A DNA stretch of 30,111 bases from an uncultured Bacteroides sp. (GTDB lineage Bacteria; Bacteroidota; Bacteroidia; Bacteroidales; GCA-2748055): positions 1 to 30,111 of the forward strand of contig CAYRLP010000001.1 in the NCBI GenBank assembly GCA_964424935.1. Reading direction: 5' to 3'. A program made the position numbers and the translations under genes. Below, in pieces: positions 1 to 30,111 of the stretch (position 1 is the stretch's first letter; each line of letters opens with the position of its first letter). The notes below the pieces were generated by a model that saw nothing but the letters and a program-made list of their open reading frames with translations, was not told where the DNA came from and made no database searches.

Positions 1-2
1 CC

Positions 3-404
3 TCTTATCTCGGGATCAACAGCGTTACCAAGTACAACTGGGGTCAGGGGGAAGGGCCGGAAGATTACCTGGTATGGGGGGAACAGGCTATGAAACGCCG
101 GGAAAACTGGGACAAATCACTGGAAATCCCCTATTTCCCCAACGTTTCCATAGGCTGGGATGACACCCCCAGGTTCCCGGAAAAAGGAGAATCCAATGTG
201 ATCCATTATAATAATTCCCCGGAAAGTTTTGCAGCCTATCTTCAAAGGGCCAAAGACTATGTGCATGCGCATCCGGATCAGCCCGGACTGATTACTATAT
301 TTTCATGGAACGAATGGGTGGAAGGAGGATACCTGCTGCCCGATATGCGCTGGGAATTCGGGTATCTGGAGGCCCTGGAAGAGGTTATGAAGGATCGTCC
401 CTGA
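3..404 (+). CDS. GH99-like / WbsX-family glycoside hydrolase domain protein, C-terminal part (5' truncated by window)
   Basis: Frame is open from base 3 (SYLGINSVTKYNW...) into the listed 90..404 ORF. YFPNVSIGWDDTPR and ITIFSWNEWVEGGYLLPD match the C-terminal motifs of this family. Confidence 0.75.
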   Translation, partial: SYLGINSVTKYNWGQGEGPEDYLVWGEQAMKRRENWDKSLEIPYFPNVSIGWDDTPRFPEKGESNVIHYNNSPESFAAYLQRAKDYVHAHPDQPGLITIFSWNEWVEGGYLLPDMRWEFGYLEALEEVMKDRP

Positions 405-471
405 ACAGGGGTATTGGATTTTAGTTCGAACAAAATTGTATCTTAACCGGTAAATCAACTGGCAGATCGTT

Positions 472-1335
472 ATGAAAAGAAGAACATTTCTCAGAAACAG
501 CGTGGCAGGGGCCGCTCTTTTATCAGCATTTCCTTATGAAGCGTTTGCACTTGAACAAAAGTTATATCCACATGACCGGGTTAAATTGGGAAACACGGGT
601 ATTGAAATGTCCAGGATGGCCATGGGGACCGGAACCAATGGATACGGAGGGTCTTCCGATCAAACCCGGCGGCTGGGCATAAAAGGGGTGTCGGATCTTT
701 TGCGTGCAGCTTTCGATGATGGGATAAATTTCTGGGATACGGCAGATCAGTACGGATCCCATCCCCATGTTGGAGAGGCCCTGAAAAAAGTAGAACGCGA
801 AGATGTGGTCATCCTGACCAAAACCAATGCCACCAACTATGAAGATGTGAAAAAAGCCCTGGAACGCTTCCGTGGTGAGTTGGGAACTGATTATCTGGAT
901 ATCGTTCTTCTTCATGCAGTTACTGACCCTCAATGGAACCAGAACATGAAGGGTGCCATGGATGCTCTTGCCGAAGCTAAGGAAAAAGGGATTTTACGGG
1001 CACATGGCCTTTCCTGCCATTCGCTGGGGGCCCTGGAGACTGCAGCTGACGAACCCTGGGTGGATGTGGATCTGGCCCGGTTCAATCCAGGGGGGGCAAG
1101 AATGGATGCGGATGTTCCAACTGTCCAGAGGGTATTGACCCGGATGAAGAAAAATGGTAAAGCGATCATCGCCATGAAGGTATATGGTTGTGGCCAGCTG
1201 CTGGACAAGAAGGATGAATGCCTTCAGTTTCAGACAGGAACAGGAATTGCAGATGCTTTTACCCTTGGACTGGAAAGTATCGAGCAATTGAGGGATATTC
1301 AAAAAAGGCTGCCCGAAGCAAGCGTAAGGGCTTAA
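472..1335 (+). CDS. Aldo/keto reductase with twin-arginine (Tat) signal peptide
   Basis: N-terminal MKRRTFLR Tat motif plus hydrophobic stretch. AKR motifs GINFWDTADQYG, ILTKT and DIVLLH. Confidence 0.9.
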   Translation: MKRRTFLRNSVAGAALLSAFPYEAFALEQKLYPHDRVKLGNTGIEMSRMAMGTGTNGYGGSSDQTRRLGIKGVSDLLRAAFDDGINFWDTADQYGSHPHVGEALKKVEREDVVILTKTNATNYEDVKKALERFRGELGTDYLDIVLLHAVTDPQWNQNMKGAMDALAEAKEKGILRAHGLSCHSLGALETAADEPWVDVDLARFNPGGARMDADVPTVQRVLTRMKKNGKAIIAMKVYGCGQLLDKKDECLQFQTGTGIADAFTLGLESIEQLRDIQKRLPEASVRA

Positions 1336-1413
1336 CTGTAAAGGAAATACAAATCTCGGTGAAGGCCCAGGACCTTCACATGGGGAATATGAAACTCTGA
1401 AAGGTTATTACGG

Positions 1414-1596
1414 TCAGGCCCCCAGAGATTTTAGTGCTTCATAAACAAGGAATGCAGGCCAGACCAGTGCTTTTAAAACACCCAGTAGCCCTATCCAGAA
1501 ACTGGTCGCCGTACTGATGTAATAAATTGCTGCTCCAATAAGGCCTATTCCATATACAGCATTGGTTGAGGCGCCTCGTTGTACTTCTTTTGCCAT
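1414..1596 (-). CDS. Small (60 aa) two-helix membrane protein, unknown function
   Basis: Two hydrophobic segments (AVYGIGLIGAAIYYI; FWIGLLGVLKALVWPAFLVY). AT-rich region upstream of ATG. Fills the gap between neighbouring genes. Confidence 0.75.
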   Translation of the reverse strand: MAKEVQRGASTNAVYGIGLIGAAIYYISTATSFWIGLLGVLKALVWPAFLVYEALKSLGA

Positions 1597-1687
1597 AATT
1601 AATGATTTAGTTTCAGGTAAATTGGAGATCTAATTTACTATTTTTAAGGCAAATAACGTTAAACTAACATTAATTTCGGCAGCAGGT

Positions 1688-2104
1688 ATGAACATCTATT
1701 TCTGTGGATCCATACGGGGCGGGCGTGATCTGGCCTCTACCTATGAAAGGTTGATCGGGATTCTTGGCACTTATGGCAGGGTCCTGACCGAACATTTGGG
1801 ATGTGATGAGGAAATCGAACAAAAGGACCGGATTCTTACGGATCAGGAGATACATGACCGAGATATGCAATGGATCACGATGTCCGATGTTCTGGTTGCC
1901 GAAGTGACCGTCCCAAGCCTGGGCGTAGGCTATGAAATCGGAAGGGCGATCGAAATGGGCAAACCCGTGTTCTGCCTGTTTCAAGAGGGATCAGGATATA
2001 CGCTTTCTGCCATGATTGCAGGCAGTGACCAGTTGGAAGCCGAATATTACAGGAATATAGAGGAAGCAGAGCAGCTGCTTAAGAGCTATTTCAACTATTC
2101 TTAA
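1688..2104 (+). CDS. Nucleoside 2-deoxyribosyltransferase family; DNPH1/Rcl-like 2'-deoxynucleoside 5'-monophosphate N-glycosidase
   Basis: IYFCGSIRGGR N-terminus, RD, SDVLVAEVTVPSLGVGYEIGRA (catalytic Glu) and LSAMI motifs. Confidence 0.88.
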   Translation: MNIYFCGSIRGGRDLASTYERLIGILGTYGRVLTEHLGCDEEIEQKDRILTDQEIHDRDMQWITMSDVLVAEVTVPSLGVGYEIGRAIEMGKPVFCLFQEGSGYTLSAMIAGSDQLEAEYYRNIEEAEQLLKSYFNYS

Positions 2105-2705
2105 GCCTCATGATTTCATTATGGTGGGATACCACCAGTTTTTCATACTTCTCCCTGGAGCTTTTCCGGTATTGTTCAAACTCTTCCTGGAGATGCTCGA
2201 GATGCTCCTTGACCTCTTTGGTAACCTGGTGGGATCGCTTGAATAAATAGAACAATATAAAGGCGAGTGCAACAAGCCCGAGAATGATAAACCACAGGAT
2301 CGTGCTGTACAGTGTTTTGTTCATCTGAATTCCCAGAATGGAAAGGCTGTCCCTGTTTTTGATTGCTTCGTCCTTTTCGGTTCTGACCCTGGCCAGATCT
2401 GTGTTCAAAGTCTCAATCTGAAAATCTTTTGCCGTCAGGTTGCTGTTCAGTTCAGCAATTTCAAGCCTTGCTTCATGGAGGGTATCAGTGACATTCCTTT
2501 TCAGTTTCAGGAACACATCCTCACGGATGGCGCGGTAATCATTATAAATCCGTGTTCTCTCTTGAATATAGTCAAGCTGGGATTCCAGTGTGGTGGTGTC
2601 CATAAGGGCAATTGCTCCGGATTGTGCCTGGATGGGTTGAAGCATGGAAATAACCAGAGCTGCGATCAACAGCGCTGCTACCCGATGGTTAGAAGTTTTT
2701 TTCAT
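2091..2705 (-). CDS. Signal peptide + coiled-coil + single TM membrane protein, unknown function
   Basis: Signal peptide (...MLQPIQAQ), heptad-rich middle, TM LYSTILWFIILGLVALAFILFYLF and charged C-terminal coil. Confidence 0.75.
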   Translation of the reverse strand: MKKTSNHRVAALLIAALVISMLQPIQAQSGAIALMDTTTLESQLDYIQERTRIYNDYRAIREDVFLKLKRNVTDTLHEARLEIAELNSNLTAKDFQIETLNTDLARVRTEKDEAIKNRDSLSILGIQMNKTLYSTILWFIILGLVALAFILFYLFKRSHQVTKEVKEHLEHLQEEFEQYRKSSREKYEKLVVSHHNEIMRLKNS

Positions 2706-2832
2706 AGTTATCGTTTATGGTACCCTGTTCATGCAATATTAACGAAGAGAATGTAATAATATGATTTCGTTTTGTAAGCAATCTGACTGACTATCACACA
2801 AAGCTCTGTAAAAGAAGTATTTACTGTATAAT

Positions 2833-2858
2833 TGTTCCCTTTCGCCCGGGAACATTTT
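2833..2858. terminator. Hairpin downstream of the phosphotriesterase gene, possible intrinsic terminator
   Basis: TGTTCCC (2833-2839) / GGGAACA (2848-2854) stem, followed by TTTT on +. The T tract on the minus strand is weak. Confidence 0.35.
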
Positions 2859-2930
2859 GCGGTTTATTGAATACTCCAAAGATCTGTTCCATGTTTGCAG
2901 GTCCTGGCTATTCAAAACATTCATTCGGTC

Positions 2931-3968
2931 TTATATTCTTACTTTAAAAGCGTTAGCTGGATTCACCTTAAGTAATTGATCAATATCCTCTGGTGTACAT
3001 CCTCCGGATTTCAGGGCCGGGAGAAGGTCGGTAAATATCCCTGTATATCCCCTGAAGGTCCCTCCGTTTTCTTCGTCCGGATTGTACCATCCCGCATCAT
3101 GGGAAATAAGTATACGATCCAGATATCCTGCCTTTTTAAGTTCCAGGATGCGGTTGGCATACCAATGAATATCAAAAGGTGAACCCGGTTCCCTGCCGGT
3201 ATCTATATTATCAAGAGAGATCCAGGAACCCATTGATGCAGCCTGGATGTTACCCTCCAGCGTTCCGCGCTGAGCATGTACCCAGATGAAGGAGGAAGGA
3301 TCGATTCCATGGGACTGAAGGACATGTATTTGTGCAAATGCAGGTCCATCCGGTCCGGTGTGTGAGGCAATGACCAGGCCGGTTTGTTTATGCGCCAGAG
3401 CAGCAGCCGTGATGATTTTAACATGTTCCCTTGAAAGGGTATCGCTTGCATCGACCGAAATTTTAATGAACCCCGGCCTTACCCCGCTTCCATCGATTCC
3501 CTCTTCAAACTCCTTCACCCAGATCTGAGCGATCTCTTCGGCACTTTTATGATAAAAATGTTCCGGAATATAGAGGTTGCCACGGGCTCCGTAATAACCT
3601 GTATTTGTAAGCAGATTCATTCCGGTCTGCCTGGAAAGTTCTTTTAGGATCCATGGATCTCTTCCCAGGTAGGCAGGGGTACATTCAATCAGTGTTGATA
3701 CCTGGTATTCCCGGAGTTCGGTCAGGTAAGGGAGAACTTTTTGAATTACCTCCTCCCTGTCCCAGCGATGGTATCCGGTGCTGTCGGCCCCTATAAAATC
3801 CACCAGCACATGTTCATGGCTGAGGGTGACGCCCAAAGCCGATACCGGAACCGGGCCATTTACGGTGAGGATCATTTCTTCTGTCTTCTGCTTACAGCCT
3901 GCCAGCACTGCCAGGGCCAGGCATGCGAACATGACGTACGTTATTTTGATGGATTTCATGGATCTCAT
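2931..3968 (-). CDS. Phosphotriesterase-family (PTE/PHP) amidohydrolase, predicted lipoprotein
   Basis: TLSHEH, GFIKI (carbamylated Lys position), SHTG, WVHA and ISHDAG metal-site motifs. Lipobox LAVLAGC. Start moved from 4055 to 3968 (alternative 3959) because the extension overlaps the upstream gene and a TATATTTG box abuts 3968. Confidence 0.9.
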   Translation of the reverse strand: MRSMKSIKITYVMFACLALAVLAGCKQKTEEMILTVNGPVPVSALGVTLSHEHVLVDFIGADSTGYHRWDREEVIQKVLPYLTELREYQVSTLIECTPAYLGRDPWILKELSRQTGMNLLTNTGYYGARGNLYIPEHFYHKSAEEIAQIWVKEFEEGIDGSGVRPGFIKISVDASDTLSREHVKIITAAALAHKQTGLVIASHTGPDGPAFAQIHVLQSHGIDPSSFIWVHAQRGTLEGNIQAASMGSWISLDNIDTGREPGSPFDIHWYANRILELKKAGYLDRILISHDAGWYNPDEENGGTFRGYTGIFTDLLPALKSGGCTPEDIDQLLKVNPANAFKVRI

Positions 3969-3972
3969 GCTG

Positions 3973-3980
3973 CAAATATA
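3973..3980 (-). promoter_or_regulatory. Bacteroidota -7 promoter box TATATTTG, 4 nt before the PTE ATG
   Basis: Exact TAnnTTTG match, then CAGC, then ATG. Confidence 0.65.
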
Positions 3981-3984
3981 TAAA

Positions 3985-4656
3985 CTAACTCCATACCCAG
4001 ACAGGGGGAGCCGGAAGCGTACCATATAGAATGATATCAAATACGGCATGAGCAATCAGGGGTGGAAGGACGTGATTGGATGCTTCGCGAAGGATTCCGA
4101 ACAGAAGTCCACCAATGAAGGTCCAGAAAATCAGAAAGAAAAAATCAAATTGCAGGGGAATGGCGAGGGTCAGGATCACCAGCAATTTGTAAGAAGTATG
4201 CATTGCAGAAGCGGTGACGATGGCAAGGGTTCTACCTGCAGGACGCAAATGCCCCTGCAAATAGCCTCTGAATAGCAGTTCCTCGGCCGTACCTATAAGG
4301 GGTGCCACGAAGGCCACTCCGGTAAAGCCGGCAGGGATCAGGGTAAGCTCAAAGCGTTTTCGTGTCCATATTCCCAGCACGACGCCCAGCACGACTGCTG
4401 CGATAGAAATCAAAACGATATTGCGGTTCAGCGGACGGATTCCAAATGCTCCCCACAAACTTTCTTTTCTGGTGGAGAATGCGATCACGGCGGCGGTGCC
4501 CAGGAGTCCACCCACAGCTATACATACAGCGGGAAAAGACCGGTGAATGAACCCGGCAAACAGCAAAATGCCTGACAGGGCCAGAAATGCATCCCTGATC
4601 CGGCCCGGATTCTGTCTGATCCTGGAACTGGTGGAAAGAAATCCCTTCGGCTTCAT
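3985..4656 (-). CDS. CPBP-family (Rce1/CAAX type II, Abi) intramembrane glutamic endopeptidase
   Basis: Multi-TM protein with AEELLFRGY (EExxxR), SAMH and AHAVFD motifs. Confidence 0.88.
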   Translation of the reverse strand: MKPKGFLSTSSRIRQNPGRIRDAFLALSGILLFAGFIHRSFPAVCIAVGGLLGTAAVIAFSTRKESLWGAFGIRPLNRNIVLISIAAVVLGVVLGIWTRKRFELTLIPAGFTGVAFVAPLIGTAEELLFRGYLQGHLRPAGRTLAIVTASAMHTSYKLLVILTLAIPLQFDFFFLIFWTFIGGLLFGILREASNHVLPPLIAHAVFDIILYGTLPAPPVWVWS

Positions 4657-4657
4657 C

Positions 4658-6013
4658 CTAGGCCTTTTGCCTGGACAGGCTGCGGAATATCAGAATAAAT
4701 GGGATCAGGAGCAAGAGCCAGCCGGACCCCAGGCACAGGCCACTTCCCGGGACAATGGATGTATTAGGAAGCTCTGCTTTTAACTCATTGATCCACATTT
4801 CGTTATCCTCATATACATTATCCGATAGTATAAGGGTTTGCAACTGTTTCAGGGAGTCTAGTCCCGTCAGCTGGTCTTGTTCAAGCTGAAGCAGCAGGGT
4901 GTGAAGCTGCGGTAAGGCCTGCAAGGGAAACAGATTTTCGATTTCCCCGCAGTCGAGCAATTCAATCATTTCCAACCCTGAGAAGTGATCCGTAAGTTCT
5001 GCGAATTGCTGCTGAGTTACATTGGGAGGGAAGGAAAGGCATTGCAGGGGTCCGAGATCCTGCAGGATCTCAATATCCTTCAACCGGGAACACATGGTCA
5101 GGTTCAGCCGATTCAGCTTGTGAAGGTCAGCAAGATTGCGGATATCTGAAAGGGTATCACAGCCGATCAGGTAGAGGTTGCGGAGTGATTCAGGGAATTC
5201 AATGGAAGAAAGGCTGGTCAATCCGGATTCAGCAATGGTCAGACTTTGCAGTTTATTAAGGCCGGACAGGGGAAGCAGTTCTCCTGGTTCCGGTTCCCAG
5301 TCAGCAACAATCAGGGCATCCAGGTAGCCACAGCAATTGGCCAGATTGGACTGGGACAGTATGTTCCCATCTATCCACAGAAGCTCTACGCTGGAAAAAG
5401 GAATACTCTCTTCGGGTAATGGCAGGCCGGATGCAGTATTTATAACCAGAAACCGGGGACGGCAAATGGACAGAAGTTCCGAAAGCTGATCGGGTTCGGT
5501 TTTGTTCTCCAGAATCAGACTGGTTCCCTGAAGTGCTTCCTGCTTTTGCCGGAGTACCTCGAGCAGATCTTCGGACAATGGACTGTCAATCAGCAGGGAG
5601 GATAACTGTTCAAGTTCAGGTGTACTCAGTTTTTCAAACGCCTCCAGGGAGCTGGAGTCGGTTAATTCAAAGTAGTCCAGGCGTCCGTTCAGGTACACCG
5701 ATTCCGCATCCAGGGTATCGAATACCAGAGATAAGACAGGGCCGTCCTGGGGATGGTACCGGTGATAATATTGCCAATCTTCCCGGAACATGTAGAGCAG
5801 GTCCCCGTCAGAGGCCGGCAGAATAAGGTTCAATGACTCTTCCTGTTCACTTATGGAACCAAAAACTGCATAGGAAGTGTTTACATCACAGGCCCAGGAA
5901 GCACCTTCAATTTGCAGGAGTTCCACTTCCGGATTCCCCGTTCCGGTGCATCCGGCTAATATCCCTGCTATGGAGATCCAGGCAGGGAAAAACAGCTTTC
6001 GTATCGCGCGCAT
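4658..6013 (-). CDS. Leucine-rich-repeat lipoprotein with C-terminal TM/basic tail
   Basis: Lipobox AGILAGC. Repeats such as LQSLTI, LRNLYLIGCDTLSDI, LNRLNLTMCSRLKDI and LHTLLL. C-terminus GSGLCLGSGWLLLLIPFILIFRSLSRQKA. Confidence 0.8.
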   Translation of the reverse strand: MRAIRKLFFPAWISIAGILAGCTGTGNPEVELLQIEGASWACDVNTSYAVFGSISEQEESLNLILPASDGDLLYMFREDWQYYHRYHPQDGPVLSLVFDTLDAESVYLNGRLDYFELTDSSSLEAFEKLSTPELEQLSSLLIDSPLSEDLLEVLRQKQEALQGTSLILENKTEPDQLSELLSICRPRFLVINTASGLPLPEESIPFSSVELLWIDGNILSQSNLANCCGYLDALIVADWEPEPGELLPLSGLNKLQSLTIAESGLTSLSSIEFPESLRNLYLIGCDTLSDIRNLADLHKLNRLNLTMCSRLKDIEILQDLGPLQCLSFPPNVTQQQFAELTDHFSGLEMIELLDCGEIENLFPLQALPQLHTLLLQLEQDQLTGLDSLKQLQTLILSDNVYEDNEMWINELKAELPNTSIVPGSGLCLGSGWLLLLIPFILIFRSLSRQKA

Positions 6014-6201
6014 GATAAGAATTTAAAGGATTCACATCATGCAAGTTATGATACTTTGGAAGCCAAGTCAAGATTTACCTCTATACCGGGGCCTTATATT
6101 CGGAAGCATATCCCGGTAATCCCCAGGTAATCCTGGTGATACAGGAAGCGCATTATACCATAGGCCACCAGCAGGATAAACCACAAAGTGCACATATTTA
6201 T

Positions 6202-6209
6202 TACTTTTG
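6202..6209 (+). promoter_or_regulatory. -7 promoter box TACTTTTG, 4 nt before the GNAT ATG
   Basis: Exact TAnnTTTG match, then GGAG, then ATG at 6214. Confidence 0.6.
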
Positions 6210-6213
6210 GGAG

Positions 6214-6705
6214 ATGGAAATCAGAATAGCCGCAAAAGAGGATCTGCCAGCCATTAACAGGATCTACAACCAGGCCGTGCGACAGCGCTTCTGCACAGCT
6301 CACCTGGAAGAGATCGGCATCCGGGAACGGGAACGCTGGTTCGATGAACATGATCCAGCCCATTACCCGGTCTTTGTGGCCGTTGAGGATCACGAGGTGG
6401 TAGGATGGATGTCCCTGGGTCCTTATCGGGCGGACAGGCAGGCGCTCATCCATGTGGCCGAAGTGAGTTACTATGTGGATGAGGCGAAACGGGGGAAAGG
6501 GATAGGAAGCACACTGTTGGATCACGCCATTCGCAACGCGTCCGCTTATGGATTTTCAGTACTGATCGCCATATTGCTGAATAAAAATCCAGCCAGCATC
6601 AGATTACTGGAAAAATCAGGTTTTGCAGAGTGGGGCCGGATGCCCGGAATAGCCAGGATCGGGGATCAGTTTGCCGATCACCTTTACTATGGTTTGAAAC
6701 TCTGA
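6214..6705 (+). CDS. GNAT N-acetyltransferase, phosphinothricin-acetyltransferase (Pat/YncA-like) subfamily
   Basis: MEIRIAAKEDLPAINRIYNQA, YPVFVA, SYYVDEAKRGKGIGSTLL (acetyl-CoA motif) and NPASIRLLEKSGF. Start reassigned from 6136. Confidence 0.88.
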   Translation: MEIRIAAKEDLPAINRIYNQAVRQRFCTAHLEEIGIRERERWFDEHDPAHYPVFVAVEDHEVVGWMSLGPYRADRQALIHVAEVSYYVDEAKRGKGIGSTLLDHAIRNASAYGFSVLIAILLNKNPASIRLLEKSGFAEWGRMPGIARIGDQFADHLYYGLKL

Positions 6706-7982
6706 TCGCTTCCAAGCATAACGGGTGGATCGGCAGGATTTATGTTCTCAAGCCGGACCTCCCGGAAAACGTTCCTGGTGCGAATGGGGCTGGAAAACCG
6801 TACAGGGAGGTAGTGTTCGCCATAGCCCTGAGCTGTTCCGCCTGAATCTACTTTTTCAATCAGGACCCGCTCGGTCCGACCCAGCATCTCCTGCATGTAG
6901 CGCAGCCTGTTTTCCTCGGAAACCAGCCGGATGACTTCGCTTCTGCTGGTTTTAACCTTCTCTTCGACCTGCTCCAACATGCGGTCGGCACGCGTACCCT
7001 TTCGCCTGGAATATCTGAAGGTATGGATATGACTGAAGCGTGCTTCTTTTGCCACCCGGACGGTCTGTTCAAAATCTTCGTCCGTCTCACCCGGGAATCC
7101 AACGATCACATCGGTGGTAAAATTGAAATCCGGTATTTCCCTGCGAAAGGAATCCAGAATATCCATAAAGCTCCGGGTTGTATACATACGTCGCATTTTC
7201 AGCAGAATCCGGTCGGAACCACTCTGAATGCAAAGGTGCAGGTGCGGGGTCATTTTGGGATGCTGAAACACCTTGTAAAAGTCCGGACCGAACCCATCAG
7301 GTTCCAGGGAAGAGATCCGTATACGGAAATCCCCGGGAAGATCCGCTATTTTTTCAATGGCCCGTTCCAGGTTGTAAGGTCCGTAATTATATCGCCCGAT
7401 ATTTACCCCGGTGATGACGATTTCCTTGAATCCGTTGTCGGTTACCTGCCGGACATTCTCCAGGATCTCATTCAGGGGACGACTGATTGCCCTTCCCCGT
7501 ACCGAAGGAACAATACAGTAGGTGCAAAAATTATCGCATCCATCCTGGATCTTTATGGAAGTACGTGTATGAAGGCTTTGATCCACCGTTTCAAACCCGA
7601 ATACATTTCCGGGAAAAGTATCGGGGTGGACCACTTCTCCCTTGAAATGGGCGTCCACCAGTGATACGATATGGCTCTTTCGTGCATTATCCACCACGTA
7701 AGTGATCCGGTTGTCGGCTTCCAGCTGATCTTTGTAATTATTCGCCATGCAGCCCGTTACTACTACAAGTCCGCCCGGATTTTTCCGGACTGTCTGGTTG
7801 ATGGTATTCCGGGATTTCTGGTCGCTCTGGTTGGTAACCGTACAGGTATTGATCACGGTTACATCAGAAGGAGCAGAAGTATCCACCACCTCATAACCCG
7901 CCTGGTGAAACCGGGTTACAAGCGCATCGGTTTCATACTGGTTCAACCGGCATCCCAATGTCTTAAACGTGACCTTTTTCAT
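6687..7982 (-). CDS. mtaB: tRNA t6A37 methylthiotransferase MtaB (radical SAM)
   Basis: MKKVTFKTLGCRLNQYE, INTCTVT, VVTGC, KIQDGCDNFCTYC (CxxxCxxC), DVIVGFPGET and HTFRYSRRKGTRA. Start reassigned from 8291 to 7982. Confidence 0.92.
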   Translation of the reverse strand: MKKVTFKTLGCRLNQYETDALVTRFHQAGYEVVDTSAPSDVTVINTCTVTNQSDQKSRNTINQTVRKNPGGLVVVTGCMANNYKDQLEADNRITYVVDNARKSHIVSLVDAHFKGEVVHPDTFPGNVFGFETVDQSLHTRTSIKIQDGCDNFCTYCIVPSVRGRAISRPLNEILENVRQVTDNGFKEIVITGVNIGRYNYGPYNLERAIEKIADLPGDFRIRISSLEPDGFGPDFYKVFQHPKMTPHLHLCIQSGSDRILLKMRRMYTTRSFMDILDSFRREIPDFNFTTDVIVGFPGETDEDFEQTVRVAKEARFSHIHTFRYSRRKGTRADRMLEQVEEKVKTSRSEVIRLVSEENRLRYMQEMLGRTERVLIEKVDSGGTAQGYGEHYLPVRFSSPIRTRNVFREVRLENINPADPPVMLGSDQSFKP

Positions 7983-7986
7983 CCCG

Positions 7987-7994
7987 CAAATGTA
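7987..7994 (-). promoter_or_regulatory. -7 promoter box TACATTTG, 4 nt before the mtaB ATG
   Basis: Exact TAnnTTTG match, then CGGG, then ATG. Confidence 0.7.
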
Positions 7995-8066
7995 AACAAT
8001 CCACCCGATGTTTTGTGCGAATTCGCTACCTTGTGGAACGTATCTGTTTCTGTAATTTCTTCCGAT

Positions 8067-9518
8067 ATGATCACTTCCCGCTTTCTTTATCATGTCCTGT
8101 TCCTGGGAATAGTCCTCTCCGGATGCTCTTCCAAAAGCGATCAGGAAATACAACAGTACCAGCGTCCCAACATCATCTATATCCTGGCAGACGACCTGGG
8201 GTATGGTGATCTGGGTTGCTACGGCCAGGAAAAGATTTCCACTCCTCATCTGGATGAGCTGGCCAGGAGAGGAGTCCGGTTTACCAGGCATTATTCAGGC
8301 AGTACCGTTTGTGCTCCTTCCCGTTCCGTGCTGATGACAGGCTTGCATACCGGACATACTCCCATCAGGGGAAACCGGGAGATCAGGCCGGAAGGACAAT
8401 GGCCCCTGCCCGATTCAGTAGTGACGCTGGCCGAACAGCTGAAAACGGCGGGATACGTTACAGGGGCCTTCGGGAAATGGGGTCTGGGCTTTCCCGGATC
8501 AGAGGGGGATCCCGTAAATCAGGGCTTTGACTATTTCTTCGGGTACAATTGCCAGCGCTTTGCCCACCGATATTACCCTGCTTATCTGTGGGAAAATGAA
8601 AAAAAGATATACCTGGAAGGGAATGACTGGAGCCGCACGGAATCCTATGCTCCGGACCGGATCCAGCAGAAAGCCATTGAATTTATCCGGCAAAATCGCG
8701 ATACCTCCTTTTTTGCTTTCCTGCCGATAACCATCCCCCATGCGGAGCTGATCATTCCGGATGATGAACTGTTCAGGCAATATCTGGGTAAATTTCCTGA
8801 AACCCCTTATGTGGGAAGAGAAGGATCGGATTATGGTCCGGCTTTGGTGATAGGAAGTTACTGCAGCCAGGAGAATCCGCATGCCACGTTCGCTGCCATG
8901 GTCGCGCGCCTGGACGGATACGTGGGGGAGATCATAGATGTGGTGGAAGAACTGGGGCTGTCTGAAAATACAGTGATTATGTTTACAAGCGACAACGGTC
9001 CCCATCTGGAAGGGGGAGCGGATCCTGGATTTTTTAAAAGCAATGGAGGCCTGCGGGGATTTAAAAGGGATCTTTATGAAGGAGGCATCCGGGTTCCTTT
9101 CATTGTTGCCTGGCCCGGCACCATTGAGCCTGGAAGGGAGTCGGATCATCCATCCGCATTCTGGGATGTGCTTCCCACCCTGGCAGAACTGGTCGGTTTT
9201 GAGGACGGACAGACAGACGGGATCTCTTTTCTTCCCGAGTTGCTCGGTAAACAACAGACCGAACATACCTACCTGTACTGGGAATTTCATGAAAGGGGAG
9301 GCGCTCAGGCCATCCTGATGGGTCCGTGGAAGGCGGTCAGGCTGAATGTGGGAAAGGATCCCCAGGCTCCGCTGGAATTGTACAATCTGGATGAAGATCC
9401 CCGGGAGGGTACCAATGTGGCCGCATCACATCCGGAACTGGTAAAGACCCTCGCAGAGTTCATGGAAGGGGCGCGGAAACCGTCGGAAACATTTAATTTC
9501 GGCAGATCAGGGAACTGA
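8067..9518 (+). CDS. Arylsulfatase (Cys-type formylglycine sulfatase), predicted lipoprotein
   Basis: RPNIIYILADDLGYGD, CAPSRSVLMTG (CxPxR), GKWGLG, FTSDNG and KRDLYEGGIRVP. Lipobox IVLSGC. The 7671 start is an extension antisense to mtaB. Confidence 0.93.
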   Translation: MITSRFLYHVLFLGIVLSGCSSKSDQEIQQYQRPNIIYILADDLGYGDLGCYGQEKISTPHLDELARRGVRFTRHYSGSTVCAPSRSVLMTGLHTGHTPIRGNREIRPEGQWPLPDSVVTLAEQLKTAGYVTGAFGKWGLGFPGSEGDPVNQGFDYFFGYNCQRFAHRYYPAYLWENEKKIYLEGNDWSRTESYAPDRIQQKAIEFIRQNRDTSFFAFLPITIPHAELIIPDDELFRQYLGKFPETPYVGREGSDYGPALVIGSYCSQENPHATFAAMVARLDGYVGEIIDVVEELGLSENTVIMFTSDNGPHLEGGADPGFFKSNGGLRGFKRDLYEGGIRVPFIVAWPGTIEPGRESDHPSAFWDVLPTLAELVGFEDGQTDGISFLPELLGKQQTEHTYLYWEFHERGGAQAILMGPWKAVRLNVGKDPQAPLELYNLDEDPREGTNVAASHPELVKTLAEFMEGARKPSETFNFGRSGN

Positions 9519-9554
9519 TTACTGTCCCTGAAATGCTGATAATCCAGGGTATTT

Positions 9555-10286
9555 TCAGATATCCGGCGGGGCACTGTTTTTAAGGGGCCCTCTTGCTTTC
9601 CTGTACGGACAATTTTTCATAGGGCAGGGCTCACAGGGATAATCCTGGTACTCCACCCGGGTTCCGATCCCTATTATGCCGCTAATCGATTTAACAGGCT
9701 TCATCAGTGAAGATTCCAGCAGGGAGATGCCACAGCATCCTTCAGGGAACAGGCTGAACAGTTTTTTCTGTTCAGAGACATTCCAGGAGCAATAGCCCGG
9801 ACTGTATCGGTTTGTTGTCCGGAGACCATGATTGCCGGCAAGTATCCGGACCTGTCCCTCCAACTGGTCAGCAACAGAATCAACCAGGGCCGAAGCAACA
9901 AGGTCTGCCAGGTAGCCTTCCAGATAGTTGCCGCTGGTCAGCAATGAACGGGCCAGAGTCTCCGGTTCGGGACCCAGGGTGACCAGAAAAAAAACATAAT
10001 ATTTGGCATTGCGCAACATCCAGTGGACGATTTTACCCGTGTTAAATACTTTTCCCTGAATGGCTAGGCTGTCGCGCGATTCGGATGCGGATGCTTTAAC
10101 CAGAACATAAGCCCCGGCCGGGGAGCTGATTTGAATACACTCCCTGATATAATGGTCCAGGAGCCGTGATGTATGTGCATCAGTCATTCCCGGTTGCTCA
10201 CCAAGGAGTTTGAGAAGCTCCCCCGCTTCAACCCGGATCCCGGTTTTATCCACGGAAATTTCCCTGGGAGTAAGAAACGGTTGCAT
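9555..10286 (-). CDS. Stand-alone B12-dependent methionine synthase activation-domain-like protein
   Basis: FLVTLG, GYLADLVASALVD, RYSPGYCSW and SSLMKPVKSISGIIG, plus C-terminal CEPCPMKNCPYR. Confidence 0.8.
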   Translation of the reverse strand: MQPFLTPREISVDKTGIRVEAGELLKLLGEQPGMTDAHTSRLLDHYIRECIQISSPAGAYVLVKASASESRDSLAIQGKVFNTGKIVHWMLRNAKYYVFFLVTLGPEPETLARSLLTSGNYLEGYLADLVASALVDSVADQLEGQVRILAGNHGLRTTNRYSPGYCSWNVSEQKKLFSLFPEGCCGISLLESSLMKPVKSISGIIGIGTRVEYQDYPCEPCPMKNCPYRKARGPLKNSAPPDI

Positions 10287-10290
10287 CCGG

Positions 10291-10298
10291 TGAATATA
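10291..10298 (-). promoter_or_regulatory. Variant -7 box TATATTCA, 4 nt before ATG 10286
   Basis: TATATTCA-CCGG-ATG. Two mismatches to TAnnTTTG but the same spacing as three other genes. Confidence 0.4.
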
Positions 10299-10360
10299 AA
10301 GGAATTTGTTAAAATAAACTTAAATCCTCTCCGGGATGAGTTCAACGGGCCTTCCCTTAT

Positions 10361-10368
10361 TAACTTTG
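10361..10368 (+). promoter_or_regulatory. -7 promoter box TAACTTTG upstream of the DUF4395 gene
   Basis: Exact TAnnTTTG match in a divergent intergenic region, 20 nt before ATG 10389. Confidence 0.55.
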
Positions 10369-10388
10369 GATTCTGATAAAGGGATACT

Positions 10389-10850
10389 ATGAAAATGTTT
10401 GCACAATTGGTCTGTCCGGTATCCAAGGAACGGGTGGATGAAAACCGGGTCAGGGTAACCGCCCTGGAAGTCGTTGCTGTGATGGGAGCTTATTTTGTGA
10501 CTCAAAATGCCCTGTTTCCGGCATTGCTGGCCGTTGATTTCTTTATCCGGGCCTTTACAAGGTTACCCTACAGTCCACTTAGCTGGCTGAGTCATAATAT
10601 CGTTAAAATGGTGGGGACCAACCCGGTCCTTATTGACAAAGCCCCCAAGGTTTTTGCAGCCAGGATCGGATTTCTGTTAACACTGATTATTACTGTTGCA
10701 TCCCTGCTGAACCTGGCTTTACTCAGCTATATTGTGGGAGCCACCCTGGTCCTATTTGCATTCCTGGAATGCGGTCTTAACTTCTGTATGGGATGCTGGA
10801 TCTATACCGTCATTGTCTATCCGCTGGTAAGAAATAAGAGCAGGGATTAA
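10389..10850 (+). CDS. DUF4395-family membrane protein
   Basis: VDENRVRVTA, VDFFIRAF, APKVFAARIG and FLECGLNFCMGC motifs. Several TM helices. Confidence 0.82.
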   Translation: MKMFAQLVCPVSKERVDENRVRVTALEVVAVMGAYFVTQNALFPALLAVDFFIRAFTRLPYSPLSWLSHNIVKMVGTNPVLIDKAPKVFAARIGFLLTLIITVASLLNLALLSYIVGATLVLFAFLECGLNFCMGCWIYTVIVYPLVRNKSRD

Positions 10851-10913
10851 CCTCAGTTTTTCCCAATGTCCCGTTAAAACCTCCCTGTTATTCGAAGGTT
10901 TATTTTATCTTGT

Positions 10914-11303
10914 ATGCTGGCTTTTTCCTTTACTGCAGTAATGCCGGCACAGGACTTGGACACGAAAAAAGAAAAACTGGCCGTATTGTGGGTATCAGGC
11001 GATCCCGTTGTGGCAGAGAAATCCTGCCTGATGTATACCCACGCAGCCAAGAGATACGGATGGTTCGATGAAGTGGTTCTAATAGTCTGGGGCTCCTCTT
11101 CCCTTTTACTTGCAGAAAATGAGAAACTCCAGGAAATAGTGAAGGAATTGATTCGTGACGGGGTTATTCTGGAGGCCTGTATCGCTTGCTCTGACCTGTT
11201 GGGGGTCACCGACGAACTTCTGGCACTTGGGATCGATGTGAAAGGCATGGGACAGCTTCTCACCCATTACCTGAAGAGTGGTTATCACGTTCTTACCTAC
11301 TAG
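10914..11303 (+). CDS. DsrE/DsrF-like family protein
   Basis: KLAVLWVSGD, GWFDEVVLIVWG and GVILEACIACSD (CxxC). Start uncertain (see findings). Confidence 0.8.
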   Translation: MLAFSFTAVMPAQDLDTKKEKLAVLWVSGDPVVAEKSCLMYTHAAKRYGWFDEVVLIVWGSSSLLLAENEKLQEIVKELIRDGVILEACIACSDLLGVTDELLALGIDVKGMGQLLTHYLKSGYHVLTY

Positions 11304-11382
11304 GTACCGGTTTTTTTACTGCCAATCTGTCTGCCTGGAATCCATGGCGTGATATTTGGACATCAATCTGAAATTGTTTTGG

Positions 11383-13611
11383 ATGATTCGTGTAGGTAAA
11401 ATAAAAGATCTTTATAAACATCTTACGCAGCTGGTTTCGGACCGACGGGTGAAAGATGCCCTGGATGTTCTGAACAGAATGGTGGGTGAGTGCGGGTATA
11501 GCGACTTTTTTATACAAGAGGAGCACCTGGAACACACCTATGAACAGATGCTGAATTATATGCTGGAAGGAGTGCAGGATCCCGAAAGGGACAAAGTCTA
11601 TCAGAAATTGCTGACTTCCATTCTGGAACTGGCCGACCGGGTGAAGGACCGTTTGATGGAATATCATTCCGGATGGCATACCTATATTCTGAAACAGGAA
11701 GTGGACCGGCAACAGGAACTCACCGGAAAGCGTGTGATTGAAACCATGGATGACCTTTCGTTTAAGAGAGAGCTGGATGAAATGATCGATGAGGCACAGG
11801 TTACCCCTGAAGCCAATGACGAGGGTCGGCGGAGACTTTCGGCCGATATTTTCAAACACCTATGGCTAAGCAACCGGTATAATGAGGCTGAAAACAGTTT
11901 ATCGGCAGCCATCATTTCCTGCAAGGAATTTCTTTGGTATGAGAAGGCGCTGTATATCAGCGCTATTCTATTATCGGGGTTGCGATACTGGGATGAGGAA
12001 AAGGTGCACCGGCTCATCGATTTTACCGAGGAGGAAGACCAGGAAGTCTCGGCCCGTGCGTTGGTGGCCGTGATCATACTGCTCTACAAGTATGACCTCA
12101 GGGTAGAATTCTACCCCAATATTATTCACCGCCTGAGCCTTCTGAAGGAGGATCTGAAACTGGAACAGAACCTGGAACGGATTGCATTGCAGTTGATCCG
12201 TACACGGGACACTCTTGAAATTGGAAGGAAATTGCAGGAAGATCTGATGCCCGAGATGGCGAAATTAAAGCCAAAGCTGGAGGATAAGCTGAAGATGGAT
12301 GACATCCGTGATGAATCGCTGGAAGAGGGGAGGAATCCTGACTGGGAATCCATGTTCAGCGAGTCGGATGATCTGTACAAAAAGGTGGATGAGTTTATGA
12401 AGCTGCAGATGGAAGGAGCCGATGTGTACATGACCACCTTTGCCCATTTAAAACAGTTCCCTTTTTTCAGGGAACTGACCAACTGGCTGGTTCCGTTTCA
12501 CAAGGAGAACCCGGATCTGAAAGAGATTTATGATTCCAGAAGTGAGAGCTTTGATCCGGATGTTTTTGTGGATGGTCTCAAGAAAACCCCTTTTCTCTGC
12601 AACAGTGATAAGTATAGCTTTATTTTCAACATTCGCTACCTGCCCGAGGAACAAAAACAAATGCTTTCCACGGCCTTTTTGATGGAAATGGAGGGTATGC
12701 ATGAATTGCTGGAGGATGAAAAGCTGACGTCGGGTGATTTTACCAGGAGAACCGTATTTATCCAGTACATCCAGGATCTTTACCGATTTTTTAAAATCTC
12801 TCCCTTTAAGAATGAGTTTGAAGATGTTTTCGGGGGCAAGCTGGACCTTTATCGTTCCGATTTCTTCAGGCAGTTAGTCGAAAATGATTCCATTACCCGG
12901 AACATAGCGGAATATCTGTTTGAGAAAGACCATTTTGAAGAGGCTCTGGATATTTTCAAAATGTTGCTTCAGACGCAGGGGGGTGACAGGGAGCTGCTTG
13001 AAAAGGCGGGCTACTGCAATCAGAAGATGGGAAATTTCAGAGAGGCGGTTCAGTTTTACCAGCAAATAAGTTTAAGCGGCGAACCGAATCTCTGGACCCT
13101 GAAAAACATGGGACAATGCTTCCGGAATTACGGTGACTACACCCGGGCTCTTGAAACTTATAAAAAAGCAGCCGCTCTGCAGCCTGACGATCAAACCATT
13201 GAATCATTGATCGGATTTTGCCATCTGAAGCTGGGCGATTATAATACGGCCCTCAAGCACTATTTCAAAATTGAGTACCTGAATCCAGGGAATACGCATA
13301 TTCTCCGTCCTATTGCATGGTGTTATTTTGCCATGGGCGAACCGGAAAAATCGGATAAATACTTCAGGAAAGTATTTGATGGGAAACCTGGATATTATGA
13401 TTATATCAACTACGGGCATCTGCAATGGGCCCAGGGAAACAAAAGAGATGCTGTGGAGTTTTATCTTCAGTCCCTACGCGATCTGAACTTTGAAATGTCA
13501 GATTTTCTGAAGGCCATGGAGGAGGACCGTTCCATACTTGTGGCGAATGGGATCAATCAGAAGGATATTCCCCTGATGCTTGATTATCTGCACTATCGCT
13601 TGATGAAATAA
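11383..13611 (+). CDS. Large tetratricopeptide-repeat protein
   Basis: C-terminal TPRs (e.g. NLWTLKNMGQCFRNYGDYTRALETYKKAAALQP). Helical N-terminal region of unknown function. Start at 11383 (ATG) or 11356 (TTG). Confidence 0.8.
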   Translation: MIRVGKIKDLYKHLTQLVSDRRVKDALDVLNRMVGECGYSDFFIQEEHLEHTYEQMLNYMLEGVQDPERDKVYQKLLTSILELADRVKDRLMEYHSGWHTYILKQEVDRQQELTGKRVIETMDDLSFKRELDEMIDEAQVTPEANDEGRRRLSADIFKHLWLSNRYNEAENSLSAAIISCKEFLWYEKALYISAILLSGLRYWDEEKVHRLIDFTEEEDQEVSARALVAVIILLYKYDLRVEFYPNIIHRLSLLKEDLKLEQNLERIALQLIRTRDTLEIGRKLQEDLMPEMAKLKPKLEDKLKMDDIRDESLEEGRNPDWESMFSESDDLYKKVDEFMKLQMEGADVYMTTFAHLKQFPFFRELTNWLVPFHKENPDLKEIYDSRSESFDPDVFVDGLKKTPFLCNSDKYSFIFNIRYLPEEQKQMLSTAFLMEMEGMHELLEDEKLTSGDFTRRTVFIQYIQDLYRFFKISPFKNEFEDVFGGKLDLYRSDFFRQLVENDSITRNIAEYLFEKDHFEEALDIFKMLLQTQGGDRELLEKAGYCNQKMGNFREAVQFYQQISLSGEPNLWTLKNMGQCFRNYGDYTRALETYKKAAALQPDDQTIESLIGFCHLKLGDYNTALKHYFKIEYLNPGNTHILRPIAWCYFAMGEPEKSDKYFRKVFDGKPGYYDYINYGHLQWAQGNKRDAVEFYLQSLRDLNFEMSDFLKAMEEDRSILVANGINQKDIPLMLDYLHYRLMK

Positions 13612-13614
13612 AAA

Positions 13615-13695
13615 ATAGCGGTCCGATATTGAAGAAAAAAAGCCATGGAATTCAACCCGTCTCTATGAGAATGGAATGTAGTATCGAACCGCTAT
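13615..13695. repeat. Inverted repeat (15-bp arms, about 50-nt spacer) between convergent genes
   Basis: ATAGCGGTCCGATAT (13615-13629) pairs with GTATCGAACCGCTAT (13681-13695), with one mismatch and one G-T. Confidence 0.55.
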
Positions 13696-13758
13696 AATTA
13701 TAAATAAGAACGTAAATTCTATAAAACAAATATAGGTAATTCAATCAATCTATCATCG

Positions 13759-14631
13759 TCAGAAATAACTAAAATCAGGCCCTTTGTCAAAAAAATCACC
13801 TAAAATACGGTTTGCAAGCCGGCTGGCGCCGATTCTGAACCGCTCCCTGTTCAACCATTCAGTACCCAGAATTTCCTTCACAATGTGATAATAGAGCAGT
13901 GCGGTCGGGGGATCGGAGATACCTCCTGCGGGTTTTATACCGATTTTCTTCCCCGTCCGGTTGTAATAATCCCTTATGGCACAACACATGATGGCCATGG
14001 CTTCAGGAGTGGCTCCCGGTGAAATCTTGCCCGTGGAAGTCTTAATGAAATCGGCACCGGCCCCGATAGCCAGCAGGGAGGCTTTGCGAATAAGTGAGAA
14101 ATCCTTCAAACTTCCGGTCTCCAGGATCACTTTCAGGTGAACGGATCCTATGCGCTGTTTGATGACATGGATCTCGTAATGCACATAATCGAGATCATCC
14201 ATCAGAAATTTACCGACCGGCATGACCAGATCAATCTCTTCAGCACCCTGCTCGATGGCCTGTTCGATTTCCATTACCTTGATATTCGTAAAAGTCTGGG
14301 AAGCCGGGAATCCCCCTCCTACTGAAGCAATGCTTATAAGCGGATTATCCAGTATTTCTTTGACCACGGATACAAGTTCTGGATAGATACAGATTGCTGC
14401 AATGGAAGGCATGGCCGGATATGCCTCAGCCAGCTTATTTACTTTGTCACATAATTCCGATACATTCCAAATGTTGTCCTGTTCACTTAATGTGGTCAGG
14501 TCGATCAGCCCAAAGATCTGCTTCAACAACTCTTTGTTGTCGCCCTCAGGAATGGCTTTCTTTGACCTTTCCACCAGTTTTTGAACCTCTTCCGGATCAA
14601 CGGAAAGGTTAAAATCGGACAGGATGTTCAT
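13759..14631 (-). CDS. deoC: Deoxyribose-phosphate aldolase
   Basis: IDLTTL, AAICIYP, GGFP, EIDLV, LKVILETG, ADFIKTSTGK, GIKPAGGI and FRIGAS. Confidence 0.95.
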   Translation of the reverse strand: MNILSDFNLSVDPEEVQKLVERSKKAIPEGDNKELLKQIFGLIDLTTLSEQDNIWNVSELCDKVNKLAEAYPAMPSIAAICIYPELVSVVKEILDNPLISIASVGGGFPASQTFTNIKVMEIEQAIEQGAEEIDLVMPVGKFLMDDLDYVHYEIHVIKQRIGSVHLKVILETGSLKDFSLIRKASLLAIGAGADFIKTSTGKISPGATPEAMAIMCCAIRDYYNRTGKKIGIKPAGGISDPPTALLYYHIVKEILGTEWLNRERFRIGASRLANRILGDFFDKGPDFSYF

Positions 14632-14966
14632 TGTAAGGGTCTTGAATTCTTCAATTTATCATTTTGTTGATGACGTTCAGAATCACGTACTGATTTTTTC
14701 TGCAGATTCATTTCAAAGGCCTTCTCGAGGTCAATCCCCGTTTGATTGGCCAGGCAGATCAACACAAAAAGCACATCTGCAAGTTCGTCGGCCAGATCCA
14801 ATCCGCCGGTCCTGGCCGATTGCTCTCCGTACTCGCGTGCAATGATTCTGGCCACCTCTCCCACCTCTTCGGTAAGGATCGCCATATTGGTCAGTTCATT
14901 AAAGTAACGAACCCCATAACTTTTTATCCATTTGTCTACAGCGTTCTGGGCTTCCTGCAAGGTCAT
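14628..14966 (-). CDS. MazG-like nucleotide pyrophosphohydrolase
   Basis: LTEEVGEVAR and LADELADVLFVLICLANQTGIDL acidic metal-binding motifs. Confidence 0.9.
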   Translation of the reverse strand: MTLQEAQNAVDKWIKSYGVRYFNELTNMAILTEEVGEVARIIAREYGEQSARTGGLDLADELADVLFVLICLANQTGIDLEKAFEMNLQKKSVRDSERHQQNDKLKNSRPLQ

Positions 14967-15418
14967 TATTCCCTTATTTTAGAGTCTATAGGTATGGTTA
15001 CGGGTCCGTCGTTGATCAGGTTTACCTGCATGTAGGCCCCGAACTCACCTGTTACTACCGGCTTTCCAAGTTCCATATGCATCTGCTCAATAAAGGCCTG
15101 ATACAACGGAATAGCTGTTTCCGGTTTTGCCGCTTTACTATAAGACGGCCGGTTCCCTTTCCTGGTGCTTGCATGCAGGGTGAACTGGCTGATTATCATT
15201 ATATCCCCATTCACATCAAGCAGGGAAAAATTCATCACCCCGGTGGAATCCCGGAAGACTCTAAGCCGGCAGATTTTTCCACTCAGCCATTCGATGTCTT
15301 CCCTGTCATCCGATTCTTCAATACCCAGCAGAACGACCAAACCGGGACCTATCTTACGGGTCCCTTCGTTTTCAATAGTCACAGTTGCAGCAGTCACTTT
15401 TTGAATTACCGCTCTCAT
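14966..15418 (-). CDS. dtd: D-aminoacyl-tRNA deacylase
   Basis: MRAVIQKV, SQFTL, KGNRPSY, TGEFGAYM and NDGPVT. Confidence 0.96.
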   Translation of the reverse strand: MRAVIQKVTAATVTIENEGTRKIGPGLVVLLGIEESDDREDIEWLSGKICRLRVFRDSTGVMNFSLLDVNGDIMIISQFTLHASTRKGNRPSYSKAAKPETAIPLYQAFIEQMHMELGKPVVTGEFGAYMQVNLINDGPVTIPIDSKIRE

Positions 15419-15840
15419 GAGAGGTTTTCATTGACCATTCGATAGAGGGCCAGACGGTTAATAGGTTTGGCAATGTAGTCATTGAAGCCCGCCTCGAGAC
15501 AACGGTTCCGGTCATTATTCATGGTGTAGGCTGTCTGTGCAATAATAGGTATGGAGGGATGACGGGATTTAATGATCCGCATGGCTTCATAACCATCCAT
15601 GACCGGCATATTCAGGTCCATGAGTATCAGATCGACTTTTCCCTCGTGTTTGGCTATTATATCAATGGCCTCTTTCCCGTTTCTCGCACGGAGAACCTTT
15701 GCATTGGCCCTTTGAAGAAGTGTTTTCAGGTAATAGAAATTAACCTCTTCATCTTCGGTGATCAGAACCACCCGGTTGTTCCAGTGGTAGTCGGGCATAC
15801 CCATGATGGGGACATCCTTTTTAGCCTGTTGCTTTTTCAT
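15415..15840 (-). CDS. Single-domain (CheY-like) response regulator
   Basis: VLITEDEE, LILMDLNMPVMDG, AQTA and YIAKP. No output domain. Confidence 0.9.
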   Translation of the reverse strand: MKKQQAKKDVPIMGMPDYHWNNRVVLITEDEEVNFYYLKTLLQRANAKVLRARNGKEAIDIIAKHEGKVDLILMDLNMPVMDGYEAMRIIKSRHPSIPIIAQTAYTMNNDRNRCLEAGFNDYIAKPINRLALYRMVNENLS

Positions 15841-15956
15841 GGAATCGCTTTCGTCTCATGTTATGAAGAACATTAGCTAATAAACAGGAAAAAGTAAAAG
15901 GGGTGGAAGAAATTTTTTAACAATTTGTTTTTGACGGGGTAAGCTTCTGTTTTTTT

Positions 15957-17129
15957 CTAAAAGCTCCACTTTAAACGCAAGAAGCCAAAAGTGTTCCGCT
16001 CGCGGGAACTTACCCCGGAAGGATCTTCAAACTCGGCCGTAAAGTACTGAAGGATAAGGGATAGATCAAGATTACTGTTCAGGGAGAGGTCCATCGAGGG
16101 GCCCAGGTAGACCCCTTTCCATTCGGGATACCAGATGGCGGCAAAGCCACCCTGAAGCAAAGGAGAGATCGGGTAAGTGACATTTGAGAAGAGGGACCAG
16201 GGCGTAAATCCCAGGTTTTTCACATCGAGCTGACCTGAATAAAACTGCAAAAAGCTGTAAATATCCAGCTCCCGTGCAAAAGCTGAATAGAGTCCCTCCA
16301 CCTGAATCATCAACGAATTAGCGAAGGTATAATCAAATCCAATGGAAGTCATCAGATAGCCTGTAGTATCCCTGAACTGTTCCAGGTCCCTGAAGTAGCT
16401 AAGCTCTCCCCGGAAGGCAGCCGATCCCAGGTTTCCACTCCAGCCGGTGCCCAGGACCAGGTCCTCTTCACGGTATATGCCACCAAGGAACTGTATATCA
16501 AATCCCAGGGTGTTGAACCGGATGTAACCGGCAGCGGTAACCTTTTTTGAACTGTCGATCTTGGCTGCCAGCTCCAGCGTGGAAGCATTGCCGGTATAAT
16601 AAGAAATCCTCAAGGCATCGCTGCCCGGCCTTTCGGGATAGTCCACCTCGAAATAGGAGTATGAATTGAAAATATCATTAGGGTTCCACACAAAGGTCTG
16701 TCCCCAGTTGATTCGCTGACGGCCGGCTTTGATTTCCAGGTCACCAAAGGTGAATTGCATCCACAGACGGTCCATCTGACTGCTCAGTGCATACCCTGCG
16801 CTGTCTCCCAGGTTCCCGTCATGTACCCACGACATGTCTATCCATCCCTGGTCTCCGCCCAGAGATTGGGCATAACCGGGGAGTTTACGAATGGTGTTTC
16901 CAGTGATCAGACGGTTCCGGATCTGGATACTGGCAGTGAGCCATCCGGTGGGGTAAAAATCCAGGTTCAACCGGTTGTGCAGACTGTTCTCCCAGAGCCA
17001 GTGGTCCGGAATGCGATAAACGGTCTGCATATCGGACAGATACCCTTCCAGGGAGATTTTATCCTGTCCGAGACCCTTCCCTGCAAACAAAGCGAACAGA
17101 AACAGAGTGTATAGAAGTTTACGGATCAT
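15957..17129 (-). CDS. Putative outer-membrane beta-barrel protein of the Lol-like ABC operon
   Basis: Sec signal peptide, alternating amphipathic strands, GRQRINWG segment and C-terminal LRLKWSF (terminal Phe). Confidence 0.72.
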   Translation of the reverse strand: MIRKLLYTLFLFALFAGKGLGQDKISLEGYLSDMQTVYRIPDHWLWENSLHNRLNLDFYPTGWLTASIQIRNRLITGNTIRKLPGYAQSLGGDQGWIDMSWVHDGNLGDSAGYALSSQMDRLWMQFTFGDLEIKAGRQRINWGQTFVWNPNDIFNSYSYFEVDYPERPGSDALRISYYTGNASTLELAAKIDSSKKVTAAGYIRFNTLGFDIQFLGGIYREEDLVLGTGWSGNLGSAAFRGELSYFRDLEQFRDTTGYLMTSIGFDYTFANSLMIQVEGLYSAFARELDIYSFLQFYSGQLDVKNLGFTPWSLFSNVTYPISPLLQGGFAAIWYPEWKGVYLGPSMDLSLNSNLDLSLILQYFTAEFEDPSGVSSRERNTFGFLRLKWSF

Positions 17130-17135
17130 GGGATT

Positions 17136-17822
17136 TTAATTCCTGCGCTCGTCCGAGATGACCTTCCCGTCCTCAAGGGTTATGACCCTTCTGGCCTTTT
17201 TAACCACCCGGGCGTCATGCGTGGAGAAAATGAAGGTGATTCCTTCTTCCTTGTTCAGTTCTTCCATAATTTCAAGCAGGGTTTCAGTGGATTTGGAGTC
17301 CAGGTTGGCAGTGGGTTCGTCGGCCAGCACGAATTTAGGCTTGGATGCCAGTGCCCTGGCCACGGCCACCCTTTGTTGCTGGCCACCGGAAAGCTTAGAC
17401 GGCCGGCTGTTAATCCGGTCTTCCAGTCCCACGGCTTTTAACAACTCGTAGGTGCGGTTATCACGATCCGCCTTGTTCCATTTCTGCAGGTTCATAATAA
17501 ACTCCACATTCTCCTTTGCCGTAAGTACCGGGATCAGGTTATAAGACTGGAATACGAATCCTATGTTGCGCATGCGGAAATCTATGAGCCGGGATGATTT
17601 CAGTCCGGACAGATCGGTGTGGTCCACCATGATCTTTCCTTCGGTGGGCATGTCCAGTCCCCCGATCATGTTCAGAAGCGTGGTTTTTCCGGACCCGGAA
17701 GGACCCACAATGGCAGCGAATTCACCCTTTTCAAATTCCAGGGATACACCATTAACCGCATGAACCTGGACCTCCGAACTGTTGTATATTTTGTGTACGT
17801 TTTTGATCTCTAATACTTTCAT
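17136..17822 (-). CDS. ABC transporter ATPase, LolD/MacB-like
   Basis: GPSGSGKTT, IGFVFQSYNL, LSGGQQQRVAVARAL, LADEPTANLD and STHD. Confidence 0.95.
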   Translation of the reverse strand: MKVLEIKNVHKIYNSSEVQVHAVNGVSLEFEKGEFAAIVGPSGSGKTTLLNMIGGLDMPTEGKIMVDHTDLSGLKSSRLIDFRMRNIGFVFQSYNLIPVLTAKENVEFIMNLQKWNKADRDNRTYELLKAVGLEDRINSRPSKLSGGQQQRVAVARALASKPKFVLADEPTANLDSKSTETLLEIMEELNKEEGITFIFSTHDARVVKKARRVITLEDGKVISDERRN

Positions 17823-17844
17823 GATCTGTATGTTTATTGTTTGT

Positions 17845-19272
17845 TTACTCTGTTCTAAGTGCTTCGGCAGGATCCAGCTTCAGAGCTTTCAGGGCCGGGT
17901 AAATGGATGACAAGATTCCGGTAAGTATAATCAGTAAGGTCACTGTAATAAAAAAGGACGTGGATATTACCGGGTAGATATGCGCCGGATATCCCATGGC
18001 TTCAAATCCCTCTTGATAGGAGGAAAAGTTGATCCCGTTCCTGGCGGTCAGGGCAATCAGGATCTTGCTGATGATCATTCCAACCACGCCTCCTACCAGG
18101 GACAGAAATACGGATTCCAGCATGATCATCCGAAAAACTCTCTTTTTGTTCATGCCTATGGCCGTAAGCATCCCCAGTTCTTTGGTCCGTTCAAGTACCA
18201 CCATCAGCATGGTGTTTACGATCCCGAATGCCAGGGCGGCCAGTATGACGACCATGAAGACGGCATAAATCTTCTGGACCCATCCGGTCATCATGGCCAG
18301 GTCAGGCTGGATCTTCTTCCAGCTCATGACTTCAAGGTTGGGAAATTTATTGGCCATGGAGGTGCTGACCTGATCGGCCGATTCCATGTCATCCAAACGG
18401 ATGACGATCTGGTGGTATTCATCCGGAGCCATGCCGGTCAGTTTCATCAGGTCTGCATTTTTAACCAGGACCTGACTCATTTCATACATGCTGTTTGTAA
18501 TATCATAAATCCCTGCAATCCGGAATACGGCACCGGTCTGTATCTGGTTTTTGTCCAGAAAAGTAAGGGTCATCTTTGCACGTGGTCTGAACGTCCAGGC
18601 ATTCTCCCTGATCAGCGTACCGTACTGGTGTTGCTCTTTGGCGGAAAGTACGGCCTTCACCTCTTTCTTAAAGGATTTTTCACTCTTGAAGCGTGTTCCG
18701 ATAAATGGTCGGAGTTTATTCAGTACCTCTTCAGGGACCCGCCGGGCAGCCAGGCTGTCCAGAACGCTATCATCGATTTGGTAGCGGATGATGTTGAGCT
18801 CTTTGGCTAATTCATGACCGATATAGGCCAGCTGATAGCGGCTTTCCGTTTCAAAAAAGTCCCCGGTTCCGGATATGGTGGTTTCATAGAGCCGGAACAC
18901 CCTTCTTTCTGTTTCCGGATTGACCCCGATAATTTGCACACCGGTGCTTTTTGTGGCGGTGTTGGCCATACCGGTAAGGATGGTTCGTGGCGTAGCAGCA
19001 GCCACACCGGGTGTTTCCACGATGCTTGAGTGAACCTGCTCATAGTCGGGAATGGTAAGCTGAATGTCATAGTTATCGCGAAAACCGGGATCGTTGATAT
19101 GTATATGTCCTATTTCATCATTCAGGGCTGCATCGACGCGTTGTTCGATGGCCCCGTTCATGACGGCCACGGCGAAAACTCCACCGAAGATACCGATGGT
19201 TACAGAAATGATGACCACCATGCTGCGGACTCTGTTCCGCCAAACGTTTTTCCAGGCTGTTTTCCAGATCAT
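17845..19272 (-). CDS. ABC transporter permease, LolC/E / FtsX-MacB type, with extra helical insert
   Basis: AWKNVWRNRVRS, one TM, large periplasmic domain, ERTKELGMLTAIGM and LKLDPAEALR. Confidence 0.9.
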   Translation of the reverse strand: MIWKTAWKNVWRNRVRSMVVIISVTIGIFGGVFAVAVMNGAIEQRVDAALNDEIGHIHINDPGFRDNYDIQLTIPDYEQVHSSIVETPGVAAATPRTILTGMANTATKSTGVQIIGVNPETERRVFRLYETTISGTGDFFETESRYQLAYIGHELAKELNIIRYQIDDSVLDSLAARRVPEEVLNKLRPFIGTRFKSEKSFKKEVKAVLSAKEQHQYGTLIRENAWTFRPRAKMTLTFLDKNQIQTGAVFRIAGIYDITNSMYEMSQVLVKNADLMKLTGMAPDEYHQIVIRLDDMESADQVSTSMANKFPNLEVMSWKKIQPDLAMMTGWVQKIYAVFMVVILAALAFGIVNTMLMVVLERTKELGMLTAIGMNKKRVFRMIMLESVFLSLVGGVVGMIISKILIALTARNGINFSSYQEGFEAMGYPAHIYPVISTSFFITVTLLIILTGILSSIYPALKALKLDPAEALRTE

Positions 19273-19283
19273 GGTTGCAGGGT

Positions 19284-20699
19284 TTATGCTCGTAAAGCGT
19301 TTACAACTTTCATTCCGAATATTTTTCTCAGGGGATAGAAAAGAGCCAGCAGCACCATGATGGCAACGATGACCATTTGCCAGATGTAATATGTGTCGAT
19401 GCCCCAGAAAGCCATTTTGGGCTCAAAACCATAATCTTCCCACATTTTTGCCATCTCTCCCTTGAATACAATGGGATGATCCACGCCGTAAAGGATGACC
19501 GCCGTGGCCACAGCGGCCCCTCCCAGGATCCCCAGGACTCCGATGAGGAGCATCTCCATGGACATAATGGAAGCCAGCTTTTTCTTTTGCATCCCGATGG
19601 CCACCAGCACGCCGAATTCACGCCTGCGCTCTGCCGTCAGCATAAGCACGGTCCCGAATACTCCAAAAGCGATAACCAGGTAGAGGATCCCGATCATGAT
19701 CATTCCGCTTTTGTTATCGGCATCCATCTGCGAAACCATGACCTCGTTCATTTCCCTCCACTCCATTACGGTAAGGTTTTCAGGGATCCAGGAACGGATC
19801 CTCTGAAGGGTCTCCGCAATGCTTTTATCCTCCGTATTCTGAACGGAAAGGGCCAGGGAGGTCAGGTTTCCAGGGGCATTGAACAGGCTTTGGCAGATAT
19901 CCAGCGGAAGGTATACGATCTTGTTGTCCATATCCGGAAGGGGCAGCTGAATAATCCCCTTGATTTCGTATTTTCCGGCTGCCGTAGTGGCATGATACCC
20001 CTGACTGATCAGCACCAGGGTGTCGCCTATACTCAGTTGTAGATATTCTGAAAGCTTTTCGCCCACCCAGACTCCGGGTTCTCCCATCTGGATCGATCCG
20101 TTATCAAAGCGGGTATAGTTTTCTATAAGGGGCATCAATTCTGCGGCTTCTTTGTCTTTGATCTTCATATCCTGCTGAAGCCTTGAAAAACTGGTATAAG
20201 CAGTGTTTTCGAACAGGGCTGCCAGCTCCTTCACGTGATCGGGGATTCCCGGGTCCTCTGAGATCTTCTGAACGGCTTCCGTGGTAAGCCTGTACTTGAC
20301 TTTTTTCTCCGCGACATTCGACAGGTGAACCTCCTTTTCCGGATCGATTCCCAAGACCAGGACCCCTTTGGTTTTTGGCCCACTGGATGCAAGGGCAAAG
20401 GATTCAAAACGCGGAATGGTCGTCACTACATTCTGGTCTGCCAGGACCTGGTTCTCCAGGCTCTCATTATAGGCAAAGGTGTTGTCCACGATCTTTTCAT
20501 CCCAGAAATCTTTCTGCTGGATCTGGATATAACCTGTATAGGATTCAATGACATTTTTATACATGTAATCATAGGAACCCAGTTGCAGAGATCTGAAAAA
20601 CAGGGCGAAGAACACAGCGAACAATACCGAAGCCGAGGTGATCATGGTGCGGCGCCGGTTTCGCCAGAGATTTCGCCAGGCAAGTATTAAGTTGTTCAT
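19284..20699 (-). CDS. ABC transporter permease, LolC/E / FtsX-MacB type, with extra helical insert
   Basis: LAWRNLWRNRRRT, ERRREFGVLVAIGM and VVNALRA. Same topology as its neighbour. Confidence 0.9.
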   Translation of the reverse strand: MNNLILAWRNLWRNRRRTMITSASVLFAVFFALFFRSLQLGSYDYMYKNVIESYTGYIQIQQKDFWDEKIVDNTFAYNESLENQVLADQNVVTTIPRFESFALASSGPKTKGVLVLGIDPEKEVHLSNVAEKKVKYRLTTEAVQKISEDPGIPDHVKELAALFENTAYTSFSRLQQDMKIKDKEAAELMPLIENYTRFDNGSIQMGEPGVWVGEKLSEYLQLSIGDTLVLISQGYHATTAAGKYEIKGIIQLPLPDMDNKIVYLPLDICQSLFNAPGNLTSLALSVQNTEDKSIAETLQRIRSWIPENLTVMEWREMNEVMVSQMDADNKSGMIMIGILYLVIAFGVFGTVLMLTAERRREFGVLVAIGMQKKKLASIMSMEMLLIGVLGILGGAAVATAVILYGVDHPIVFKGEMAKMWEDYGFEPKMAFWGIDTYYIWQMVIVAIMVLLALFYPLRKIFGMKVVNALRA

Positions 20700-20721
20700 A
20701 ACAAATAATTTAACAATATGA

Positions 20722-21483
20722 TTAGCGGACCCGCTTCATGTTCTGCTGAGAAAAGAAGCTATCCTGGATGGGGACATTAAACTGGATTTCTTTGATTTCC
20801 AGAATGGTCTTCTGGTTATCCTCGTCGGCAGGGATCAGTTCGATATGGGTAGGGATCAGGCGTCCATCCATGGATTTGATCTCCGAGCCCGTCTCGGTCC
20901 TCACCAGATAACCGTCTTCGTCGTAAAGCTCCGATTTCAGGAAGAGAAAATCATTTTTATCAATCCACCGTATCTGGTAGCCCCAGATTACGGCCGCTTC
21001 CTCCTTCGCCACCATTTTGATCACATAGCATAGCCGTCCGCTCAGGGTTTCCTCCCTGAGCAGCTGATGATCGTAATCATCGACCACGTAGGACTCTTTC
21101 AGGATGTCGTCGTTGGTATAGTCCGAACCCATCCAACCCTGGGACATCATGGAAGGGGGAAGCTTGATCAGGCGGCTGATGGTGGGGTTCCAATTCCACA
21201 TTTCATTTTGTCGTTTCAGGAATGTCTGCCCCTTCTCCTTGGCCGGAGCAGTGATCAGGGTCAGGGCGTACTCTTTTCCACTGGTCCAGTTCCTGAATTC
21301 TATGGTCCGCTCCCAGGTGGGCCTGACGATGGTCATGGACATGAGACTAGTACTGCTTTTTTCACCATTGAATTTTTCATCCGCTTTGCGGATAATCTCT
21401 TTGGGGGAGAGATCCTGTCCCATAGTAAAAAGGGTGGATCCCAGGAAAATAAAGAGTACACATATGGTTTTCTGACTTTTCAT
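20722..21483 (-). CDS. LolA-like outer-membrane lipoprotein-sorting protein
   Basis: Signal peptide, PAKEKGQTFLK, MMSQGWMGSDYTNDD and FFSQQNMKR. Start reassigned to 21483, 1 nt after the TetR stop. Confidence 0.85.
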   Translation of the reverse strand: MKSQKTICVLFIFLGSTLFTMGQDLSPKEIIRKADEKFNGEKSSTSLMSMTIVRPTWERTIEFRNWTSGKEYALTLITAPAKEKGQTFLKRQNEMWNWNPTISRLIKLPPSMMSQGWMGSDYTNDDILKESYVVDDYDHQLLREETLSGRLCYVIKMVAKEEAAVIWGYQIRWIDKNDFLFLKSELYDEDGYLVRTETGSEIKSMDGRLIPTHIELIPADEDNQKTILEIKEIQFNVPIQDSFFSQQNMKRVR

Positions 21484-21484
21484 A

Positions 21485-22090
21485 TTATTTTCTTTTTCTG
21501 GTGAACATTTCAATCATGCGGTTTTCATACTTGCTAACCGTTTCCCTGGAGAATTCATCATTAGGGAAGGTATATACCAACAGGATTCCATAACCTTCGA
21601 TCATGGATGAAAAGGTAAGCATTTCCAGCGCCGGGTCTTCAAATCCCATCCGTTCAAAGTATTCCAGGAGTTTAGGCCCGATTCGTTCCATCACATTGCT
21701 GAACGGCTTGCCCGCCAGAAACTCCTTTACTGGAGGTTGAAGTATTACATTAATAAACAGGATCCAGAAATTGAGATTTTTCCGGATTCCGGTGAAGGTG
21801 TTCCGGATAAATCCTTCCACTTCTTCCGGTTCAAGGATCCCGTCCATATTCGGATCGATCATGGCCATGATATCCTCGATTCCCTCATCGATGATGGAAA
21901 TAAGCAATGCTTCCTTGCTCTTAAAGTAATTATAAAGCAAACCTTTGGAAATGCCCGCATATGCAGCCAGTTGTGAAATGGAACAGTGGTTGTATCCCTC
22001 AGATGCAAACAGTTCCAGTGCAGCATCCATGATCTGCTTTCTGCGTGATTCACGCATCTCTTCAAATTGTTTGGGCGTCCTTGGTGACAT
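21485..22090 (-). CDS. TetR/AcrR-family transcriptional regulator
   Basis: IMDAALELFASEGYNHCSISQLAAYAGISKGLLYNYFKSKE helix-turn-helix. Confidence 0.95.
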   Translation of the reverse strand: MSPRTPKQFEEMRESRRKQIMDAALELFASEGYNHCSISQLAAYAGISKGLLYNYFKSKEALLISIIDEGIEDIMAMIDPNMDGILEPEEVEGFIRNTFTGIRKNLNFWILFINVILQPPVKEFLAGKPFSNVMERIGPKLLEYFERMGFEDPALEMLTFSSMIEGYGILLVYTFPNDEFSRETVSKYENRMIEMFTRKRK

Positions 22091-22096
22091 TATTAA

Positions 22097-22116
22097 TTGA
22101 CTGACCGTTCAGTCAA
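22097..22116. promoter_or_regulatory. Palindromic operator, probable TetR binding site
   Basis: TTGACTGA-CCGT-TCAGTCAA, perfect 8-bp arms, 6 nt upstream of the TetR ATG. Confidence 0.8.
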
Positions 22117-22146
22117 ATATAATACATATTATGGTTCATATGCAAA
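22114..22146 (-). promoter_or_regulatory. Housekeeping promoter of the TetR-ABC operon (-33 TTTG, 21 nt, -7 TATATTTG)
   Basis: On minus: TTTG (22146-22143), 21-nt spacer, TATATTTG (22121-22114). Overlaps the operator. Confidence 0.75.
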
Positions 22147-22171
22147 TTTTTCGTCTGTTTTTTTCAGATGC

Positions 22172-22198
22172 TGTAACTTTCAGGTTATGACTTCGTCT
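22172..22198 (+). promoter_or_regulatory. ECF-type promoter TGTAAC-N16-CGTCT upstream of the ECF sigma gene
   Basis: TGTAAC 22172-22177 and CGTCT 22194-22198. Same format as known ECF promoters such as B. subtilis sigmaW/sigmaX. Confidence 0.65.
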
Positions 22199-22221
22199 TA
22201 TTTACACGATCAAACGAATTC

Positions 22222-22707
22222 ATGACGGTAGGGGAGTACAACAAGGCTGTTGATGCTTTTACAGATAATCTCTACAGGTTTGTTTTGAAAAACCTGAAGG
22301 ATGAGGCTATGGCAGAAGACATCATACAGGATACATTCGAAAAGCTGTGGATGAAACTGGAAGAGGTCAGTTCGGCAAAGGTTAAGAGTTACCTGTTTAC
22401 ATCAGCTTACCATACCATGATAGATTATATCCGTAGAGAGAAAAGAAATGTGGTGATGGATCCGGCGCTCCTTTATGAGGGGCAGGACAGGACCTCTTAT
22501 TCTGATCTGGGGGAAGTACTGGAGCAGGCCATTCAGAATTTGCCGGAAGACCAGAAAGCGGTCGTGATGTTACGTGATTATGAGGGTTATTCCTACAGGG
22601 AAATTGCCGAAATAACCGGACTATCCGAATCCCAGGTGAAAGTTTACATCTACCGGGCCCGGGTTTATCTGAAAGGTTATATTGGTTCAATGGAAAAGGT
22701 TATATAA
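22222..22707 (+). CDS. ECF-subfamily RNA polymerase sigma-70 factor
   Basis: Region 2 AEDIIQDTFEKLW and region 4 LPEDQKAVVMLRDYEGYSYREIAEITGLSESQVKVYIYRAR. Confidence 0.95.
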   Translation: MTVGEYNKAVDAFTDNLYRFVLKNLKDEAMAEDIIQDTFEKLWMKLEEVSSAKVKSYLFTSAYHTMIDYIRREKRNVVMDPALLYEGQDRTSYSDLGEVLEQAIQNLPEDQKAVVMLRDYEGYSYREIAEITGLSESQVKVYIYRARVYLKGYIGSMEKVI

Positions 22708-22709
22708 GG

Positions 22710-23825
22710 ATGGAAATCAACAGGAATAATTATGAAGCATTTTTGCTGGACCTTCTGGAAGGGAGGTTGTCTGCCGAGGACCGACAGCGGCTGAATGATT
22801 TCCTGTTACTGAATCCGGATTGTGCACAGGAACTTCTTGAAGTAGAGCCCTGGGTCCTTGAAAAAGACACAGTCGAATACAGGAACAGGGATCTGTTGAA
22901 AAAAGAGCTGCCCCATCCCACAACGATACTGACGGATCATAATTTCGATCTGTTTTCCATCGCCAGGCTGGAGGGAGACCTGACCGATGAACAGGAACAG
23001 GCGCACCAGAACGGCATCGCCGCGGATCCTGTAAAAGCGGAGGAATGGCTGAGGTGGCAGCAGACCCGCCTGGTACCTGAACATATTCCGTTTAAAGGGA
23101 AAGAGAAGCTGAAACAGGGGGACCGATCAAAATATAGAATTATTTGGATGAGCCTGGTTTCTGCAGCAGCAGCAATAGCCCTGTTACTGGTCCTGAGCAG
23201 ACCCGGAACGGAACTGGTCCGGACGGAACAGGCAGTCCAATCACAGCAAATCACTACTCCGCAGCGAATCACTACTCCGCAGCAGCCCGTTGAAAATCAG
23301 GTAACTGCAGAAGCTCCAGCCACAGATGGCCCTGCCACCCAAACTCAGACCATTGAAGCCAAAACCATAGAAGTCCAAACCCCAGAAGCCCAATCCCTAG
23401 AAACCAGAGCGCCCGTACGGGTAATTCCGGCTCCTGAATCAGTCAGGCAAGAAGTACCCGGTGAAGATTTGCATGTTCGGCTTGCAGCGGTTTCCCCCAC
23501 ACAGCTGAATACATTTTCTCCGGCCGGGGTTCCGGTAACGGATGAAGTAACATCTCTCGATGTTCCCCTGGTACCCGTCCATATGAGAAATTTATCCATG
23601 GCCCAGATTTCCGATATGGGACTTATGAATGTGATTGAGGAGTATTCGGAAGAAAAGGGATTCTCTTTGTGGAACCTGGCCAGCGCGGGGGTTAACGGGA
23701 TTAATAAGCTGTCCGGATCGGATATCTCCCTGATGGCTTCCCGGGACGAGGAAGGAGAAATATCTGGATTTCAATTGAAAGGCAAACGGTTTTCCATTAC
23801 CAGGCCCATAGGTCAGGATGAATAA
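22710..23825 (+). CDS. Putative membrane-anchored anti-sigma factor
   Basis: Starts 2 nt after the sigma stop. N-terminal NYEAFLLDLLEGRLS...FLLLNPD anti-sigma-like module, one TM (IIWMSLVSAAAAIALLLVL), low-complexity linker and C-terminal domain. Confidence 0.7.
   Translation: MEINRNNYEAFLLDLLEGRLSAEDRQRLNDFLLLNPDCAQELLEVEPWVLEKDTVEYRNRDLLKKELPHPTTILTDHNFDLFSIARLEGDLTDEQEQAHQNGIAADPVKAEEWLRWQQTRLVPEHIPFKGKEKLKQGDRSKYRIIWMSLVSAAAAIALLLVLSRPGTELVRTEQAVQSQQITTPQRITTPQQPVENQVTAEAPATDGPATQTQTIEAKTIEVQTPEAQSLETRAPVRVIPAPESVRQEVPGEDLHVRLAAVSPTQLNTFSPAGVPVTDEVTSLDVPLVPVHMRNLSMAQISDMGLMNVIEEYSEEKGFSLWNLASAGVNGINKLSGSDISLMASRDEEGEISGFQLKGKRFSITRPIGQDE
23244..23285 (+). repeat. In-frame 18-bp tandem repeat (about 2.3 copies)
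   Basis: CAGCAAATCACTACTCCG / CAGCGAATCACTACTCCG / CAGCAG, encoding QQITTP-QRITTP-QQ. Confidence 0.85.
23346..23405 (+). repeat. In-frame degenerate 15-bp repeat (4 copies)
   Basis: CAGACCATTGAAGCC / AAAACCATAGAAGTC / CAAACCCCAGAAGCC / CAATCCCTAGAAACC, encoding QTIEA KTIEV QTPEA QSLET. Confidence 0.7.
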
Positions 23826-23836
23826 ATGGAACCCTG

Positions 23837-23863
23837 TGCAACCTGCAAGAGAAGGTCTTGTCT
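23837..23863 (+). promoter_or_regulatory. Second ECF-type promoter TGCAAC-N16-TGTCT
   Basis: TGCAAC 23837-23842, 16 nt, TGTCT 23859-23863. One mismatch per box relative to the promoter at 22172. Confidence 0.5.
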
Positions 23864-23888
23864 TTAGGGTAAAACCAATGTCAGAATC

Positions 23889-24482
23889 ATGAAAAAATAC
23901 CTACTTACCCTGTTACTCCTGGGTGCGGTCGTCACCGCGTCCCCGCAGGAGCGAGAATATCAGACCATTTTTAACAACCAGGACCTGCGGATATCCGGGA
24001 TGGGCGGGCCTTTTATGCAGTTCACTTCGGTAGCCGGTGAATTCGGACACATGATGGGCGGCGGGGGCGCCGTCCTGCTGAATGATTTCTTTTTCGGAGG
24101 ATACGGGCTGGGGTTGACCAATGCCATTCCTGATTATGTGAACGATAATCCTTCGGATCAGCTGACACTCGGCCATGGAGGATTCTGGTTGGGATATGTA
24201 CTATTCGGCAACAAGCCGATCCATGTGACCTTCTCCTCTTTGATCGGATGGGGTGAATTTGGAATCATGCAGTACGATGCCGGTTATCCTTTTGTAAGGG
24301 ATAAGATCTTTGTCCTGGCACCTACTGTGGAATGTGAGGTAAACATCACCCGGTATTTGAGGATAGGGGCGGGAGCCACCTATAATCTTTATACCATGGT
24401 GGATGAGAATATACACGGGTACAGAAACAGCGATCTTTCAGCCCCGGGCGGATTTCTCAGTTTTAAATTCGGATGGTTTTAA
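23889..24482 (+). CDS. Exported Gly-rich protein, probable small outer-membrane beta-barrel
   Basis: Signal peptide (...VVTASPQ), Gly/aromatic alternating strands and C-terminal LSFKFGWF. Confidence 0.65.
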   Translation: MKKYLLTLLLLGAVVTASPQEREYQTIFNNQDLRISGMGGPFMQFTSVAGEFGHMMGGGGAVLLNDFFFGGYGLGLTNAIPDYVNDNPSDQLTLGHGGFWLGYVLFGNKPIHVTFSSLIGWGEFGIMQYDAGYPFVRDKIFVLAPTVECEVNITRYLRIGAGATYNLYTMVDENIHGYRNSDLSAPGGFLSFKFGWF

Positions 24483-24500
24483 TTCGTAATTCCATATATA

Positions 24501-24593
24501 AGAGCCAGCGCTCTCACCCGCGAATGAGTTGATCCAATCTTCCTTCCGGGTTCAGTTTTAGGGAAGCCACCTCATGCCTGGGGTGGCTTTTTT
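24501..24593 (+). ncRNA. Candidate structured sRNA or 3'-UTR element
   Basis: Three consecutive hairpins: AGAGC/GCTCT; ACCCG...CGGGT enclosing an imperfect stem; then the terminator. Not matched to any family I recognise. Confidence 0.3.
24564..24593 (+). terminator. Intrinsic terminator
   Basis: AAGCCACCTCA-TGCC-TGGGGTGGCTT stem-loop with a 6-T run at 24588-24593 (first two T's in the stem). Confidence 0.85.
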
Positions 24594-24636
24594 ATGCCTC
24601 TTCCCTCCATTTGAATTCTATTGGAAATACTTTCAT

Positions 24637-24644
24637 TATTTTTG
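24637..24644 (+). promoter_or_regulatory. -7 promoter box TATTTTTG upstream of rsgA
   Basis: Exact TAnnTTTG match, 7 nt before ATG 24652. Confidence 0.6.
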
Positions 24645-24651
24645 AAGGACC

Positions 24652-25584
24652 ATGATAAGGAGCCAGGGAACCGTTGTCAAGTCAACAGGTAGTCAGTATC
24701 TGGTCAGGATCGGTGATGAGAGAGTGATCCCCTGCAGCATCAGGGGCCGTTTCCGGATCAAGGGTATCCGTGCCACCAATCCTGTAGCCGTTGGCGACCA
24801 GGTTGAATTTGAATGGTTGAAGGATGGAACAGGAGGTATCATAATCTCCATCAGGGAGCGGTCCAATTATATCATCCGGAAAGCATCAAACCTTTCAAAG
24901 GAATACCAGTTGCTGGCTGCCAATGTGGATCTGGCCTGGCTGATGGTCAGCATGACCCTTCCAAGAACACTTACTCCTTTTATTGATCGTTTCCTGGTAT
25001 CGGCTGAAGCTTACCGGATTCCGGTGATCATTCTGTTTAACAAGCTGGATCTCTATGGAGAACCGGAAAGGACCGAAATGAATCAGCTCAGATCCGTATA
25101 TACGGATATAGGATACCGCTGCATGCAACTATCATTGCAAACCCGGGAGGGTATTGAAGAAGTTAAAGGGGAAATGAGTGGTAAGATAAATGTAATTGCG
25201 GGGAACTCGGGCGTTGGTAAATCAACCCTGATCCAGGTACTTGATCCCACCATCCGGCTGAAGATTGGAGATGTATCAGATGCTCACAAGACAGGGAAAC
25301 ACACCACCACCTATGCTGAAATGTTCGAGCTAAAGGGAAGCATCCGGATTATCGATACACCGGGAATCCGTGGATTTGGAACCATTGATATTGAACGCGA
25401 GGAGTTGTTTCATTTTTTCCCCGAGATATTCAGGGCCAGCAAAAAATGCAGGTATCACAACTGCCTTCATCTGCATGAGCCGGATTGCGGGGTGAAAGCG
25501 GAAGTGGAAACAGGAACCATCAGTGAATTCAGGTACGTGAACTACTTGATGATGATGGAAGAAGGGGCTGAAAGATACCGGTAG
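24652..25584 (+). CDS. rsgA: Ribosome small subunit-dependent GTPase A
   Basis: OB-fold N-terminus, circularly permuted GTPase (NKLD, GNSGVGKST, GKHTTT, DTPG) and Zn finger CRYHNCLHLHEPDC. Confidence 0.97.
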   Translation: MIRSQGTVVKSTGSQYLVRIGDERVIPCSIRGRFRIKGIRATNPVAVGDQVEFEWLKDGTGGIIISIRERSNYIIRKASNLSKEYQLLAANVDLAWLMVSMTLPRTLTPFIDRFLVSAEAYRIPVIILFNKLDLYGEPERTEMNQLRSVYTDIGYRCMQLSLQTREGIEEVKGEMSGKINVIAGNSGVGKSTLIQVLDPTIRLKIGDVSDAHKTGKHTTTYAEMFELKGSIRIIDTPGIRGFGTIDIEREELFHFFPEIFRASKKCRYHNCLHLHEPDCGVKAEVETGTISEFRYVNYLMMMEEGAERYR

Positions 25585-25673
25585 AGAGGCAAAGAGGATG
25601 TTGGTAACTCGCAATCCGTATATTTAACCAGATAGAAAATAGTTTATAAGTTTACAAGTTACAATCTAACCGG

Positions 25674-28538
25674 TTGATGATCAGAAGAAATGTCATAGCG
25701 GGAACAATACTACTTCTGGTTCTGGTGCTGAACGGATTAATCCTTCTTCGAGTGAGCCAACGCTATTCAGAATATCTGAATCAGACGCTCGTTTCCCAGT
25801 CGCAGCTCTGTGGCGAGCTTATAGAATCGACGCTCCTCCAGTTTTCCAGCGATATCAGTCGTGAACTGAGCATGTACAATACGGAGATCTTCGGCGATCC
25901 GGCCAAATTCCAGGAAGCCACGCGCAGCCTTCGCCTTTTCTACACCAAGTACCGGGATCTGATCAACAAGATATCGGTTTACGACAACCGTAGGAATTAT
26001 TATGCGCTGTATCTCAATGCGGATGACAGTTTTGGAAAGAAGGACGAATTTGTGGTTGACAGTTTTGAAACCCGCAGACAAAATCTGCTTACCCCGCTGG
26101 AGAAGGTGGAGCAGATCGGATCCGTGCTGGAGTGTCACTATCCCTATTTCGGACAGGATGTGGTTGCGGGAAATGTTGTGATTGAACTGGATCTGAAACG
26201 GTATGCGGAATCCATTTTCAGGCTATATCCCCAGGATTTGAATAACAGCTGGCAATGGGTACTGGACATGAATGGTCAGATCATCATTAATACCCTGGAG
26301 ACGGACTCGCTCCAGATAGAGAATCTTCAGGCCCTGACCGATAGTGTGAAGGCAGAGGCCAGCGGAATGATCACACATATGGTCACGCTGGCCGGGGGGA
26401 AACGGGAAAAGGTACATACTGCTTATTATCCACTGAGTATCTACGAGAGTAAGTTGGGGGTCATGTTTTCATCCGGGCGGGGATCTATTTACAGATACTA
26501 TATTTCCAACAATCTGGTGGTCAGCATCCTTACGCAGTTGCTGATTACCGCTCTGGTCGTATATCTCCTTATCATGCTGGCCAGGGATAAACGTGCGGAA
26601 AAAAAGCTGAAGCTGTCAGAGACGGTTTTGAGGCAGATGATCGAGCATTTTCCCATGGGAATCCTTGTTATTGATCAGAAAAACATTATAAAGAATATCA
26701 ACGGGGCTGCCCAGAGAATGTTGTTTCTGGGAAATGCATCCGATCTGGTTGGCAAGGACTTTTCAAAACAATTCCTGGTTTCAAACAAATACCTGCTGAG
26801 TGACAGTCCCAGTCCGTTTATGGATGACTCGCATTACCTCTACTATGAGAAGGATGGGATGGAAACGGTTATTTACCGATCCGAAAAGGCAGCGAACATA
26901 GGAGGAGAAGAGCTTAAGCTGATTGCGCTGATCGATGTATCACCGCTGGAAAGGTCCCGAAAGGGGGAAGTTGCTGCAAACAAGGCCAAATCAGATTTCC
27001 TGGCGGCTATGAGCCATGAGATACGCACACCGATGAACGGAATACTCGGGATGGTGAACAGTTTGCTTCAACAAAAAACCGATACGAATATCCAGGGTAA
27101 GATTGAAGTGATTAAAAGATCAGCCGAGTTGCTGATGACGACTATCAATGACATTCTTGATTTTTCGAAAATCGAGGCGGGCCGGATGATGCTGGAGGAA
27201 ATACCTTTTAACCTCTCCGAGGAGATGGGGCTGGTAGGTGAACTGTTTAAACCGCTGGCAAAGGAAAAAGGGATCAACATTCATATCGATATCCGTCACG
27301 ATGTTCCGAACAAATTGATCGGTGATCCATTCCGGTTGAGACAGGTAATCTCGAATCTGGTCAGCAATGCAGTCAAATTTACAGAGAAGGGAAAGATCGT
27401 TATTGGGGCAACCCTGATGGAGGCTTACAGAAATCAGGTCAATATACTGTTTACCGTAGAAGATACAGGTATCGGTATCCCGAGAGACCGGATCAAAGAG
27501 ATTTTTGGCAGCTATACCCAGGCCAGGGGATCTGTTCAGCGGAAGTTCGGAGGAACCGGTCTGGGCACCGCAATTGCAAAGCAACTGGTGGAACTCATGC
27601 ATGGGGAGATCTGGGTGGAAAGCCCCTCATCCATCACCGTGAATGAGGAGTTTCCGGGATCCAAGTTCTCTTTTACTATTGAAGCCTACTCTAACGAGCG
27701 GATACCCAAGAAATTTGATTTCAGCAGTATATCCAGGCTGAGTGAAATCAACGTGCTGATCCTCACAAAAGAATCTAATCCGGAGCAAAATTACATGGTT
27801 CGAATGCTACAAAAGTTCCGATTAAATGTGATCACCAAAATTTACCAGGATAGCACAGTGGACAGTGTGATCCATCATCTGCAGGTTAAGCTGAGAGATT
27901 ATCAGATGATTGTACTTATAGATAAAAACCAGCTGGATGGCTTTGCCCTGGCCCAGGGAATGAAAAAAAGCAACCTTATCGATCAATTCCCTGTGATCCT
28001 GGTAAGTTCTAACGATAAGACCGGGAATTATAAAACCTGCCGTAAACTAGGTATAGACTACTATCTGATAGAACCTTTTGAGACCAAGGAGGTAACCGAT
28101 ATACTGGATGAGATCTATCCCGGAATTGAGGACCGGCAGGTCCTGGAACCCATGATCAATGCCCTGCCACAGGAGCTATCCATTCTTCTGGCGGAAGACA
28201 ACCTGATCAACCAGAAAGTGGCACAATCCATTTTTAAAAACATCGGGTATGAGATTGAGATTGCCAAAAATGGAGCGGAAGCGGTTGAGCTGGTAGAGAA
28301 ACAGAAGTTTGATATCCTGTTTATGGATTTGCTTATGCCCGAAATGGATGGATATGAAGCAGCAGAAAAAATAAGGGCGGCCGGCCATAAACTGCCGATT
28401 GTTGCCCTGTCGGCAGATGAAAGCGAAGAGACCCGCAAAGCCGCTTTCGAAGCCGGCATGAATGATTATCTGATGAAGCCGACGCGGGTGGAAAGTATCA
28501 AGCATCTATTAATCAAATTATTTTCAAAAACCATTTAA
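25674..28538 (+). CDS. Hybrid sensor histidine kinase (2 TM, periplasmic sensor, PAS, HisKA, HATPase, pseudo-receiver, receiver)
   Basis: [27 protein letters not shown] and GGTGLG. Terminal receiver AEDN...[11 protein letters not shown]...LMKP. Confidence 0.93.
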
Positions 28539-28542
28539 GCAC

Positions 28543-29310
28543 ATGCAATCACATGATGTAGATTACAGGATTATTGGCGATGATATTCAGCTAGTCGAAA
28601 TTGAACTGGATCCCATGGAGACCGTTATTGCTGAGGCCGGTACAATGATGTATATGGACAATCAGATCCGGTTCGAAACAAAAATGGGGGACGGGTCCGA
28701 TCCGAATCAGAGCCTGATGGACAAACTTCTTTCTGCAGGCAGCCGGGTACTGACCGGTGAATCCCTGTTCGTAACCCATTTTACAAATTTCGGGGGAGGG
28801 AAGCAGCGGGTGGCCTTTGCGGCTCCTTATCCCGGTAAGATCGTACCTGTTCATCTGGGTGAACTGGGCGGGACGTTGATTGTTCAGAAGGATGCGTTCC
28901 TGTGTGCAGCCAAAGGGACAAGGATCTCCATTACCCTGAACCGGAGGATCGGAAGCGGTCTGGTCGGAGGCGAAGGATTTATCCTGCAGAAGCTGCAAGG
29001 GGATGGCAGGGTATTTATGCATGCCGGAGGCACAGTGATTGAACGGAAGCTGAATAACGAACGTCTCAGGATCGATACGGGATGTATTGTGGGTTATACG
29101 CCTTCCATTGACTTTAATATTGAAACTGCCGGGGGATTGCGTTCCATGATCTTTGGCGGTGAGGGAATCTTTCTGGCAACCCTCAGCGGCACAGGAACCG
29201 TCTGGCTGCAATCCATGCCCATCCGGAAGCTTATTCAGGCCATCTCACCCTACGGGAAGAACATACGGAAAGAGAGCAACTCCCTGCTGGATAACTTCCT
29301 GCAACGTTAA
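28543..29310 (+). CDS. AIM24 / TIGR00266-family protein
   Basis: [46 protein letters not shown] and WLQSMP. Confidence 0.88.
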
Positions 29311-29328
29311 GGTTCAAGCTGTGAAGAC

Positions 29329-30111
29329 ATGGCTGAGTTTTTAAAGATTGAAGACTTTATCTCCTATTCAGCCAGGATGCCCGTTGTGGATGTCCGTTCA
29401 CCTTCTGAATACCGGCAGGGGCATATCCCCGGTGCAGTGAATATCCCTCTTTTTGATGACAGGGAAAGAAAAATGGTTGGAACAACCTATAAGCAGGTGA
29501 ATAAGGAGGCAGCCATGTATGAAGGTCTAGAGTTTGCAGGGAGAAAGCTCGTTCCACTGGCCAGGGAAGGGGTGCGTATCGCAGGGAAAAACAGAAACCT
29601 GCTGGTTCATTGCTGGAGGGGAGGCATGCGCAGCAGAAGCATGGTGTGGTTGTTCGAGACCATGGGCATCACGTGCTACCTGCTGGAGGGGGGATATAAA
29701 TCATACAGGAACCATGTCAGGGAGGTGCTGGCTTATCCGTTAAACCTGCTGGTCATCGGCGGCCGCACAGGTAGCGGGAAAACCGCCATTTTGCATGAAC
29801 TGATAAAATCGGGACGGCAGGTCCTGGATCTGGAAGGACTTGCCCACCATAAAGGTTCCGCTTTCGGGGCCCTGGGAGAGCAGGAACAGCCATCCACCGA
29901 ACACTTTGAGAATGAACTGAGCCGTGAAATAAGGGGATTGGACCCTGAAAAGGTGACCTGGATCGAAGATGAAAGCAGGAATGTAGGCAGGTGTGTGCTT
30001 CCGGCTGAGCTTTATTCCAGGATGAAAGAAGCAGATATGGTATTCCTGGATATCGCAAGGGATCTGAGAGCAAAGCACCTGGTAGGGGATTACGCCCGCT
30101 ATAAGCAAGAG
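29329..30111 (+). CDS. mnmH: tRNA 2-selenouridine(34) synthase MnmH/SelU (3' truncated by window; absent from the ORF track)
   Basis: Manual translation: VDVRSPSEY..GHIPGAVNIPL, VGTTYKQ, HCWRGGMRS (rhodanese Cys), LEGGYKSYR, GGRTGSGKT (P-loop), DLEGLAHHKGSAFG and IEDES. Confidence 0.93.
   Translation, partial: MAEFLKIEDFISYSARMPVVDVRSPSEYRQGHIPGAVNIPLFDDRERKMVGTTYKQVNKEAAMYEGLEFAGRKLVPLAREGVRIAGKNRNLLVHCWRGGMRSRSMVWLFETMGITCYLLEGGYKSYRNHVREVLAYPLNLLVIGGRTGSGKTAILHELIKSGRQVLDLEGLAHHKGSAFGALGEQEQPSTEHFENELSREIRGLDPEKVTWIEDESRNVGRCVLPAELYSRMKEADMVFLDIARDLRAKHLVGDYARYKQE

Follow-up and report, generated by a model that had tools for sequence, protein, structure and literature searches.

An LRR protein with a conserved Cys-containing C-terminal tail and an adjacent CPBP protease: a candidate relative of myxosortase systems in Bacteroidota and other phyla

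A family of LRR proteins that carry a Cys-containing tail at their extreme C terminus is consistently encoded immediately upstream of a predicted CPBP-family intramembrane protease, an arrangement that is far beyond chance. Judging from the two proteins' sequences, the LRR/CPBP pair looks like an undescribed relative of myxosortase tail-processing systems. We lean toward the view that it is a self-contained two-gene module, consisting of one client and its private myxosortase-like protease. Our literature search found no such pair described beyond the papers of Haft and Wall. An original prediction, made from one member of the family, had proposed a possible dedicated protease/substrate pair of Bacteroidota. 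The conserved tail and the CPBP link on which it relied were borne out. However, its expectations of a modular tail, of a restriction to Bacteroidota and, for the family as a whole, of anchoring at both ends through a lipobox were not, nor was the Abi-type pair that it offered as an alternative.

The founding locus lies in a 30,111-nucleotide stretch of DNA from an uncultured Bacteroides sp. (the window), and both of its genes are on the minus strand. The gene for the LRR lipoprotein (positions 4658-6013, a span that includes the TAG stop; 451 aa), which is the proposed protease client, is followed by a gene predicted to encode a seven-helix CPBP/Rce1-like glutamic intramembrane protease (3985-4656; 223 aa). 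Only 1 nt, the spacer base at 4657, separates the LRR stop codon (TAG, 4660-4658) from the CPBP start codon (ATG, 4656-4654). The protease would presumably be produced from the same transcript as the LRR protein, its ORF beginning 1 nt downstream. Every coordinate proposed originally for this locus agrees with those rederived from the ORFs and their translations.

The tail of the LRR protein (residues 423-451; 4661-4747) reads GSGLCLGSG-WLLLLIPFILIF-RSLSRQKA. Its signature motif, GSGLC-LGSGW-LLLLIP (residues 423-438; 4700-4747), includes Cys427 (codon TGC, 4733-4735) and Pro438 (codon 4700-4702). The motif overlaps a hydrophobic membrane segment, L426-F443 (4685-4738), whose predicted periplasmic end holds the Cys-LGSG residues. 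The sequence then ends in a basic cluster, RSLSRQKA (4661-4684), that is predicted to reside on the cytoplasmic side. In the AF2 model, a helix occupies residues 431-450, and confidence is low at residues 428-431.

Conservation of the tail was evaluated in an unbiased manner by an exhaustive search with a 405-aa query from which the tail had been removed; 83 matches of 400-560 aa were kept. The pattern C[LMV]G[STK][GA]x is present in 81 of these 83 family-sized matches, as anticipated for a Cys/Gly motif retained in homologs, and 60 have exactly CLGSGW. Of the 81 motif carriers, 80 also have a Pro 11 residues after the tail Cys. When 81 representatives were aligned, Cys427, Gly429 and Pro438 were the sole fully conserved columns of the LRR protein, followed in the motif by the Ser at +3 (96%), the Gly at +4 (98%) and the Trp at +5 (95%). 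Mean pairwise identity among these representatives is 0.67 in the tail core versus 0.27 in the body, and no other 16-residue stretch of the protein is as highly conserved as the tail. The predicted architecture is likewise found family-wide: the Cys is followed by an uncharged run (median 19 residues), the next 10 residues contain a median of 4 Lys or Arg, and the distance from the tail Cys to the C terminus is 23-37 residues. Thus, the family as a whole has the tripartite arrangement of Cys-type signals such as MYXO-, JDVT-, Synerg- and CGP-CTERM, in which a Cys motif, a helix and a basic cluster occupy the extreme C terminus. No existing model describes this tail, since neither 38 nor 48 aa of tail alone matched any NCBIfam family at E<=10, and no NCBIfam tail model matched the full LRR protein.

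The invariant Cys raises the question of lipidation. An Lgt lipobox requires a small residue before the Cys. In 76 of 82 family members, a bulky residue (Phe, Leu, Ile or Met) precedes the tail Cys, and Lgt-type lipidation of this Cys is therefore doubtful; we consider it unlikely. The same bulky residue argues against a second use for the Cys, in which the CPBP protein acts as a re-anchoring enzyme that transfers, or enables the transfer of, a lipid to Cys427 and so exchanges a C-terminal peptide anchor for a lipid anchor. An invariant Cys at the membrane edge would suit such an enzyme, the working model for MYXO-CTERM proteins is lipidation followed by cleavage (PMC11980579), and the CPBP-like protein LnsB participates in lipoprotein acylation (PMC7387801). 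However, LnsB lacks the catalytic motifs (PMC7387801), catalytic CPBPs have no known lipid-transfer chemistry, and no conserved acyltransferase gene is found near the surveyed loci. Re-anchoring is thus an improbable role for the CPBP protein.

The CPBP protein matches Pfam family PF02517 (Rce1-like) over residues 114-209 with 49.1 bits (cutoff 22.4). Its AF2 model (pLDDT 91) has seven membrane helices, and the catalytic motifs fall in helix 4 (residues 114-140), helix 5 (142-162) and helix 7 (197-211). Alignments and the AF2 model place motif 1, E125-E126-L-L-F-R130 (EELLFR; 4267-4284), in helix 4; it is invariant in a 21-sequence cross-phylum alignment, and its conservation among 68 clade sequences is at least 95%. 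In helix 5, motif 2 His153 (4198-4200) forms part of His153-x-x-Tyr156-Lys157 (4186-4200), in which the Tyr-Lys pair is specific to the clade and all three named residues are invariant columns. Helix 7 supplies motif 3, H203-A-V-F-D207 (HAVFD; 4036-4050), with H203, F206 and D207 invariant. The full set of CPBP catalytic residues (E125, E126, R130, H153, H203 and D207) is thus retained across phyla. The clade also has a distinctive C-terminal end, P218-V-W220-V-W222-S (3988-4005), whose P218, W220 and W222 do not vary between phyla; the homolog at locus L085 ends in APWWVW. The top PDB fold match found by Foldseek is the CAAX protease MmRce1 (4cad_C; probability 1.0, TM-score 0.52). This relation was detected by fold search only; a CPBP profile search of PDB chain sequences gave no match at E<=1.

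The proposed relation to myxosortases finds support in the retained catalytic residues and in the fact that the nearest curated models are of myxosortase type, all of them below cutoff. The best NCBIfam scores of the window protein were obtained with Mrt_core (33.6; cutoff 100), MrtS (31.2; cutoff 130), MrtP (28.4; cutoff 250) and MrtJ (27.5; cutoff 75), followed by MrtC (18.4; cutoff 195) and MrtX (18.2; cutoff 180). Thus, neither Mrt_core (NF040914) nor any subfamily model (MrtX, MrtC, MrtP, MrtJ, MrtS, MrtA or MrtZ) assigns the window CPBP protein to the myxosortases by score. Among 21 diverse CPBP members, matches at E<=1e-3 were found to Mrt_core in 20, to MrtJ in 20 and to MrtS in 19, with best E-values of only ~1e-9 to 1e-10, and the ABC_perm_CPBP model also matches 10 of the 21; because NCBIfam contains few non-Mrt CPBP models, this ranking discriminates weakly.

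The LRR protein of the window has ~200 close homologs detectable by sequence search. Identity to the window protein is 23-57% across phyla, the top match in the tail-less search being 57% identical. Its N terminus carries a putative signal peptide that ends in the lipobox L-A-G-C (5948-6013; translation MRAIRKLFFPAWISIAGILAGC; Cys22 codon 5948-5950). The lipobox (L19-A-G-C22) was read by eye from the translation as the pattern [LVI][ASTVI][GAS]C preceded by the hydrophobic core of a signal, and residues 19-22 fit a bacterial lipoprotein lipobox; residues 2-20 are helical in the AF2 model (mean pLDDT 86). On this basis, the protein had been expected to be anchored at both ends. As a family trait this expectation fails: when judged with a crude pattern, a lipobox-like N terminus is present in only 39 of the 82 representatives, and many members have an N-terminal membrane anchor in its place. 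A small beta-rich domain follows (residues 31-117; 5663-5923; AF2 secondary structure), whose conserved columns in family alignments are G70-D71, Y86 and G91. NCBIfam and Pfam scans of the LRR protein assigned this domain to no family, and Foldseek with the whole LRR model returned generic LRR solenoids only, with no match that places the domain. The LRR solenoid itself spans residues ~139-424 (4742-5599) and ends in the strand IVPGSG (419-424). Pfam LRR_14 scores 38 bits, slightly below its cutoff of 40, and Foldseek matches the AF2 model with probability 1.0 to the LRR solenoids of NRG1, COI1, LIC10831, LRRC8 and InlA.

Association of the two genes was surveyed in 80 loci, one each from 80 assemblies representing about 10 phyla. 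One locus (L039) stops at a contig edge and another (L076) is frameshifted. A CPBP gene lies directly downstream of the LRR gene in all 79 testable loci, including three (L001, L015 and L017) in which it was located by three-frame HMM searches. Reverse look-ups began from a cross-phylum CPBP profile search, which yielded mostly the Bacteroidales clade and added ~ten distant members. Four of these were examined, and all four have an LRR gene upstream; at the P0330 locus, a CPBP gene of the clade is directly downstream. The predicted link to CPBP therefore holds in both directions, and the co-occurrence with a Cys-containing tripartite tail is that which characterizes myxosortases. Within the neighborhoods, LRR genes are present in 79 loci and CPBP genes in 73, and the next most common family occurs in 10; no third conserved gene was found around the surveyed loci. 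As labeled by the depositors, 16 of the 80 loci belong to phyla other than Bacteroidota, which removes the suggested restriction to that phylum.

These data bear on two simpler accounts of the locus. Because generic stop-transfer signals also consist of a membrane helix and a basic cluster, the tail might be a plain membrane anchor whose neighboring CPBP gene is functionally unrelated. This is very improbable, considering that the Cys, Gly, Ser, Gly, Trp and in-helix Pro are kept while body identity is 27%, and that the genes remain adjacent in every testable locus across phyla where other synteny is absent. The second account is an Abi-type, immunity or bacteriocin pair, in which the CPBP protein guards against or processes a toxic peptide and the LRR protein serves as receptor. 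CPBP genes were historically named Abi, and some adjoin bacteriocin genes (background cited in bioRxiv 10.1101/2023.06.07.544157). However, neither protein matched a PADLOC-DB family at E<=0.01, no conserved gene for a small peptide or toxin is near the surveyed loci, and the upstream partner is a predicted exported LRR protein of 450 aa rather than a bacteriocin. Moreover, the gene context of the window locus is that of a housekeeping chromosome, syntenic with a related MAG. We regard an immunity function as highly unlikely.

The original prediction of a sorting system implied that the same tail would recur on unrelated N-terminal domains. It does not: within the 80 loci, every ORF that ends in the tail matches the LRR-family HMM, whereas a modular sorting signal would be expected on otherwise nonhomologous proteins too. 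Genomes were scanned with the exact pattern CLGSGW[LI][LI]L, which produced 139 pattern matches, 34 of them left unconfirmed. The surveyed genomes have one LRR/tail locus each. The confinement of the tail to a single family of ~450 aa, together with its single locus per genome, therefore indicates a dedicated pair, as had been proposed, and not a modular or general sorting system. Only one departure from the usual architecture was found, in which a member of the ~450-aa LRR family has an M56 domain fused at its N terminus. For members that are N-terminally anchored or fused to BlaR1, tail removal would neither release nor re-sort the protein, which speaks against a benefit of cleavage in these cases.

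Co-conservation alone is no means of telling a substrate from a permanent partner. It is possible, though we favor it less, that the two proteins form a sensor or regulatory complex, in which the LRR ectodomain binds a ligand and the tail is permanently docked in the CPBP protein or is cut only upon binding. The pair would then be an inner-membrane signaling or regulated-proteolysis device rather than one for constitutive maturation. Strict one-to-one pairing, one locus per genome and a tail never found on other proteins are consistent with such a complex, as is the N-terminal anchoring of many members in the inner membrane. At L085, the LRR domain and tail make up the extracytoplasmic part of a BlaR1/M56 transducer, and the gene order is a BlaI-type repressor gene, the M56-LRR gene and a CPBP gene of the same clade. 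Partners with a CPBP fold that are not proteolytic also exist, for example SpdC, LnsB and APH-1 (PMC7387801). However, such nonproteolytic proteins typically lack the catalytic residues (PMC7387801), all of which this clade retains, and the BlaR1 fusion is seen in only one cluster representative. In addition, the cytoplasmic stub is only ~8-18 residues and poorly conserved; therefore, tail cleavage would free no signaling domain. A more specific version, which we consider rather doubtful, is that the module is an unrecognized envelope sensor in which ligand binding by the LRR domain determines whether the docked tail is cut or let go by the protease. Such a device may represent regulated intramembrane proteolysis without a cytoplasmic effector domain, tied in some lineages to BlaR1/BlaI-type transcriptional control.

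Returning to the private protease that we favor, the following sequence of events can be proposed. The N-terminal signal, which is the lipoprotein signal LAGC in the window member, would export the LRR protein. The L426-F443 segment and the basic cluster would then stop transfer, leaving the solenoid in the periplasm and tethered to the inner membrane. This would position Gly-(bulky hydrophobic)-Cys-Leu-Gly-Ser-Gly-Trp at the outer edge of the helix, with the Pro 11 residues after the Cys. The seven-helix protease, whose predicted Glu-Glu/His/His-Asp site lies deep within helices 4, 5 and 7, would bind this membrane-embedded motif and cut the tail off. The most likely site of the cut, by analogy to Rce1 and MrtX, is just after the Cys, possibly following modification of its thiol. 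The mature LRR protein would remain attached solely through the lipid or anchor at its N terminus, with a modified C-terminal Cys perhaps contributing. Tail binding, cleavage, the site of cleavage and any lipidation are all features that we infer from sequence. Export to the cell surface is unlikely as the shared purpose of the pair, because many members have N-terminal anchors and one is fused to BlaR1.

The precedent for such processing is the MYXO-CTERM/MrtX system (NF040593; Guo, Haft and Wall 2025, PMC11980579), the sole case in which a CPBP protein has been proven experimentally to cut a tail of this kind. MrtX cleaves the Cys-containing MYXO-CTERM tail, needs its cysteines and functions in E. 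coli (PMC11980579). The tails share an invariant Cys motif, a helix and a basic cluster. Each enzyme is a seven-helix CPBP protein, by prediction in the present case, and is about 220-240 aa long (239 aa for MrtX; PMC11980579); helix 4 carries EExxxR and helix 7 carries HxxxN/D. However, MrtX is a housekeeping enzyme with >30 unrelated clients unlinked to its gene, and the window protease scores about 18 bits against the MrtX model, whose cutoff is 180.

In organization, the pair resembles the JDVT-CTERM/MrtJ system (NCBIfam NF033192; Haft 2023, bioRxiv 10.1101/2023.06.07.544157). JDVT-CTERM proteins also have a tripartite tail with a single invariant Cys and conserved residues within the helix, occur about once per genome and are encoded next to MrtJ, a small CPBP protein. 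The systems differ in motif, which here is CLGSGW with the Pro at +11 and there includes a DP pair located nine residues beyond the Cys. The LRR tail has no HMM match, and the protease reaches 27.5 bits of the 75 required for MrtJ. JDVT-CTERM clients often lack other shared homology, whereas those described here are all of one LRR family. Finally, JDVT-CTERM has been described in Pseudomonadota, as opposed to mainly Bacteroidota and about 9 other phyla for the LRR pair.

Synerg-CTERM/MrtS (TIGR04564, NF040589) shares with the LRR tail a Ser/Gly-rich cluster before the invariant Cys and an invariant Pro within a Leu-rich helix (bioRxiv 10.1101/2023.06.07.544157), and MrtS is the second-best curated match of the protease. 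In Synerg-CTERM tails, however, the Cys directly abuts the helix, whereas LGSGW follows the Cys here. That system is limited to Synergistales and is tied by profiling to the type II secretion system. The score of the protease is again low (31 bits; cutoff 130), and the tail again has no HMM match. The CAAX proteases Rce1 and MmRce1 (PDB 4CAD) are similar in fold, in catalytic motifs and in having a substrate Cys near the C terminus. Rce1 substrates, however, are cytosolic, carry a prenyl group and have only three residues beyond the Cys, whereas the LRR-tail Cys lies 24 residues before the end of the protein, on the side of a membrane helix that is predicted to face the periplasm. Furthermore, the membrane helices of MmRce1 number eight (Haft 2023 preprint), compared with the seven predicted here.

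CPBP enzymes are abundant and mostly unexplained, and MrtX is the only bacterial one with a proven substrate. If our reading is correct, Cys-tail processing extends to Bacteroidota and about nine other phyla, and to proteins that are likely to remain in the inner membrane. Clients of the latter sort would challenge the idea that Cys tails serve solely for surface display by way of type II secretion. The pairing with CPBP also offers a functional entry point to a widespread LRR family. The candidate recognition motif, consisting of Cys, LGSGW and Pro at +11, is sharply defined, and the proposed one-enzyme, one-substrate pair is simple to test. Its occurrence in cultured isolates makes it directly accessible. 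Cultured carriers include Flavobacterium maritimum, Lutimonas vermicola, Gaetbulibacter aestuarii and Cyclobacteriaceae YHN15. The LRR family member is labeled as a hypothetical protein in each of three RefSeq isolates that were checked.

The LRR gene occupies positions 4658..6013 of the minus strand and encodes a protein of 451 amino acids. By translation, its N-terminus reads MRAIRKLFFPAWISIAGILAGC, which includes a lipobox (L-A-G-C, with Cys22), and its C-terminal end is NTSIVPGSGLCLGSGWLLLLIPFILIFRSLSRQKA, in which Cys427 is encoded by TGC at 4733-4735. A single base (4657) separates the LRR stop codon (TAG, 4660-4658) from the ATG (4656-4654) of a CPBP gene on the same strand (3985..4656, 223 amino acids). 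The product of this gene scores 49.1 bits against the Pfam Rce1-like/CPBP model PF02517 (cut-off 22.4), and its EELLFR, His153 and HAVFD residues are encoded at 4267-4284, 4198-4200 and 4036-4050, all on the minus strand. The window's ORFs and their translations therefore confirm what the original prediction observed, with all of its coordinates correct. PADLOC produced no match for either protein.

The C-terminal tail consists of a Cys motif, a hydrophobic membrane segment and a basic cluster. In 120 close homologs (47-74% identity), it is near-invariant: (I/V)VPGSG(L/I/M)CLGSGW...P...FR..FR.K. To avoid bias from the tail itself, LRR residues 1-405 alone were used as the query in an exhaustive search of 1.84 billion representative proteins. 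Among the best 150 matches, 83 are 400-560 amino acids long, and in 81 of these 83 the motif C[LMV]G[STK][GA]x lies close to the C-terminal end (CLGSGW in 60, CMGSGW in 11). The Cys/Gly motif is thus conserved in homologs, as had been anticipated. Pro is present at position +11 in 80 of the 81. The two proteins lacking the motif align to the LRR repeats only, and longer matches (600-2300 amino acids) are generic LRR proteins without it. When the 81 members are aligned, their tail cores share a mean pairwise identity of 0.67, against 0.27 for the body; because these members were pre-selected on the motif, the independent measure is 81/83. No other 16-residue stretch of the protein is as conserved in this alignment as residues 421-436, and only Cys427, Gly429 and Pro438 are fully conserved columns. 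The tripartite layout is kept throughout the family: Cys lies 23-37 residues from the C-terminal end, preceded by Phe, Leu, Ile or Met in 76/82 and followed by an uncharged run (median 19 residues) and then a median of 4 Lys/Arg. Within the Bacteroidales clade of the window, G-S-G-L-C-L-G-S-G (4721-4747, minus strand) is a perfect peptide palindrome about Cys; outside this clade only the post-Cys half is conserved, and the preceding residues vary (for example, NEGF, NSGA, GGGF or VAPL).

One genome per GTDB species was then scanned with the tail alignment and the pattern CLGSGW[LI][LI]L. Of the 139 pattern matches, 105 were confirmed, and the loci analyzed number 80, each from a different assembly. 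The LRR-family HMM matches every tail-bearing ORF over its full length, and no tail was seen on an unrelated protein in these loci. The proposed check, whether the tail recurs on unrelated N-terminal domains as a modular sorting signal does, thus came out negative. Wherever a locus has downstream sequence, a CPBP-clade gene comes next in the same orientation (L039 lies at a contig end). In the MAG locus L076 (5752-6335), frameshifts break both the LRR and the CPBP gene, either because the module is decaying there or because of misassembly. Clustering of neighboring ORFs recovered only two conserved families, LRR (79 loci) and CPBP (73), the next best being found in 10. In the reverse direction, an LRR-tail gene lies directly upstream of four of four CPBP-clade proteins (P0392 from Aminicenantes, P0396, P0401 and P0113). 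By the scan and these reverse look-ups, the pair is obligate, with one locus per genome. In three loci (L056:302-3854, L060:3781-7240 and L078:3288-6784), two LRR-tail genes stand in tandem before only one CPBP gene, whose product may thus have both paralogs as clients. The second copy in L060 is called only as an 89-amino-acid ORF.

The pair had been proposed to be a dedicated Bacteroidota system. It does appear dedicated, but only 64 of the 80 loci are Bacteroidota by depositor labels, including the cultured Lutimonas vermicola, Flavobacterium maritimum, Gaetbulibacter aestuarii and Cyclobacteriaceae YHN15. The remaining 16 bear the label Spirochaetota, Lentisphaerae, Opitutales, Planctomycetota/Phycisphaerae, Thermodesulfobacteriota/Deltaproteobacteria, Eisenbacteria, Anaerolineales, Pseudomonadota, Acidobacteriota or Gemmatimonadales. 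Some MAG labels look inconsistent: near-identical LRR proteins are labeled Anaerolineales in one case and Phycisphaerae or Planctomycetota in another ("Anaerolineales" L068 versus "Phycisphaerae" L079; L056 versus L060 and L046), which points to recent transfer or wrongly labeled bins and makes about ten phyla an approximate figure.

For the window protease, the top-ranking NCBIfam models are of the myxosortase type (Mrt), all far under their cut-offs (bits/cut-off: Mrt_core 33.6/100, MrtS 31.2/130, MrtP 28.4/250, MrtJ 27.5/75). Among 21 diverse clade members, Mrt_core and MrtJ each match 20 and MrtS matches 19 at E<=1e-3, with best E-values of only ~1e-9 to 1e-10. The protease falls short of every curated Mrt model. 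RefSeq, in three cultured carriers, names it generically "CPBP family intramembrane glutamic endopeptidase". Its AF2 model (pLDDT 91) has seven membrane helices, with EExxxR on helix 4 (114-140), His153-xx-Tyr-Lys on helix 5 and HxxxD on helix 7. The best PDB fold match is MmRce1 (4cad_C), and the layout of helices and motifs matches that of the 239-amino-acid MYXO-CTERM protease MrtX (PMC11980579). Loop Lys/Arg residues number 13 on the N-terminal side and 4 on the opposite side; the N-terminus is therefore predicted to be cytoplasmic and the invariant C-terminal P-x-W-V-W end periplasmic. Residues R99, E125, E126, R130, G131, H153, Y156, K157, H203, F206, D207, Y211, P218, W220 and W222 are invariant across phyla. 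Beyond the canonical catalytic motifs, R99, Y156-K157, Y211 and, most distinctively, P-x-W-V-W (3988-4005, minus strand), which is predicted to lie near the expected site of the tail Gly-Ser-Gly-Trp, form a signature that could define a clade-specific HMM.

The client gives only weak LRR matches in NCBIfam and Pfam, its tail alone matches zero NCBIfam models at E<=10 and belongs to no curated tail model, and RefSeq labels it "hypothetical protein" in three cultured carriers. Its AF2 model (pLDDT 86), for which Foldseek returned only generic LRR proteins, comprises a signal helix (residues 2-20), a small beta domain (31-117), an LRR solenoid ending in the strand IVPGSG (~139-424), a low-confidence LGSG hinge (428-431) and a C-terminal helix (431-450). 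Since the hydrophobic span L426-F443 covers 18 residues, the Cys-LGSG motif forms its end in the outer leaflet of the membrane. This motif and Pro438 may provide helix-destabilizing residues such as are expected of intramembrane-protease substrates.

The evidence best supports a dedicated myxosortase-like protease that would remove the Cys-LGSGW tail of a single LRR client, possibly after modification of Cys; cleavage, its site and any lipidation are presumed. The conserved motif and linked CPBP gene thus uphold part of the original interpretation, and in the scanned loci the tail does not behave as a modular sorting signal. The chemistry would resemble that of MYXO-CTERM/MrtX, and, as in JDVT-CTERM/MrtJ, there is about one client per genome, encoded by an adjoining gene. 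The Haft preprint on Cys-type tails (bioRxiv 10.1101/2023.06.07.544157) mentions neither Bacteroidota nor LRR clients. MYXO-CTERM serves delivery to the cell surface, but this is an unlikely function for the family as a whole: many members have a signal-anchor-like N-terminal helix without a lipobox, so their LRR domain must remain at the inner membrane whatever the fate of the tail.

Because the tail never occurs apart from the LRR domain, comparative genomics fits a substrate and a permanent or ligand-regulated partner of the CPBP protein alike. A sensor complex of the latter kind is a less probable alternative. The fused protein P0330 (829 amino acids; JGI metagenome 3300079582) carries a BlaR1/Peptidase_M56 membrane domain (Pfam E 7.7e-35) ahead of the LRR family and a CMGSGW tail. 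Its operon (L085:4558-8169) runs from a BlaI-type repressor (Penicillinase_R) through the fusion to a same-clade CPBP gene, with a radical SAM/SPASM gene next in line. This arrangement suggests that, in a BlaR1-like transducer, extracytoplasmic sensing can fall to the LRR domain. A purely structural role for CPBP is disfavored, because its catalytic site is intact, whereas SpdC and LnsB, non-proteolytic proteins of this fold, have lost such residues (PMC7387801). As a putative enzyme with its substrate, the LRR/CPBP pair offers a clean, testable system within a poorly understood protease family.

The surroundings in the window are ordinary chromosome, syntenic with Bacteroidales MAG GCA_029210725.1 (sulfatase, radical-SAM, LRR, CPBP, PTE-family hydrolase, nucleoside deoxyribosyltransferase and aldo-keto reductase genes), and this synteny is lost beyond close relatives. 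The phosphotriesterase-family (PTE; PF02126) gene (2931-3959, minus strand), whose product has its own lipobox (LAGC), starts ~25 nt past the CPBP stop; the TTG start at 4055 in the listed ORF is probably too far upstream. This gene is syntenic in locus L084, and its position beside the pair is not conserved in other lineages. A GNAT acetyltransferase gene (6136-6705, plus strand) between the LRR and radical-SAM (MiaB-like) genes is missing from the otherwise syntenic L084 and overlaps, at its 3' end, with the end of a long minus-strand ORF (6687-8291).
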